Assembly: GCF_058153355.1 (NCBI RefSeq) | Contig: NZ_CM177019.1 | Direction: 5' to 3' (one strand) | Length of the DNA: 64,000 bases | In this document: in pieces, positions 1 to 64,000 of the stretch | Layout: the number at the start of each line of letters is the position of its first letter | Position numbering within the stretch: position 1 is the stretch's first letter | Notes under the pieces: generated by a model | Databases searched by the model: none | Told to the model about the DNA's origin: nothing | What the model saw: only the letters and a program-made list of their open reading frames with translations | Made by a program: the position numbers and the translations under genes

Positions 1-183
1 GAAACCTGGCGGGTTGCACCGTTATCGTTACTGGTGCCCGTAGTAGGACTGGCAAGTGCGGCACTATTGCTGGATGAACGCTTAACGGGTCTGCAATTCT
101 TTGGTGCGGTGCTCATTATGACCGGGCTATATATCAATGTGTTTGGTATGCGGTGGCGTAAAGCCGTGAAAGTGAGAGGCTAA
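1..183 (+). CDS. eamA: 3' end of an EamA-type (DMT family) exporter gene, partial at window edge
   Basis: In-frame hydrophobic C-terminal tail (..LLVPVVGLASAALLLDERLTGLQFFGAVLIMTGLYINVFGMRWRKAVKVRG*) ending at TAA 181-183; position next to marB matches known mar locus order. Confidence 0.55.
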   Translation, partial: ETWRVAPLSLLVPVVGLASAALLLDERLTGLQFFGAVLIMTGLYINVFGMRWRKAVKVRG

Positions 184-186
184 AAA

Positions 187-204
187 GCCCCGAGATGTCG
201 GGGC
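187..204. terminator. Hairpin between convergent eamA and marB; likely bidirectional intrinsic terminator
   Basis: Perfect 7-bp stem gccccga / tcggggc with 4-nt loop; A-run 5' on plus strand gives a T-run after the hairpin on the minus strand (end of marRAB). Confidence 0.5.
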
Positions 205-213
205 CAGAATAAA

Positions 214-432
214 CTATATAGCGTGTTGATTATAATAGGGCACGCCAAGCGCATCCGATTTATCACTGCCTGTGCTCATGTGGTTAAAATCAAATGGTGA
301 TTGTTCCGGTGATGGGGGAACAACCACCACATTGCCACAGGAAGTAACAACCGGCTGCGTGGTTTGTTCCGCAAAGCTCTGCGCAGAGAAGAGAATAAGC
401 GCGGTTACCATTGCGGATAAAAGTGGTTTCAT
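214..432 (-). CDS. marB: MarB, small periplasmic protein of the marRAB operon
   Basis: 72-aa ORF with N-terminal signal peptide (MKPLLSAMVTALILFSAQSFA) directly downstream of marA on the same strand. Confidence 0.85.
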   Translation of the reverse strand: MKPLLSAMVTALILFSAQSFAEQTTQPVVTSCGNVVVVPPSPEQSPFDFNHMSTGSDKSDALGVPYYNQHAI

Positions 433-463
433 GATTGCCTCAGTGACGTTGTCACGTTATCAA

Positions 464-853
464 CTAGCTGTTGTAATGATTTAATGGATGTAAAAAGCGC
501 GATTCGCCCTGCATATTGGTCATCCGGTATTTATGTGGCGGAACATCAAAGTAATTTTTGAAGGTTCGGGTCAGAGTTTGTTGCGACTCGAAGCCATATC
601 GTTCTGCCAGATAGAGTATCGGCTCGTTACTTTCCTTCAGCTTTTGCGCGATTTCCGTCATCTTACGGCTGCGGATGTATTGGCCTAATGAATGACCGGT
701 TTCTTTTTTAAACATCCGTTGCAGGTGCCATTTGGAGTAACCCGAACGCTCTGACACTTTCTCCAGTGACAGTGGCGATTCCAGGTTGTCCTCGATCCAG
801 TCCAAAATGCTATGAATGGTAATAGCGTCAGTATTGCGTCTGGACATCGTCAT
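464..853 (-). CDS. marA: MarA, AraC/XylS-family multiple-antibiotic-resistance activator
   Basis: 129-aa ORF with two helix-turn-helix modules and recognised MarA sequence (..[99 protein letters not shown]..). Annotated start may be 6 nt downstream (MSRRN, end 847). Confidence 0.95.
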
Positions 854-867
854 ACCTCTTTTTTTGT

Positions 868-1302
868 TTACGGCAGGACTTTCTTAAGCAAATGCTCAAG
901 TGTTGCCACTTCGTCCGCCGTCAGGTTTTTTGTTAATTCTTGATGCAGGTCCTGGCCAACTAATTGATGGCATTGTTCACATATTGCCGCGCCGCTGGTG
1001 GTAAGTTTTACCAGTACGCCGCGCTTATCATTCGGGTTCGGCAACCTTTCCACCCAGCCTTTACAAACCAGGCGATCCAGCATACGGGTCAGCGCTCCCA
1101 GGTCGACCGACAACACTTTTTTCAGTTCAACCGGAGTAATACACGACGCGCAGCGGATAGAGCAGAGCACCTTAAACTGTGCCGCGGTAATATCCAGCGG
1201 AGACAGATACTCGTTAAGCAGGCGATCTTTCTTCTGATTAACCATATGGATTAAGCGACCCAATGGAATAATTTCATTGAACAGATCGCTGGTACTTTTC
1301 AC
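868..1302 (-). CDS. marR: MarR, winged-helix repressor of the mar operon
   Basis: 144-aa ORF recognised as MarR ([51 protein letters not shown]..); first gene of marRAB on the minus strand. Confidence 0.95.
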
Positions 1303-1400
1303 ATTAGTTGCCCTGGCAAGTAATTAGTTGCAGGGGATAATATTGCCCAGGCAAGTATAAGTCAAATGAATGAATTGACCGATGCCACGTTTTGCTAAAT
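1303..1400 (-). promoter_or_regulatory. marO: marRAB promoter with two MarR operator palindromes and the upstream marbox
   Basis: On the minus strand: -35 TTGACT (plus 1350-1355), 17-bp spacer, -10 TATTAT (plus 1327-1332); TTGCC..GGCAA palindromes at about 1305-1325 and 1331-1349; marbox GATTTAGCAAAACGTGGCATC as reverse complement of 1381-1400. Confidence 0.7.
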
Positions 1401-1513
1401 CGGTTCAAGTTTTGGTCAATGCGATTCAAGGCTAGCTAAAGAGTGACACTTTATCGTTGTTTACCCCTTATACTTTTCGCTGATAACCCAGATACACAGG
1501 ATAACAACCACTA

Positions 1514-2179
1514 ATGTTAGATTTGTTTAAAGCAATAGGCCTGGGGCTGGTGGTGTTACTGCCGTTAGCTAACCCATTAACAACTGTCGCGTTATTTCTT
1601 GGTCTGGCAGGCAACATGAACAGTGCCGAACGTAATCGTCAGTCGTTGATGGCCTCGGTGTACGTCTTTGCCATCATGATGGTGGCGTATTACGCCGGGC
1701 AACTGGTGATGGATACATTTGGCATTTCGATTCCCGGTCTGCGAATTGCAGGCGGCTTAATCGTCGCGTTTATCGGTTTTCGGATGCTCTTTCCGCAACA
1801 GAAAGCGATTGATTCACCGGAAGCGAAAAGCAAGTCGGAAGAGCTGGAAGATGAACCCAGCGCCAATATTGCCTTTGTACCTCTGGCAATGCCTAGTACC
1901 GCCGGTCCGGGAACCATTGCGATGATTATTAGCTCGGCGTCCACTGTGCGTCAGAGTTCAACCTTCGCTGATTGGGTACTGATGGCTGCGCCGCCGCTGA
2001 TCTTTTTCCTGGTGGCGGTTATTTTGTGGGGAAGTCTACGCAGCTCTGGCGCAATTATGCGGCTGGTGGGCAAGGGGGGAATTGAAGCGATCTCCCGTCT
2101 GATGGGATTCCTGCTGGTATGTATGGGTGTGCAGTTTATTATTAACGGCATCCTGGAAATCATTAAAACGTATCATTAA
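1514..2179 (+). CDS. marC: MarC, inner-membrane protein of the UPF0056 family, divergent from marRAB
   Basis: 221-aa multi-TM ORF divergently arranged from marR across marO; sequence recognised as MarC. Confidence 0.9.
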
Positions 2180-2203
2180 AAAAGGCCCGAATGGGCCTTT
2201 CAA
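2180..2203. terminator. Bidirectional intrinsic terminator between convergent marC and sotB
   Basis: aaaaaggcccgaatgggccttt: GGCCC/GGGCC stem flanked by an A-run and a T-run. Confidence 0.55.
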
Positions 2204-3394
2204 CTATTGCGTCTGTTCTTCGAGTGTCACTGGCCAGCGACGAAAAATGATGATTGACCATATTAACGCGGCAAAAGCAGGCACCGCGCCCACATAACCA
2301 ATCATCGACATTGACCAGTGCAGACTGACCTGATTACCTACCAACGCGCCAGCGCCGATTCCAATATTAAATATTCCCGAGAATAGCGCCATCGCGACGT
2401 CGGTGGCATCTGGTGCCAGCGCCAGCACTTTAACCTGCATACCAAGCCCGATGATCATCATCGCGATCCCCCAGAAAATACTCAGCACCCCGAGGTGTAT
2501 TTCACTGTTCGCCGCAGGTAGCAGTAATGCAAGGCAGACCAGCAACAGCGCAATCGCCGTACTCACCAACGTAGACGCATACTGATTGCCCAGTTTACCG
2601 AAAATCACGCTGCCAATAATGCCCGCACCACCGAGTAATAACAGTAATGCCGTGGCAAAGTTAGCGCTGAATCCCGCAATGTTTTGCACAAAAGGCTCGA
2701 TATAGCTGTATGCCGTGTAATGGGCGGTGACAACCACCACAGTTAACAAATAAATGCTCATTAATGCCGGGCGGCGGAACAATAGCGGAAGGCTTTTCAA
2801 CGACCCTGAATGCTCGCTGGGGAGTAAGGGAAGTAACTTAATCAGGCACAGAAGGGTGATAAATGCCCCGATACCGATCGCGAAGAAGGTCATACGCCAA
2901 CCGAAATACTGCCCCACAATGCGCCCGAGAGGTAAACCTAATACCATCGCCAGAGCTGTACCGGTGGCAATTAAACTCAATGCCTGTGCTCGCTTTCCGG
3001 CCGGAGCCATACGGATCGCCAGAGACGCCGTAATCGACCAGAAAATCGCATGTGCAAAAGCTACACCAATGCGACTGATCACCAGAACGGTAAAGCTCCA
3101 CGACAAAAAAGACAGTACATGGCTGGCAATAAACACCACAAACAGGCAGATCAGTAATTTGCGGCGTTCAACCTGGCTTGTCATTAGCATAAAAGGCAAT
3201 GACATTAGCGCCACTACCCATGCATAAATGGTTAACATGATACCGACTTGAGCGGTTTGCATATGGAAACTTTGTGCGATGTCAGAAAGCAGGCCAACAG
3301 GGACAAATTCGGTAGTATTGAAGATGAAAGCGGCGACTGCCAGCGTAACTACCCGTAGCCACGCCACTTTGCGGGAAACAGTGTTTGTTGTCAT
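2204..3394 (-). CDS. sotB: MFS sugar efflux transporter SotB (YdeA)
   Basis: 396-aa ORF with about 12 predicted TM segments; recognised as SotB/YdeA; adjacent to marC as in the known map. Confidence 0.85.
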
Positions 3395-3541
3395 AACAGA
3401 TTATCGGGTGAGTTGCGAAAAGTAATGAAATGATCTTAAAACGGTTAATGATGTGAATACAATGCATTTGTGATCTAGATCGCATTTCCATCTCTCTGAC
3501 GGTTGTTCTGTCACGCGTCAGAGAGTTGTTAACATCACATT

Positions 3542-4657
3542 TTAATGACGATCAGGAAGGTCTGGCGTTTTGGTGGCTGATGGTAAAGGTGGCCTCACAG
3601 GGGAACGAGGCCTGTTGTCCAGTAGTTCTTCGTTACTAATTTTGGGCGGAATTTCATTTTTTACAAAAAGTTTTAAAATCTTGCGTGCCATACGATGGAT
3701 ACTTTTATCTTCACTTAATAATGCCGGTATCAACACATCATTCAGGTCATTTTCATTAGGTTTCATAAAAATTTGAAAGTGCAATAACATATTTGTAAAA
3801 AATAAGAATAGACTCTGAAAGTGAGGTATTTCTTTGTTTGATAAAAGCGATAAAAAGCAGATACAAACTTCAGGTAGTACTTGTTTGTTAGAACCTAATG
3901 AATCCATGAGCTTTTGTAATAACTCCTCTTTTAATGGGCTATCCTTTATGTCGTAGATGGCGGTGATTAAGTTTGGGTTTTTATTCGCGAACCACCTGTG
4001 GACCTGCGGCTTATTCCATAGTCGGGGGAGTATGACAAAATTACCACGAGAGATAAAGTTCAGTACGAATAAATCAAACTGACGTAAGTAATCTGCAGCG
4101 GTATGATGCTCAGGAGGAAGAGGTTCAATATGTGGAGTATGAGACCTTTTGATGGGGACGCCGGGGCTGATCATTGGAAATTGTTCAATAAAGTCATTAA
4201 GAAACAGAAAGAGCACACGCTCGACGCCGGTCTGAAAGGCCCGACCCATAGTGACAGGCTTTGGGTCGGGAGCACAATAAATATTAATTTCCCCATCGTG
4301 GCGAAAATTATCTAAATAAATAGGGCTTAAATTTATTACTACCTGAAATTCAATGTTTTCTTTATGTCTTCCATTCTTAACAGGATAAGTGAGTTTAAAT
4401 TGAACCTTTTCATTGTATAGCGTGTCGTTATCTCGGAAAGTTGTCCTCTGTATATAAGATAGGTTATCAAGATTATTGAATATCTTTTTGGTGTTTGAAT
4501 TGATGTTTAAAGACGTACGCCACTCCTCATCACATATTATAATGCTGAGCGCATCAATAAAATCCTTCAAAACTTCTTTTACCTGAGGTGCAATATTGCG
4601 AACGGGAAAATCATCAGGAAGTGAGATGAAATTGCTGATGCTTACTGGCGTAACCAT
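3542..4657 (-). CDS. yneK: Uncharacterised protein YneK
   Basis: 371-aa ORF with low GC and no recognisable domain; position between sotB and yneJ and length match YneK. Confidence 0.6.
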   Translation of the reverse strand: MVTPVSISNFISLPDDFPVRNIAPQVKEVLKDFIDALSIIICDEEWRTSLNINSNTKKIFNNLDNLSYIQRTTFRDNDTLYNEKVQFKLTYPVKNGRHKENIEFQVVINLSPIYLDNFRHDGEINIYCAPDPKPVTMGRAFQTGVERVLFLFLNDFIEQFPMISPGVPIKRSHTPHIEPLPPEHHTAADYLRQFDLFVLNFISRGNFVILPRLWNKPQVHRWFANKNPNLITAIYDIKDSPLKEELLQKLMDSLGSNKQVLPEVCICFLSLLSNKEIPHFQSLFLFFTNMLLHFQIFMKPNENDLNDVLIPALLSEDKSIHRMARKILKLFVKNEIPPKISNEELLDNRPRSPVRPPLPSATKTPDLPDRH

Positions 4658-4734
4658 ATTTGCCCCATATAGTCATAAGTCATCGGAACATCACTATATA
4701 GAGCATATGAGCTGCAAGAACTATCAAAAATAGC

Positions 4735-5616
4735 TCATTGGGAAGACTGTTTTGCTGAGTCAGGCACATCGAGCAGTTGAATAAACGCTTCAAGAGGACG
4801 CGTTTTCGCACCGCGACGCCAGACCAGCCAGGTTGTTAACCAACGCCATTGCTCAGCCAACGGCCACGCTTCAACCTGGTGATGCCCCGGCATACTTTCC
4901 AGCATTGAGCGTGGGATAAGTGCAATGCCCGCACCCGCAACCACACAGGCTAACATACCGTGATACGACTCCATTTCATGGATGGTCCCCGGCGCTGCAC
5001 CGTCGGCATGAAACCAGCTTTCAAAGTGGCGACGATATGAACAATTGGCACGGAATGCATAAATGTTACAGCCATTAACCTGACTGGCGCGGGTTACTGG
5101 TGCATGTCCTTGTGGCGTGACAATCATCAACTCCTCGCGGTAGACCGGTATTCCATCAATAGCAGTATGGTTAATGGGCCCATCAATAAATGCCGCATTC
5201 AGTTTTCCCTCCAACACACCTTCCAGCATGGTGCCGGAAGGACCGGTGGAAAGCGAAAACTGAATTTTGGGATAACGACGGTTAAACTCCGCCAGCGTGG
5301 GCGGAATGCGCACTGCTGCGGTGCTTTCCAGCGAACCAAGAGAAAATAAACCTTGCGGCTCATCGCCAGCGACAACGCTCCGCGCTTCATCCACTAACGC
5401 GAGAATTTGTTGGCTATAGCGTAAAAAGTTATGCCCGGCAGGCGAGAGACGTAAACGCTGATTCTCGCGAATAAACAGATCAACCCCCAGTTCTGTTTCC
5501 AGCTGGCGTAGACGGGTAGTGAGATTCGACGGGACGCGATGCACTTTTGCTGCAGCCTGGGTAATGCTGCCAGCTTCGGCAACCGCGTTGAACATCTCCA
5601 GTTGGGTCAGATCCAT
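4735..5616 (-). CDS. yneJ: LysR-family transcriptional regulator YneJ
   Basis: 293-aa ORF with N-terminal LysR HTH ([23 protein letters not shown]) and C-terminal substrate-binding domain; divergent from sad. Confidence 0.8.
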
Positions 5617-5716
5617 GGCATTCTCAATTCGTGAATAAGTGGCTTAATATTATTCATTTTCAAGCAAGAGTAAATCTGCGTATCTTTTTACCATAACCCA
5701 TAAAGGAGATACCCCG

Positions 5717-7105
5717 ATGACCATTACTCCGGCAACCCATGCAATTTCGATAAATCCTGCCACTGGTGAACAACTTTCTGTGCTGCCGTGGGCTGGCGCT
5801 GACGATATAGAAAACGCACTTCAGCTGGCGGCAGCAGGCTTTCGCGACTGGCGCGAGACAAATATAGATTATCGTGCTGAAAAACTGCGTGATATCGGTA
5901 AGGCTCTGCGCGCCCGTAGCGAAGAAATGGCGCAAATGATCACCCGTGAAATGGGCAAACCGATCAACCAGGCGCGTGTTGAAGTGGCGAAATCGGCGAA
6001 TTTGTGTGACTGGTATGCAGAACATGGTCCGGCGATGCTGAAGGCGGAACCTACGCTGGTGGAAAATCAGCAGGCGGTTATTGAGTATCGACCGTTGGGG
6101 ACGATTCTGGCGATTATGCCGTGGAATTTTCCGTTATGGCAGGTGATGCGTGGCGCTGTTCCCATCATACTTGCAGGTAACGGCTACTTACTTAAACATG
6201 CGCCGAATGTGATGGGCTGTGCACAGCTCATTGCCCAGGTGTTTAAAGATGCGGGGATCCCGCAAGGCGTATATGGCTGGCTGAATGCTGACAACGACGG
6301 TGTCAGTCAGATGATTAAAGACTCGCGCATTGCTGCTGTCACAGTGACCGGAAGTGTTCGTGCGGGAGCAGTTATTGGCGCACAGGCTGGAGCGGCACTG
6401 AAAAAATGTGTACTGGAACTGGGCGGTTCGGATCCGTTTATTGTGCTTAACGATGCCGATCTGGAACTTGCGGTGAAAGCGGCGGTAGTCGGACGTTATC
6501 AGAATACTGGACAGGTTTGTGCGGCGGCAAAACGCTTTATCATCGAAGAGGGAATTGCTTCGGCATTTACTGAACGTTTTGTAGCAGCTGCGGCAGCCTT
6601 GAAAATGGGCGATCCACGTGATGAAGAGAACGATCTCGGACCCATGGCTCGCTTTGATTTGCGTGATGAGCTACATCATCAGGTAGAAAAAACTCTGGCT
6701 CAAGGTGCACGTTTGTTACTGGGCGGGGAAAAGCTGGCTGGGGCAGGTAACTACTATCCGCCAACGGTTCTGTCGAATGTCACACCAGAAATGACCGCTT
6801 TTCGGGAAGAGATGTTTGGCCCCGTTGCGGCAATCACTATTGCAAAGGATGCAGAACATGCGTTGGAACTGGCTAATGATAGCGAGTTCGGCCTTTCAGC
6901 GACCATTTTCACCACCGACGAAACACGGGCCAGACAGATGGCGGCACGTCTGGAATGCGGTGGCGTGTTTATCAATGGTTACTGTGCCAGTGATGCGCGA
7001 GTCGCCTTTGGTGGCGTGAAGAAGAGTGGCTTTGGTCGTGAACTTTCCCATTTCGGTTTACATGAGTTCTGTAATATCCAGACGGTGTGGAAAGACCGGA
7101 TCTGA
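5717..7105 (+). CDS. sad: NAD-dependent succinate-semialdehyde dehydrogenase Sad (YneI)
   Basis: 462-aa aldehyde dehydrogenase with glutamate motif VLELGGSDP and catalytic cysteine motif [11 protein letters not shown]-like AAGGAG upstream. Confidence 0.85.
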
Positions 7106-7168
7106 CGCTACATATTCAGCTCTGATATACTCGCAGGTCTTTTCAGACCTGCGGTCCAGGAGTAGAAA

Positions 7169-8095
7169 GTGGCAGTCGCCATGGATAATGCAATTTTAGA
7201 AAACATCTTGCGGCAAGTGCGGCCGCTCATTGGTCAGGGTAAAGTCGCGGATTATATTCCGGCGCTGGCTACGGTAGACGGTTCCCGGCTGGGCATTGCT
7301 ATCTGTACCGTTGACGGACAGCTTTTTCAGGCCGGAGACGCACAAGAACGTTTTTCCATTCAGTCTATTTCCAAAGTGCTGAGTCTCGTTGTCGCCATGC
7401 GTCATTACTCCGAAGAGGAAATCTGGCAACGCGTCGGCAAAGATCCGTCTGGATCACCGTTCAATTCTTTAGTGCAATTGGAAATGGAGCAGGGTATTCC
7501 GCGTAATCCGTTTATTAATGCCGGTGCGCTGGTGGTCTGCGATATGTTGCAAGGGCGATTAAGCGCTCCTCGGCAACGTATGCTGGAAGTCGTGCGCGGC
7601 TTAAGCGGTGTGTCTGATATTTCCTACGATACGGTGGTAGCGCGTTCCGAATTTGAACACTCCGCGCGAAATGCGGCTATCGCCTGGCTGATGAAGTCGT
7701 TTGGCAATTTCCATCATGATGTGACAACTGTTCTGCAAAACTACTTTCATTACTGCGCTCTGAAAATGAGCTGTGTAGAGCTGGCCCGGACGTTTGTCTT
7801 TCTGGCTAATCAGGGGAAAGCTATTCATATTGATGAACCTGTGGTGACGCCAATGCAGGCGCGGCAAATTAACGCACTAATGGCGACCAGTGGTATGTAC
7901 CAGAACGCGGGGGAGTTTGCCTGGCGGGTGGGACTACCGGCAAAATCTGGCGTCGGCGGCGGTATTGTGGCGATTGTTCCGCATGAAATGGCCATCGCTG
8001 TCTGGAGTCCGGAACTGGATGATGCCGGTAACTCGCTTGCGGGCATTGCTGTCCTTGAACAATTGACGAAACAATTAGGGCGTTCGGTTTATTAA
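7169..8095 (+). CDS. glsB: Glutaminase 2 (GlsB/YneH)
   Basis: 308-aa ORF recognised as serine-dependent glutaminase (..[16 protein letters not shown]..); immediately follows sad. Confidence 0.85.
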
Positions 8096-8457
8096 TGCAG
8101 TCTCTCGATCCACTCTTCGCGCGTTTATCCCGTTCAAAATTTCGCTCTCGCTTTCGTTTGGGTGTGAAAGAGCGTCAGTATTGTCTGGAGAAAGGCGCGC
8201 CAGTCATCGAACAACATGCGGCGGATTTTGTCTCTAAACGTCTTGCTCCGGCATTACCGGCTAACGACGGTAAGCAAACCCCCATGCGCGGGCATCCGGT
8301 GTTTATCGCTCAGCACGCCACTGCAACCTGTTGTCGCGGTTGTCTGGCTAAGTGGCATAACATTCCGCAGGGTGTTTCGTTAAGCGAGGAACAACAACGT
8401 TATATCGTGTCGGTAATCTATCACTGGTTGGTTATACAGATGAATCAGCCAAGATAA
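8095..8457 (+). CDS. yneG: Small uncharacterised protein YneG
   Basis: 120-aa ORF whose ATG overlaps the glsB stop (TAATG), indicating translational coupling. Confidence 0.6.
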   Translation: MQSLDPLFARLSRSKFRSRFRLGVKERQYCLEKGAPVIEQHAADFVSKRLAPALPANDGKQTPMRGHPVFIAQHATATCCRGCLAKWHNIPQGVSLSEEQQRYIVSVIYHWLVIQMNQPR

Positions 8458-8592
8458 TTGCGGAAAACGATAAAATAGCATTCCCAGGATATCTTTATTT
8501 GCCGCCGCTGTCAGCGAACATGCTATCCTTTATGAGAATTTACTTATTACGTTGAGATAATTGCCACCCGCAATTGTATGGACAGATAATTA

Positions 8593-10011
8593 ATGCATGT
8601 ACAGCCCATTTCAACTTTCCGTTTGTTCCAGGAAGGTCATCTGCTACGTAATAGCATCGCTATTTTTGTGCTAACCACGCTGTTCTATTTTATTGGTGCA
8701 GAGTTACGGCTGGTTCACGAACTTTCTCTTTTCTGGCCGCTGAATGGCGTAATGGCAGGGGTGTTTGCCCGCTATGTCTGGCTTAATCGACTGCATTACT
8801 ATGCGATCAGTTATGTGGCAATGCTGGTTTATGATGCCATAACCACCGAATGGGGGCTGGTTTCACTGGCTATCAATTTCTCCAATATGATGTTTATTGT
8901 TACCGTCGCCTTACTGGTCGCGCGGGATAAGCGTCTGGGGAAAAATAAGTACGAGCCAGTAAGTGCCTTACGGCTATTTAATTACTGTCTGATTGCCGCA
9001 TTATTATGCGCTATTGTCGGGGCGATTGGTTCGGTCAGTATTGATAGTCTGGATTTCTGGCCTTTGCTTGCCGACTGGTTCAGTGAGCAATTCTCAACGG
9101 GCGTGTTGATCGTGCCTTGTATGCTGACGTTGGCAATTCCTGGAGTGCTGCCGCGCTTTAAAGCAGAACAGATGATGCCCGCTATCGCGCTTATTGTGTC
9201 GGTTGTTGCCTCGGTAGTCATTGGCGGAGCGGGGAGTCTGGCGTTCCCGCTGCCTGCATTAATCTGGTGTGCAGTGCGCTATACGCCGCAGGTAACATGT
9301 CTGTTGACCTTTGTCACCGGTGCGGTGGAAATCGTACTGGTGGCAAATTCGGTGATTGATATCTCGGTCGGTTCGCCGTTCTCCATTCCGCAAATGTTCT
9401 CCGCACGTCTCGGTATTGCCACGATGGCGATATGCCCAATTATGGTTTCTTTTAGCGTGGCAGCGATCAATTCGCTAATGAAGCAAGTTGCGCTGCGAGC
9501 CGACTTTGATTTTCTGACTCAGGTTTACTCACGGTCTGGTCTTTATGAGGCGCTGAAAAGTCCATCGCTGAAACAGACACAACATCTGACTGTCATGCTG
9601 CTTGATATCGACTATTTCAAAAGCATTAACGATAACTATGGACATGAATGTGGCGATAAAGTGTTAAGCGTGTTTGCCCAGCATATTCAGAAGATTGTCG
9701 GTGATAAGGGGCTGGTGGCGCGAATGGGCGGCGAAGAATTTGCTGTTGCAGTGTCATCGGTGAATCCTGTCGATGGTCTGCTAATGGCGGAAAAAATCCG
9801 TAAAGGCGTTGAACTGCAACCGTTCACCTGGCAACAAAAAACGCTTTATCTCACGGTAAGTATTGGCGTCGGTAGTGGTTGCGCATCGTACCGAACGCTG
9901 ACCGATGACTTTAATAAATTGATGGTCGAAGCCGATACATGTCTGTATCGCTCGAAGAAAGATGGGCGCAACCGTACCAGCACTATGCGTTACGGTGAGG
10001 AAGTTGTCTGA
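8593..10011 (+). CDS. dgcF: Membrane-anchored GGDEF diguanylate cyclase (DgcF/YneF)
   Basis: 472-aa ORF with hydrophobic N-terminal half (multiple TM segments) and C-terminal GGDEF domain with active-site motif RMGGEEFAV. Confidence 0.7.
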   Translation: MHVQPISTFRLFQEGHLLRNSIAIFVLTTLFYFIGAELRLVHELSLFWPLNGVMAGVFARYVWLNRLHYYAISYVAMLVYDAITTEWGLVSLAINFSNMMFIVTVALLVARDKRLGKNKYEPVSALRLFNYCLIAALLCAIVGAIGSVSIDSLDFWPLLADWFSEQFSTGVLIVPCMLTLAIPGVLPRFKAEQMMPAIALIVSVVASVVIGGAGSLAFPLPALIWCAVRYTPQVTCLLTFVTGAVEIVLVANSVIDISVGSPFSIPQMFSARLGIATMAICPIMVSFSVAAINSLMKQVALRADFDFLTQVYSRSGLYEALKSPSLKQTQHLTVMLLDIDYFKSINDNYGHECGDKVLSVFAQHIQKIVGDKGLVARMGGEEFAVAVSSVNPVDGLLMAEKIRKGVELQPFTWQQKTLYLTVSIGVGSGCASYRTLTDDFNKLMVEADTCLYRSKKDGRNRTSTMRYGEEVV

Positions 10012-10237
10012 CATCTTTATTCATTCAGAGCGTTTTAAATGCAATGTGTTCTACCACTTTATGTTCCAAGAAAAGGCGTATTTCCTCGATTAAACCATGA
10101 TCCGCGCCACACTTTTCTCATAAAACTGCTCATTAATCATCAGGAGTTGATCAAAACAGGGGTTCGGCGTATTAAAGTTTGCTAATCTGTCGTACCAATT
10201 CAAACAGGTTGTATGACTAATCAGAAGGGAACCCATT

Positions 10238-11689
10238 GTGAAAACACTAAATCGTCGCGATTTTCCCGGTGCACAGTATCCAGAACGTATCATTCAGTTT
10301 GGTGAAGGTAACTTCCTGCGCGCCTTTGTTGACTGGCAAATCGATCTCCTGAATGAGCACACCGATCTGAATTCTGGCGTGGTCGTTGTTCGTCCGATTG
10401 AAACTTCATTCCCGCCGTCATTGAGCACGCAGGATGGTCTGTACACCACCATTATCCGTGGTTTGAATGAGAAGGGGGAGGCGGTCAGCGACGCGCGTCT
10501 GATTCGCTCGGTTAATCGTGAAATCAGCGTCTACAGTGAATACGATGAATTCCTGAAACTGGCGCACAACCCGGAAATGCGCTTTGTTTTCTCTAACACC
10601 ACCGAAGCGGGTATCAGCTACCATGCGGGCGATAAATTCGATGACGCGCCAGCGGTAAGTTATCCGGCAAAACTGACCCGTCTGCTGTTCGAACGTTTTA
10701 GCCATTTCAACGGAGCGCAGGATAAAGGTTGGATCATCATCCCATGTGAACTGATCGACTATAACGGCGATGCACTGCGTGAACTGGTGCTGCGCTACGC
10801 GCAAGAGTGGGCACTACCAGAAGCATTTATTCAATGGCTGGATCAGGCTAACAGTTTCTGTTCTACGCTGGTGGACCGTATCGTTACCGGTTATCCGCGT
10901 GATGAAGTGGCTAAACTGGAAGAAGAACTGGGTTATCACGATGGTTTCCTCGACACCGCTGAACACTTTTACCTGTTTGTGATTCAGGGGCCGAAATCCT
11001 TAGCGACTGAGCTGCGTCTGGACAAATATCCGCTCAACGTGCTGATTGTTGACGATATTAAACCGTATAAAGAGCGCAAAGTGGCAATCCTCAACGGTGC
11101 ACACACGGCGCTGGTGCCGGTGGCGTTCCAGGCAGGGCTGGATACTGTAGGTGAAGCGATGAACGATGCTGAAATTTGTGCATTCGTTGAAAAAGCCATC
11201 TACGAAGAGATTATTCCGGTACTGGATTTGCCTCGTGATGAACTGGAATCTTTCGCCAGTGCAGTCACCGGACGTTTCCGTAATCCGTACATCAAGCATC
11301 AGCTGCTGTCTATCGCGCTTAACGGTATGACCAAGTTCCGCACCCGTATCCTGCCGCAGCTGCTGGCAGGGCAGAAGGCAAACGGCACACTTCCGGCGCG
11401 CCTTACTTTCGCATTAGCGGCATTGATTGCGTTTTATCGCGGTGAGCGTAACGGAGAAACATATCCGGTACAGGACGATGCCCACTGGCTGGAACGTTAT
11501 CAGCAACTCTGGAGCCAGCATCGTGACCGTGTTATCGGCACCCAGGAACTGGTTGCTATTGTGTTGGCTGAAAAAGATCACTGGGAGCAGGACCTGACGC
11601 AAGTGCCTGGTCTGGTCGAGCTGGTTGCTAATGACCTGGATGCGATTCTCGAAAAAGGAATGCGCGAAGCTGTACGTCCGTTGTGCTAA
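10238..11689 (+). CDS. uxaB: Altronate oxidoreductase (tagaturonate reductase) UxaB
   Basis: 483-aa ORF with GTG start, recognised as UxaB of the mannitol dehydrogenase family ([30 protein letters not shown]..). Confidence 0.85.
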
Positions 11690-11696
11690 TACTCTG

Positions 11697-11725
11697 AACC
11701 CGGTTTCGACCGGGTTTCTTATTTC
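11697..11725 (+). terminator. Intrinsic terminator downstream of uxaB
   Basis: Stem aacccgg / ccgggtt with 6-nt loop followed by tcttatttc. Confidence 0.55.
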
Positions 11726-11759
11726 ACTATATTAGTTACAACATCCTATGTGCCTTTAT

Positions 11760-11793
11760 CATTAACAGGTGCCACATGCAGCACCTGTTAATG
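11760..11793. promoter_or_regulatory. Perfect 13-bp inverted repeat with 8-nt spacer upstream of yneE
   Basis: cattaacaggtgc-cacatgca-gcacctgttaatg, about 95 bp upstream of the yneE start. Confidence 0.4.
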
Positions 11794-11885
11794 TTGTAAG
11801 CTTATAGGTAATTTGTAAGTAGTGTCTTAAGAATGTGATCGTAATCACGTTTAATAGGGCGACTTTTACACGCCTGAAGATAACC

Positions 11886-12800
11886 ATGATCGTTCGTCCA
11901 CAACAACACTGGCTGCGCCGTATTTTTGTCTGGCACGGTTCAGTATTATCCAAGATATCCTCACGCTTACTACTTAATTTTCTCTTTTCTACTGCCGTTA
12001 TTTTCATGCTGCCCTGGTACACGCATCTGGGTATTAAATTTACCCTCGCACCATTCAGCATTCTCGGTGTCGCCATCGCCATTTTTCTTGGTTTTCGTAA
12101 TAATGCCGGGTACGCCCGTTACGTTGAAGCGCGAAAACTTTGGGGGCAGTTGATGATTGCCTCACGGTCGTTACTGCGCGAGGTAAAAACGACATTGCCG
12201 GATTCGGCAAGTGTAAGGGAGTTTGCACGGCTGCAAATCGCCTTCGCCCACTGTTTACGCATGACATTACGCAAACAACCACAGGCGGAAGTGCTGGCAC
12301 ATTATCTCAAGACTGAAGATCTTCAGCGTGTACTGGCTTCAAACACTCCAGCTAACCGTATTTTGTTGATAATGGGGGAGTGGTTGGCGGTTCAGCGACG
12401 CAATGGACAGCTTTCAGATATCCTGTTTATTAGCCTCAACGATCGGCTTAACGATATTTCAGCGGTTCTGGCAGGCTGCGAGCGCATTGCCTACACGCCA
12501 ATTCCCTTTGCCTACACCCTGATTTTGCATCGTACCGTTTATCTGTTTTGTATCATGCTGCCGTTCGCGCTGGTCGTGGACCTGCATTACATGACGCCAT
12601 TTATCTCTGTGCTGATTTCCTACACTTTTATTTCGCTGGATTGTCTGGCGGAAGAGCTGGAAGATCCGTTCGGTACTGAAAACAATGATTTACCGCTGGA
12701 TGCCATCTGCAACGCTATTGAAATTGACCTGTTACAGATGAACGATGAAACAGAAATTCCAGCAAAAATTCTTCCCGATCGTCATTACCAGCTGACGTAA
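11886..12800 (+). CDS. yneE: Bestrophin-like membrane protein YneE
   Basis: 304 aa from ATG 11886 (MIVRPQQHWLRRIFVWHGSVLSKI..) with four predicted TM helices; the longer six-frame ORF from 11835 is an upstream extension. Confidence 0.75.
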   Translation: MIVRPQQHWLRRIFVWHGSVLSKISSRLLLNFLFSTAVIFMLPWYTHLGIKFTLAPFSILGVAIAIFLGFRNNAGYARYVEARKLWGQLMIASRSLLREVKTTLPDSASVREFARLQIAFAHCLRMTLRKQPQAEVLAHYLKTEDLQRVLASNTPANRILLIMGEWLAVQRRNGQLSDILFISLNDRLNDISAVLAGCERIAYTPIPFAYTLILHRTVYLFCIMLPFALVVDLHYMTPFISVLISYTFISLDCLAEELEDPFGTENNDLPLDAICNAIEIDLLQMNDETEIPAKILPDRHYQLT

Positions 12801-12803
12801 TAT

Positions 12804-13562
12804 TTACTCCGTACGCCGGGCAACAATAAACAGACGCGGAAATGCCAGCAGTATCTGTCCGTTCTCTTGCAGTGGATACTGCTCTTCCAGCATCTGATGG
12901 TAGCGCGTAAGAAAATGCTGCTGTTCGCTCTCGGTCAGATCCTGTAACCACGGACGTAATCCAGTGGCGGTCACCCAGTCAATAATCGCCTGGTGCGACG
13001 GCATCTGGTGATAGTAAGTGGTTCGCCAGATATCGACCTCGCATCCGGCTTCACTCAAAATATCGTAGTAAGCATGAACGCCAGCCAGCGGCTCACGCCC
13101 GCGATCCGGGTAGTTTTGTTCCCAGGCGACTTCGCGCATGAGCACATGGGTAGGCTCCAGCCAGTTATCCGGCATTTGTACCGCCAGCACGCCCTGCGGA
13201 CTGAGTAACGAAACCAGATGAGGGAACAGTTCGTAATGGTCGGGCAGCCATTGCAGCGAGGCATTAGCAAAAATCAGATCGAGTGCCTGTTCCGGTTGCC
13301 AGTTGCGGATGTCTGCTTCCACGAACTGGCAGTCTGGCAAAGCACTGCGCGCTTCAGCAATCATCGCCGGAGACGAGTCGATGCCTGTTATCCTGGCCGC
13401 AGGCCAACGTTGATGCAGCAGGGCGGTGCTGTTACCTGGGCCACAGCCAAGATCGGCAACGTATTCGATATTCTCCAGCGGCACTCTGGCAAGCAGCTCC
13501 ACCGCCGGACGCGATCGTTCAGCGGCAAAGTGCAGATATAAAGAGGGGTTCCAGTCAGACAT
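12804..13562 (-). CDS. tam: Trans-aconitate 2-methyltransferase Tam
   Basis: 252-aa ORF with SAM-binding motif [12 protein letters not shown]; recognised as Tam. Confidence 0.85.
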
Positions 13563-13650
13563 ATTTTTACTCCCGTCAGCGCGTTACCCCTAGTGTAGAT
13601 AAAACTGTTGACATCCTCCACGCCCTGAAGGACGTGGATCCCTGCTACGT

Positions 13651-14859
13651 TCAGGCTGTCGCCTGAATCATTTCGGTGGGTTCCTGCTTCAACGGGCGGC
13701 CTGACTGCACCATCCCTCCACAGGCAAGAACGGCGTGCCCCGCCGCTAAAATGTTACGAGCGCCGTTCACATCGGCGTTCGCTGTGTATCCACATACCTG
13801 GCATCTGAATTTACTTTGTGACAGACGATTTTCTTTCGCTGTATGACCACAGCACGCGCAACGCTGGCTTGTGTACGCTGGCGGAACAGCAAGCACCTGA
13901 CCACCACGCCAGAGCTGCTTGTACTCAAGCTGGCGGCGCATTTCATACCAGCCCTGATCCAGTATCGAACGGTTTAAACCTGATTTTGCCCGGACATTGC
14001 GCCCCGGCGGGCTGACCGTACCCGCTGCTGACTTTGACATGTTACTGACCTTCAAATCCTCAATGACTATCATTGCGTGGTTTTTGCTGACGGTCGTTGT
14101 GACTTTATGAAGGTAGTCCCTGCGGATATTTGCGATACGGGAATGCAGTCGCTGTATTTTGCGTTTCTGCTTCTGCCAGTTATTGCTGAATTTGACCTTG
14201 CGGCTTAACTGTCGCTGAAGTCTCGCCAGCGTCTTCTGGTTTTTCTGAAAACTGTTTACAGGCTCAAAGACTGTGCCATCTGACAGCATGGCGAGTTTAG
14301 CCACGCCAGCATCCAGCCCGATCATTGATGCTGAAGGGTGAACCGGAGTGGATACTTCACTTTCTGTCTGAATACTGATGTACCACTTACCGCAGGACTG
14401 GCTGACAGTGACATTTTTCACAACCCCCGTGACCTGACGGCTGTTCCGGTAGCGCATCCAGCCCAGTTTCGGCAGAAAAATACGGCTGTTTTCCTGATCG
14501 AGCTTAACGCCCTGCGGGTAGCGGAATGCATCATTCTGTCCCCGCGTTTTGAATCGGGGAAAAGCAGCCCGCTTCTGGAAGAAGTTTTTGTAAGCCCGCT
14601 CAAGGTCTTTCAGTGACTGTTGCAATGGCTGTGAGGGCGAATCTTTAAGCCATTGCGTTTCAGTGGCGTTTTTCCACTCAACCAGCCAGGAAGCCATTTT
14701 CCCGTAAGGGATGTATTTATTACCGGCCTCATGATTCTCATTCTGACGTGCCAGAGCACGATTGAAAACGAAACGACATGCGCCTGCGAAGCGCCTCATT
14801 TCACGCTCCTGTTGACCACCGGGTCTTAACTGGAATTTAAATGCCTGTAGTCGTTTCAC
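13651..14859 (-). CDS. tnpB: TnpB (OrfB), RNA-guided RuvC-like nuclease of the IS200/IS605 family
   Basis: 402-aa ORF with RuvC-like motifs (..[12 protein letters not shown]..) and C-terminal zinc finger (CACCGH..CQVCGY) followed by [10 protein letters not shown]. Confidence 0.85.
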
Positions 14860-14929
14860 AGGTCAAATGATACTTTGGTCTGTGAAAAAAGAAACCGATA
14901 TCCGGCGTGGAAGGCATTGTGTTTTCCTG

Positions 14930-15350
14930 ATGCATGTTCACCTGGTCTTTGTCCCAAATACCGACGCCAGATTTTTGACCATGACGCGACAGAAAAACTA
15001 CGCACTTACTTTTCAAATGTATGTGCTGATTTTGAAGCTGAACTGGTTGAAATGGATGGCGAACCAGATCACGTCCATTTGTTAATTAACTATCCTCCCA
15101 AACTGGCGATATCCAGTCTGGTAAACAGCCTCAAAGGCGTATCGGGTAGGTTACTGCGACGAGATCGACCAGATATTGCAGTCAGGTATTACTACAAAGG
15201 CGTTTTGTGGAGTCCTGGCTATTTTGCCAGTAGCTGCGGAGGTGCGCCAATATCCGTCATCCGCCAATACATTGAACAACAGCAAACACCTGGTCAGGTG
15301 GAAAACCGCGCCTTATATCCCCGCCCTGAAGGACGGGGTTTTACGGCGCA
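14930..15350 (+). pseudogene. tnpA: IS200/IS605 tnpA (HUH Y1 transposase) with apparent frameshift near the 5' end
   Basis: N-terminal motif RHCVFLMHVHLVFVP is in one frame (from ATG 14930) while KYRRQIF..DHVHLLINYPPK..YYKGVLWSPGYF..YIEQQ is in the +1 frame; the switch lies at about 14950-14957. End uncertain. Confidence 0.55.
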
Positions 15351-15365
15351 CCGGATAAATTCGCC

Positions 15366-15656
15366 TCACGGCATCAATCCATTGAACAGACGTTTTTTAC
15401 GCGGCCCGGTCATTAAAGATTCCAGTTTTGCGACACAGGTTTTGTAGTGGGGCGTGGTTTTATGGAACGCCACTGCGTCTTCATCTTTATAGGCTTCATA
15501 GATATAAAAGCGCGAATTCACTTCCGGGTCCTGTAAGACATCGAAGCGCAAATTGCCTTCTTCCTGTACCGAGCCCAGGTGGTTCTGGCGAAAAACTTCG
15601 ATAAACTCGTCAACCTTGTCTTCATGAACGTTAATTTCAACCAGTGTGACGTGCAT
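15366..15656 (-). CDS. lsrG: LsrG, phospho-AI-2 isomerase (ABM monooxygenase-like fold)
   Basis: 96-aa ORF recognised as LsrG; last gene of the lsrACDBFG cluster on the minus strand. Confidence 0.9.
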
Positions 15657-15679
15657 AATTCTTCTCCTTAAATCCGCAG

Positions 15680-16555
15680 TTACTGTTTTTCACTCAGATA
15701 GAGTTCATATGCCCGATCAGCCGTTTCGTTATGGTGTACCACCGCCTGTACGGCTTTCATCATCGCCACCGGATGGTCAGACTGGAAAATATTACGCCCC
15801 ATATCCACACCAGAAGCGCCCTGATCGATAGCCTGCCAGCACATTTCCAGCGCCTCGCGCTCCGGTAATTTTTTACCGCCAGCAATAACAATGGGTACCG
15901 GACATCCGGCAACAATCCGTTCAAAACCTTTATCGACATAATAAGTTTTGATAATCTGCGCCCCCATTTCAGCGGCGATTCGGGTAGCCAGCGAGAAATA
16001 ACGTTGGTCGCGCACCATATCTTTGCCCACGCCAGTGACTGCCATGGTCGGCATTCCTACTTTCATTCCGGCATCGACCAGCTGAATAATATTTTTAATC
16101 GACTGATGTTCATATTCACTGCCGATATAAACCTGCGCTGCCACCGCGCAACTGTTCAGGCGCACGGCGTCATCCATCGATAACGCCACGGCTTCATTAC
16201 TTAATTCCGCCAGAATAGAGTTCGCACCAGACGCCCGCAGTACTACCGGCTTATTGGTCGCCGGGGGGACTACGCTGCGCAAAATGCCGCGCGTACACAT
16301 TAATACATCGGCATGTTCAAACAGCGGGGCGATATTTATATCAATGCGTTCAAGTCCGGTAGTCGGCCCCTGAAAATAACCATGGTCAAAGGCCAGCATC
16401 ACGGTTTTACCCGTTTTCGGATTAAATATCCGTGATAAGCGTGACTGCATTCCCCAATCCAGCGCACCGCAACCTTTCAGGGTAAAAGGGATATTTTGTT
16501 GCGGTTGATCGGTGCGAAAATCTTTACCATCTTTAATATCGTCTAAATCTGCCAT
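15680..16555 (-). CDS. lsrF: LsrF, class I aldolase-type thiolase for phospho-AI-2 degradation
   Basis: 291-aa ORF recognised as LsrF; operon position between lsrB and lsrG. Confidence 0.9.
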
Positions 16556-16581
16556 AACGTACTCCGGTTAAGTAATGCACA

Positions 16582-17604
16582 TCAGAAATCGTATTTGCCG
16601 ATATTCTCTTTGTTGAATATCACGCGCTCCGGTAACAGTACGATGCCATTACCATCCGCTTCGTAGTCATAGCCCTGAACGCTGTTTGGCGAGACTTCAA
16701 CCTGACCTACGCCCTGAATATTCAGCTTGTCGCCCGTTTTCATTGATCCTTTTTTCAATAATGCATCCGCGACATAAACTGAAATTTTGCCTTGCTGAAC
16801 CACATCCCACAGGCCAAATTCTTTCACCGTGCCGCGCTCTACATACGGACGCATCACGTTTGGCGTACTGAATCCGACAATCGCAACTTTGTCATTTTTC
16901 AGGTTTTCTGCGGCTTGTGCGGCAGCGGGCAGGGCGTTGGCGTCCGGGGCGATAATGGCGTCGAGATCGCTATAGGCTTTTAATATTCCTTCTGCGGTTT
17001 GTAACGATTTAGTGGCATCGTTATAGCCAAACTGCGTAGTGACAATTTCCCAGCCTGGATGGTCTTTGGCGATTTTCGCTTTCGCCTCTTTCACCCACTG
17101 GTTTTGGTCCATAACGGTGGGGCTTGAGTAGAAAAACGCGACTTTGGCTTTGTCTTTATTCACCTGACGCGCCGCCATATCCACCAACATACCTCCCAAC
17201 TGGGCGGGCGTTCCCTGATTAATGTAGTAAGAGCGGCACTCCGGTTTGGTATCAGAGTCCCAGGTCAGCACTCTCACGCCACGTTGCATGGCGCGTTTCA
17301 GTGCCGGACACAAGCCATCAGGCGAAACCGCAGAAACGATAATGGCGTTATACCCCTGATTGACGAAGTTATTAATCAACTGTACCTGACCAGAAACACT
17401 GGGTTCTGTCGGCCCGTCGTAGGTCACATCAACGCCCAGCTCTTTACCCGCTTGTTGTGCGCCGTTGCCACCGCTGGTAAAAAATCCCACGCCAACCAGT
17501 TTGGGAATAAAAGCAATACGCTCTGCGGCCTGCACATTCATAGAGATTGCGGCAATGCCAAGAGCGCTAAGTAAGGCGATTTTCTTAAAGCGATGAAGTG
17601 TCAT
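16582..17604 (-). CDS. lsrB: LsrB, periplasmic AI-2 binding protein
   Basis: 340-aa ORF with signal peptide ([26 protein letters not shown]) and periplasmic sugar-binding fold. Confidence 0.9.
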
Positions 17605-17615
17605 GAAGATATCCT

Positions 17616-18608
17616 TTATGGCAATGGGTTATTGGCCCGACGCGCCAGCCACTCTTTAATTTGCTGGCGATGCAGGCTAACGGAACGACCTACGACAACG
17701 ACGATAAGCAGCGCACCGGAAAGGGCGCTGGACACCTGATTTGGCACTCCTGCCATTTGCAAACCTTGTTGCAAATATCCCACTAGTAAAACCGCAATGG
17801 CGGTGCCGATAATGGAACCGGAACCACCATAAATATTGGCACCGCCAAGCACCACGGCGGTGATGGCGGGCATCAGAAACGACGCACCGAGATCGGAACG
17901 TGCTGAACCAAAATACGATACCAGCAGCACAGCGGCGACCGCAGACGCCAGCCCCGTCATGGCATAGAGCGCACATAAGGTGCGGTTAACTTTAATCGCG
18001 CTATAAAGCGCCACGCGCGGGCTTTGCCCAATCAAAAACACATTACGTCCGGCATGGGTTTTATGCAGCCAGAGCCAGAAAACGAGGAGACATATCAGAA
18101 AGATAATCAGCGGAACGGGGAGTCCCAGCACATCCAGGTTAGCGAAATCTGTAAACGCCATCGGGAATCCACCAATACCTTCGTACCCCGTCGCTCCGGC
18201 CATCCCGGAAAGCAGCAGAGCGCTTCCGGCAAACAGATACAGCGTGCCAAGCGTAATCACCAGCGGGTTAACTTTGGTATAGATAATTAATCCGGCGTTA
18301 ATCAGCCCGCACAATGCGCCGAGCAGAAAGGTCAGAAGAATCGCCAGCGGCATCGGCACGCCGCTTTGAAACAGTACGCCTAATGCAATGGCGCACAAGC
18401 CGATGGTCGAGCCAAACGAAATATCGATCCCGCCACTGACAATCACCATCGTCAGCGGTAGGGCGACAATGCCAATGCAGATAAAGTCACTGGTGCTGAA
18501 CAGCAACATATTGAGATCTAACATCCGCGGGTTAATTGCACCAAATGCGACAATCTCAATCACGAGCAGTGCGGCAAGAGCTAGTTCCCAACCGTAGCGA
18601 ATACGCAT
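17616..18608 (-). CDS. lsrD: LsrD, AI-2 ABC transporter permease
   Basis: 330-aa multi-TM permease; its stop overlaps the lsrC reading frame. Confidence 0.9.
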
Positions 18609-19636
18609 TACGCGACCTCCCGTTTTTTACCTGACGAAGCGGGTTTAACGGATGGCGGTGGCGTCATAAAGCGGGCATATTTTTGCCGCCGTAGATTACG
18701 TTCCAGCGCACAACGCAGGCGTCCATCAAACACCAGCACCGCCAGCAGAACTAGGCCCGCGATAAAATCATTCCACCATGCCGGAATGCGCAACAGCACC
18801 AGTACACTATCGATCTGCGTCAGGAACCATGCGCCGAGTACCGCACCGATGATCGCACCGGAACCGCCGAGCAAACTAATACCGCCCAGCACGCAGGCTG
18901 CAATCGCTTTCATCTCCAGCCCGGTACCGGTCTGGTTGGGAATAAAACCGATCTGCGAAGCAAACACAATCCCCGCCAGTGCCGCCATGCAGCCGTTCAA
19001 CGAAAATGCCACAATCCTAATGGCTTCCGTACGAACGCCCAGTTGACGAGCGCCCTGCAAATTATCGCCCGTGGCATAAAAACTGCGTCCAAACGCCGTC
19101 TTCGCCAGCAGCCAGGCCATAAATGCCACCAGAATTATCGTCAACCAACCAATTGCTGAAACGCCAAACAGCAGCGGGGCGGAGAGTTGTTTCAGTTCGG
19201 CGGGTAACCCCTCAATCCATTTACCGCCAGTCCACAGCAACATGATGCCCCTGTACAATCCTAATGTACCGAGCGTGGCAACAATGGCAGGGATCTTTAG
19301 CCACGCGACCAGGACACCGTTGAAAAATCCCGCGAGCAAACCAAGCAGTAAAGTCGCGACACAAGCAACAGGTAGTGAATACCCCGCGTTCAGTAACATT
19401 CCCAACAGCACTGCGCACATTCCGGTAATCGAACCTACCGAAACATCGATATTGCGCGTGAGCATCACCAGCGTCGCGCCCATTGCCAGCAGGATCAGGA
19501 TTTGCGCGCTGCTATAAACCATGGTCAGCGTTTGCATACTTAAATACTGGCGGTCGAGAAAACCGGGTAATACAAACAGCAACACCACCGCCAGCAGTGC
19601 CGTGATTTCACGGTTGTTCTGGATAAACTTCAGCAT
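18608..19636 (-). CDS. lsrC: LsrC, AI-2 ABC transporter permease
   Basis: 342-aa multi-TM permease; start overlaps the lsrA 3' end by 7 nt. Confidence 0.9.
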
Positions 19637-21165
19637 GATGCCTCCTGACGCTGACTATCGCCGAAGGCAACGCGCATAATGGTCTCGACATTAATATCGC
19701 GTCCGGTCAGTGCAGAGTGGGCAATTTCGCCCTGATGCATCACATATACGCGATCTGCCATCAGTTCGATCTCTTCCAGATCAGAGGAGATAAGCAGCAC
19801 AGCTACATTTTGTGCGGCGATGCTGCGCAACAGCTGGTAGATATCATTACGGGCCGAGACATCCACGCCGCGCGTCGGCTCATCGACAATCAAAACTTGC
19901 GGCGAAGCTTCCAGACATTTGGCAATCAGGATTTTTTGCTGGTTGCCGCCGGATAAGGTCCGCGCAGCTTGTTCCGGTTGGTTAAATTTAATATTCAGAG
20001 CCCGACGATAACGTTCCAGTGTGGCGTTATCTTTCGCGGTTTTCGCCCAGAATCCACGAAGGTTGTGGGTCAGGGCGCAAACGTTCCAGGCCAGCGAAGC
20101 ATCGAGATTCAGTCCGGATGACTGGCGATCTTCCGGCAGATAAACCAGACCGCGCAGTAAACGTTCTCCAGTGTATAATCTATTGATCTCTTTACCATTC
20201 AGCATAATGCGTCCGCCACGCAAAGTACGCAGACCATAGAGCGTCTCGGCCAGTTCTGTGCGTCCGGCCCCCACCAGCCCAGCCAGACCCAGAATTTCTC
20301 CGGCATTAAGCGTCAAGCTGACATTCATAAAACCTTCGCCGGTCAGGTTTTCCAGTGTCAGCACCGGCGTTCCGGCGGCATGTTGTGGTCGGTTGCCAGG
20401 TAACTCCAGCCATAATTTTTGGCTGGCAGAGAGCGATTTTTCCCGTAGCGCTGGCGTGATGGCCTGAATAATGTCGTCGGTAGACAGTTCGCTGGTTTTG
20501 CCGCTTAAGGCGATGGTTCCGTCGCGCATCACGCTAATTCGATCGGCAATCTGGCGAATTTCCGGCAGCTTATGCGAGATAAAAACAATACCCACGCCAG
20601 TAGCAAGCAACTCTTGCAAGCGACTAAACAAACGTTCGGTTTCGGCGGGGGTAAGCGAGGCGGTAGGTTCATCGAGGATCAGAATCCGCGAGTCGCGCAT
20701 CAGCCCGCGGAGGATTTCCACCATTTGGCGATCGGCGACATCCAGCGATCCTGCCAGACTATGCAGATCAAACTGGCAGCCCAGCGCCGCCAGCAAGTTC
20801 TTCAGTTTCTGCATGGAGAGCTGTTTTTTTGCTAGCCCAAACAGAATGTTTTCTTTTATCGACAGGCTTGGGAAAAGCAGCGGTTCCTGGGGAACGAGAT
20901 AAATACCCAACTGATGAGCATGAACTGGCGTTAATCTGGTGTAGTTGTTGCCTCCAATCTCCAGCGTACCGCTATCAGCAGGGGTAATACCGGCAATGAT
21001 CTTCATTAACGTCGATTTACCGGCACCATTGCCGCCAAGCAGGGCGTGGACTTCCCCCTGATGCAACGTAAAATCGATGCCTTTCAGGACATTAACCCCT
21101 GAATACTGTTTATAAACCGAGCGGGCGCAAAGTAGCGGTAACGCGCGGATATCACTCGTTAGCAT
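19630..21165 (-). CDS. lsrA: LsrA, AI-2 ABC transporter ATPase with duplicated ATP-binding cassettes
   Basis: Two Walker A motifs ([18 protein letters not shown]) and signature motifs; 511 aa from [12 protein letters not shown]; the six-frame ORF extends 29 codons further upstream to 21252. Confidence 0.85.
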
Positions 21166-21414
21166 GTTTCCCCCGTTCAGTTTTGCAGGTGAGTTTTGAA
21201 CAAATGTATTTCTGCTTTCAATTTGTTCATAAACCTTAGGTGGACATTGCACATATTTCCGACGAATAGATCACAATTTATGCTATTTTGATTTTCACGG
21301 TTGCGTTTGTTCATGCTCGTAGAGTCAAACTGTGGTTGCTATCACAGATATAAATGCGCAAGAACTGAACAATTGCATTAAAGATTTAAATATGTTCAAA
21401 GTGAAGAATGAATT
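21166..21414. promoter_or_regulatory. Divergent lsrA / lsrR promoter region
   Basis: AT-rich 249-bp gap between divergent lsrA and lsrR; known to carry LsrR operators and a CRP site in characterised lsr loci. Individual sites not mapped here. Confidence 0.5.
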
Positions 21415-22368
21415 ATGACAATCAACGATTCGGCAATTTCAGAACAGGGAATGTGTGAAGAAGAACAGGTCGCGCGGATCGCGTGGTTTTACTATCACGA
21501 CGGGCTGACCCAGAGCGAGATCAGCGAGCGTCTCGGGCTGACTCGCTTGAAAGTGTCGCGATTACTGGAAAAAGGGCATCAGTCCGGCATTATTCGCGTG
21601 CAGATTAATTCTCGCTTTGAAGGCTGTCTGGAATATGAAACTCAATTACGTTGTCAGTTTTCGCTGCAACATGTCCGGGTGATCCCTGGGCTTGCGGATG
21701 CTGATGTCGGCGGGCGACTAGGGATAGGCGCGGCGCATATGTTGATGAGTTTACTTCAACCACAACAGATGCTGGCGATTGGTTTTGGCGAGGCAACCAT
21801 GAATACGCTGCAACGCTTAAGTGGTTTTATTTCGTCGCAGCAAATTCGCCTGGTCACGCTCTCCGGTGGCGTCGGTTCTTATATGACGGGTATCGGGCAG
21901 CTTAATGCGGCGTGCAGTGTGAATATTATTCCGGCTCCGCTGCGGGCATCCTCCGCTGACATTGCCCATACGCTAAAAAATGAAAATTGCGTCAAAGATG
22001 TTCTGTTAGCCGCACAAGCTGCGGATGTGGCGATTGTCGGCATTGGGGCCGTGAGTCAACAAGACGACGCGACGATCATTCGCTCCGGTTACATCAGTCA
22101 GGGCGAACAGTTAATGATTGGTCGAAAAGGGGCGGTTGGCGACATCTTAGGCTACTTTTTTGATGCAAAAGGTGACGTTGTCACGGATATCAAAATACAT
22201 AACGAACTGATTGGCTTACCTTTAAGCGCGCTGAAGACCATTCCCGTCCGGGTTGGCGTGGCAGGGGGAGAAAATAAAGCCGAAGCCATTGCCGCTGCAA
22301 TTAAAGGCGGCTATATCAACGCACTGGTTACCGATCAGGACACAGCAGCGGCGATTTTACGTAGTTAA
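21415..22368 (+). CDS. lsrR: LsrR, SorC-family repressor of the lsr operon
   Basis: 317-aa ORF with N-terminal HTH and C-terminal sugar-phosphate-binding domain; recognised as LsrR. Confidence 0.9.
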
Positions 22369-22446
22369 ATTTGCATGACCTTATTACCGGGAATGATGGA
22401 GAACGTATAGAGGAACAGACAGAACGCATAAGCCGAGGATAATCTA

Positions 22447-41412: not shown

Positions 41413-41916
41413 ATGAATAGAACTTTCCAAAGACTTCTGTTGGCTACGCTCTGTGCGCTATTTTCAGCAACTCTCCAGGCCGCTGATGTCACTATCACTG
41501 TTAATGGTCGGGTAGTTGCTAAACCCTGCACTATTCAAACCAAAGAAGCTAGCGTTAATCTCGGGGATCTTTATACACGCAATCTGCAACAACCAGGTTC
41601 TGCATCTGGCTGGCACGATATTACTTTGTCATTAACCGATTGTCCGATTGAAACAAGTGCAGTGACGGCAATCGTAACAGGTTCAACTGACAATACGGGT
41701 TATTACAAAAATGAAGGTAGTGCCGAAAATATTCAAATAGAGCTGAGGGATGATCAGGAGGCGACGTTAAAAAGTGGCGATAGCAAAACGGTTATTGTTG
41801 ATGAGATCACACGTAATGCACAGTTTCCACTTAAGGCAAGAGCTATCACGGTGAATGGAAACGCAAGCCAGGGAACGATCGAGGCGCTAATCAATGTGAT
41901 CTATACCTGGCAATAA
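41413..41916 (+). CDS. ydeR: Fimbrial minor subunit (FimG-like)
   Basis: 167-aa pilin-like ORF with signal peptide; position and length match YdeR. Confidence 0.7.
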   Translation: MNRTFQRLLLATLCALFSATLQAADVTITVNGRVVAKPCTIQTKEASVNLGDLYTRNLQQPGSASGWHDITLSLTDCPIETSAVTAIVTGSTDNTGYYKNEGSAENIQIELRDDQEATLKSGDSKTVIVDEITRNAQFPLKARAITVNGNASQGTIEALINVIYTWQ

Positions 41917-41974
41917 CATCGATTCGATTTTATAAGCCTCTTTTTTAAATCAATTTTTAACCTAAGGATTTATC

Positions 41975-42889
41975 ATGGGAAAAAAAATTAGTATAAATGT
42001 CCTGTTCAGTATTTATTTTCTTTTGATGGCAGGTAAAGTCTTCGCCTTCAGTTGTAATGTTGATGGTGGGTCAAGTATTGGCGCAGGTACAACTTCGGTG
42101 TATGTTAATCTCGATCCTGTCATTCAACCAGGTCAGAATCTGGTTGTAGATTTGTCTCAGCATATAAGTTGCTGGAATGATTACGGCGGCTGGTACGACA
42201 CAGATCATATTAACTTAGTACAAGGCTCAGCTTTCGCAGGCTCCCTACAGTCATATAAAGGATCGCTGTACTGGAATAATGTGACCTACCCCTTTCCGTT
42301 GACGACAAATACCAACGTGCTGGATATTGGTGATAAGACACCGATGCCCTTACCGTTAAAACTCTATATTACCCCTGTCGGGGCGGCCGGTGGCGTTGTC
42401 ATAAACGCGGGAGAAGTTATTGCTCGCATTCATATGTATAAAATTGCAACGTTAGGAAGTGGAAATCCGCGTAACTTTACATGGAATATTATTTCAAATA
42501 ACAGTGTTGTTATGCCAACGGGCGGCTGTACCGTTGATAGTCGTAATGTCACAGTGAGTCTCCCGGACTTTCCTGGAAGCGCAGAAATACCCCTGGGCGT
42601 ATATTGCTCAAGTGAGCAAAAGCTCTCATTTTATCTTTCGGGCGCTACCACTGACAGTGCCCGACAAGTGTTTGCTAATACAGCACCTGACGCAACAAAA
42701 GCATCAGGAGTCGGTGTCTCCCTGATGCGTAATGGAAAAATACTGGCTACGGGAGAAAATGTCTCCCTGGGAACGGTAAATAAAAGCAAAGTACCCCTGG
42801 GCTTAAGTGCAACTTATGGACAGACAGGAAGCAAGGTCGCAGCTGGAGCAGTACAGTCAGTCATTGGCGTTACATTTATCTATGAATAA
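41975..42889 (+). CDS. ydeQ: Two-domain fimbrial tip adhesin (FimH-like, lectin plus pilin domain)
   Basis: 304-aa ORF matching FimH along its length in conserved blocks (..[29 protein letters not shown]..; C-terminal ..[12 protein letters not shown]). Confidence 0.8.
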
Positions 42890-42971
42890 TTGTGATGTTG
42901 ACCCTGTTATACTTTAGGTTGTGCTTTCCATTTACTAAAATTACGCGGATAATTCTTTCCTGAGAGAAATT

Positions 42972-42989
42972 ATCCTACACCTGTAAGAA
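42972..42989. promoter_or_regulatory. Candidate EvgA box upstream of ydeP
   Basis: atcctaca-cc-tgtaagaa, fitting the inverted-repeat consensus TTCYTACA-N2-TGTARGAA; about 250 bp upstream of the ydeP start. Confidence 0.45.
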
Positions 42990-43237
42990 AATCCGCGCAC
43001 AATTGAAGTCAGAGTCTTATTTTATATATTGAAAAGTATGTTAACTTAAAGACTATGAGAGATGATGCTTAACTTATCGCATTTATACTATTCTGTTATG
43101 TGACGATAATGAGTTAAAAATAGAATGAGAGTAGCCCCCTACTCTCATATATCCAAATGGCCGATAAACCCATTATATATACTGCGCATCATCGCTATTA
43201 CAAATCCTAATAATTCATTTCCACACAGGATAAGCTG

Positions 43238-45517
43238 ATGAAGAAAAAAATTGAATCCTACCAGGGAGCTGCCGGTGGTTGGGGGGCTGTCAAATCTGTA
43301 GCGAATGCAGTCCGTAAGCAGATGGATATACGCCAGGAAGTGATTGCCATGTTTGACATGAATAAGCCAGAAGGCTTTGACTGTCCCGGATGTGCATGGC
43401 CAGATCCTAAGCACAGCGCGTCATTCGACATTTGTGAAAACGGCGCAAAAGCAATCGCCTGGGAAGTCACCGATAAGCAGGTGAATGCCTCTTTTTTCGC
43501 TGAGAATACGGTTCAATCATTACTTACCTGGGGAGATCACGAACTCGAGGCTGCGGGGCGTCTCACTCAACCTTTGAAATATGATGCCGTCAGCGACTGT
43601 TACCAGCCATTAAGCTGGCAACAAGCTTTCGACGAAATTGGCGCACGTCTTCAAAGTTATAGTGATCCAAATCAGGTTGAATTCTATACTTCGGGCCGCA
43701 CTTCCAATGAAGCTGCCTTTCTTTATCAGCTTTTTGCCCGTGAATACGGTACCAATAACTTTCCCGACTGCTCAAACATGTGCCATGAACCGACCAGCGT
43801 GGGTTTGGCAGCGAGTATCGGCGTGGGTAAAGGGACCGTGTTACTGGAAGACTTTGAGAAATGCGATTTAGTAATTTGCATTGGGCATAACCCTGGTACA
43901 AACCACCCTCGCATGCTGACTTCGTTGCGCGCTTTAGTGAAACGGGGAGCGAAAATGATTGCCATCAATCCTCTGCAGGAGCGTGGCCTGGAGCGATTTA
44001 CCGCACCACAGAACCCGTTTGAAATGCTGACGAACTCCGAGACTCAATTGGCTAGTGCTTACTATAATGTGCGCATTGGTGGCGATATGGCGTTGCTAAA
44101 GGGGATGATGCGCCTGTTAATTGAGCGCGATGATGCTGCAAGTGCTGCGGGTCGGCCCTCATTGCTGGATGACGAATTCATTCAAACGCATACCGTCGGC
44201 TTTGACGAGCTACGCCGTGACGTTCTCAATTCCGAGTGGAAAGATATCGAACGTATTTCTGGACTAAGTCAGACACAAATCGCCGAACTTGCTGATGCAT
44301 ATGCCGCTGCCGAACGAACCATTATCTGTTACGGAATGGGGATCACTCAGCACGAACATGGTACCCAGAACGTACAGCAACTTGTCAATCTGCTGTTGAT
44401 GAAGGGTAACATTGGCAAGCCTGGTGCGGGTATCTGCCCACTACGTGGTCACTCTAATGTACAGGGCGACCGAACCGTCGGTATCACCGAGAAACCGTCT
44501 GCAGAGTTTCTGGCTCGCCTGGGTGAGCGCTATGGCTTCACCCCACCTCATGCACCTGGACATGCTGCAATCGCCAGCATGCAAGCAATATGTACGGGGC
44601 AAGCTCGAGCATTGATCTGCATGGGGGGCAACTTTGCACTGGCAATGCCAGATCGGGAAGCGAGCGCTGTACCGTTAACGCAATTAGATCTGGCGGTACA
44701 CGTTGCCACAAAGCTTAACCGCTCACATCTGCTGACTGCACGGCATAGCTATATTCTGCCGGTTCTGGGACGTAGCGAGATTGACATGCAAAAAAGCGGT
44801 GCGCAGGCGGTAACCGTTGAGGATTCAATGTCAATGATTCATGCCTCGCGTGGCGTGTTAAAACCCGCAGGTGTCATGCTGAAATCAGAGTGTGCTGTGG
44901 TCGCGGGAATCGCGCAGGCAGCGCTCCCCCAGAGCGTGGTGGCCTGGGAGCATCTGGTGGAAGATTATGATCGCATTCGCAATGACATTGAAGCTGTGCT
45001 GCCAGAGTTCGCCGACTATAACCAGCGCATCCGCCATCCTGGTGGTTTTCACCTGATAAACGCAGCTGCTGAAAGGCGCTGGCTGACGTCGTCAGGTAAG
45101 GCTAATTTTATTACCAGTAAAGGGTTGTTAGAAGATCCCTCTTCGGCGTTTAACAGTAAGCTGGTCATGGCGACAGTGCGCAGTCACGATCAGTACAATA
45201 CGACGATTTATGGTATGGATGACCGCTATCGAGGGGTATTCGGTCAACGAGATGTGGTCTTCATGAGTGCTAAACAAGCTAAAGTTTGCGGTGTAAAAAA
45301 CGGCGAAAGAGTTAATCTTATTGCGCTTACGCCAGACGGTAAGCGCAGCTCACGCCGCATGGATAGATTAAAAGTGGTCATTTACCCTATGGCTGACCGC
45401 TCACTGGTGACCTATTTTCCAGAATCGAATCACATGCTAACACTTGATAACCACGATCCATTAAGTGGCATTCCTGGCTATAAAAGTATTCCGGTTGAAT
45501 TAGAACCATCAAATTAA
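43238..45517 (+). CDS. ydeP: YdeP, molybdopterin-oxidoreductase-like acid-resistance protein
   Basis: 759-aa ORF with N-terminal Cys cluster ([11 protein letters not shown]..) and MopB-type catalytic domain; recognised as YdeP. Confidence 0.85.
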
Positions 45518-45535
45518 TTCGCCTCCTCATTTCTT

Positions 45536-45566
45536 CTGCTGTCATCCGCACAGCAGAAGAATTCCT
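45536..45566 (+). terminator. Stem-loop downstream of ydeP
   Basis: Perfect 12-bp stem ttcttctgctgt / acagcagaagaa with 7-nt loop. Confidence 0.5.
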
Positions 45567-45635
45567 CATTGACCATTGTCGCGCAATTTACTCACATGTG
45601 CTAAATTAAACTGCTCGCTATAAGATATATACCTC

Positions 45636-45653
45636 CGCCTACAGCTGTAAGAA
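45636..45653. promoter_or_regulatory. Candidate EvgA box upstream of safA-ydeO
   Basis: cgcctaca-gc-tgtaagaa, same half-site architecture as the ydeP site; about 110 bp upstream of safA. Confidence 0.45.
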
Positions 45654-45764
45654 ACTCCGCTCAGTACTGAAGCACCAGTCCTATTTCCTCTTTTTTCCAG
45701 CCTGTTATATTAAGCATACTGATTAACGATTTTTAACGTTATCCGCTAAATAAACATATTTGAA

Positions 45765-45962
45765 ATGCATGCGACCACAGTGAAAAACAAAATCACGCAA
45801 AGAGACAACTATAAAGAAATCATGTCTGTAATTGTGGTTGTCTTATTACTGACACTTACGTTGATAGCCATTTTTTCGGCAATTGATCAGCTGGGTATTT
45901 CAGAAATGGGTCGCATTGCAAGAGATCTTACACATTTCATTATCAATAGTTTGCAAGACTGA
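45765..45962 (+). CDS. safA: SafA, small membrane connector between EvgS/EvgA and PhoQ/PhoP
   Basis: 65-aa ORF with single TM helix (..IMSVIVVVLLLTLTLIAIFSAI..) directly upstream of ydeO. Confidence 0.8.
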   Translation: MHATTVKNKITQRDNYKEIMSVIVVVLLLTLTLIAIFSAIDQLGISEMGRIARDLTHFIINSLQD

Positions 45963-46036
45963 AAATAAACAGCAAATTATAAATATGAAATGCTAAAAAA
46001 GTATCGATAAAAACTTTATTGTTTTAAGGAGATAAA

Positions 46037-46798
46037 ATGTCGCTCGTTTGTTCTGTTATATTTATTCATCATGCCTTCAACGCTAACATTTTAGATAAAG
46101 ATTACGCCTTCTCTGATGGTGAAATCCTGATGGTAGATAACGCTGTTCGTACGCATTTTGAACCTTATGAGCGGCATTTCAAAGAAATTGGATTTAATGA
46201 AAACACCATTAAAAAATATCTACAATGCACTAATATTCAGACAGTGACTATGCCTGTTCCTGCGAAGTTTTTACGTGCTTCAAATGTACCAACTGGATTA
46301 CTTAATGAAATGATTGCTTATCTCAACTCTGAAGAACGCAATCATCAGAATTTTTCTGAACTTTTGCTTTTTTCTTGCCTGTCTATTTTTGCTGCATGCA
46401 AAGGTTTCATTACATTATTAACTAACGGTGTGCTATCCGTATCAGGGAAAGTGAGAAACATTGTCAATATGAAGCTGGCACACCCATGGAAACTAAAAGA
46501 TATTTGTGATTGCCTGTATATTAGTGAAAGCCTGCTGAAGAAAAAACTAAAGCAAGAGCAAACGACATTCTCACAAATTCTTTTAGATGCCAGAATGCAA
46601 CACGCAAAAAATTTGATACGCGTAGAAGGTTCAGTCAATAAAATTGCCGAAAAATGTGGTTATGCCAGTACATCTTATTTTATTTATGCTTTCCGCAAAC
46701 ATTTCGGCAACAGTCCAAAGAGAGTTTCAAAGGAGTACCGTTGTCAAAGGCACACGAATATGAACACGGGCAACACGATGAATGCTTTGGCTAATTGA
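46037..46798 (+). CDS. ydeO: YdeO, AraC-family acid-resistance regulator
   Basis: 253-aa ORF with C-terminal AraC-type HTH (..KIAEKCGYASTSYFIYAFRKHFGNSP..). Confidence 0.85.
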   Translation: MSLVCSVIFIHHAFNANILDKDYAFSDGEILMVDNAVRTHFEPYERHFKEIGFNENTIKKYLQCTNIQTVTMPVPAKFLRASNVPTGLLNEMIAYLNSEERNHQNFSELLLFSCLSIFAACKGFITLLTNGVLSVSGKVRNIVNMKLAHPWKLKDICDCLYISESLLKKKLKQEQTTFSQILLDARMQHAKNLIRVEGSVNKIAEKCGYASTSYFIYAFRKHFGNSPKRVSKEYRCQRHTNMNTGNTMNALAN

Positions 46799-47198
46799 TT
46801 ATTCGCTCACGTATAGTCAACTACAAACGCTAAGTAAGAATTAAAGGGGCAGCTATTACCTGCCCCAATCTGTCGTTACGAATTGTATTTCATGATGAGA
46901 ATTAGTGATATACATCACAAATTTATGCATCTGAATAATCTGTTTCATATTTATTTATGATCTCAATGCAATGAATTACCAAAAAAACACATAATATCAT
47001 TTAATTTCAATCATTTAGTTATTTGGCATTGTGAATTTACCTAGCTCAACAGAAAGCAATGTCAACGCGTTATGGACTATTATTTCTCTTTTTTTAGCCA
47101 AATCTGCTATCTCTTTATGTGACTCACTTCACTTACATCATCTTATTTCTCTTCGTAAAATTACTTTGGAATTAAGTACAATAAGAAGAGGAACATTT

Positions 47199-48881
47199 AT
47201 GAAGTCTGCATTGAAGAAAAGTGTCGTAAGTACCTCGATATCTTTGATACTGGCATCTGGTATGGCTGCATTTACCGCTCATGCGGCAGATGATGTAAAG
47301 CTGAAAGCAACTAAAACAAACGTTGCTTTCTCAGACTTTACGCCGATTGAATACAGTACTAAAGGAAAGCCAAATATCATCGTACTGACCATGGATGATC
47401 TGGGTTATGGACAACTTCCTTTTGATAAGGGTTCTTTTGACCCAAAAACAATGGAAAATCGTGAAGTTGTCGATACCTACAAAATAGGGATAGATAAAGC
47501 CATTGAAGCTGCACAAAAATCAACGCCAACACTCCTTTCGTTAATGGATGAAGGTGTACGTTTTACTAACGGCTATGTGGCGCACGGGGTTTCCGGTCCC
47601 TCCCGCGCCGCAATAATGACCGGTCGAGCGCCCGCTCGTTTTGGTGTGTACTCCAATACTGATGCTCAGGATGGTATTCCGCTGACAGAAACTTTCTTGC
47701 CTGAATTATTCCAGAATCATGGTTATTACACTGCAGCAGTAGGTAAATGGCACTTGTCAAAAATCAGTAATGTGCCAGTACCAGAAGATAAACAAACGCG
47801 TGACTATCATGACAACTTCACCACATTTTCTGCGGAAGAATGGCAACCTCAAAACCGTGGTTTTGATTACTTTATGGGATTCCACGCTGCAGGAACGGCA
47901 TATTATAACTCCCCTTCTCTGTTCAAAAATCGTGAGCGCGTCCCCTCAAAAGGTTATATCAGCGATCAGTTAACCGATGAGGCAATTGGCGTTGTTGATC
48001 GTGCTAAAACACTTGACCAGCCTTTTATGCTTTACCTGGCTTATAATGCTCCGCACCTGCCAAACGACAACCCTGCACCAGAGCAATATCAGAAGCAATT
48101 TAATACCGGTAGCCAAACAGCAGATAACTACTACGCTTCCGTTTATTCTGTTGATCAGGGCGTAAAACGCATTCTTGAACAACTAAAGAAAAACGGACAG
48201 TATGACAATACAATAATTCTATTTACCTCCGACAATGGTGCAGTTATCGATGGTCCTCTGCCGCTGAACGGAGCGCAAAAAGGCTATAAGAGCCAGACTT
48301 ATCCTGGCGGTACTCATACACCAATGTTTATGTGGTGGAAAGGAAAACTTCAGCCCGGTAATTATGACAAGCTGATTTCCGCAATGGATTTCTACCCGAC
48401 AGCTCTTGATGCAGCCGATATCAGCATTCCAAAAGAGCTAAAATTGGATGGTGTTTCATTGCTGCCCTGGTTGCAAGATAAGAAACAAGGTGAGCCACAT
48501 AAAAATCTGACATGGATAACATCTTATTCTCACTGGTTTGATGAGGAAAATATTCCATTCTGGGATAATTACCACAAATTTGTCCGCCATCAGTCAGACG
48601 ATTACCCGCATAACCCCAACACCGAGGACTTAAGCCAATTCTCTTATACGGTGAGAAATAACGATTATTCGCTTGTCTATACAGTAGAAAATAATCAGTT
48701 AGGTCTATACAAACTGACGGATCTACAGCAAAAAGATAACCTTGCCGCCGCCAATCCGCAGGTCGTTAAAGAGATGCAAGGCGTGGTAAGAGAGTTTATC
48801 GACAACAGCCAGCCACCGCTTAGCGAGGTAAATCAGGAGAAGTTTAACAATATCAAGAAAGCACTAAGCGAAGCGAAATAA
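47199..48881 (+). CDS. ydeN: YdeN, periplasmic sulfatase
   Basis: 560 aa from ATG 47199 (RBS AGAGGA); signal peptide plus sulfatase N-terminal signature (..GVSGPSRAAIMTGR..); the six-frame ORF extends 56 codons upstream. Confidence 0.8.
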   Translation: MKSALKKSVVSTSISLILASGMAAFTAHAADDVKLKATKTNVAFSDFTPIEYSTKGKPNIIVLTMDDLGYGQLPFDKGSFDPKTMENREVVDTYKIGIDKAIEAAQKSTPTLLSLMDEGVRFTNGYVAHGVSGPSRAAIMTGRAPARFGVYSNTDAQDGIPLTETFLPELFQNHGYYTAAVGKWHLSKISNVPVPEDKQTRDYHDNFTTFSAEEWQPQNRGFDYFMGFHAAGTAYYNSPSLFKNRERVPSKGYISDQLTDEAIGVVDRAKTLDQPFMLYLAYNAPHLPNDNPAPEQYQKQFNTGSQTADNYYASVYSVDQGVKRILEQLKKNGQYDNTIILFTSDNGAVIDGPLPLNGAQKGYKSQTYPGGTHTPMFMWWKGKLQPGNYDKLISAMDFYPTALDAADISIPKELKLDGVSLLPWLQDKKQGEPHKNLTWITSYSHWFDEENIPFWDNYHKFVRHQSDDYPHNPNTEDLSQFSYTVRNNDYSLVYTVENNQLGLYKLTDLQQKDNLAAANPQVVKEMQGVVREFIDNSQPPLSEVNQEKFNNIKKALSEAK

Positions 48882-48917
48882 CTAAACCTTCATGCGGCGG
48901 ATTTTTCCGCCGCCTTA

Positions 48918-50093
48918 TTGAGCGAGATAGCGATGCACGTTACAGCCAAGCCCTCCAGTTTTCAATGTAATCTCAAATGTGATTACTGTTTTTACCTTGA
49001 AAAAGAGTCGCAGTTTACTCATGAAAAATGGATGGATGACAGCACTCTGAAAGAGTTCATCAAACAATATATCGCAGCGTCTGGCAATCAGGTCTATTTT
49101 ACCTGGCAAGGCGGTGAACCCACTCTGGCTGGCCTGGATTTTTTCCGTAAAGTTATTCACTATCAACAACGCTATGCAGGCCAAAAACGTATTTTTAATG
49201 CATTACAAACGAATGGCATTTTATTGAATAATGAATGGTGTGCCTTTCTCAAAGAACATGAGTTTCTGGTTGGTATCTCGATCGATGGACCCCAGGAGCT
49301 ACATGACCATTACAGACGCAGTAATTCAGGTAACGGTACTTTTGCAAAAGTGATAGCAGCCATCGAGCGTCTGAAATCATATCAAGTAGAGTTTAATACG
49401 TTAACCGTCATTAATAACGTTAATGTCCATTACCCTCTTGAGGTTTATCATTTTTTAAAATCTATCGGCAGTAAACATATGCAATTTATCGAATTGCTCG
49501 AAACCGGGACGCCGAATATTGATTTCAGTGGTCATAGTGAGAACACATTCCGTATCATTGATTTTTCTGTGCCTCCTACGGCTTATGGCAAGTTTATGTC
49601 AACCATTTTTATGCAATGGGTTAAAAACGATGTGGGTGAAATTTTCATCCGTCAGTTTGAAAGCTTTGTCAGCCGTTTTTTGGGGAATGGGCATACCAGC
49701 TGTATTTTCCAGGAGTCCTGCAAGGATAATCTGGTTGTTGAAAGTAATGGAGACATTTACGAATGCGACCATTTTGTCTATCCACAGTACAAAATTGGAA
49801 ACATTAATAAATCTGAACTCAAAACGATGAATAGTGTTCAACTGACAGCGCAAAAAAAACGGATTTCAGCGAAATGTCAGCAATGTGCATATAAACCTAT
49901 CTGCAATGGTGGTTGCCCTAAACATCGTATTACTAAAGTAAACAATGAAACTGTTTCCTATTTTTGCGAAGGTTATAAAATCCTTTTTTCAACCATGGTG
50001 CCTTATATGAACGCCATGGTGGAGTTAGCTAAGAACAGAGTTCCGCTTTACCACATTATGGATGTTGCAAAACAAATGGAGAATAATAAATAA
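48918..50093 (+). CDS. ydeM: YdeM, radical-SAM anaerobic sulfatase-maturating-enzyme homologue
   Basis: Radical-SAM CxxxCxxC motif at the N-terminus (CNLKCDYC) plus C-terminal Cys clusters; follows ydeN. Start could be ATG 48933. Confidence 0.8.
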
Positions 50094-50380
50094 CGCACTC
50101 TATTAGCTTCAGTCTTAGCCTCCTTCTTATGAACTTAACAAGGCACCCGACATAACTTCCTGTCGGGTGTTTCGTCATCATCATCTTCCCGTGCGAAAAT
50201 CCTGGCTTACGAGGTATGCGTCAGGGCATTAGCAATACTCTTGATTATCAATAGCATAACCATAACCACTGAAAATGAAATATTTCTTTATATTTCATAT
50301 TATTAAATGATACTTAAATAAATTTCATCAGTATATCATTGCCATAGATAATCATTGGATGGCACAATCAATTTTCGCTA

Positions 50381-52066
50381 ATGATAACCATTCCCATTAC
50401 GTTTTGTATGTTGATAGCAAAGTATCTCTGTCTGCTGAAGCCCTTTTGGCTGCGTAAGAATAATAAAACTTCAGTGTTGTTAATCATTATTATCCTCGCC
50501 ATGATCCTTGGCGTGGTTAAAATTCAGGTCTGGTTAAACGACTGGAATAATGATTTTTTCAATGCGCTAAGCCAGAAAGAAACTGATAAGCTTTGGCAGC
50601 TTGTCCTTTGGTTCCCTGCCCTGCTGGGGATCTTTGTATTAATATCCGTAAACAAAACATGGTTAATTAAACTACTGACTATTCGCTGGCGCGAATGGTT
50701 AACAGATTACTACCTTAATCGCTGGTTTGCAGATAAAAACTACTATTTCACGCAGATCTACGGCGAGCATAAAAATACAGATAACCCTGACCAACGTATC
50801 GCTGAAGACATTCTCTTACTGATCAGCAAAACGCTCAGCCTTTCATTTGGCTTCATCCAGTCACTTAGCATGCTGATCACCTTTACCGTTATTCTTTGGC
50901 AAAGCGCGGGTACGCTCTCATTCACTGTTGGTGGAACTGAATGGAGTATCCAGGGGTATATGGTCTATACCGTCGTGCTCATTGTGATCGGTGGAACTTT
51001 ATTTACCCATAAGGTTGGTAAACGTATTCGTCCGCTTAATGTGGAAAAACAACGTAGCGAAGCGACATTTCGAACTAATCTTGTGCAGCATAATAAGCAG
51101 GCAGAACTGATTGCGCTAAGCAATGCTGAGTCTCTACAACGCCAGGAGTTGAGCGAAAATTTTCATACCATTAAAGAGAACTGGCATCGTTTAATGAATC
51201 GTCAGCGGTGGCTTGATTACTGGCAGAATATTTATTCGCGCTCGCTTAGCGTTCTTCCCTACTTTCTGTTATTGCCGCAGTTTATTAGCGGACAGATCAA
51301 TCTGGGCGGACTGATGAAATCACGCCAGGCATTTATGCTGGTATCGAACAATTTAAGCTGGTTTATTTATAAATATGATGAACTTGCTGAACTGGCTGCG
51401 GTTATCGATCGCTTGTATGAGTTCCATCAACTCACCGAACAGCGCCCTACGAATAAGCCTAAAAATTGCCAACATGCGGTACAAGTGGCTGACGCGAGTA
51501 TTCGTACTCCTGATAATAAGATCATATTAGAGAACCTGAACTTTCATGTTTCGCCAGGCAAATGGCTATTACTGAAAGGTTACTCTGGTGCGGGAAAAAC
51601 CACACTGCTTAAAACATTATCCCACTGCTGGCCGTGGTTTAAAGGTGATATTTCTTCTCCTGCTGACAGTTGGTATGTGTCACAAACACCGTTAATCAAA
51701 ACCGGCTTACTGAAAGAGATTATTTGTAAAGCACTTCCCCTGTCCGTAGACGATAAATCGTTGAGCGAAGTACTGCATCAGGTTGGTCTGGGGAAATTGG
51801 CTGCGCGTATTCATGATCACGATCGCTGGGGAGATATTCTTTCCAGCGGCGAAAAACAACGTATCGCCCTGGCTCGATTAATTTTACGACGTCCGAAATG
51901 GATATTTCTTGACGAAACTACCTCTCATCTTGAGGAACAAGAGGCAATCCGCTTACTGCGTTTAGTGCGAGAACAACTCCCCACAAGCGGCGTCATTATG
52001 GTTACACATCAACCCGGTGTCTGGAACCTGGTCGATGATATTTGTGACATTAGCGCGGTTATATAA
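50381..52066 (+). CDS. yddA: YddA, fused ABC transporter permease/ATPase
   Basis: 561-aa ORF with N-terminal TM domain and C-terminal ABC ATPase (Walker A GYSGAGKTT; signature LSSGEKQR). Confidence 0.85.
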   Translation: MITIPITFCMLIAKYLCLLKPFWLRKNNKTSVLLIIIILAMILGVVKIQVWLNDWNNDFFNALSQKETDKLWQLVLWFPALLGIFVLISVNKTWLIKLLTIRWREWLTDYYLNRWFADKNYYFTQIYGEHKNTDNPDQRIAEDILLLISKTLSLSFGFIQSLSMLITFTVILWQSAGTLSFTVGGTEWSIQGYMVYTVVLIVIGGTLFTHKVGKRIRPLNVEKQRSEATFRTNLVQHNKQAELIALSNAESLQRQELSENFHTIKENWHRLMNRQRWLDYWQNIYSRSLSVLPYFLLLPQFISGQINLGGLMKSRQAFMLVSNNLSWFIYKYDELAELAAVIDRLYEFHQLTEQRPTNKPKNCQHAVQVADASIRTPDNKIILENLNFHVSPGKWLLLKGYSGAGKTTLLKTLSHCWPWFKGDISSPADSWYVSQTPLIKTGLLKEIICKALPLSVDDKSLSEVLHQVGLGKLAARIHDHDRWGDILSSGEKQRIALARLILRRPKWIFLDETTSHLEEQEAIRLLRLVREQLPTSGVIMVTHQPGVWNLVDDICDISAVI

Positions 52067-52103
52067 AAACAATAAAAGCCCTGCTGTACGGAGATATAAA
52101 TAA

Positions 52104-54476
52104 ATGAAGCGAGTTCTTATTCCTGGCGTCATTTTATGTGGCGCTGATGTAGCGCAGGCCGTCGATGACAAAAATATGTACATGCATGTTTTTGAAGAGA
52201 TGACGGTCTATGCTCCTGTCCCTGTACCCGTAAACGGCAACACGCATTACACCAGTGAAAGCATCGAGCGTTTACCGACCGGGAATGGCAATATCAGCGA
52301 TCTGCTGAGAACCAACCCTGCGGTACGCATGGATTCAACGCAAAGTACCTCATTGAACCAGGGAGATATTCGCCCGGAGAAAATCTCTATTCACGGTGCG
52401 TCGCCCTACCAGAATGCCTATTTGATTGACGGTATTAGTGCAACGAATAACCTGAACCCAGCGAATGAGTCCGATGCCAGTAGTGCAACCAATATTAGCG
52501 GGATGTCACAGGGGTATTATCTTGATGTCAGCTTACTGGACAATGTGACGCTTTATGACAGTTTTGTGCCGGTTGAATTTGGCCGCTTCAATGGCGGGGT
52601 AATTGATGCAAAGATCAAACGCTTCAACGCTGATGATAGTAGCGTGAAACTGGGTTATCGTACTACGCGGTCGGACTGGTTAACATCGCATCTCGATGAG
52701 AATAACAAAAGCGCATTTAATCAAGGTTCTTCAGGAAGTACTTATTACTCTCCAGATTTTAAAAAGAACTTTTATACCTTGTCGTTTAATCAGGAACTCG
52801 CTGATAACTTTGGCGTTACCGCCGGTTTATCGCGCCGCCAGTCTGATATCATCCGCGCGGATTATGTTTCGAATGACGGCATTGTCGCCGGCAGGGCACA
52901 GTATAAAAACGTTATCGATACTGCATTGAGCAAATTTACCTGGTTTGCCAGCGACCGCTTTACCCACGATTTAACCTTAAAATATACCGGCTCCAGCCGT
53001 GATTATAATACCAGCACCTTCCCGGAGTCTGATCGCGAAATGGGTAATAAATCCTATGGTCTGGCATGGGATATGGATACCCAGCTCGCATGGGCCAAAC
53101 TGCGTACCACCGTTGGTTGGGATCATATTAGTGATTATACCCGTCACGATCATGACATCTGGTACACCGAACTTTCATGTACATATGGTGATATTTCAGG
53201 GCGTTGCACCCGTGGCGGATTAGGACACATTTCCCAGGCTGTAGATAATTACACCTTCAAAACACGCCTTGACTGGCAAAAATTCGCCGTGGGTAATGTT
53301 TCGCATCAACCCTACTTCGGCGCGGAATACATCTATTCAGATGCATGGACTGAACGCCATAACCAGTCTGAATCCTATGTGATTAATGCTGCCGGAAAGA
53401 AAACTAACCATACCATTTACCATAAAGGTAAAGGCAGCCTGGGAATAGACAATTACACGCTGTATATGGCGGATCGCATTAACTGGCGTAATGTGTCGTT
53501 AATGCCCGGCGTGCGGTATGACTATGATAACTATCTGTCAAACCACAATATCTCCCCGCGCTTTATGACGGAATGGGATATTTTTGCTGATCAAACCTCA
53601 ATGATTACCGCAGGTTATAACCGTTACTATGGCGGGAATATTCTTGATATGGGATTACGTGATATCCGCAATAGCTGGACGGAATCGGTATCAGGCAATA
53701 AAACCCTGACGCGTTATCAGGATTTGAAAACGCCTTATAACGATGAACTGGCAATGGGATTGCAGCAAAAAATCGGTAAGAACGTTATTGCGCGCGCAAA
53801 CTATGTTTACCGTGAAGCGCATGATCAAATCAGCAAAAGCAGTCGTACCGACAGCGCGACTAAAACCACCATTACTGAATATAACAACGACGGCAAAACC
53901 AAAACGCATTCGTTCAACCTCAGTTTTGAACTGGCCGAACCCCTGCATATCAGACAGGTAGATATTAACCCGCAAGTTGTCTTTAGCTATATCAAGAGCA
54001 AGGGCAACTTGTCGTTGAACAATGGTTATGAGGAGAGCAATACCGGTGATAACCAGGTGGTCTATAACGGTAATCTGGTTTCTTACGATAGCGTTCCGGT
54101 GGCAGATTTTAATAATCCATTAAAGATCTCCTTAAACATGGATTTCACACATCAACCGAGCGGGTTGGTGTGGGCGAATACGCTGGCCTGGCAAGAAGCG
54201 CGTAAAGCTCGCATTATCCTCGGTAAAACGAATGCGCAATACCTTAGCGAATATTCAGATTACAAACAGTATGTTGATGAAAAACTGGATAGCAGCCTGA
54301 CCTGGGACACCCGCTTGTCCTGGACGCCACAATTTCTGAAACAACAAAACCTGACGATCAGTGCCGATATTCTCAATGTACTGGATAGCAAAACCGCTGT
54401 TGATACAACGAATACCGGCGTGGCGACCTACGCCAGTGGCCGTACTTTCTGGCTTGATGTCAGCATGAAATTTTAA
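52104..54476 (+). CDS. yddB: YddB, TonB-dependent-receptor-like outer-membrane protein
   Basis: 790-aa ORF with signal peptide and beta-barrel ending in the terminal aromatic residue (..WLDVSMKF). Confidence 0.8.
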   Translation: MKRVLIPGVILCGADVAQAVDDKNMYMHVFEEMTVYAPVPVPVNGNTHYTSESIERLPTGNGNISDLLRTNPAVRMDSTQSTSLNQGDIRPEKISIHGASPYQNAYLIDGISATNNLNPANESDASSATNISGMSQGYYLDVSLLDNVTLYDSFVPVEFGRFNGGVIDAKIKRFNADDSSVKLGYRTTRSDWLTSHLDENNKSAFNQGSSGSTYYSPDFKKNFYTLSFNQELADNFGVTAGLSRRQSDIIRADYVSNDGIVAGRAQYKNVIDTALSKFTWFASDRFTHDLTLKYTGSSRDYNTSTFPESDREMGNKSYGLAWDMDTQLAWAKLRTTVGWDHISDYTRHDHDIWYTELSCTYGDISGRCTRGGLGHISQAVDNYTFKTRLDWQKFAVGNVSHQPYFGAEYIYSDAWTERHNQSESYVINAAGKKTNHTIYHKGKGSLGIDNYTLYMADRINWRNVSLMPGVRYDYDNYLSNHNISPRFMTEWDIFADQTSMITAGYNRYYGGNILDMGLRDIRNSWTESVSGNKTLTRYQDLKTPYNDELAMGLQQKIGKNVIARANYVYREAHDQISKSSRTDSATKTTITEYNNDGKTKTHSFNLSFELAEPLHIRQVDINPQVVFSYIKSKGNLSLNNGYEESNTGDNQVVYNGNLVSYDSVPVADFNNPLKISLNMDFTHQPSGLVWANTLAWQEARKARIILGKTNAQYLSEYSDYKQYVDEKLDSSLTWDTRLSWTPQFLKQQNLTISADILNVLDSKTAVDTTNTGVATYASGRTFWLDVSMKF

Positions 54477-54520
54477 TAGTTCGGATTTTACTTAACCGGG
54501 TAAATTCGCCCGGTTTTCGC

Positions 54521-57316
54521 ATGGAGATAATTATGAGAAACCTCTGTTTCTTACTGACGTTAGTGGCAACTCTGTTGCTCCCCGGGCGACTGATTGCCGC
54601 CGCCTTACCACAGGATGAAAAGTTAATTACCGGGCAACTGGACAATGGCTTGCGATATCTGATTTATCCGCATGCTCAACCAAAGGATCAGGTAAATTTA
54701 TGGCTGCAAATTCATACCGGTTCATTGCAGGAAGAAGACAATGAGCGCGGCGTGGCTCATTTTGTAGAACATATGATGTTTAACGGCACAAAAACATGGC
54801 CGGGTAATAAAGTCATCGAAACATTTGAGTCAATGGGCCTGCGTTTTGGTCGCGATGTTAATGCCTATACCAGCTATGACGAAACAGTGTATCAGGTGAG
54901 TTTGCCGACTACGCAGAAACAAAATCTGCAACAAGTGATGGCAATCTTCAGTGAATGGAGTAATGCCGCAACCTTTGAAAAACTCGAAGTAGACGCTGAA
55001 CGCGGCGTAATTACTGAGGAATGGCGTGCCCATCAGGATGCGAAATGGCGCACCTCTCAGGCGCGCCGCCCTTTCCTGCTGGCAAATACCCGTAATTTAG
55101 ACCGTGAACCTATCGGCCTGATGGATACTGTTGCCACAGTCACACCGGCACAATTGCGCCAATTTTATCAACGCTGGTATCAACCCAATAATATGACCTT
55201 TATTGTGGTCGGCGATATCGACAGTAAAGAAGCGCTGGCGCTGATAAAGGATAATTTAAGTAAGCTCCCGGCTAATAAAGCAGCTGAAAATCGCGTCTGG
55301 CCGACAAAAGCAGAAAACAATCTACGCTTTAATATTATTAATGATAAAGAAAACCGGGTGAACGGCATTGCACTCTATTATCGCCTGCCACTGGTACAAG
55401 TAAACGATGAGCAAAGCTTTATCGAACAAGCGGAATGGAGCATGTTGGTTCAGCTGTTCAATCAACGTCTGCAGGAACGTATACAGTCGGGCGAATTGAA
55501 GACTATTTCTGGTGGCACTGCGCGCAGCGTTAAAATTGCACCCGATTATCAGTCGCTGTTTTTCCGTGTAAATGCACGTGACAATAATATGCAGGATGCT
55601 GCGAATGCATTAATGGCAGAGTTGGCAACCCTCGATCAACATGGTTTTTCTGCTGAAGAACTCGACGATGTTAAAACTACCCGCCTTACCTGGCTGAAAA
55701 ATGCGGTTGATCAGCAAGCTGAACGAGATTTACGTATGCTGACCAGTCGCCTGGCGTCCAGCTCGTTAAATAATACGCCGTTCTTGTCGCCGGAAGAGAC
55801 ATACCAACTTTCGAAACGTCTGTGGCCGCAAATTACCGTGCAAAGTCTGGCGGAAAAATGGCAGCAGCTAAGAAAGAACCAGGACGCATTTTGGGAGCAA
55901 ATGGTGAATAACGAGGTTGCAGCCAACAAAGCATTATCTCCTGCGGCTATCCTGGCGCTGGAAAAAGAGTACGCCAACAAAAAGCTGGCAGCTTACATCT
56001 TCCCTGGCAGAAATTTATCGTTAACAGTAGACGCTGACCCACAGGCGGAAATTAGCAGTAAAGAAACACTGGCTGAGAATCTGACATCATTAACACTTTC
56101 TAATGGTGCCAGGGTTATTCTGGCAAAATCAGCGGGTGAAGAGCAAAAGCTACAAATTATTGCCGTATCTAATAAAGGTGATTTAAGTTTCCCTGCGGAG
56201 CAAAAATCACTTATCGCGCTGGCAAATAAAGCGGTGAGTGGCAGCGGCGTTGGTGATCTCTCCTCTTCCAGCCTGAAACGCTGGAGTGCGGAAAACTCGG
56301 TAACCATGAGCAGCAAAGTCAGTGGGCTGAATACGTTGCTCTCCGTGAGCGCGCGGGCTAATAATCCTGAACCTGGTTTCCAGTTGATTAACCAGCGAAT
56401 CACTCACAGCACGATTAATGACAATATTTGGGCATCGCTACAAAATGCTCAAATTCAGGCGTTGAAAACGCTCGACCAACGTCCAGCAGAGAAATTCGCC
56501 CAGCAGATGTATGAGAAGCGCTATGCTGATGATCGTACGAAATTACTGCAAGAAAAACAGATTGCACAATTTACTGCCGCAGACGCGCTGGCAGCCGATC
56601 GCCAGTTATTTTCATCTCCAGCGGATATCACGTTTGTCGTTGTCGGTAATGTCGCAGAAGACAAACTTCTGCCGTTAATTACGCGTTACTTAGGATCAAT
56701 AAAACACTCTGATTCGCCATTAGCCGCAGGTAAACCATTAACTCGCGCGACGGACAACGCATCGGTTACAGTAAAAGAACAAAATGAACCTGTGGCACAG
56801 GTTTCACAGTGGAATCGTTATGATTCCCGGACACCTGTAAATCTGGAGACGCGTATGGCGCTCGATGCTTTTAACGTCGCACTGGCAAAAGATCTACGCG
56901 TTAATATTCGTGAACAGGCATCTGGAGCATACAGCGTTTCTTCTCGCCTCTCGGTTGATCCTCAGGCCAAAGATATCAGTCATTTGCTGGCTTTTACTTG
57001 TCAACCAGAACGACATGATGAACTGTTAACGTTAGCGAATGAAGTGATGGTTAAGCGTCTGGCTAAAGGGATCAGTGAGCAAGAACTGAATGAATACCAG
57101 CAAAACGTTCAGCGCAGCCTCGATATCCAACAGCGTAGCGTTCAACAATTAGCGAACACCATTGTAAATAGTCTTATTCAATATGACGATCCTGCCGCAT
57201 GGACTGCGCAGGAGCAATTATTGAAACAAATGACGGTAGATAATGTTAACACTACGGTTAAACAATATCTTTCTCATCCGGTGAATACCTTTACCGGAGT
57301 ATTACTACCAAAATAA
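54521..57316 (+). CDS. pqqL: PqqL, periplasmic M16-family zinc peptidase
   Basis: 931-aa ORF with signal peptide and inverted zinc-binding motif HFVEHMMFNG. Confidence 0.85.
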   Translation: MEIIMRNLCFLLTLVATLLLPGRLIAAALPQDEKLITGQLDNGLRYLIYPHAQPKDQVNLWLQIHTGSLQEEDNERGVAHFVEHMMFNGTKTWPGNKVIETFESMGLRFGRDVNAYTSYDETVYQVSLPTTQKQNLQQVMAIFSEWSNAATFEKLEVDAERGVITEEWRAHQDAKWRTSQARRPFLLANTRNLDREPIGLMDTVATVTPAQLRQFYQRWYQPNNMTFIVVGDIDSKEALALIKDNLSKLPANKAAENRVWPTKAENNLRFNIINDKENRVNGIALYYRLPLVQVNDEQSFIEQAEWSMLVQLFNQRLQERIQSGELKTISGGTARSVKIAPDYQSLFFRVNARDNNMQDAANALMAELATLDQHGFSAEELDDVKTTRLTWLKNAVDQQAERDLRMLTSRLASSSLNNTPFLSPEETYQLSKRLWPQITVQSLAEKWQQLRKNQDAFWEQMVNNEVAANKALSPAAILALEKEYANKKLAAYIFPGRNLSLTVDADPQAEISSKETLAENLTSLTLSNGARVILAKSAGEEQKLQIIAVSNKGDLSFPAEQKSLIALANKAVSGSGVGDLSSSSLKRWSAENSVTMSSKVSGLNTLLSVSARANNPEPGFQLINQRITHSTINDNIWASLQNAQIQALKTLDQRPAEKFAQQMYEKRYADDRTKLLQEKQIAQFTAADALAADRQLFSSPADITFVVVGNVAEDKLLPLITRYLGSIKHSDSPLAAGKPLTRATDNASVTVKEQNEPVAQVSQWNRYDSRTPVNLETRMALDAFNVALAKDLRVNIREQASGAYSVSSRLSVDPQAKDISHLLAFTCQPERHDELLTLANEVMVKRLAKGISEQELNEYQQNVQRSLDIQQRSVQQLANTIVNSLIQYDDPAAWTAQEQLLKQMTVDNVNTTVKQYLSHPVNTFTGVLLPK

Positions 57317-57322
57317 TGACGT

Positions 57323-57355
57323 CCCCCGTCAACATATCGTTGGCGGGGGTTTTAG
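57323..57355 (+). terminator. Intrinsic terminator after pqqL
   Basis: GC-rich stem (cccccgtcaac / gttggcggggg, one mismatch) followed by TTTT. Confidence 0.55.
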
Positions 57356-57577
57356 CAAAAGACGTTATTTTATATAATAATTTTATGAATGCGTTCAAAA
57401 TAACAACCGAGTACTAATAATGATATTTTAAGGGCTAATTTTTATGTGATAATTCACCAGAGTTAGAAAGCACGTCAAAATAATGACATACAGCACCACA
57501 CTACAATCCATAACACCCTACGCTATTGTTTTTTAACGTAAATATATTTTCCCCATAATATCTCACGATAAATAACA

Positions 57578-57597
57578 TTAGGATTTTGTTATTTAAA
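57578..57597. promoter_or_regulatory. GAD box (GadE/RcsB site) upstream of gadB
   Basis: ttaggattttgttatttaaa, the conserved 20-bp GAD box, about 80 bp upstream of the gadB start. Confidence 0.7.
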
Positions 57598-57676
57598 CAC
57601 AAGACCTTTGCACTTGCTTACTTTATCGATAAATCCTACTTTTTTAATGCGATCCAATCATTTTAAGGAGTTTAAA

Positions 57677-59077
57677 ATGGATAAGAAGCAAGTAACGGAT
57701 TTAAGGTCGGAATTACTCGATTCACGTTTTGGCGCTAAGTCTATTTCCACTATTGCAGAATCAAAACGATTTCCGCTGCACGAAATGCGCGATGATGTCG
57801 CATTCCAGATTATCAATGATGAATTATATCTTGATGGCAACGCTCGTCAGAACCTGGCCACTTTCTGCCAGACCTGGGACGACGAAAATGTCCACAAGTT
57901 GATGGATTTATCCATTAACAAAAACTGGATCGACAAAGAAGAATATCCGCAATCTGCAGCCATCGACCTGCGTTGCGTAAACATGGTTGCCGATCTGTGG
58001 CATGCGCCTGCGCCGAAAAATGGTCAGGCCGTTGGCACCAACACCATTGGTTCTTCCGAGGCCTGTATGCTCGGCGGGATGGCGATGAAATGGCGTTGGC
58101 GCAAGCGTATGGAAGCCGCAGGTAAGCCGACTAACAAACCAAACCTGGTGTGCGGTCCGGTACAAATCTGCTGGCATAAATTCGCCCGCTACTGGGATGT
58201 GGAGCTGCGTGAGATCCCTATGCGCCCCGGTCAGTTGTTTATGGATCCGAAACGCATGATTGAAGCCTGCGACGAAAACACCATCGGCGTGGTGCCGACT
58301 TTCGGCGTGACCTACACCGGTAACTATGAATTCCCGCAACCGCTGCACGATGCACTGGATAAATTCCAGGCCGACACCGGTATCGACATCGACATGCACA
58401 TCGACGCCGCCAGTGGTGGCTTCCTGGCACCGTTCGTCGCCCCGGATATCGTCTGGGACTTCCGCCTGCCTCGTGTGAAATCGATCAGTGCTTCAGGCCA
58501 CAAATTCGGTCTGGCTCCGCTGGGCTGCGGCTGGGTTATCTGGCGTGATGAAGAAGCGCTGCCGCAGGAACTGGTGTTCAACGTTGACTATCTCGGTGGT
58601 CAGATTGGGACTTTCGCCATCAACTTCTCCCGCCCGGCGGGTCAGGTGATTGCACAGTATTATGAATTCCTGCGCCTCGGTCGTGAAGGCTATACCAAAG
58701 TACAGAACGCTTCCTACCAGGTTGCCGCTTATCTGGCGGATGAAATCGCCAAACTGGGGCCGTATGAGTTCATCTGTACGGGTCGCCCGGACGAAGGCAT
58801 CCCGGCGGTTTGCTTCAAACTGAAAGATGGTGAAGATCCGGGATACACCCTGTATGACCTCTCTGAACGTCTGCGTCTGCGCGGCTGGCAGGTTCCGGCT
58901 TTCACTCTCGGCGGTGAAGCCACTGACATCGTGGTGATGCGCATTATGTGTCGTCGCGGCTTCGAAATGGACTTTGCTGAACTGTTGCTGGAAGACTACA
59001 AAGCCTCCCTGAAATATCTCAGCGACCACCCGAAACTGCAGGGTATTGCCCAGCAGAACAGCTTTAAACACACCTGA
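57677..59077 (+). CDS. gadB: Glutamate decarboxylase GadB
   Basis: 466 aa from ATG 57677 (RBS AAGGAG); PLP-lysine motif SISASGHKF. Assigned gadB rather than gadA because gadC follows. Confidence 0.9.
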
Positions 59078-59232
59078 TAACGTTTAACGGTAACGGTGTC
59101 CCGAAACGAACCCGTTTCGGGACAATTTCCAAAGTCTGTTCACTGGCATTAGCAACGGAAAATATTGTTCTGAATACGCTTCAGAACAAAACAGGTGCGG
59201 TTCCGACAGGAATACCGTTTTAGGGGGATAAT

Positions 59233-60768
59233 ATGGCTACATCAGTACAGACAGGTAAAGCTAAGCAGCTCACATTACTCGGATTTTTTGCCATAACGGC
59301 ATCGATGGTAATGGCTGTTTATGAATACCCTACTTTCGCAACATCGGGCTTTTCATTAGTCTTCTTCCTGCTATTAGGCGGGATTTTATGGTTTATTCCC
59401 GTGGGACTTTGTGCTGCGGAAATGGCTACCGTCGACGGCTGGGAAGAAGGTGGCGTCTTCGCCTGGGTATCAAATACTCTGGGGCCGAGATGGGGGTTTG
59501 CAGCGATCTCATTTGGCTATCTGCAAATCGCCATCGGTTTTATTCCAATGCTCTATTTCGTGTTAGGGGCACTCTCCTACATTTTGAAATGGCCAGCGTT
59601 GAATGAAGACCCCATTACCAAAACTATTGCAGCACTCATCATTCTTTGGGCGCTGGCATTAACACAGTTTGGTGGCACGAAATACACGGCGCGAATTGCT
59701 AAAGTTGGCTTCTTCGCCGGTATCCTGTTACCTGCATTTATTTTGATCGCATTAGCGGCTATTTATCTGCACTCCGGTGCTCCCGTTGCTATCGAAATGG
59801 ATGCGAAAACCTTCTTCCCTGATTTCTCTAAAGTCGGCACCCTGGTTGTGTTTGTTGCCTTCATTTTGAGTTATATGGGGGTAGAAGCTTCCGCAACCCA
59901 CGTCAATGAAATGCGCAACCCCGGTCGCGATTATCCGCTGGCGATGTTACTGCTGATGGTGGCGGCAATCTGCTTAAGCTCTGTTGGCGGCTTGTCTATT
60001 GCGATGGTTATTCCGGGTAATGAAATCAACCTCTCCGCAGGGGTAATGCAAACCTTTACCGTTCTGATGTCACATGTGGCACCGGAAATTGAGTGGACGG
60101 TTCGCGTGATCTCCGCACTGCTGTTGCTGGGTGTTCTGGCGGAAATCGCTTCCTGGATTGTTGGCCCTTCTCGCGGGATGTATGTCACCGCGCAGAAAAA
60201 CCTGCTGCCAGCGGCGTTCGCTAAAATGAACAAAAATGGCGTACCGGTAACGCTGGTTATTTCGCAGCTGGTGATTACTACTATCGCGTTGATCATCCTC
60301 ACCAATACCGGTGGCGGTAACAATATGTCCTTCCTGATTGCCCTGGCGCTGACGGTGGTGATTTATCTGTGTGCTTATTTCATGCTGTTTATTGGCTACA
60401 TTGTGTTAGTGCTTAAACATCCTGACTTAAAACGCACATTTAATATCCCTGGTGGTAAAGGGGTGAAACTGGTCGTGGCAATTGTCGGTCTGCTGACTTC
60501 AATTATGGCGTTTATTGTTTCCTTCCTGCCGCCGGATAACATCCAGGGTGACTCTACCGATATGTATGTTGAATTACTGGTCGTTAGTTTCCTAGTGGTA
60601 CTTGCCCTGCCCTTTATTCTCTATGCTGTTCATGATCGTAAAGGCAAAGCGAATACCGACGTCACTCTGGAGCCAATCAACAGTAAGAACGCACCAAAAG
60701 GTCACTTCTTCCTGCACCCGCGTGCACGTTCACCACACTATATTGTGATGAATGACAAGAAACACTAA
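59233..60768 (+). CDS. gadC: Glutamate:GABA antiporter GadC
   Basis: 511-aa APC-family transporter with about 12 TM segments, immediately downstream of gadB. Confidence 0.9.
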
Positions 60769-60793
60769 CCATGTCTGAATGGTTATAAGACAA

Positions 60794-60821
60794 GGGAGCG
60801 ATAATTCATCGCTCCCTTTTT
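60794..60821 (+). terminator. Intrinsic terminator after gadC
   Basis: Perfect 9-bp stem gggagcgat / atcgctccc with 5-nt loop followed by TTTTT. Confidence 0.7.
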
Positions 60822-60898
60822 CGTGCTCGCTGTCGTATTGACTTAACCGGGATAAGTACGAGAATGAGCGCACATCTGTTTACCGGAAACCAGCATAT

Positions 60899-62218
60899 AT
60901 GGATATCTGCTCCCGAAACGTGAAATTAGCGATTAGAAGACCAGCGGCACTGGTTGCACTGGCACTTTTACTGAGTAGTTGTAAAAGCACGCCTCCAGAT
61001 TCAATGGTGACACCACCAGCAGGCTCAAAGCCACCAGCCTCGGCGCAACAATCATCACAACCGATGCGCGGCATCTGGCTGGCCACGGTGTCTCGCCTCG
61101 ACTGGCCACCTGTTTCCTCGGTTAACATTAGTAACCCCACCAGCCGGATCCGCGTACAACAACAGGCGATGATCGACAAGCTCGATCATCTGCAACGTCT
61201 CGGTATAAACACGGTCTTTTTCCAGGTCAAGCCGGACGGTACCGCACTATGGCCATCGAAAATTTTGCCGTGGTCCGATCTTATGACCGGTAAGATTGGC
61301 GAAAACCCGGGTTACGATCCGTTGCAATTTATGCTCGACGAAGCCCACAAGCGTGGGATGAAAGTACACGCCTGGTTTAACCCTTACCGCGTATCGGTTA
61401 ATACAAAGCCTGGTACTATCAGGGAACTGAATAGCACCCTGTCTCAACAACCGGCCAGCGTCTATGTGCAACACCGCGACTGGATTAGAACGTCGGGTGA
61501 TCGGTTTGTCCTCGACCCAGGCATCCCTGAGGTTCAGGACTGGATCACATCAATAGTCGCGGAAGTGGTTTCCCGCTATCCGGTAGATGGCGTGCAGTTT
61601 GACGACTATTTTTATACTGAGTCACCAGCTTCACGGCTAAATGATAACGAAACGTACCGCAAATACGGAGGCGCATTTGCGTCAAAAGCAGACTGGCGGC
61701 GCAACAATACTCAGCAGTTAATTGCGAAGGTATCGCACACCATTAAAAGCATTAAGCCGGAAGTCGAATTTGGCGTTAGCCCGGCAGGCGTGTGGCGTAA
61801 CCGATCACACGATCCGCTCGGTTCCGATACCCGAGGCGCGGCAGCCTATGACGAATCCTATGCTGACACCCGTCGATGGGTGGAACAAGGATTGCTGGAT
61901 TACATTGCCCCCCAAATTTACTGGCCGTTCTCACGGAGTGCCGCACGTTATGACGTTTTGGCAAAATGGTGGGCGGATGTCGTTAAACCGACCAGGACCC
62001 GCCTGTATATCGGTATCGCCTTCTATAAAGTGGGTGAACCTTCAAAGATAGAGCCAGACTGGATGATTAACGGTGGCGTACCGGAACTGAAAAAGCAGCT
62101 CGATCTTAACGATGCTGTACCAGAAATCAGCGGCACAATCTTGTTCCGTGAGGACTATCTGAACAAACCTCAGACTCAACAAGCGGTCAGCTATTTGCAA
62201 AGTCGTTGGGGCAGTTAA
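60899..62218 (+). CDS. yddW: YddW, lipoprotein of the glycoside-hydrolase-like GHL10 family
   Basis: 439-aa ORF with lipoprotein signal and lipobox (..LALLLSSCKST..) and TIM-barrel-like body. Confidence 0.75.
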   Translation: MDICSRNVKLAIRRPAALVALALLLSSCKSTPPDSMVTPPAGSKPPASAQQSSQPMRGIWLATVSRLDWPPVSSVNISNPTSRIRVQQQAMIDKLDHLQRLGINTVFFQVKPDGTALWPSKILPWSDLMTGKIGENPGYDPLQFMLDEAHKRGMKVHAWFNPYRVSVNTKPGTIRELNSTLSQQPASVYVQHRDWIRTSGDRFVLDPGIPEVQDWITSIVAEVVSRYPVDGVQFDDYFYTESPASRLNDNETYRKYGGAFASKADWRRNNTQQLIAKVSHTIKSIKPEVEFGVSPAGVWRNRSHDPLGSDTRGAAAYDESYADTRRWVEQGLLDYIAPQIYWPFSRSAARYDVLAKWWADVVKPTRTRLYIGIAFYKVGEPSKIEPDWMINGGVPELKKQLDLNDAVPEISGTILFREDYLNKPQTQQAVSYLQSRWGS

Positions 62219-62576
62219 ACTTGTAACATGGCCGGTGCTTTACTCACCGGCTTGTTATCCTCTTGAAATATCCCACTAATAATCATGCTTATTTAAGCCA
62301 AATTAACCACGCAATTAACCACTCTGAGTTTAATAGCCATAAAACCCCTAATAAAAATGTATGAATATGAAAACCCTACGGTATTCGCTGTTTCCGAAAA
62401 ATAATTACGATGGGCTATACTCTTCTGAAGAACAGTAGCGTAGATTGAAACTGTCCTAAGTCGCTTATTTGTTTTCAGTATATCTTCATATTTCAGGAGA
62501 ATATGGTGCAGTTAGTCGATCCCGCACGTTTCGTTTTGATTCCGTCTGCTTTCCCAGCCTTATAAGGGTGTGAATT

Positions 62577-63959
62577 ATGGAGATGTATTTTAAAAGAATG
62601 AAAGATGAGTGGACCGGACTTGTCGAACAGACAGATCCGCTCATTCGTGCCAAAGCCGCGGAAATTGCCGTTGCGCATGCCCATTACCTGAGCATTGAGT
62701 TTTATCGGATTGTCCGTATTGACCCGCATGCCGAAGAATTCTTGAGTAATGAACAAGTTGAGCGGCAGCTGAAAAGTGCGATGGAACGCTGGATTATTAA
62801 TGTGCTTTCTGCCCAGGTTGACGATGTTGAAAGGCTAATACAAATCCAGCATACCGTCGCAGAAGTGCATGCCCGCATCGGCATTCCAGTAGAAATTGTC
62901 GAGATGGGGTTTCGGGTGCTGAAAAAAATCCTCTATCCGGTGATTTTCTCTTCGGATTATTCTGCCGCAGAAAAACTTCAGGTCTACCATTTCTCAATTA
63001 ACAGTATTGATATCGCGATGGAAGTCATGACCCGCGCGTTTACCTTTAGTGACAGTAGTGCCTCAAAAGAAGATGAAAACTATCGTATCTTCTCGTTACT
63101 GGAAAACGCCGAAGAAGAAAAAGAACGGCAAATAGCCTCAATCCTTTCATGGGAAATTGACATTATCTATAAAGTTCTGCTGGATTCTGATTTAGGCAGT
63201 AGTTTGCCTTTAAGCCAGGCTGATTTTGGCCTGTGGTTTAACCATAAAGGTCGACATTATTTTAGCGGCATTGCCGAAGTGGGTCATATCTCCCGCCTGA
63301 TTCAGGATTTCGACGGTATTTTTAATCAAACCATACGTAATACAAAAAATTTGAGCAACAAAACTCTGCGGGTGAGATTTTTATTACAGGTAAGAAATAC
63401 CGTATCGCAAATTATTACCTTGCTGCGTGAATTATTTGAAGAAGTATCTCGCCACGAAGTGGGTATGGATGTACTGACAAAATTACTTAACCGCCGCTTC
63501 CTGCCGACCATCTTTAAACGCGAAATTGCCCATGCCAACCGGACCGGAACCCCCCTGTCAGTGCTGATTATTGACGTTGATAAATTCAAAGAGATCAACG
63601 ATACGTGGGGCCATAACACTGGCGATGAAATTCTGCGTAAAGTTTCTCAGGCCTTTTATGACAACGTCCGCAGTAGTGATTATGTTTTTCGTTACGGGGG
63701 AGATGAATTTATCATTGTCCTGACTGAAGCTTCTGAAAACGAAACGTTACGTACCGCAGAACGTATTCGCAGTCGGGTGGAGAAAACCAAACTGAAAGCC
63801 GCAAACGGCGAAGATATTGCCCTCTCACTTTCCATCGGTGCCGCCATGTTTAATGGTCATCCTGACTATGAGCGCCTCATTCAAATAGCCGATGAAGCTC
63901 TGTATATCGCCAAAAGACGAGGTAGAAACCGTGTTGAACTCTGGAAAGCCAGTCTTTAG
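62577..63959 (+). CDS. dosC: DosC, globin-coupled oxygen-sensing diguanylate cyclase
   Basis: 460-aa ORF with N-terminal globin sensor domain and C-terminal GGDEF domain (active site RYGGDEF). Confidence 0.85.
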   Translation: MEMYFKRMKDEWTGLVEQTDPLIRAKAAEIAVAHAHYLSIEFYRIVRIDPHAEEFLSNEQVERQLKSAMERWIINVLSAQVDDVERLIQIQHTVAEVHARIGIPVEIVEMGFRVLKKILYPVIFSSDYSAAEKLQVYHFSINSIDIAMEVMTRAFTFSDSSASKEDENYRIFSLLENAEEEKERQIASILSWEIDIIYKVLLDSDLGSSLPLSQADFGLWFNHKGRHYFSGIAEVGHISRLIQDFDGIFNQTIRNTKNLSNKTLRVRFLLQVRNTVSQIITLLRELFEEVSRHEVGMDVLTKLLNRRFLPTIFKREIAHANRTGTPLSVLIIDVDKFKEINDTWGHNTGDEILRKVSQAFYDNVRSSDYVFRYGGDEFIIVLTEASENETLRTAERIRSRVEKTKLKAANGEDIALSLSIGAAMFNGHPDYERLIQIADEALYIAKRRGRNRVELWKASL

Positions 63960-63983
63960 ATGCGCCAGGATGCAGAGGTAATC

Positions 63984-64000: not shown

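Follow-up and report, generated by a model that had tools for sequence, protein, structure and literature searches.

A marR allele encoding Ser53, Ser103 and His137 in a 64,000-nucleotide Escherichia sequence: probable lineage-level polymorphisms in an intact repressor gene

The mar locus and the marR product

The window considered here, by which we mean the whole 64,000-nucleotide stretch of DNA that was analysed, contains a mar locus whose gene order, eamA / marB-marA-marR / marO / marC / ydeA, is the same as in K-12 and in the clade I strain 24A16CRGN010. The gene marR (868–1302, minus strand) is the first gene of marRAB and is divergent from marC; its open reading frame is intact, from a GTG start to a stop codon at 868–870, and codes for a protein of 144 amino acids. 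The divergently transcribed marC gene (1514–2179, plus strand) encodes V158A relative to K-12. Beyond it, ydeA and yneK (2204–4657, minus strand) form the flank which we used as a probe of lineage that is independent of marR.

The marR product aligns over its full length with MG1655 MarR (the reference being NC_000913.3, 1619120–1619554) and is identical to it at 141 of the 144 residues (98%). Residues 38–96 match the Pfam MarR family PF01047 with a score of 66.9 bits, for a cut-off of 24.6, and the structures matched by the protein include PDB 3VOE (E=9.5e-92), 5H3R and 1JGS. In the matching genomes, the gene bears the annotation marR.

The regulatory region marO (1303–1414, minus strand) corresponds to nucleotides -1 to -112 from the marR start and contains the MarR binding sites, the -10 and -35 elements and the marbox, the positions of these elements being taken from the legend of Fig. 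1 of PMC5890708. The alignment of nucleotides -1 to -112 with K-12 reveals no differences, so the cognate operator is kept, with its two MarR sites overlapping the -35/-10 elements and the ribosome-binding site. Two SNPs relative to K-12, at window positions 1415 and 1426 (-113 and -124), lie just upstream of the marbox; they are the sole upstream SNPs, and the annotated mar elements downstream of both are unchanged. Judged by its domain, its full-length identity, its synteny and its operator, the marR gene of the window can be considered a bona fide E. coli MarR orthologue.

The DNA of marR differs from that of K-12 at nine of 435 nucleotides, of which six are synonymous and three are not. 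The latter account for exactly three amino-acid changes with respect to MG1655 MarR, all read from the minus strand: A53S (codon at 1144–1146, TCG for Ser instead of GCG for Ala), G103S (994–996, AGC for Ser instead of GGC for Gly) and Y137H (892–894, CAT for His instead of TAT for Tyr). A previous reading of the DNA made from the letters only (hereafter the sequence-only reading) had placed Ser53, Ser103 and His137 at these codons, with Ala, Gly and Tyr in K-12, and the alignment agrees with it. Whether these residues depart from a reference depends on the reference that is chosen: K-12 MarR has none of them, while the RefSeq protein WP_000843424.1, annotated in strain 24A16CRGN010, has all three.

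Regarding the other genes of the operon, marA (464–847, minus strand) codes for the 127-amino-acid form of a protein that is identical to that of K-12, its open reading frame extending to 853, while marB (214–432, minus strand) codes for 72 amino acids, 13 of which differ from K-12. The number of changed residues is therefore 13 of 72 in MarB, compared to none in MarA and three in MarR. Among the loci whose marR encodes Ser53, at least two marB haplotypes can be distinguished, whose mismatches concentrate at 214–310, which suggests recombination breakpoints within the mar operon. In the spacer between marR and marA (854–867), the run of A that follows the stop codon of marR and precedes the Shine-Dalgarno sequence of marA has seven residues, versus six in K-12; either length is found at the other Ser53 loci, where marA starts 20 or 21 nucleotides past the end of marR.

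Residues 103 and 137, Ser53 and the clade I lineage

The frequency of each allele was estimated in 5,426 complete RefSeq E. coli genomes by using 31-nucleotide queries centred on the variant base. The 28-nucleotide megablast seed must span this base, so that a match means that the genome has the allele in question; the census is approximate, since a genome that has a second SNP within 15 nucleotides of the codon is missed. By this count, Ser103 is present in 4,173 of the 5,426 genomes (77%) and Gly103 in 1,189, while His137 is present in 4,216 (78%) and Tyr137 in 1,190. The combination A53/S103/H137 is found in all the representatives of other Escherichia species that were recovered, namely E. 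albertii, E. whittamii, Escherichia sp. E1V33, Escherichia sp. MOD1-EC7003 and a divergent "E. coli" representative.

That the other species carry A53/S103/H137 implies that Gly103 and Tyr137 are derived in the lineage of K-12, and that Ser53 is derived in that of the window. Ser103 and His137 are thus the majority and ancestral alleles, K-12 having a derived minority pair, G103/Y137, at a frequency of about 22%. The sequence-only reading took G103S and Y137H for common natural polymorphisms, which is borne out by the 77% and 78% given above. The pair is also familiar from collections of isolates: G103S/Y137H shows no association with levofloxacin resistance, being found in isolates with MICs of 0.016–0.25 mg/L (PMC4317672), and it ranks first among the MarR genotypes of a Norwegian collection, with 192 of 280 isolates (PMC7082582).

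We also note that the contig SMXE01000224.1, deposited as "MAG: Caldithrix sp.", encodes a MarR that is identical to the K-12 protein (A53, G103, Y137), which points to contamination of this bin by E. coli of the K-12 type.

The distribution of Ser53 is very different from that of the other two residues. It is found in 18 of the 5,426 complete genomes, versus 5,159 for Ala53, about 238 genomes matching neither 31-mer at this codon. The marR DNA of the window recurs without change in 16 complete genomes and with a single-base difference in two others; all 18 encode Ser53. The exact protein corresponds to RefSeq WP_000843424.1 and is indexed in 2,785 blocks of a public assembly collection, from several sources; it is present in thousands of public assemblies. 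In the main texts of the literature searched, nothing relevant was found for marR and A53S, and the sole mention is in Table S6 of PMC7082582, where the triple "A53S, G103S, Y137H" is already published for one of 280 Norwegian quinolone-resistant E. coli. The sequence-only reading could not place A53S as a known variant, and this has to be revised given its presence in the 18 genomes, in the public assemblies and in that table: A53S is an established natural allele, which was already known.

The lineage of the carriers was examined using a 2.5-kb ydeA-yneK query (window 2204–4700) which includes no marR sequence. This query retrieves the same 18 Ser53 genomes, at 99.0–99.6% identity, the next best genome being at 91.6%. 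Within the complete-genome set, the linkage of Ser53 to a deeply diverged regional haplotype is thus complete. The 18 genomes come from humans, cattle, a goat, a dog, a pig and food. Two of them, 2013C-4282 and EC42405, belong to Escherichia cryptic clade I (PMC10100065); clade I status is documented for these two of the 18, and we infer that of the other 16 from the local haplotype rather than from a whole-genome phylogeny.

The window itself is 96.1% identical to K-12 from eamA to ydeA. Over 25 kb it shares about 99% identity with the 18 genomes, without matching any of them exactly. Since its flank groups with these 18 genomes, including two published clade I strains, the window most likely comes from a strain of Escherichia cryptic clade I that is outside the complete-genome set. 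The simplest reading of this distribution is that Ser53 is a vertically inherited marker of clade I.

The link with clade I is not absolute. CP057254.1 encodes Ser53 in the context of a flank that resembles that of E. coli sensu stricto, with 97.2% identity to K-12; six synonymous differences separate its marR from that of the window. The nature of this flank implies that Ser53 also occurs, rarely, outside clade I, as a result of either short-tract recombination or recurrence.

Several features of the window that are remote from mar deserve a mention. Between tam and lsrG, about 1.75 kb of DNA (13607–15354) is inserted that the clade I strain 24A16CRGN010 lacks; it encodes an IS200/IS605-family pair that consists of a TnpB-like open reading frame (13651–14859, minus strand), with OrfB_IS605, Cas12f1-like TNB and HTH domains, and a Y1 transposase open reading frame (14875–15447, plus strand) which is divergent from it. 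At 24230–26648, an autotransporter of the ECSE_1600 family is read as three consecutive open reading frames of 217, 303 and 296 amino acids, where 24A16CRGN010 has a single gene of about 5.4 kb; segments are missing or repeated in the alignment, and the split autotransporter is probably a pseudogene or a region of collapsed repeats.

Further on, an island (28610–32909) codes for proteins with repeat types that are more familiar from eukaryotes: a leucine-rich repeat (LRR) protein of 400 amino acids (28610–29812, minus strand), whose counterpart region in 24A16CRGN010 is annotated as a protein with an NEL-type E3 ubiquitin ligase domain, and an ankyrin-repeat protein of 654 amino acids (30945–32909, plus strand). 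Of the 18 clade I-type genomes, 17 have the ankyrin part and only one has the LRR part; among the matches listed, no other genome has the ankyrin part, which agrees with the grouping obtained from the flank. The island is followed by a chaperone-usher fimbrial gene cluster (33993–45517), which includes a fimbrial subunit (33993–34613), a PapD-like chaperone (34974–35684) and large downstream open reading frames.

Position 53 and the function of MarR

The natural variability of MarR was assessed from a degenerate-pattern scan, with one genome per species, which gave 65 orthologues and 50 distinct proteins. Among these 50 proteins, 91 of the 144 columns are invariant; the three positions at which the window differs from K-12 are among the most variable of these enterobacterial orthologues, position 53 ranking third, position 103 fourth and position 137 sixth. 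Residue 53 is Val in 30 of the distinct proteins, Gly in eight, Ala in seven, and Thr, Ser, Glu, Met or Gln in one each. Ser53 is also encoded in Escherichia sp. ESNIH1, by an AGC codon and in a distant MarR orthologue (about 75% DNA identity), where it arose independently.

In the AlphaFold model of the protein (mean pLDDT of 81, and at least 89 across residues 31–110), residue 53 is in a coil between the helix 40–52 and a two-residue strand (54–55); it is followed by α3 (57–64), the recognition helix (68–80) and the wing (84–100). [quoted passage not shown] Residue 53 is thus just outside this region, two residues away from it, and between Cys51 and Cys54. All six cysteines of K-12 MarR are kept in the window protein, including Cys80.

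The pattern of substitutions in the gene is that of a protein which works: the excess of synonymous over non-synonymous differences from K-12 (six versus three), and the fact that the Ser53 alleles of other backgrounds differ by two to six further synonymous changes and by no amino-acid change, suggest purifying selection.

We consider it very probable that the window contains an intact and functional marR whose three differences from K-12 are neutral polymorphisms of lineage level. Ser53 resulted from a single G-to-T change, and would then have been inherited in the lineage, as it is found in every genome that has a clade I-type mar region and in no other genome of the complete set. The Ser53 protein would act like any MarR, as a dimeric winged-helix repressor bound to the two sites of marO, and would be released by salicylate-type ligands or upon oxidation by Cu(II) involving Cys80. 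From the sequence, we infer that it represses normally. According to PMC7729382, the inactivation of MarR lowers competitive growth fitness; this cost makes it unlikely that a derepressing allele would persist across a whole lineage. Regarding direct data, no values of expression, DNA binding or MIC were found for MarR-S53 in the literature searched, and the main text of PMC5890708, which deals with 36 reconstructed marR alleles, does not mention positions 53, 103 and 137.

A different hypothesis is that A53S is a partial loss-of-function mutation of the Mar type, which would weaken the binding to marO, partly derepress marRAB and provide low-level multidrug tolerance via AcrAB-TolC. The single substitutions found in resistant clinical isolates are indeed concentrated within or close to the DNA-binding region (PMC5890708), which residue 53 adjoins; A53S and A53E were each found once in the 280 quinolone-resistant isolates of PMC7082582, a collection that is selected for resistance, so that A53S could have a small effect; and some of the Ser53 carriers are, according to strain names and sources, carbapenem-resistant clinical isolates. 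However, all 18 clade I-type genomes, whose sources are varied, encode Ser53, and about 5,400 others, with many resistant clinical E. coli among them, do not. Natural orthologues vary freely at this position (V/G/A/T/S/E/M/Q), the substitution of Ala by Ser is conservative and affects a coil position in the AlphaFold model, the Ser53 alleles have gathered synonymous changes only, and derepressing marR alleles, being costly in terms of fitness, are selected against. All this makes the hypothesis of a partial loss of function very unlikely.

The same can be seen by comparison with Mar mutants, which are sporadic in unrelated, drug-selected backgrounds and in which a conserved residue is hit or the frame is broken. 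Here, 18 carriers share one flank and one further carrier is found elsewhere, the open reading frame is intact, and the position affected is the third most variable of the protein. A recent mutation selected by drugs was also considered, and rejected on the basis of the perfect linkage of Ser53 to the diverged flank. The derepression of marRAB that was implied by the sequence-only reading finds no support here, since residue 53 is outside amino acids 55–100, is highly variable, and is a lineage-wide feature instead of being scattered among resistant isolates. We see no sign that A53S is a resistance mutation, and derepression is not supported by these comparisons.

One may also imagine that MarR has been adaptively retuned in clade I by Ser53, whose hydroxyl group, close to Cys51 and Cys54, would alter the sensitivity to inducers, the redox or copper sensitivity, or the set-point, repression being kept. 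The residue is indeed inside the C47-x3-C51-x2-C54 cluster, and is common to all 18 genomes of a lineage whose ecology is distinct. On the contrary, the responses to copper and sulfane sulfur are attributed to Cys80 only, in one review (PMC11211675); the cysteines are invariant in the orthologues while position 53 is variable, which indicates that its side chain is unconstrained; and drift alone would give one substitution common to a diverged lineage. We consider such a retuning very improbable. There is likewise only a slim chance that Ser53, at the entrance of the winged-helix domain, causes a small shift in the set-point of MarR or in its inducer or redox sensitivity, in which case the baseline expression of the mar regulon and drug tolerance would differ heritably between clade I and E. 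coli sensu stricto.

Last, that Ser53 is a sequencing or assembly error in the window, a hypothesis whose appeal is that it is a single-base difference with no other support, has a negligible probability and can be discarded, given the identical marR DNA in 16 independent complete genomes and the protein found in thousands of assemblies from several sources.

The preferred reading, that of neutral lineage polymorphisms, has consequences for the screening of marR. When K-12 is used as the reference, most E. coli genomes are scored as having the mutations G103S and Y137H, and every clade I genome would also be flagged for A53S; A53S, G103S and Y137H are best considered as lineage markers, with no evidence of a mar-derepressed phenotype. 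In the complete-genome set, the Ser53 codon is a clean one-base indicator of a clade I-type mar region (18 of 18 genomes with the flank, none of about 5,400 others), and it could make it easier to recognise clade I strains, which are mistaken for ordinary E. coli by routine methods. The understanding of how MarR acts is unchanged.

Comparison with known MarR proteins and marR mutants

The closest known relative of the MarR of the window is the clade I protein WP_000843424.1 (strains 2013C-4282, EC42405 and 24A16CRGN010), which is identical to it, with a gene that is also identical at the DNA level in 16 genomes; yet the DNA around marR is about 1% off every complete genome. The majority MarR of E. 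coli and Shigella (A53, S103, H137) is identical to that of the window at 143 of 144 positions, and differs from it at residue 53 alone. K-12 MarR (b1530, NP_416047.4; PDB 1JGS, 3VOE, 3VOD, 5H3R, 4JBA and 3VB2), also 144 amino acids long, is found in the same marC-marO-marRAB-eamA context and has an identical operator/promoter, the gene of the window differing from it by the three substitutions and by the six synonymous changes.

The MarR proteins of Salmonella, Citrobacter, Enterobacter and Pseudescherichia are 87–95% identical to that of the window, and have in common the segment C47-S-I-R-C51-(A/E)-X53-C54-I-T-P-V-E-L-K-K. At X53, Salmonella has Gly, Citrobacter and Enterobacter have Val for the most part, and Pseudescherichia-like genomes have Thr, Ser or Gly. 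In these orthologues, position 103 is D, H, S or E, and position 137 is H, L or Y.

Regarding the Norwegian collection (PMC7082582), the frequency of the triple genotype, 0.4% (1/280), is close to that of 0.33% obtained in the present census; the triple is listed there without a phenotype, a lineage or an interpretation. The genotype "A53E, G103S, Y137H" of the same study concerns the same site, but the change is non-conservative.

The marR mutations that are known to confer a Mar phenotype are frameshifts, deletions and substitutions in amino acids 55–100. Ser53 is in the same gene, and at a site which adjoins the DNA-binding region. However, Mar-phenotype mutations are sporadic and drug-selected, they raise marA and they have a fitness cost, whereas Ser53 is inherited within a lineage and has no reported phenotype.

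Follow-up and report, generated by a model that had tools for sequence, protein, structure and literature searches.

The 64,000-nucleotide stretch of DNA analysed here (the window) carries a complete dgcF (yneF) gene located between yneG, which codes for a DUF4186 protein, and uxaB; together with glsB, these flanking genes identify the locus as dgcF (yneF) of E. coli (Table 1). The reading frame starts with the ATG at 8593 and its translation yields a product of 472 amino acids, which is also the length annotated by RefSeq and the one that the initial annotation had claimed for 8593-10011 on the forward strand. An in-frame TAA (8587-8589) lies two codons 5′ of this ATG and codons 2 to 9 of dgcF contain no alternative start codon, so that the ATG at 8593 is the first possible start. 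The identical 1419-bp coding sequence is present in the closest genome, in which PGAP/RefSeq calls the product (WP_123059885.1) a "sensor domain-containing diguanylate cyclase", and the window protein shares 98% identity over its full length with the P0009 cluster (9487 E. coli sequences, 472 amino acids). At the nucleotide level, most of 5416 E. coli records are 97-98% identical to the region from 8400 to 10100, no more than 31 of them reaching 99% or above; the record that matches best comes from a dog isolate. The window therefore represents a less commonly sequenced lineage or carries a divergent allele. Five matches to the same region are found on plasmid-typed records.

Table 1. Coordinates of features at the dgcF locus (positions in the window).
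Feature	Position	Strand	Basis
Promoter-like site ATGAGA-18-(TG)GATAAT	8532..8561	+	Consensus scan, upstream alignment; function inferred
Inverted repeat ATAATTGC-N5-GCAATTGT	8557..8577	+	Sequence and four-species alignment
Weak Shine-Dalgarno-like GGA	8580-8582	+	Within conserved "ATGGA"
In-frame TAA stop bounding the ORF	8587-8589	+	Sequence, alignment
dgcF (yneF) CDS, 472 amino acids and stop	8593..10011	+	ORF list, RefSeq annotation, 98% identity to P0009
498-bp segment absent from K-12	8528..9025	+	65 bp upstream, codons 1-144, first base of codon 145
TTG (Leu158), annotated start of the K-12 remnant	9064..9066	+	b1522 translation begins LLADWF
N-terminal integral-membrane domain, residues 1-300, ten predicted helices, putative divergent MASE1 type	8593..9492	+	
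Helix 10, residues 265-304, last predicted membrane helix	9385..9504	+	Residues 265-304 in the full model, 265-301 in the domain model
GGDEF catalytic domain, residues 303-461	9499..9975	+	Pfam PF00990, E 1.2e-40
GGEEF active-site motif, residues 379-383	9727..9741	+	Sequence; motif columns invariant in orthologs
Chimeric ORFs of other E. coli	8593-9819 joined to 12303-12797, 26608-26799 or 7169-8092		Proteins P0058, P0002, P0004, P0124, P0122

The initial annotation had also mentioned shorter annotations of YneF, of about 315 residues. Comparison of the annotated start in reference genomes accounts for both lengths, as the protein has 472 amino acids in the closest RefSeq genome and 315 in K-12 MG1655, where b1522 (948 bp) agrees with the shorter figure. 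BLAST alignment of the window with MG1655 revealed that the blocks 7001-8527 and 9026-11000 adjoin in K-12, and the K-12 b1522 protein corresponds to the window protein from residue 158 onward. These residues (158-472) are collinear and near-identical between the two proteins; they comprise the complete GGDEF domain and, ahead of it, the final ~140 residues of the membrane domain. The window gene is complete, whereas its K-12 counterpart lacks 8528-9025, is annotated from a TTG and is silent on the chromosome (PMC4287979, PMC5635695). PGAP labels K-12-like alleles "incomplete; missing N-terminus" and calls them pseudogenes. The 315-residue K-12 "DgcF" is the remnant of a 498-bp deletion that took away codons 1-144 together with the promoter region. 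The mismatch between 472 and 315 amino acids does not reflect two alternative starts on one gene. This relationship between the two forms is already known: it was published in 2014, and RefSeq annotation takes it into account. Richter et al. 2014 (PMC4287979) described the extended yneF of pathogenic strains and attributed the 5′ truncation of K-12 yneF to a deletion, which led to misannotation of the start codon and explains why the gene is not expressed in W3110. The deletion was described again by Sarenko et al. 2017 (PMC5635695), who worked with the allele of 55989.

The dgcF locus was found in 5414 of 5426 complete E. coli genomes and the 498-bp segment in 4196 of the 5426, which means that ~77% carry the long form. 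The segment is missing from ~22% of complete genomes, K-12 included; the corresponding figure of ~1,200 deleted genomes is an estimate derived from the counts of the locus and of the 498-bp segment. A 78-nt junction query was non-discriminating because its two halves are joined in full-length genomes too. All six sampled two-piece matches (71% of the query) cover 1,203 bases, the length expected for the allele with the 498-bp deletion. Rare chimeric ORFs were also encountered in E. coli (Table 1), some with the N-terminus of DgcF fused to either YneE/bestrophin or the C-terminal end of HipA, others with GlsB fused to DgcF residues 83-472. These chimeric ORFs point to several independent deletions at the dgcF locus besides that of K-12. 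In one further genome match (H30), the 5′ part of dgcF is joined to tam.

Orthologs of dgcF in E. fergusonii, Citrobacter, Enterobacter and Lelliottia code for proteins of 472-483 amino acids that begin with the same Met1. All four genera conserve Met1 as well as residues 9-300, and variation is confined to the first eight residues. Comparisons with E. fergusonii, Citrobacter and Enterobacter gave dN/dS values of 0.055, 0.12 and 0.067 for codons 1-144, similarly low to the 0.06-0.09 obtained for the GGDEF part, with synonymous sites saturated. The membrane domain as a whole is conserved at least as well as the catalytic domain (dN/dS 0.035-0.12, under the same saturation). The gene order sad-glsB-yneG-dgcF-uxaB is common to E. 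coli, E. fergusonii and Citrobacter, and it is kept in Enterobacter (locus L008), where two additional genes separate dgcF from uxaB. The Enterobacter locus also carries a methyl-accepting chemotaxis (MCP) gene between sad and glsB (953-2542 of L008) and an extra GAF-GGDEF gene directly after the dgcF ortholog (5560-6525).

Judged from these sequence comparisons, the 472-residue long form is the functional, ancestral dgcF. The initial annotation had set against its own reading a scenario in which only an internal Met is used and a soluble GGDEF protein is left, the upstream 300 codons remaining untranslated. A shorter annotated ORF does exist in K-12, and GGDEF-containing fragments produced from interrupted DGC genes were reported in a Shigella study (PMC11327459). 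However, the K-12 ORF is the TTG-annotated remnant of a deletion and is not detectably expressed (PMC4287979, PMC5635695), and no Shine-Dalgarno sequence was seen ahead of Met296. The shared Met1 in four genera and the strong purifying selection on the 5′ 144 codons leave this scenario without support and contradict it; we regard a shorter soluble product as extremely improbable.

The region upstream of the long form offers candidate regulatory elements. The block containing the promoter-like site (8532-8561) is conserved in Escherichia and Citrobacter and lies within the segment deleted from K-12. Also within this segment, the inverted repeat at 8557-8577 overlaps the promoter-like −10 element and is located ~20-35 nt before the dgcF start. 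In the four-species alignment its arms are conserved and its spacer varies (E. fergusonii, C. amalonaticus); the repeat could be an operator or a 5′-UTR hairpin. Expression of yneF has been reported to be weak and mainly RpoS-dependent (PMC4287979).

The match of the C-terminal part of the protein to PF00990 is full-length and above the curated cut-off. The position of the RxxD motif (residues 370-373) reads GDKG, which makes DgcF a cyclase without an I-site. These features agree with the published description of full YneF, which possesses a highly hydrophobic N-terminal domain of ~300 residues and an intact A-site and is devoid of an I-site (PMC4287979). The GGDEF domain is thus predicted to be catalytically intact. 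Activity in vivo has been reported for Shigella DgcF, which increases c-di-GMP, an effect that is lost in its GG→AA mutant (PMC11327459). Near the end of the window, at 63555-63983, tblastn detected another stretch of GGDEF-like coding sequence, with 32% identity to the DgcF catalytic domain.

The N-terminal part of the protein differs sharply in composition, with a GRAVY of +0.99 for residues 1-300 versus −0.23 for the remainder (residues 301-472). Seven strong hydrophobic segments were delineated in residues 1-300 by a Kyte-Doolittle scan, and AlphaFold2 (83 homologs, mean pLDDT of 92.6) predicted ten membrane helices spanning residues 17-37, 49-60, 67-84, 89-111, 122-147, 155-179, 191-217, 219-229, 232-251 and 265-304. 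In this model helix 10 leaves the membrane on the cytoplasmic side and extends unbroken as far as the GGDEF domain. The predicted loops hold eight lysine and arginine residues on the cytoplasmic side and one on the opposite side, a distribution that fits a modelled topology in which the N- and C-termini of DgcF are both cytoplasmic. The multi-pass membrane region of ~300 residues noticed initially is thus borne out, and the reading of the long form as a membrane-integrated GGDEF cyclase is likewise supported. Several polar or charged residues of the membrane domain are near-invariant (R39, N51, D81, N98, W162, S270 and R272) and, according to the predicted topology, sit in the half of the bilayer that faces the periplasm; polar residues within the bilayer are kept across relatives of ~25-30% identity. 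A Foldseek search of the PDB with the domain model returned no match below an E-value of 0.5, leaving the ten-helix domain as a whole without a counterpart among solved structures. An internal duplication of the membrane domain, suspected from FWPxNG...ARY and FPLPALIWCAVRY, was rejected, as hhalign gave a probability below 1% for the N-terminal half versus the C-terminal half.

We then considered the family to which the membrane domain belongs. With a threshold as permissive as E≤1, Pfam found nothing in the window protein outside GGDEF, and MASE1 (PF05231) gave no match at its gathering score. An exhaustive search with residues 1-300 retrieved 407 cluster representatives at E≤1e-3, most of them 460-490 amino acids long. 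GGDEF was present in 80 of the 83 sampled family members (E≤0.001) and HisKA-HATPase-REC(-Hpt) in two of the 83. The proteins P0187 and P0260 bear the DgcF-type membrane domain on hybrid histidine-kinase modules with no GGDEF, and these fusions show that it is a portable, reusable input module. MASE1 matches were obtained for 63 of the 83 family members at E≤1 and for 44 of the 83 at E≤1e-3, the best reaching 3.2e-11. One relative, P0262, scores 34.4 bits against MASE1 (cut-off of 29.8) over positions 4-297 of the 299 of the model; it is precomputed as MASE1+GGDEF and matches the window membrane domain with an E-value of 9.8e-15. Alignment of the family profile with the MASE1 domain of DgcE by hhalign gave a probability of 92-93% over ~220 columns in the same order (DgcE residues 15-249). 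The family HMM retrieved DgcE with an E-value of 1.9e-8 when scaled to a proteome of 4300, the other ORFs of the test set, membrane proteins included, staying above 0.3. Of the E. coli MASE1 domains, the DgcF family profile detected that of DgcE alone. The MASE1 domains of UhpB, PdeA and PdeF each gave a probability below 1% with this profile, a weak test because the targets were single sequences.

We read the N-terminal domain of DgcF as a putative divergent branch of MASE1 that is beyond the reach of the Pfam model in E. coli. The matches could instead reflect nothing but hydrophobic composition, given that the window protein has no Pfam MASE1 match, that most family members score under the gathering cut-off, and that UhpB, PdeA and PdeF produce zero signal with the family profile. 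Composition alone is an improbable explanation, however, for matches that are collinear over ~220-290 positions of the 299-position model, for a relative that exceeds the curated cut-off (P0262), and for a DgcE signal (92-93% with hhalign, E 1.9e-8 with hmmsearch) that other membrane ORFs (E>0.3) do not approach. One correction applies to the "uncharacterised sensing domain" of the initial annotation: as a divergent MASE1 member it is not an orphan. This assignment, with a possible S-component-like core, is a modest advance and the only new element of the present analysis.

A 2024 study showed that PyrS and BtsS have the S-component fold in common in their 5TMR-LYT sensor domains, and a "transporter-derived receptor" class has recently been proposed for 5TMR-LYT sensors (PMC11109136). 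MASE1 is not mentioned in the text of that study or in its searchable supplementary files. We tentatively propose that the DgcF domain, and perhaps MASE1 domains generally, might contain an S-component-like six-helix bundle with a conserved, periplasm-facing polar pocket, acting as an intramembrane sensor of a small molecule or ion; we hold this to be possible rather than probable. If true, the large and poorly understood MASE1 family would join the "transporter-derived receptor" class of 5TMR-LYT sensors. Compared with the ECF S-components RibU, FolT, ThiT, BioY and BtuM, the DgcF domain has four extra helices, is not accompanied by an ECF module and bears no sign of transport. A direct link to 5TMR-LYT (PF07694) at the sequence level, hinted at by the NCBIfam GdpS model aligning from residue 186, proved unsupported: hhalign with PyrS residues 1-210 gave a probability of 0.1% and Pfam returned no 5TMR-LYT match. 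The DgcF domain thus differs from the 5TMR-LYT domains (PyrS/YpdA, BtsS, GdpS) in having no sequence similarity to the PyrS domain and no Foldseek support.

Taking these observations together, we consider it highly probable that the window carries an intact ancestral dgcF coding for an inner-membrane cyclase with a divergent MASE1 domain, which would signal through helix 10, probably in response to a small ligand or an ion, its output being limited by expression. GGDEF catalysis requires two GTP-loaded domains, and DgcF would for this reason work as a dimer. The membrane domain would set the alignment of the two helix-10 stalks, and hence that of the two catalytic domains. The input would most likely be a small molecule or an ion bound in the polar cluster formed by R39, W48-P49-x-N51, D81, N98, W162, S270 and R272, which would be compatible with an S-component-like fold of part of the membrane domain. 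Since DgcF has no I-site, its output would not be limited by product inhibition, and would rather be capped by weak, RpoS-dependent expression.

Two other accounts of the membrane domain deserve attention, both of which draw on DgcE. In the first, the domain senses nothing; it only anchors and dimerises DgcF in the inner membrane, perhaps marking it for proteolysis, and output is set by transcription alone. This account is consistent with the membrane localisation and rapid proteolysis conferred by the MASE1 domain of DgcE (PMC6510439), and with the c-di-GMP still made by the over-expressed truncated K-12 remnant (PMC11757272). We nevertheless consider it unlikely, because three features would be surprising in a simple anchor: a conservation that equals or exceeds that of the catalytic domain (dN/dS 0.035-0.12), near-invariant polar and charged residues within the bilayer across relatives of ~25-30% identity, and reuse on histidine kinases.

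In the second, which is the main alternative to a small-molecule input, a partner protein would dock on the MASE1-type domain of DgcF in the way that the GTPase RdcA docks on DgcE. RdcA interacts directly with the MASE1 domain of DgcE and docking has been proposed as a general role of MASE1 (PMC6510439); DgcE is, moreover, the sole E. coli MASE1 domain found by the DgcF family profile. Against docking, the conserved residues of DgcF are in the periplasm-facing half of the membrane and not at the cytoplasmic face, and the neighbourhoods of three distant homologs are unrelated and hold no conserved partner gene. The glsB-yneG neighbourhood itself is confined to close enterobacterial relatives. 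We rate docking as unlikely and retain the small molecule or ion as the preferred input. A functional module formed by glsB, yneG and dgcF was likewise rejected, as their linkage amounts to lineage synteny and the neighbourhoods of the three distant homologs are unrelated. Since the distant homologs have no neighbour gene in common, the genomic context is uninformative about the signal.

These findings indicate that K-12 is not representative for dgcF, as the DgcF encoded in about three-quarters of complete E. coli genomes is full-length and membrane-bound. The 315-residue K-12 remnant is still cloned as "DgcF" in some recent studies (PMC11757272). The classification as a MASE1 domain, with a possible S-component-like core, provides residues to mutate and a hypothesis on the input, namely a small intramembrane ligand. 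The enzyme concerned affects acid resistance, invasion, adherence and biofilm formation in Shigella and uropathogenic E. coli. Shigella DgcF affects acid resistance, invasion and plaque size (PMC11327459), and yneF mutants of CFT073 lose adherence and biofilm formation in glycerol medium, a defect rescued by the exogenous cyclase WspR (PMC3484386).

Among known systems, a close counterpart of the DgcF membrane domain is the MASE1 domain of DgcE, likewise an N-terminal membrane domain of ~300 residues with about ten helices, of a type found on c-di-GMP enzymes and histidine kinases; the helices of DgcF share with MASE1 a richness in conserved glycine and proline. DgcF differs from DgcE in that its domain is below Pfam detection and is joined directly to GGDEF without PAS domains. 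According to Pfiffer et al. 2019 (PMC6510439), the only E. coli c-di-GMP enzymes with MASE1 are DgcE, PdeA and PdeF, a list from which DgcF is absent. The full-size YneF/DgcF proteins of EAEC O104:H4/55989, EHEC O157:H7, UPEC CFT073 and Shigella flexneri are encoded by the same gene and belong to the 472-residue class. They have the same ~300-residue hydrophobic N-terminus followed by a GGDEF domain with GGEEF, no I-site and the same position between yneG and uxaB, and the DgcF of the window is distinguished from them by allelic differences only.

Follow-up and report, generated by a model that had tools for sequence, protein, structure and literature searches.

An IS609 copy with a frameshifted tnpA, an intact tnpB and a predicted guide-RNA scaffold between lsrG and tam

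What separates tam from the lsr operon in the stretch of DNA considered here, and what might keep it in place? The window, that is, the whole 64,000 nucleotides analysed from contig NZ_CM177019.1 (RefSeq assembly GCF_058153355.1), had been described once from its letters alone, and this preliminary description placed an IS200/IS605 element carrying tnpB between lsrG and tam at 13600-15350. The insertion proved to be real and the flanking genes were correctly placed (tam start at 13562, lsrG stop at 15366), and the boundaries of the element are now refined to 13608-15354. Judged by its sequence, the element is a copy of the catalogued, and thus already known, Escherichia coli insertion sequence IS609. 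We consider it very probable that this copy combines a dead tnpA with an intact tnpB and a guide-RNA scaffold, and that TnpB and its guide RNA would cleave the empty allele of the insertion site.

Ends, target and identity of the insertion

The ends of the element were set against two genomes with an empty site (strain G12, L002, and strain MFDS1022581, L074) and five other E. coli copies. Alignment to the empty-site genomes, in which the lsrG-tam spacer measures 56 nt, located the 1,747 extra bases of the window (Table 1). On the minus strand the empty spacer reads ...GAATTTAT|CAGTTTTATCTACA..., and the extra bases start exactly at the bar. Comparison of the empty junction (GAATTTAT|CAGTTTTATC) with the two occupied ones (TTTAT|CCGGTG... 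and ...GTCAA|CAGTTTT) showed that the insertion is seamless, with neither a target-site duplication nor terminal inverted repeats.

Table 1. Features of the insertion and its surroundings (window coordinates).
Feature	Position	Strand	Remarks
tam (trans-aconitate 2-methyltransferase)	12804..13562	-	separated from upstream lsrG by 1,803 nt (56 nt at the empty site)
Predicted 20-nt guide	13588..13607	-	CAGUUUUAUCUACACUAGGG; tam 5' leader, ends 26 nt before the ATG at 13562
Complete IS609-type insertion	13608..15354	- (top strand = window minus)	1,747 nt; from empty sites and five other copies
Right-end cleavage tetranucleotide TCAA	13608..13611	-	last bases of the element
Predicted guide-RNA (omega/reRNA) scaffold	13608..13754	-	-147 to -1 (147 nt up to the right end); eight helices
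Right-end subterminal hairpin	13617..13638	-	T-CCACGTCC-TTCA-GGGCGTGG-A; direct repeat of the left-end hairpin
tnpB (insQ)	13651..14859	-	402 aa, GTG start, uninterrupted ORF
tnpA pseudogene (Y1 HUH transposase)	14867..15354	+	divergent from tnpB
Left-end subterminal hairpin	15319..15338	-	CCCCGTCC-TTCA-GGGCGGGG; conserved in relatives
Presumed left "guide" tetranucleotide AAAA	15339..15342	-	just 5' of the left hairpin; would specify TTAT
Target motif and predicted TAM TTTAT (core TTAT)	15355..15359	-	abuts the left end on its 5' side
lsrG	15366..15656	-	last lsr operon gene upstream of the insertion

The preliminary description had made its family assignment depend on the presence of IS200/IS605 terminal structures, and hairpins were found at both ends; together with the seamless junctions and the lack of inverted repeats, these subterminal hairpins place the element in IS200/IS605 (IS609 type). 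Folded as single-stranded DNA, the left end (15300-15354) reaches -14.1 kcal/mol (z -2.8) and the right end (13608-13655) -9.3 kcal/mol (z -2.4). The right end, ...GGAGGATGTCAA, is invariant in 42 loci from many Enterobacterales and is followed in each by unrelated flank. At the left end, the tetranucleotide covaries with the target: the window and six loci combine TTAT with AAAA, three loci combine TTAC with AAAG, and one locus (L007) is an exception. Pairing between tetranucleotide and target is a rule known from the IS608 literature, IS608 itself having AAAG and TTAC, as do the TTAC relatives of the window element. TTAT abuts the left end in all six E. coli copies (five loci), five of which have the longer TTTAT. 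TTAT is also the TAM used in a published assay of an IS609-type TnpB (PMC12781874, Table S2).

Over its full length, the window copy is 97.9-98.4% identical to E. coli copies annotated as IS609 or IS200/IS605; the name IS609 is taken from the RefSeq label of tnpA ("IS200/IS605-like element IS609 family transposase") and not from an ISfinder entry. A query comprising tam, lsr and the element matched a median of three places per E. coli genome, and IS609 copies lie at several different E. coli loci, indicating that the family has moved within the species. A full copy at the lsrG-tam site was found in 30 of 5,426 complete E. coli genomes, most of which have no insertion there (counting a shortened derivative, the occupied genomes number 31), and no other IS609 copies or solo ends were found within the 64-kb window.

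The insertion splits the lsrACDBFG-tam transcription unit and may, as the preliminary description suggested, uncouple tam from upstream transcription. A consensus scan of the minus strand found no sigma-70-like promoter, so a guide RNA may be made by read-through from lsr or else start at a non-consensus promoter. For the same reason, the earlier suggestion that the element brings its own promoters gains no support from the scan, which does not refute it either. The terminator-like stems inside the element are weak.

Decay of tnpA and conservation of tnpB

The transposase gene, which the preliminary description had missed, is broken in the window copy. It lacks 1 nt between 14953 and 14954 that is present in the five other copies and in L073. 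This deletion shifts the frame: the region now reads as two ORFs that overlap in different frames, one at 14867-15085 and the other at 14875-15447, and the N-terminal strand (HVHLVFV) is parted from the remainder of TnpA. The stop codon of tnpA is not found inside the element, having been lost in all E. coli copies. After repair of the frame, TnpA scores 148 bits against the NCBIfam model transpos_IS200 (cut-off 55), matches the IS608 and ISDra2 TnpA structures in the PDB (IS608 TnpA, 2A6M, at E 2.5e-21), and retains both the HUH motif (DHVHLL) and the context of the catalytic tyrosine (VIRQYIEQQ). Among six E. coli copies, the variant codons of tnpA comprise 2 synonymous and 16 non-synonymous cases (pN/pS 1.38); the gene evolves neutrally. 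Because tnpA is frameshifted, the window copy probably cannot transpose by itself, and its movement would probably need TnpA supplied by another copy.

In contrast to tnpA, tnpB has a pN/pS of 0.23 in the same six copies and is under purifying selection while tnpA decays. Its product had been called intact on the strength of RuvC-like motifs and a zinc finger, with the proviso that the RuvC residues might fail on alignment; aligned to ISDra2 TnpB, the whole triad (D183/E267/D363, corresponding to ISDra2 D191/E278/D361) and the four zinc-finger cysteines (C334/C337/C353/C356, corresponding to C331/C334/C351/C354) are present (ISDra2 numbering from PMC10097598). Residues 3-376 match ISDra2 TnpB (8EXA/8BF8) at E 1.2e-55, the NCBIfam model guided_TnpB is matched at 386.9 bits (cut-off 100), and Pfam recognizes HTH_OrfB_IS605 (3e-14), OrfB_IS605 (RuvC; 4.3e-33) and the Cas12f1-like TNB zinc ribbon (5.8e-24). 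By these matches, tnpB encodes an RNA-guided RuvC nuclease, for which TAM-dependent cleavage is predicted. At the same site, a related strain (2017-02-2CC) carries a 726-nt derivative from which tnpB has been deleted, and one further same-site copy has a frameshifted insQ.

RNA structure at the tnpB 3' end and its predicted guide

The preliminary description expected an omega RNA at about 13600-13700, from the tnpB 3' end and the adjacent hairpin. Covariation and sub-threshold Rfam matches bear out this placement, with a scaffold that is longer than proposed (13608-13754). In an RNAalifold consensus of 29 relatives, whose RNA sequences are 80-95% identical to that of the window, 16 of 41 pairs show compensatory changes. 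Scaffold partners are paired in 96% of cells, versus 41-48% when the partners are slid, and none of 500 shuffles reached the observed pairing values. Helix 8 is the right-end hairpin itself (UUCA loop) and has five covarying pairs; helices 2, 4, 6 and 7 are internal (40-140 nt into the element), and 10 of their pairs have changed on both sides. A long-range, pseudoknot-like helix joins 13749-13754 to 13611-13616 (-147..-142 with -9..-4). Since the scaffold lies mostly within the tnpB coding sequence, the protein accounts for some of its conservation, but the covariation and the slid-partner control argue against protein coding explaining all of it. Thus, the tnpB 3' end and right end carry a conserved RNA structure, which would be expressed and processed as a guide RNA.

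At gathering thresholds, Rfam returned zero families for the whole 64-kb window. Sub-threshold matches fall on the minus strand at 13595-13778 (tnpB 3' end plus right-end hairpin) and involve HgcC (RF00062; 31.4 bits, E 1.4e-4, gathering threshold 50), sot0042 (RF02656; 20.5 bits, threshold 88) and RAGATH-18 (RF03064; 28.1 bits, threshold 44.9). These families share the placement and the UUCA-loop hairpin of the window RNA, which by Rfam's own thresholds is not a member of any of them. HgcC and the sotRNAs have been linked to tnpB 3' ends, E. coli K-12 transcripts overlapping a tnpB 3' end have been reported, and a tetraloop like that of the right end has been noted in HgcC (PMC4615843).

By analogy with ISDra2 (PMC8612924), the flank following the right end is assigned as the guide. 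It would run from 13607 down to about 13588 and thus reads into the tam 5' region, as the preliminary description anticipated. Empty alleles carry TTTAT followed by CAGTTTTATCTACAATTGGG, which agrees with the predicted guide at 18 of 20 positions, including all of the first 14. No second combination of TAM and guide match was found in the 64-kb window, where the sole match to the guide is the occupied junction, in which TCAA replaces TTAT.

Retention of the element, rival readings and known systems

The mechanism that most likely favours retention of the element is, by analogy with characterized systems, cutting of the empty allele TTTAT + CAGTTTTATC... by TnpB and its guide RNA. The element would have entered the lsrG-tam spacer as single-stranded DNA, 3' of TTTAT and without duplication. 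Transcription through the right end would then append some 16-20 nt of the tam leader (CAGUUUUAUCUACACUAGGG) as the guide, with which TnpB may recognize TTTAT + CAGTTTTATCTACACTAGGG, by analogy with the mechanism of ISDra2 and Geobacillus elements. TTTAT and the guide match would adjoin only in the seamless empty allele, whether left by excision or carried by an incoming chromosome; TnpB and its RNA would cut that allele, and recombinational repair from the occupied copy would restore the element. The occupied allele would be spared because ...GTCAA, and not TTTAT, precedes the target there. Expression and processing of the RNA, the cleavage activity and any effect on tam are all inferred. Because tnpA no longer works in this copy and is decaying in others, excision may happen too rarely for retention to play a role. 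In a close relative most of tnpB is gone, with no apparent consequence, which counts against the retention model.

That the window copy is instead a fully autonomous IS609, mobile at present and with both TnpA and TnpB working, is extremely improbable. Such a reading draws on the intact ends, hairpins, TTAT/AAAA and TCAA features, and on the median of three query-matching places per genome over several loci, which shows that the family has moved; the 1-nt deletion in tnpA already contradicts autonomy, the gene has lost its stop codon in all E. coli copies and evolves neutrally, and K-12 mutation-accumulation lines showed zero IS609 transposition (PMC5009759). TnpA also figures in the proposal that the structure at the tnpB 3' end reflects only its single-stranded DNA hairpin and codon conservation, with no functional RNA. 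Helix 8 is indeed the right-end hairpin that TnpA must recognize as DNA, the scaffold mostly overlaps coding sequence and the Rfam matches are sub-threshold, yet helices 2, 4, 6 and 7 covary where TnpA has no known requirement, pairing drops when partners are slid, the architecture is similar to that of the ISDra2 guide RNA, whose structure is solved, and K-12 transcripts overlap the tnpB 3' end (PMC4615843); we regard this proposal as very unlikely.

Domestication by the host, with TnpB and its RNA acting as a TldR-like repressor or a regulator of tam or lsr and no longer serving the element, appears equally doubtful. Purifying selection on tnpB against a decaying tnpA, a guide lying in the tam leader and a position within the lsrACDBFG-tam unit would suit it; selfish retention, however, predicts the same selection on tnpB, the occupied allele has no TAM next to the guide site, the insertion is present in just 30 of the 5,426 genomes, and tnpB is deleted in a close relative and frameshifted in one same-site copy. 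A TldR-like domesticated TnpB was rejected, the catalytic triad (unlike that of the nuclease-dead TldRs; PMC10705468) and both transposon ends being intact. TnpB-mediated retention of an IS609 copy with a dead tnpA remains our preferred reading.

The site may have been filled by one insertion or by several, two histories that were compared through element and flank divergence for nine full-length copies besides that of the window and for two empty sites. The window copy and a five-genome cluster occupy the same site in flanks that are 3.0-3.9% diverged (two haplotypes); their elements are no closer to one another than to copies at other loci, and near-identical haplotypes at lsrG/tam are empty. 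We consider it unlikely that this TTTAT site is a recurrent or actively maintained landing site. If the occupancy pattern does reflect cleavage of empty alleles by TnpB and its guide RNA, working through recombination as a natural gene drive and possibly driven by transcription reading through from the quorum-sensing lsr promoter, E. coli populations would provide a case of retention or homing by TnpB that outlasts TnpA decay.

Little of this is new in kind: IS609 is a catalogued element, existing annotation already treats its TnpB as an RNA-guided endonuclease, and the 30 complete genomes have the same insertion annotated. Literature on the function of IS609 or InsQ consists mostly of catalogue mentions, the exceptions being a screen in which one TnpB was of IS609 type and the K-12 transposition result. 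The practical value lies in having the ends, TAM, guide, scaffold and dead tnpA of this copy mapped precisely, which enables a direct test of native TnpB and guide RNA in E. coli, and of what splitting lsrACDBFG-tam does to tam. The selection contrast between tnpB and tnpA, and the occupancy of diverged haplotypes, are small hints that fit the published selfish-retention model.

Compared with IS609 of K-12, where insP/tnpA and insQ/tnpB lie at ydcO-ydcL, the window copy at lsrG/tam has the same ends, divergent tnpA and tnpB, TTAT target and 402-aa TnpB, and it is 97.9% identical to the copy of the K-12-lineage strain JM109 (1,747 versus 1,748 nt). The tnpA defects differ, being a private 1-nt deletion in the window and an internal stop in K-12, and the window TnpB has three private substitutions (T105, M191 and P284), none of them at a catalytic position. 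With ISDra2 of Deinococcus radiodurans, the element shares the D-E-D triad and CCCC zinc finger of TnpB, a guide RNA (predicted here) that the 3' end of tnpB and the right end supply together, a UUYA-loop hairpin before the guide (UUCA in the window, UUUA in ISDra2) and a pseudoknot, or in the window a pseudoknot-like helix, linking the bases just 5' of the guide to a distant 5' segment. The latter pairs -147..-142 with -9..-4 in the window versus -106..-102 with -6..-2 in ISDra2, making the window scaffold longer; the TAM is TTAT/TTTAT versus TTGAT, and tnpA is divergent in the window whereas it is co-oriented in ISDra2. From IS608 of Helicobacter pylori, the window copy differs in its target (TTAT versus TTAC), its divergent genes and its dead tnpA, while the two have in common TnpA homology with the HUH motif and catalytic tyrosine (in the window within a frameshifted gene that has lost its function), seamless insertion 3' of a tetranucleotide and a right end in TCAA.

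An IS609-type insertion between lsrG and tam

In element-free E. coli (strains G12 and MFDS1022581), lsrG and tam are separated by a 56-nt spacer that contains, on the minus strand, GAATTTAT/CAGTTTTATCTACA, where the slash marks the insertion point. Relative to these empty sites, the window carries 1,747 additional bases precisely at the slash, with no duplication of target bases. The preliminary description, which had placed an IS200/IS605 element at about 13600-15350 between tam (13562) and lsrG (15366), was essentially right about the coordinates of the element and the positions of the flanking genes, and its reading stands with three refinements: exact ends, a longer guide-RNA scaffold, and a broken tnpA that it had overlooked. 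Its family assignment is borne out by the seamless ends, by end hairpins that are direct rather than inverted copies of each other, and by full-length identity of 97.9-98.4% to 1,748-nt E. coli elements at ydcO/ydcL (K-12 lineage), yfeD/gltX, a TetR gene, and yeaR, whose genes RefSeq labels "IS200/IS605(-like element IS609) family transposase" and "RNA-guided endonuclease InsQ/TnpB". The element is ordinary and already catalogued (IS609). Among the 5,426 complete genomes of E. coli searched with a 3-kb query spanning this stretch, 30 carry the full insertion here and most of the others have the empty site.

Features of the lsrG/tam region (window plus-strand coordinates)
Feature	Position	Strand	Remarks
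tam	12804-13562	minus	
lsrG	15366-15656	minus	
IS609-type element	13608-15354	minus (as top strand)	
tnpB	13651-14859	minus	402-aa ORF, GTG start at 14859
tnpA	14867-15292	plus	ATG at 14867; divergent from tnpB
Inverted repeat	14854-14887		
Predicted guide-RNA scaffold	13754-13608	minus	positions -147 to -1
Predicted guide	13607-13588		flank CAGUUUUAUCUACACUAGGG; ends 26 nt upstream of tam ATG

Read with the minus strand as top, the element opens with CCGGTGCGCCGTAAAA and the hairpin CCCCGTCC-TTCA-GGGCGGGG (15338-15319) and closes with the hairpin CCACGTCC-TTCA-GGGCGTGG and AGGATGTCAA, the last base being 13608; both hairpins are stable when folded as ssDNA. TTAT lies directly 5' of the left end in all six E. 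coli copies (five loci) and TTTAT in five of them, while the flanks beyond TCAA are unrelated among these copies. When one genome per species was scanned, 66 related loci came up, and 42 of them have the invariant right end GGAGGATGTCAA followed by unrelated sequence. Among the relatives (L007-L053, with left ends at about locus position 1000), the target changes in step with the four bases 5' of the left hairpin: TTAT accompanies AAAA in the window plus six loci, and TTAC accompanies AAAG in three, the sole exception being Escherichia sp. MOD1-EC7003 (L007), with TTAC and AAAA. This covariation is the IS608-type rule, by which the transposon directs target choice. In three of the six E. coli copies, the right-end hairpin differs at two bases, reading CCTCGTCA where the window has CCACGTCC (window positions 13630 and 13635, compared with L001, L004, and L006), and its stem is weaker; the mosaic spread of this variant over loci suggests gene conversion between copies.

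Condition of tnpB and tnpA

The 402-aa TnpB with RuvC motifs and a zinc finger was correctly recognized in the preliminary description. The product contains all three TnpB Pfam domains, scores 386.9 bits on NCBIfam guided_TnpB, and aligns to TnpB of the Deinococcus radiodurans element ISDra2 (E 1.2e-55), with D183, E267, and D363 opposite catalytic D191, E278, and D361, and C334, C337, C353, and C356 opposite the four zinc ligands. The overlooked tnpA lies on the opposite strand, its ATG just 7 nt from the tnpB GTG. With one base restored, its product scores 148 bits on NCBIfam transpos_IS200 (cut-off 55), matches the TnpA structures of IS608 and ISDra2, and has both a HUH motif (DHVHLL) and the helix of the catalytic tyrosine (VIRQYIEQQ). 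Spanning both start codons is a 14-nt inverted repeat (TTTCACAGGTCAAA and TTTGGTCTGTGAAA, 86% complementary, 6-nt spacer), which may serve as an operator or in translational control.

The window's tnpA has lost one base between 14953 and 14954 (GTCACCAAATAC to GTCCCAAATAC), which shifts the frame past the first beta-strand; because the closest relative carrying an insertion at the same site lacks this deletion, it is confined to the lineage of the window. All E. coli copies (window 15285-15354, plus strand; L001, L003-L006) have CAG in place of the TAG stop after ...EQQQTPG that is kept in Serratia, Klebsiella, and Yersinia relatives (L011, L013, L015), so that the reading frame continues through the left hairpin into whatever flank is present. 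Further, independent lesions include loss of the ATG in L001, a same-site copy, and an internal stop shared by the ydcO and yfeD copies, which occupy different loci. Every E. coli copy's tnpA is a pseudogene in RefSeq, flagged 'missing C-terminus', and IS609 transposition has never been seen in K-12 mutation-accumulation lines (PMC5009759). Across the six E. coli copies, pN/pS was 0.23 for tnpB (31 synonymous and 25 non-synonymous variant codons) and 1.38 for tnpA (2 and 16, respectively), numbers that are small but clear in direction: judged by these codons, tnpB is under purifying selection and tnpA looks neutral. The same-site copy of E. coli GPT24-02 (L077, 3401-4598) has an 11-nt deletion, and the annotation gives its insQ/tnpB a frameshift, so that not every copy at this locus maintains tnpB.

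History of the lsrG/tam site

The same TTTAT is occupied on two haplotype groups with flanks 3.0-3.9% apart. Five full same-site copies (L001, L075-L078) cluster together and have all lost the same single nucleotide in the right-end region. The window copy does not carry the marks diagnostic of this cluster, nor is it sister to the other copies at this site, its element being 1.8-2.1% from the cluster versus 1.55-2.06% from copies at other loci (L003-L006); its flanks are 3.0-3.9% from the cluster and 1.05% from an empty-site strain. This pattern fits two insertions at the same TTTAT and, equally well, an old insertion with later seamless losses and gene conversion.

The closest relative found, strain 2017-02-2CC (flanks 98.6-99.1% identical to the window), carries at this site (L073, 6359-7084) a 726-nt derivative composed of window 13608-13751 and 14771-15354. 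The deletion of 13752-14770 removes approximately tnpB codons 31-370 and leaves both ends, tnpA with its frame intact, and the final 144 nt, essentially the whole predicted scaffold; the junction, CGTTT/TAGCGG, is located at the 5' strand of the scaffold's pseudoknot-like helix.

Predicted guide RNA and proposed mechanism

A guide RNA from the tnpB 3' end and adjacent hairpin had been proposed in the preliminary description; covariation now backs such a scaffold, which is longer than the roughly 13600-13700 envisaged. No Rfam family reached threshold in the 64-kb window; three TnpB-linked families (HgcC, RAGATH-18, and sot0042) match below it, all within 13595-13778 of the minus strand, with HgcC scoring 31.4 bits (E 1.4e-4) over the full-length model. 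Gomes-Filho et al. tied HgcC and sotRNAs to tnpB 3' ends via a right-end-like UUCA tetraloop and described sense-overlapping transcripts of this kind in E. coli K-12 as well (PMC4615843). We aligned the last 175 nt of 29 distinct relatives, and the RNAalifold consensus comprised 41 pairs in eight helices, with compensatory changes in 16 of the 41. Standard pairs were formed in 96% of cells, versus 41-48% when partners were slid by 1-3 columns; the 16 pairs changed on both sides compare with 5.7 in shuffles and 5-9 in slid controls, and none of 500 shuffles matched any observed measure. Because ten covarying pairs (helices 2, 4, 6, and 7) lie within the coding region, away from the TnpA-required hairpin, the covariation argues for a conserved RNA rather than DNA structure alone.

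A promoter scan found no consensus promoter on the minus strand, tnpB runs in the same direction as lsr and tam, and operon lists based on K-12 treat lsrACDBFG-tam as a single unit (PMC8085971); tnpB mRNA and the tam transcript could thus both plausibly arise by read-through from the lsr promoter. By analogy with ISDra2 (PMC8612924) and Geobacillus elements (PMC10055086), the TnpB/guide-RNA complex would cut DNA bearing the TAM (target motif) followed by a guide match; guide-RNA expression, processing, and cleavage are all things we infer. A published screen likewise used TTAT as the TAM for one IS609-type TnpB (PMC12781874, Table S2). In the two empty-site strains, the seamless empty allele reads TTTAT followed by CAGTTTTATCTACAATTGGG, which agrees with the window guide at 18 of its 20 positions, among them the first 14; with TAM and guide match both present, this allele would be the target of the cut, and the occupied allele would be spared because GTCAA precedes the target there.

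The outermost scaffold helix pairs ACAUUU (13754-13749) with GGAUGU (13616-13611), just 5' of the predicted guide. Its changes among the 29 relatives are one-sided only, and it is conservation and analogy that support it: in the ISDra2 cryo-EM structure, a pseudoknot joins positions -6 to -2 with -102 to -106 beside a UUUA-loop hairpin (PMC10097598), and the outermost helix of the window RNA would be the same feature.

Follow-up and report, generated by a model that had tools for sequence, protein, structure and literature searches.

Probable loss of tnpA function, with tnpB retained, in an IS609-type element between lsrG and tam

The insertion between lsrG and tam in the 64-kb window (the whole stretch of DNA that was analysed) raises the question of whether an IS200/IS605 element that carries an open tnpB gene still possesses a transposase of its own. 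An earlier note on this DNA had proposed that tnpA is frameshifted within its conserved N-terminal strand, that tnpB is intact and that the element would therefore be non-autonomous. The present analysis suggests with good confidence that this is what the locus represents: an IS609-type copy in which the loss of a single A has probably made tnpA a pseudogene and tnpB has been retained, leaving a copy that would be non-autonomous, with a broken tnpA and with both ends and tnpB apparently usable. The following features describe the break.

14867..15085, plus strand: 5' fragment of tnpA, 29 genuine TnpA codons followed by 43 out-of-frame codons and a stop (72 aa)
14953..14954, plus strand: 1-nt deletion, the A of the Thr30 codon, from alignment with L001, L003 and L004; the identical allele is found in L002, L005 and L008-L012
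14954..15294, plus strand: rest of tnpA (residues 30-143), shifted by one base, holding the HUH motif (DHVHLL) and the catalytic tyrosine (RQYIEQQ)

In window translation, the frame opened by the ATG at 14867 reads MILWSVKKETDIRRGRHCVFLMHVHLVFV and then continues as sequence unrelated to TnpA up to a stop at 15083-15085, while the frame one base back carries the rest of the protein, KYRRQIF...DHVHLLINYPPK...YYKGVLWSPGYF...RQYIEQQQTPG. When the repaired TnpA was searched against the window by local tblastn, the match split in two frames, with residues 1-29 at 14867-14953 and residues 28-143 at 14947-15294. Alignment to intact tnpA genes of the same IS, the check suggested in the earlier note, located the single-A loss at 14953/14954 and, together with the homologue columns, bore out a frameshift within the conserved N-terminal strand. 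Specifically, L001 and L003 read GTC ACC AAA TAC CGA CGC (V T K Y R R) where the window has GTC-CC AAA TAC, and these alignments, with that of L004, place the absent A in the ACC codon of Thr30, GTC[A]CCAAATAC; window positions 14951-14959 are GTCCCAAAT, as against GTCACCAAAT in the intact equivalent. Some details of the original description change as a result. The missing base had been assigned to a TTTTGT-like run, whereas the alignment puts the lost A 3' of GTC, in GTC[A]CC; the junction residue had been given as Pro, whereas intact proteins have Thr30 (LVFVTKYRR); and HVHLVF, described as part of the HUH-transposase strand, is the first beta-strand, the HUH motif itself lying downstream of the shift. 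Conceptual translation thus stops after 72 residues, ahead of both the HUH motif and the catalytic tyrosine. The remainder of the gene (14954-15294) has no further lesion, and once the frame is repaired, the product scores 147.5 bits against NF033573 (cut-off 55), over profile positions 2-126 of 126.

The argument depends on the frame change being inside the gene. Were tnpA truly to start after 14953, the shift would lie upstream of an intact coding sequence, as the earlier note had itself considered. Among the homologues retrieved, none is an intact TnpA that starts beyond this point and lacks the upstream motif. The upstream ETDIRRGRHCVFLMHVHLVFVTKYRR block is invariant or nearly so in every one of them, from proteins of 138-146 aa in other Enterobacterales (Salmonella, Proteus, Photorhabdus and Klebsiella) to those of 160-254 aa in E. 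coli; the 138-146-aa orthologues and the in-frame E. coli versions start MILWS... or MK(N/K)ETD..., all with RRGRHCVFLMHVHLVFVTKYRR, and NF033573 matches the repaired protein from residue 13 onward. Because the upstream block is present in all homologues, the frame change falls inside tnpA, and a start downstream of the shift, rejected by the homologue N-termini and the profile match, is scarcely credible. A separate observation concerns the start codon: several copies have ATT for the tnpA ATG, and the GTG at 14882, which aligns with the first codon of the 138-aa orthologues (MK(N/K)ETD), might be where tnpA really begins.

The boundaries of the element could be set precisely from copies at other loci and from the empty site. 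Its top strand, in the sense of tnpB, is the minus strand of the window, so that coordinates fall from the left end (LE) to the right end (RE).

13608..15354, minus strand: IS609-type IS200/IS605 element, 1,747 bp, with boundaries from copies at four loci and the empty site
15355..15359, minus strand: target motif TTTAT (ATAAA on the plus strand), directly 5' of LE and present once in the empty site
15319..15338, minus strand: LE subterminal hairpin CCCCGTCCTTCAGGGCGGGG, 16 nt from the TTTAT junction
13618..13637, minus strand: RE subterminal hairpin CCACGTCCTTCAGGGCGTGG, then AGGATGTCAA, the element ending 10 nt past the hairpin

Alignment with the copies at yfeD-gltX, ytfB-yjfZ and yajI (the last between nrdR and tsx) showed that the shared sequence begins TTGACATCC (13608) and ends ...CACCGGATAAA (15359). 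With 13458-13607 fused to 15355-15510 as a virtual empty site, a single ungapped match of 306 nt was obtained in over 4,200 of the 5,426 complete E. coli genomes, and the junction of this site, ...CTG/ATAAA/TTCGCC..., is base-for-base identical to L006. TTTAT stands beside LE at tam-lsrG, yfeD-gltX, ytfB and yajI, and the adjoining base varies by locus. The element has therefore inserted directly 3' of TTTAT on the minus strand, without target duplication and with a scarless empty site. Both hairpins lie on the minus strand and are subterminal, not terminal inverted repeats. The copy thus displays the features of the IS200/IS605 family: a Y1 HUH transposase (frameshifted here), subterminal hairpins on the same strand and scarless insertion 3' of a specific sequence.

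The host genes follow the E. coli-type arrangement lsrD-lsrB-lsrF-lsrG, then tam on the far side of the insertion, all on the minus strand. Within the element, tnpB is on the minus strand and tnpA is divergent on the plus strand, 7 bp away; given this gap between the tnpB start (GTG, 14859, minus) and the tnpA start (ATG, 14867, plus), each promoter must sit inside the other gene. Only 45 bp (13563-13607) separate RE from the downstream tam start codon (13562), and tnpB, tam and the lsr operon point the same way. Transcripts leaving the tnpB and omega-RNA region would run into tam, and the predicted guide corresponds to the tam 5' leader. Neither tblastn nor a search for the end hairpins found a second IS609 or another source of TnpA in the 64-kb window.

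The closest relatives of this element are the IS609 copies of E. coli. Over all 1,747 bp it is 97-98.5% identical in nucleotide sequence to copies at ytfB, yajI, gltX and lsrG, and it shares with them the divergent tnpA and tnpB 7 bp apart, the end hairpins and a lost tnpA stop codon. Identity is 98.1% to L004, whose tnpA is named 'IS609 family transposase' by PGAP; the full PGAP names for the two IS609 genes are 'IS200/IS605-like element IS609 family transposase' and 'RNA-guided endonuclease InsQ/TnpB family protein'. By the usual naming rule for insertion sequences (more than 95% DNA identity), the element would be IS609 or an isoform of it. It differs from the other copies in that it alone has the A deletion at the tam-lsrG site (occupied in 30 of the 5,426 complete genomes) and in having 10 private tnpB substitutions. 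More distant are IS608 and IS605 of Helicobacter pylori, which likewise have an HUH/Y1 TnpA, imperfect subterminal hairpins on the same strand and specific insertion without duplication. IS608 is the mechanistic model of Y1 'peel-and-paste' single-strand transposition, and its RE ends TCAA 10 nt past the foot of the hairpin, as does RE in the window; IS605 has the same divergent arrangement of tnpA and tnpB. However, the IS608 target is TTAC rather than TTTAT, the spacing from LE hairpin to junction is 16 nt in the window, and the proteins are only distantly related.

How the deletion came to be in this copy can be approached through its distribution. A 45-nt probe centred on the deletion matched 212 of the 5,426 complete E. 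coli genomes exactly and 240 with a mismatch allowed, at 328 places; the matching intact 46-mer was found in about 1,349 genomes. Neither search types the majority of the roughly 15,700 IS609 places, which have other differences within the probe. Sampled carriers have the allele at yfeD-gltX (L002, L008, L012), yajI (L005, L009, L011) and ytfB (L010), and their tnpA is already labelled 'frameshifted' by PGAP. Both codon states occur at ytfB, with the deletion in L010 and the intact codon in L004, and across strains both also occur at tam-lsrG. Since copies with the same allele are 2-3% apart along their full length, its presence at four loci would reflect gene conversion from copy to copy or else recurrent mutation.

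At tam-lsrG itself the deletion is confined to the window: the 30 complete genomes with an element there all lack it, and their identity to the window, element and flanks together, does not exceed 98.0%. L003 and L001 have instead lost the tnpA initiation codon (ATG to ATT). Strain 6EVA, which has the only tam-lsrG copy of the window's length, was considered as a second carrier and rejected, since its own 1-nt deletion is a different one and lies upstream. In L001, E. coli 2017-02-2CC, an internal deletion has taken about 1 kb, most of tnpB, out of the element (L001 positions 2331-3056). As side observations, L001 has the flank nearest to that of the window among element carriers (99.0%) and an intact codon 30, and its element remnants are identical to the window at 100% over 144 nt and 99.3% over 585 nt. 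The lsr flank of the window (15400-19600) reaches at most 99.3% identity to any complete E. coli RefSeq genome, and, with the element and flanks (13300-15700) at no more than 98.0%, the window represents a lineage absent from the 5,426 complete genomes.

These results also bear on whether the base is missing at all. If its absence were an assembly or sequencing error, the real tnpA would be in frame, although still without its own stop codon, and such an error would account for an allele that is unique among the 30 comparable genomes, rests on a single assembly with no flank match above 99.3% among complete genomes, and occurs in a tnpA without other lesions, unlike that of the other sampled carriers. 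The site is not, however, a long homopolymer (GTC[A]CCAAA gives CCC and then AAA), and the same deletion is found in 212-240 independently assembled genomes at other loci. With so many carriers, the allele is therefore genuine and circulating, and could have reached the window copy by gene conversion. We consider an error quite improbable; a recent event in the window copy is favoured and assembly error is the less likely of the two.

That the event was recent is suggested by the state of the rest of the gene. In a frame-repaired alignment of ten copies, all eight other sampled deletion carriers have further inactivating changes in the downstream TnpA frame, such as TTA to TGA at 15152, KY(stop)RQ, DHFHLL (the HUH His replaced by Phe) and Tyr135 to Ser, and the window is the sole sampled carrier without such additional damage. 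Because its tnpA is free of the secondary lesions that the other carriers have, the deletion here is probably recent, arising as a new mutation or through short-tract gene conversion from a deletion-bearing IS609 copy.

Changes segregating among the sampled copies point to different histories for the two genes. Counts come from 9-10 copies, mostly picked as deletion carriers, and are as follows.

tnpA: 4 synonymous and about 26 non-synonymous changes, plus extra stops; ratio about 2, not different from neutrality (p = 0.28)
tnpB: 33 synonymous and 40 non-synonymous changes; ratio 0.35, neutrality p = 1.5e-5

The two genes differ from each other (Fisher p = 0.0016), and, to judge from these substitutions, changes in tnpA look neutral and tnpB looks constrained. 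The direction of selection in this sample agrees with earlier work: no new IS609 insertion was seen among 758 in E. coli K-12 mutation-accumulation lines (PMC5009759), tnpA lies nearby in only about 25% of tnpB genes, and autonomous elements are prone to degradation (bioRxiv 10.1101/2023.03.14.532601). One could go further and propose that selection keeps tnpB in IS609 elements whose tnpA is dead, the null tnpA allele at four loci pointing to concerted evolution by gene conversion or to recurrent mutation. We regard this as unlikely, with some small chance of being correct; if true, it would suggest a role for TnpB-omega-RNA that is independent of the local transposase, for example homing or retention through rare TnpA supplied in trans, or a function at the level of the host. 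Even less likely is that the deletion persists through trace -1 frameshifting, giving a tightly throttled transposase.

The frameshifting idea arises from a heptamer that the deletion itself creates.

14953..14959, plus strand: C_CCA_AAT, a heptamer of the form X_XXY_YYZ in the zero frame, made by the deletion and read from the sequence

If ribosomes slipped by -1 at this site, the deletion allele would not be null: the slip restores ...HLVFVPKYRRQIF... with T30P, and a low level of full-length TnpA would leave the element down-tuned but autonomous. Such a level could explain why the allele is found at several loci; it occurs at four or more, on backgrounds 2-3% apart, and 61% of heptamers are measurably shift-prone in E. 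coli even in the absence of stimulators (PMC4066793). The properties of this particular site argue otherwise. No stimulatory structure was found, downstream folding being no better than that of shuffled sequence (z = -0.27 and +0.25), and the A-site AAU cannot re-pair cognately. In PMC4066793, C_CC.A_AA.U does not appear among the 18 shortlisted motifs that are under-represented and shift above 0.10% without stimulators; even the strongest motifs reach only about 0.3%, and the class to which this one belongs does badly in E. coli. Moreover, the downstream frame, which would have to remain usable, is broken by stops and catalytic losses in all eight other sampled carriers, and the tnpA substitutions have a neutral appearance. 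A functional deletion allele is thus very improbable, and loss of tnpA through the single missing A remains the preferred reading.

The second part of the original proposal, an intact tnpB, holds throughout.

13651..14859, minus strand: tnpB (insQ-type RNA-guided endonuclease), 402 aa, GTG start, intact, from the ORF listing, NF040570 and the ISDra2 alignment
13595..13778, minus strand: predicted omega-RNA region, comprising the tnpB 3' end, RE and the first flank bases, from sub-threshold Rfam matches

The uninterrupted 402-aa open reading frame encodes a protein that matches NF040570 (guided_TnpB) at 386.9 bits (cut-off 100) over essentially its full length, profile positions 1-388 of 389. 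Aligned to ISDra2 TnpB of Deinococcus radiodurans (8bf8, 8exa, 8h1j) over residues 3-376 (E = 1e-55), it retains the catalytic residues and the zinc finger: in the alignment to 8bf8/8exa, GLDAG, IVIEDL and a third 10-residue block keep the RuvC Asp, Glu and Asp, and the zinc-ribbon cysteines (CxxC...CxxC) are present. Compared with three other full-length copies, the 10 private substitutions of the window tnpB comprise 7 synonymous and 3 non-synonymous changes (K105T, T191M, Q284P), none of them catalytic. Integrity of the sequence, together with purifying selection in the small sample, suggests that TnpB is potentially active. The searchable literature yielded no TAM, cleavage or activity data for IS609 or InsQ TnpB.

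In ISDra2 the guide RNA overlaps the 3' end of tnpB and RE, and the same layout is predicted in the window, where Rfam matches are sub-threshold only. The HgcC family matches 13595-13718 at 31.4 bits against a gathering score of 50 (E = 8e-5), and RAGATH-18 (28.1 bits) and sot0042 (20.5 bits), also sub-threshold, are co-located with it on the tnpB strand; at gathering thresholds, Rfam gave no match anywhere in the 64-kb window. HgcC, RAGATH-18 and sot0042 are presumably omega-RNA-related families. An omega-RNA at the tnpB 3' end and RE, with its guide taken from the flank CAGUUUUAUCUAC..., would be in the expected place and on the expected strand.

These features allow the behaviour of the copy to be sketched. 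Without a working TnpA it could not excise or transpose by itself, although its ends look intact and TnpA from another IS609 copy could act on them in trans. The TnpB-omega-RNA nuclease could still be made, with the flank beside RE as its guide and TTTAT as its TAM. After an excision, RNA-loaded TnpB would then cut the re-joined TTTAT-CAGTTTTATC..., and recombination would restore the element, following the model of Meers et al. In this respect the copy would resemble the tnpB-only elements and PATEs described by those authors (Meers et al. 2023, 10.1101/2023.03.14.532601), which likewise have tnpB, an omega-RNA region and ends without a working local tnpA and would need TnpA in trans to move. 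In those elements, however, tnpA is absent, whereas in the window it is present and one base from being in frame.

A second oddity of tnpA, on which the earlier note was silent, is the loss of its stop codon across the E. coli IS609 family.

15295..15297, plus strand: CAG in place of the TAG stop of relatives, the open frame continuing through LE into the flank to 15447

Orthologues in other Enterobacterales (Salmonella, Proteus, Photorhabdus) end ...QQQTP(G/S/D)-stop, and L007, the relative from Salmonella, has CCA GGT TAG at the codons that are CCT GGT CAG in E. coli IS609. Every E. coli IS609 tnpA examined (the window, L002-L005 and L008-L012) has this CAG and is without a stop of its own. 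Read-through past the LE hairpin produces locus-specific tails and proteins of 160-254 aa, so that each insertion site gives TnpA a different C-terminal tail. PGAP labels even the in-frame copies 'incomplete; missing C-terminus', and the lost stop codon is probably the reason.

Collectively, these comparisons support annotating tnpA (14867-15294) as a pseudogene, by frameshift and without its own stop codon, and tnpB as intact. They also confirm that the break itself is ordinary tnpA pseudogenisation of a kind already known, the same allele being annotated as frameshifted in hundreds of public genomes. The window copy is thus one more case of an IS200/IS605 element that has lost tnpA and kept tnpB with its omega-RNA region, and alone it carries little weight. 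At the scale of populations, two by-products could merit attention: a recurrent single-base deletion at several loci and a stop codon lost family-wide. Furthermore, experiments on IS609 TnpB can now start from exact definitions of the 1,747-bp element, of its TTTAT target and of the predicted guide.

Follow-up and report, generated by a model that had tools for sequence, protein, structure and literature searches.

The two 18-bp inverted repeats that precede ydeP and safA-ydeO in the window, i.e., the whole 64-kb stretch of DNA that was analyzed, are very probably the EvgA operators of these two promoters, which belong to the EvgS/EvgA acid-resistance regulon. The ydeP box, ATCCTACACCTGTAAGAA, spans positions 42972-42989 on the plus strand and has the structure ATCCTACA-CC-TGTAAGAA, and the safA box, CGCCTACAGCTGTAAGAA, spans positions 45636-45653 on the plus strand and has the structure CGCCTACA-GC-TGTAAGAA. 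The initial annotation had proposed two 18-bp sites with a common half-site architecture in front of these genes, and both are read exactly where it had placed them. Direct EvgA dependence and EvgA binding at both promoters are taken from the literature, and the sites, their rarity, their recurrence at other promoters and the conservation of their cores were computed here. The boxes at ydeP and safA are an already known element, and this reading of them is correct but ordinary.

The genes at the locus are all on the plus strand and comprise ydeQ (41975-42889, an open reading frame named from the annotation of matching genomes), ydeP (43238-45517), which encodes a putative acid-resistance oxidoreductase of 759 aa, safA (45765-45962, 65 aa) and ydeO (46037-46798, 253 aa). 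For gene names we relied on what is annotated beneath the matches in 5,389 of 5,426 complete E. coli genomes, together with the annotation of strain N96, whose sequence at this locus is 99.7% identical. It follows from the coordinates and strands of these four genes that the boxes are intergenic and lie directly 5' of their transcription units, as had been claimed for them. The distance from the end of the box to the start codon is 248 nt for ydeP and 111 nt for safA.

Between the ydeP stop codon and the safA box there is a hairpin on the plus strand (45531-45561), 14 nt past the stop codon, with a 12-bp stem, TTCTTCTGCTGT-catccgc-ACAGCAGAAGAA. Its folding energy is -17.5 kcal/mol (z -4.5), and its sequence is the same in the window, in K-12 and in the metagenome contig L006. 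Our terminator scan did not call the hairpin at 45531-45561, on account of its weak T-run. The hairpin is likely the ydeP terminator, setting ydeP apart from the safA promoter, and its location fits two separate units. In contrast to two units, PMC11052181 names a 'ydeP-safA-ydeO operon'.

From position 3 to the end, the two boxes have 15 of 16 bases in common. In both, the gene-proximal half matches TGTAAGAA perfectly, and the mismatches to TTCYTACANNTGTARGAA, one in the ydeP box and two in the safA box, all fall within the outermost two bases of the gene-distal half, which is off consensus in starting with ATC at ydeP and CGC at safA compared with TTC. The consensus TTCYTACA-NN-TGTARGAA, which reportedly goes back to Masuda & Church 2003, was used to search the window. 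At up to 2 mismatches the two boxes are the sole matches in the 64 kb, where 0.01 would be expected, and none of 100 shuffles yielded two matches. At up to 3 mismatches the window still contains just the two boxes, with 0.56 expected, and at least two matches occurred in 12 of 100 shuffles. This last figure is what speaks for both inverted repeats being chance palindromes in AT-rich intergenic DNA, a reading whose probability we regard as practically nil. It is effectively refuted by the expectation and the shuffles at up to 2 mismatches, by the agreement of the cores at 15 of 16 bases, by both boxes being conserved and correctly placed, and by the recurrence of the motif at other K-12 EvgA promoters.

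The same motif is found at other promoters of the EvgA regulon. Full-text literature searches for the box sequences or for a printed consensus returned nothing relevant, the footprint papers themselves lying outside the search. We re-derived the consensus from the K-12 regions that carry other EvgA-activated operons, about 55 kb in total, scanned at up to 3 mismatches. The motif is present in the emrK-evgA intergenic region (TTCTTACGCCTGTAGGAT), upstream of frc (yfdW) as a perfect palindrome (TTCTTACAACTGTAAGAA), upstream of yfdX as two boxes 38 bp apart, and upstream of yegR (TTCCTACATAAGTAGGAA). Elsewhere in these K-12 loci the scan gave just two sites, both in coding sequence (ydeO and mdtE). 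The motif accordingly recurs 5' of other directly regulated operons and is rare elsewhere, both in the approximately 55 kb of K-12 loci and in the window. The 18-bp inverted repeats of the window fit TTCYTACA-NN-TGTARGAA, and the match to an EvgA consensus that the initial annotation had proposed is supported, as the same 8-2-8 inverted repeat emerges from the K-12 regulon promoters. The K-12 gadE upstream region contains no box at up to 4 mismatches, and EvgA action there must use a weaker or different site.

Published work places the boxes in the promoter regions of genes whose EvgA dependence has been stated. Expression of ydeP, safA and ydeO is EvgA-dependent (PMC11210196, PMC9496106, PMC5706723, PMC8174306, PMC4283999), ydeP is under direct EvgA regulation, after Itou 2009 (PMC8174306), and the safA-ydeO promoter is bound by EvgA (PMC9496106). 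EvgA also binds inverted repeats at yfdX and yfdW, after Masuda & Church 2003 (PMC3720670), and all directly regulated genes are reported to have an EvgA site (PMC4283999). The evgAS genes are present in almost all E. coli (PMC5706723); in K-12 they are about 900 kb away from ydeP, and they lie outside this window.

The half-sites contain TAAGAA/TTCTTA, and they resemble the half-sites of other NarL/FixJ-family regulators such as the RcsB box and the BvgA heptads. Additionally, an influence of YdeO and PhoP on ydeP and safA has been reported. The repeats might on these grounds be operators for, or be shared with, a different LuxR/NarL-type regulator, e.g., RcsB with or without GadE. We consider this very unlikely, as the motif is specifically associated with the EvgA regulon (emrK/evgA, frc, yfdX, yegR), the half-sites of RcsB-type boxes are oriented the opposite way, and loss of induction in an evgA deletion has already been reported. 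Direct EvgA regulation or binding is, moreover, stated in several papers (PMC9496106, PMC8174306, PMC4283999).

The boxes correspond to the EvgA boxes of K-12 ydeP and safA(b1500)-ydeO (Masuda & Church 2003; Itou, Eguchi & Utsumi 2009, as cited), with the same loci and genes. The K-12 sites, AGCCTACACCTGTAAGAA at ydeP and TGCCTACAGCTGTAAGAA at safA, are identical to the window boxes from position 3 on and lie at an equal distance to the promoter elements. The differences from K-12 are only allelic: the ydeP box has T at position 2 where K-12 has G, the safA box has C at position 1 where K-12 has T, and the window ydeP leader has 5 extra nt. Compared with the other K-12 EvgA boxes (emrK-evgA, frc, yfdX, yegR), the 8-2-8 repeat is shared. 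However, while TTC or xTC is kept in both halves of those boxes, the distal half is degenerate at ydeP and safA.

The similarity between the ydeP and safA promoters continues in register far beyond the box, and this indicates a duplicated promoter cassette. The ydeP copy of about 105 bp, at 42974-43078 on the plus strand, contains the box core, a spacer with TCCGC, TGAAG and AGTCYTATTT, an extended -10 and the start-site region, and the paralogous safA copy is at 45638-45742 on the same strand. Aligned without gaps, the copies match at 15 of 16 core positions and at 38 of the next 62 nt, roughly 65% overall, and the resemblance tails off some 105 nt past the start of the box. The match over the 62-nt spacer is 6.3 sd over the window background and is the best non-self match of about 128,000 positions (the next best has 32). 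The spacers of the other K-12 EvgA promoters are, in contrast, unrelated beyond the shared columns described below, with 19-28 of 62 matches as compared to 38-39 of 62 for ydeP versus safA. This suggests that a single cassette of about 105 bp was duplicated to give the ydeP and safA promoters.

As the promoters are clearly paralogous, ancestry alone could account for the second box, in which case one box would be functional and the other would be a passive passenger of the approximately 105-bp duplication. This is highly improbable, since both cores are invariant over ten alleles and the DNA adjacent to them on the upstream side diverges, and since EvgA activation and binding are reported for both units (PMC9496106, PMC8174306).

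The region from 42600 to 46100, covering ydeQ-ydeP-safA-ydeO, is unusually divergent; 5,287 records match it at about 94% identity, and only 18 reach 99% or more. In contrast, the region at 52000-55500 (yddB-pqqL) is 95-99% identical to nearly all. The source strain apparently belongs to an uncommon lineage and carries a divergent allele of the ydeQ-ydeO locus. With no more than about 94% identity to most E. coli, the locus provides a useful conservation footprint.

Ten alleles were compared for each promoter (the window, K-12, N96, two metagenome contigs, and five or six other strains). Over these alleles the ydeP box reads A[T/G]CCTACACCTGTAAGAA, with positions 3-18 invariant and position 2 either T or G. 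The safA box reads [C/T]GCCTACAG[C/A]TGTAAGAA, and its positions 2-18 are invariant except for a spacer change from GC to GA in the allele L011. Apart from this spacer change, the variation among alleles falls in the outer distal bases, so the constrained part starts at CCTACA, and the ydeP and safA promoters do not keep the TT at the outer end of the distal half-site. Between the window and K-12, the core of the ydeP box is identical at 16 of 16 positions, compared with 44 of the 60 columns just upstream (73%) and 92% of the 66 nt downstream. The corresponding values for safA are 16 of 16 in the core, 46 of 60 just upstream (77%) and 98% of the 66 nt downstream. The core is hence under sequence constraint relative to the flanking non-coding DNA.

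The cassette also contains promoter elements at a fixed distance from the box. A candidate extended -10 for ydeP, TG-T-TAACTT (TGTTAACTT; TGTTAATTT in K-12), is located at 43039-43047 on the plus strand, which is +50 to +58 relative to the box end, and it is preceded by just a TTnnnn -35 at 43020-43025. The candidate extended -10 for safA, TG-T-TATATT (TGTTATATT), is located at 45703-45711 on the same strand and has the same box distance as the ydeP element. The ydeP element is kept as TGTTAAyTT in nine of ten alleles (TGTTAACTT or TGTTAATTT), and the tenth, L010, has an IS insertion. The safA element is invariant in the alleles that retain this stretch, and is replaced by IS3000 in L013.

The K-12 ydeP leader used in PMC11210196 begins at -178 relative to the ATG. 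This position maps to box end +66, an A located 8 nt past the extended -10 and equivalent to position 43055 in the window. Judged by this leader, ydeP transcription would start at the A at 43055 on the plus strand and give a 183-nt leader, and by homology safA transcription would start near 45719. The promoters appear to be of the extended -10 type with only a TTnnnn -35. A start at 43055 would put the box centre near -74.5, so activation would be from an upstream, class-I-like position.

A different ydeP promoter, TTGAAG-16-TATATT, is listed together with H-NS in the RNA polymerase genomic-SELEX survey of PMC3946193. Our promoter consensus scan also found this sequence, at 43003-43030, and the box centre would be near -56 if it were used. 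As a shared EvgA-dependent promoter it was rejected, given that it has no safA counterpart and that its -35 is TTAACG in two natural alleles. The extended -10 is preferred because it is common to both promoters and fits the leader beginning at -178.

The fixed register extends to the rest of the regulon. Six gene-proximal K-12 EvgA promoters (ydeP, safA, emrK, frc, yfdX and yegR) were aligned on their boxes, and all six have, by eye, a -10-like hexamer at +52 to +60 from the box end. The columns that are invariant in all six are CA at +9/+10, TC at +26/+27 and T at +31, and the window has them in the same register; T +31 would be the first base of the TTnnnn -35. The shared CA at about -57, the TC at about -40 and the -35 with TT only are thus at a fixed distance from the box in six promoters. 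When sets of four promoters were taken, with one of ydeP/safA and one of frc/yfdX, 5-8 columns were invariant where a rotation null predicts about 2 (P = 0.0003 to 0.04). It is conceivable, although we put it forward only tentatively, that EvgA activation needs a rigid module of about 75 bp and not the 18-bp box alone, and that the E. coli-specific regulon has grown by cassette copying. At the shared extra positions, further EvgA subunits or the C-terminal domain of the RNA polymerase alpha subunit could make contact.

BvgA, which acts at Bordetella virulence promoters, is a close homologue of EvgA. BvgA sites consist of an upstream high-affinity inverted repeat of TTTCYTA heptads and downstream low-affinity sites that reach to the -35. 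The EvgA boxes have a similar half-site core (TTCYTA) and likewise a primary inverted repeat well 5' of the -35, here at about -74.5. When the spacers between the box and the -35 of ydeP, safA, emrK and frc were scanned with a weight matrix from 14 EvgA half-sites, no secondary half-site of at least 4 bits was found. A BvgA-like architecture with secondary half-sites and a chain of dimers was therefore rejected for want of sequence support. In the ydeP alleles of L009 and L011 the TGAAG block reads TAACG, which also counts against BvgA-like half-sites.

In the most likely mechanism, mild acid pH leads the EvgS kinase to phosphorylate EvgA, a helix-turn-helix regulator of the NarL/FixJ type (PMC11210196, PMC9496106, PMC5706723). 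An EvgA dimer would then occupy the 8-2-8 inverted repeat and, acting from about -74.5, switch on a weak sigma-70 promoter of the extended -10 type. Among the genes under this control, ydeP provides glutamate-independent acid resistance. SafA activates PhoQ, and YdeO activates gadE (PMC11210196, PMC9496106, PMC5706723). The boxes head the EvgA-YdeO-GadE acid-resistance cascade, and a divergent E. coli lineage has kept them intact. Knowledge of the regulon is unchanged by these results, and the modest addition lies in describing the extended promoter, with its duplicated cassette, its constant register between box and promoter, and the invariant bases common to the EvgA promoters. The shared bases and the cassette give specific positions to mutate in order to study how EvgA activates from about -74.

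The ydeP leader contains a second hairpin at 43125-43148, with a perfect 10-bp stem, ATGAGAGTAG-CCCC-CTACTCTCAT, and a folding energy of -13.4 kcal/mol on the plus strand and -16.0 kcal/mol on the minus strand. It resembles an intrinsic terminator on the minus strand only, where it is followed by TCTATTTTTA, and it is partly conserved in K-12. The Rfam search of 42500-46900 matched no RNA family, the ydeP leader hairpin included. This hairpin could mark the end of an antisense transcript or have a role in the leader.

A scan of species-representative genomes with the extended box CCTACANCTGTAAGAAANTCCGC returned two contigs, both with K-12-like ydeP/safA promoter DNA in metagenome bins; the E. 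coli reference itself is missing from the output, so the scan cannot support absence in other species. Among the metagenome sequences, L006 (JARKOR010000108.1, assigned to a Candidatus Nanosynbacter MAG) is a 13-kb contig with both boxes, and in the promoter regions of ydeP and safA it is identical, or nearly so, to K-12. It is probably a mis-binned E. coli contig.

Insertion sequences have entered these promoters in two of the compared records. In strain CFS3292 (L010, NZ_CP026935.2, about 3090-4100), ISApl1 lies in the ydeP promoter 40 nt past the box and parts the box from the -10. Judging by its position, the ISApl1 insertion is a natural disruption of EvgA control of ydeP. In plasmid pKFu015_2 (L013, NZ_CP147132.1, 1354-4228), which is 92.6 kb, ydeP is flanked by two direct copies of IS3000. 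At the first junction the ydeP promoter is cut about 36 nt past the expected box end, which removes the box but leaves the extended -10 in place, and at the second junction the safA promoter is cut 33 nt past its box. These junctions fall at almost homologous points of the two paralogous promoters.

Elsewhere in the window, positions 28000-31500 are rare accessory DNA with any match in only 232 of 5,426 complete E. coli genomes, the best having 88% coverage and 95.5% identity. Annotated in the matching records are a NEL-type E3 ubiquitin ligase domain protein, an ankyrin-repeat protein and an HTH protein.
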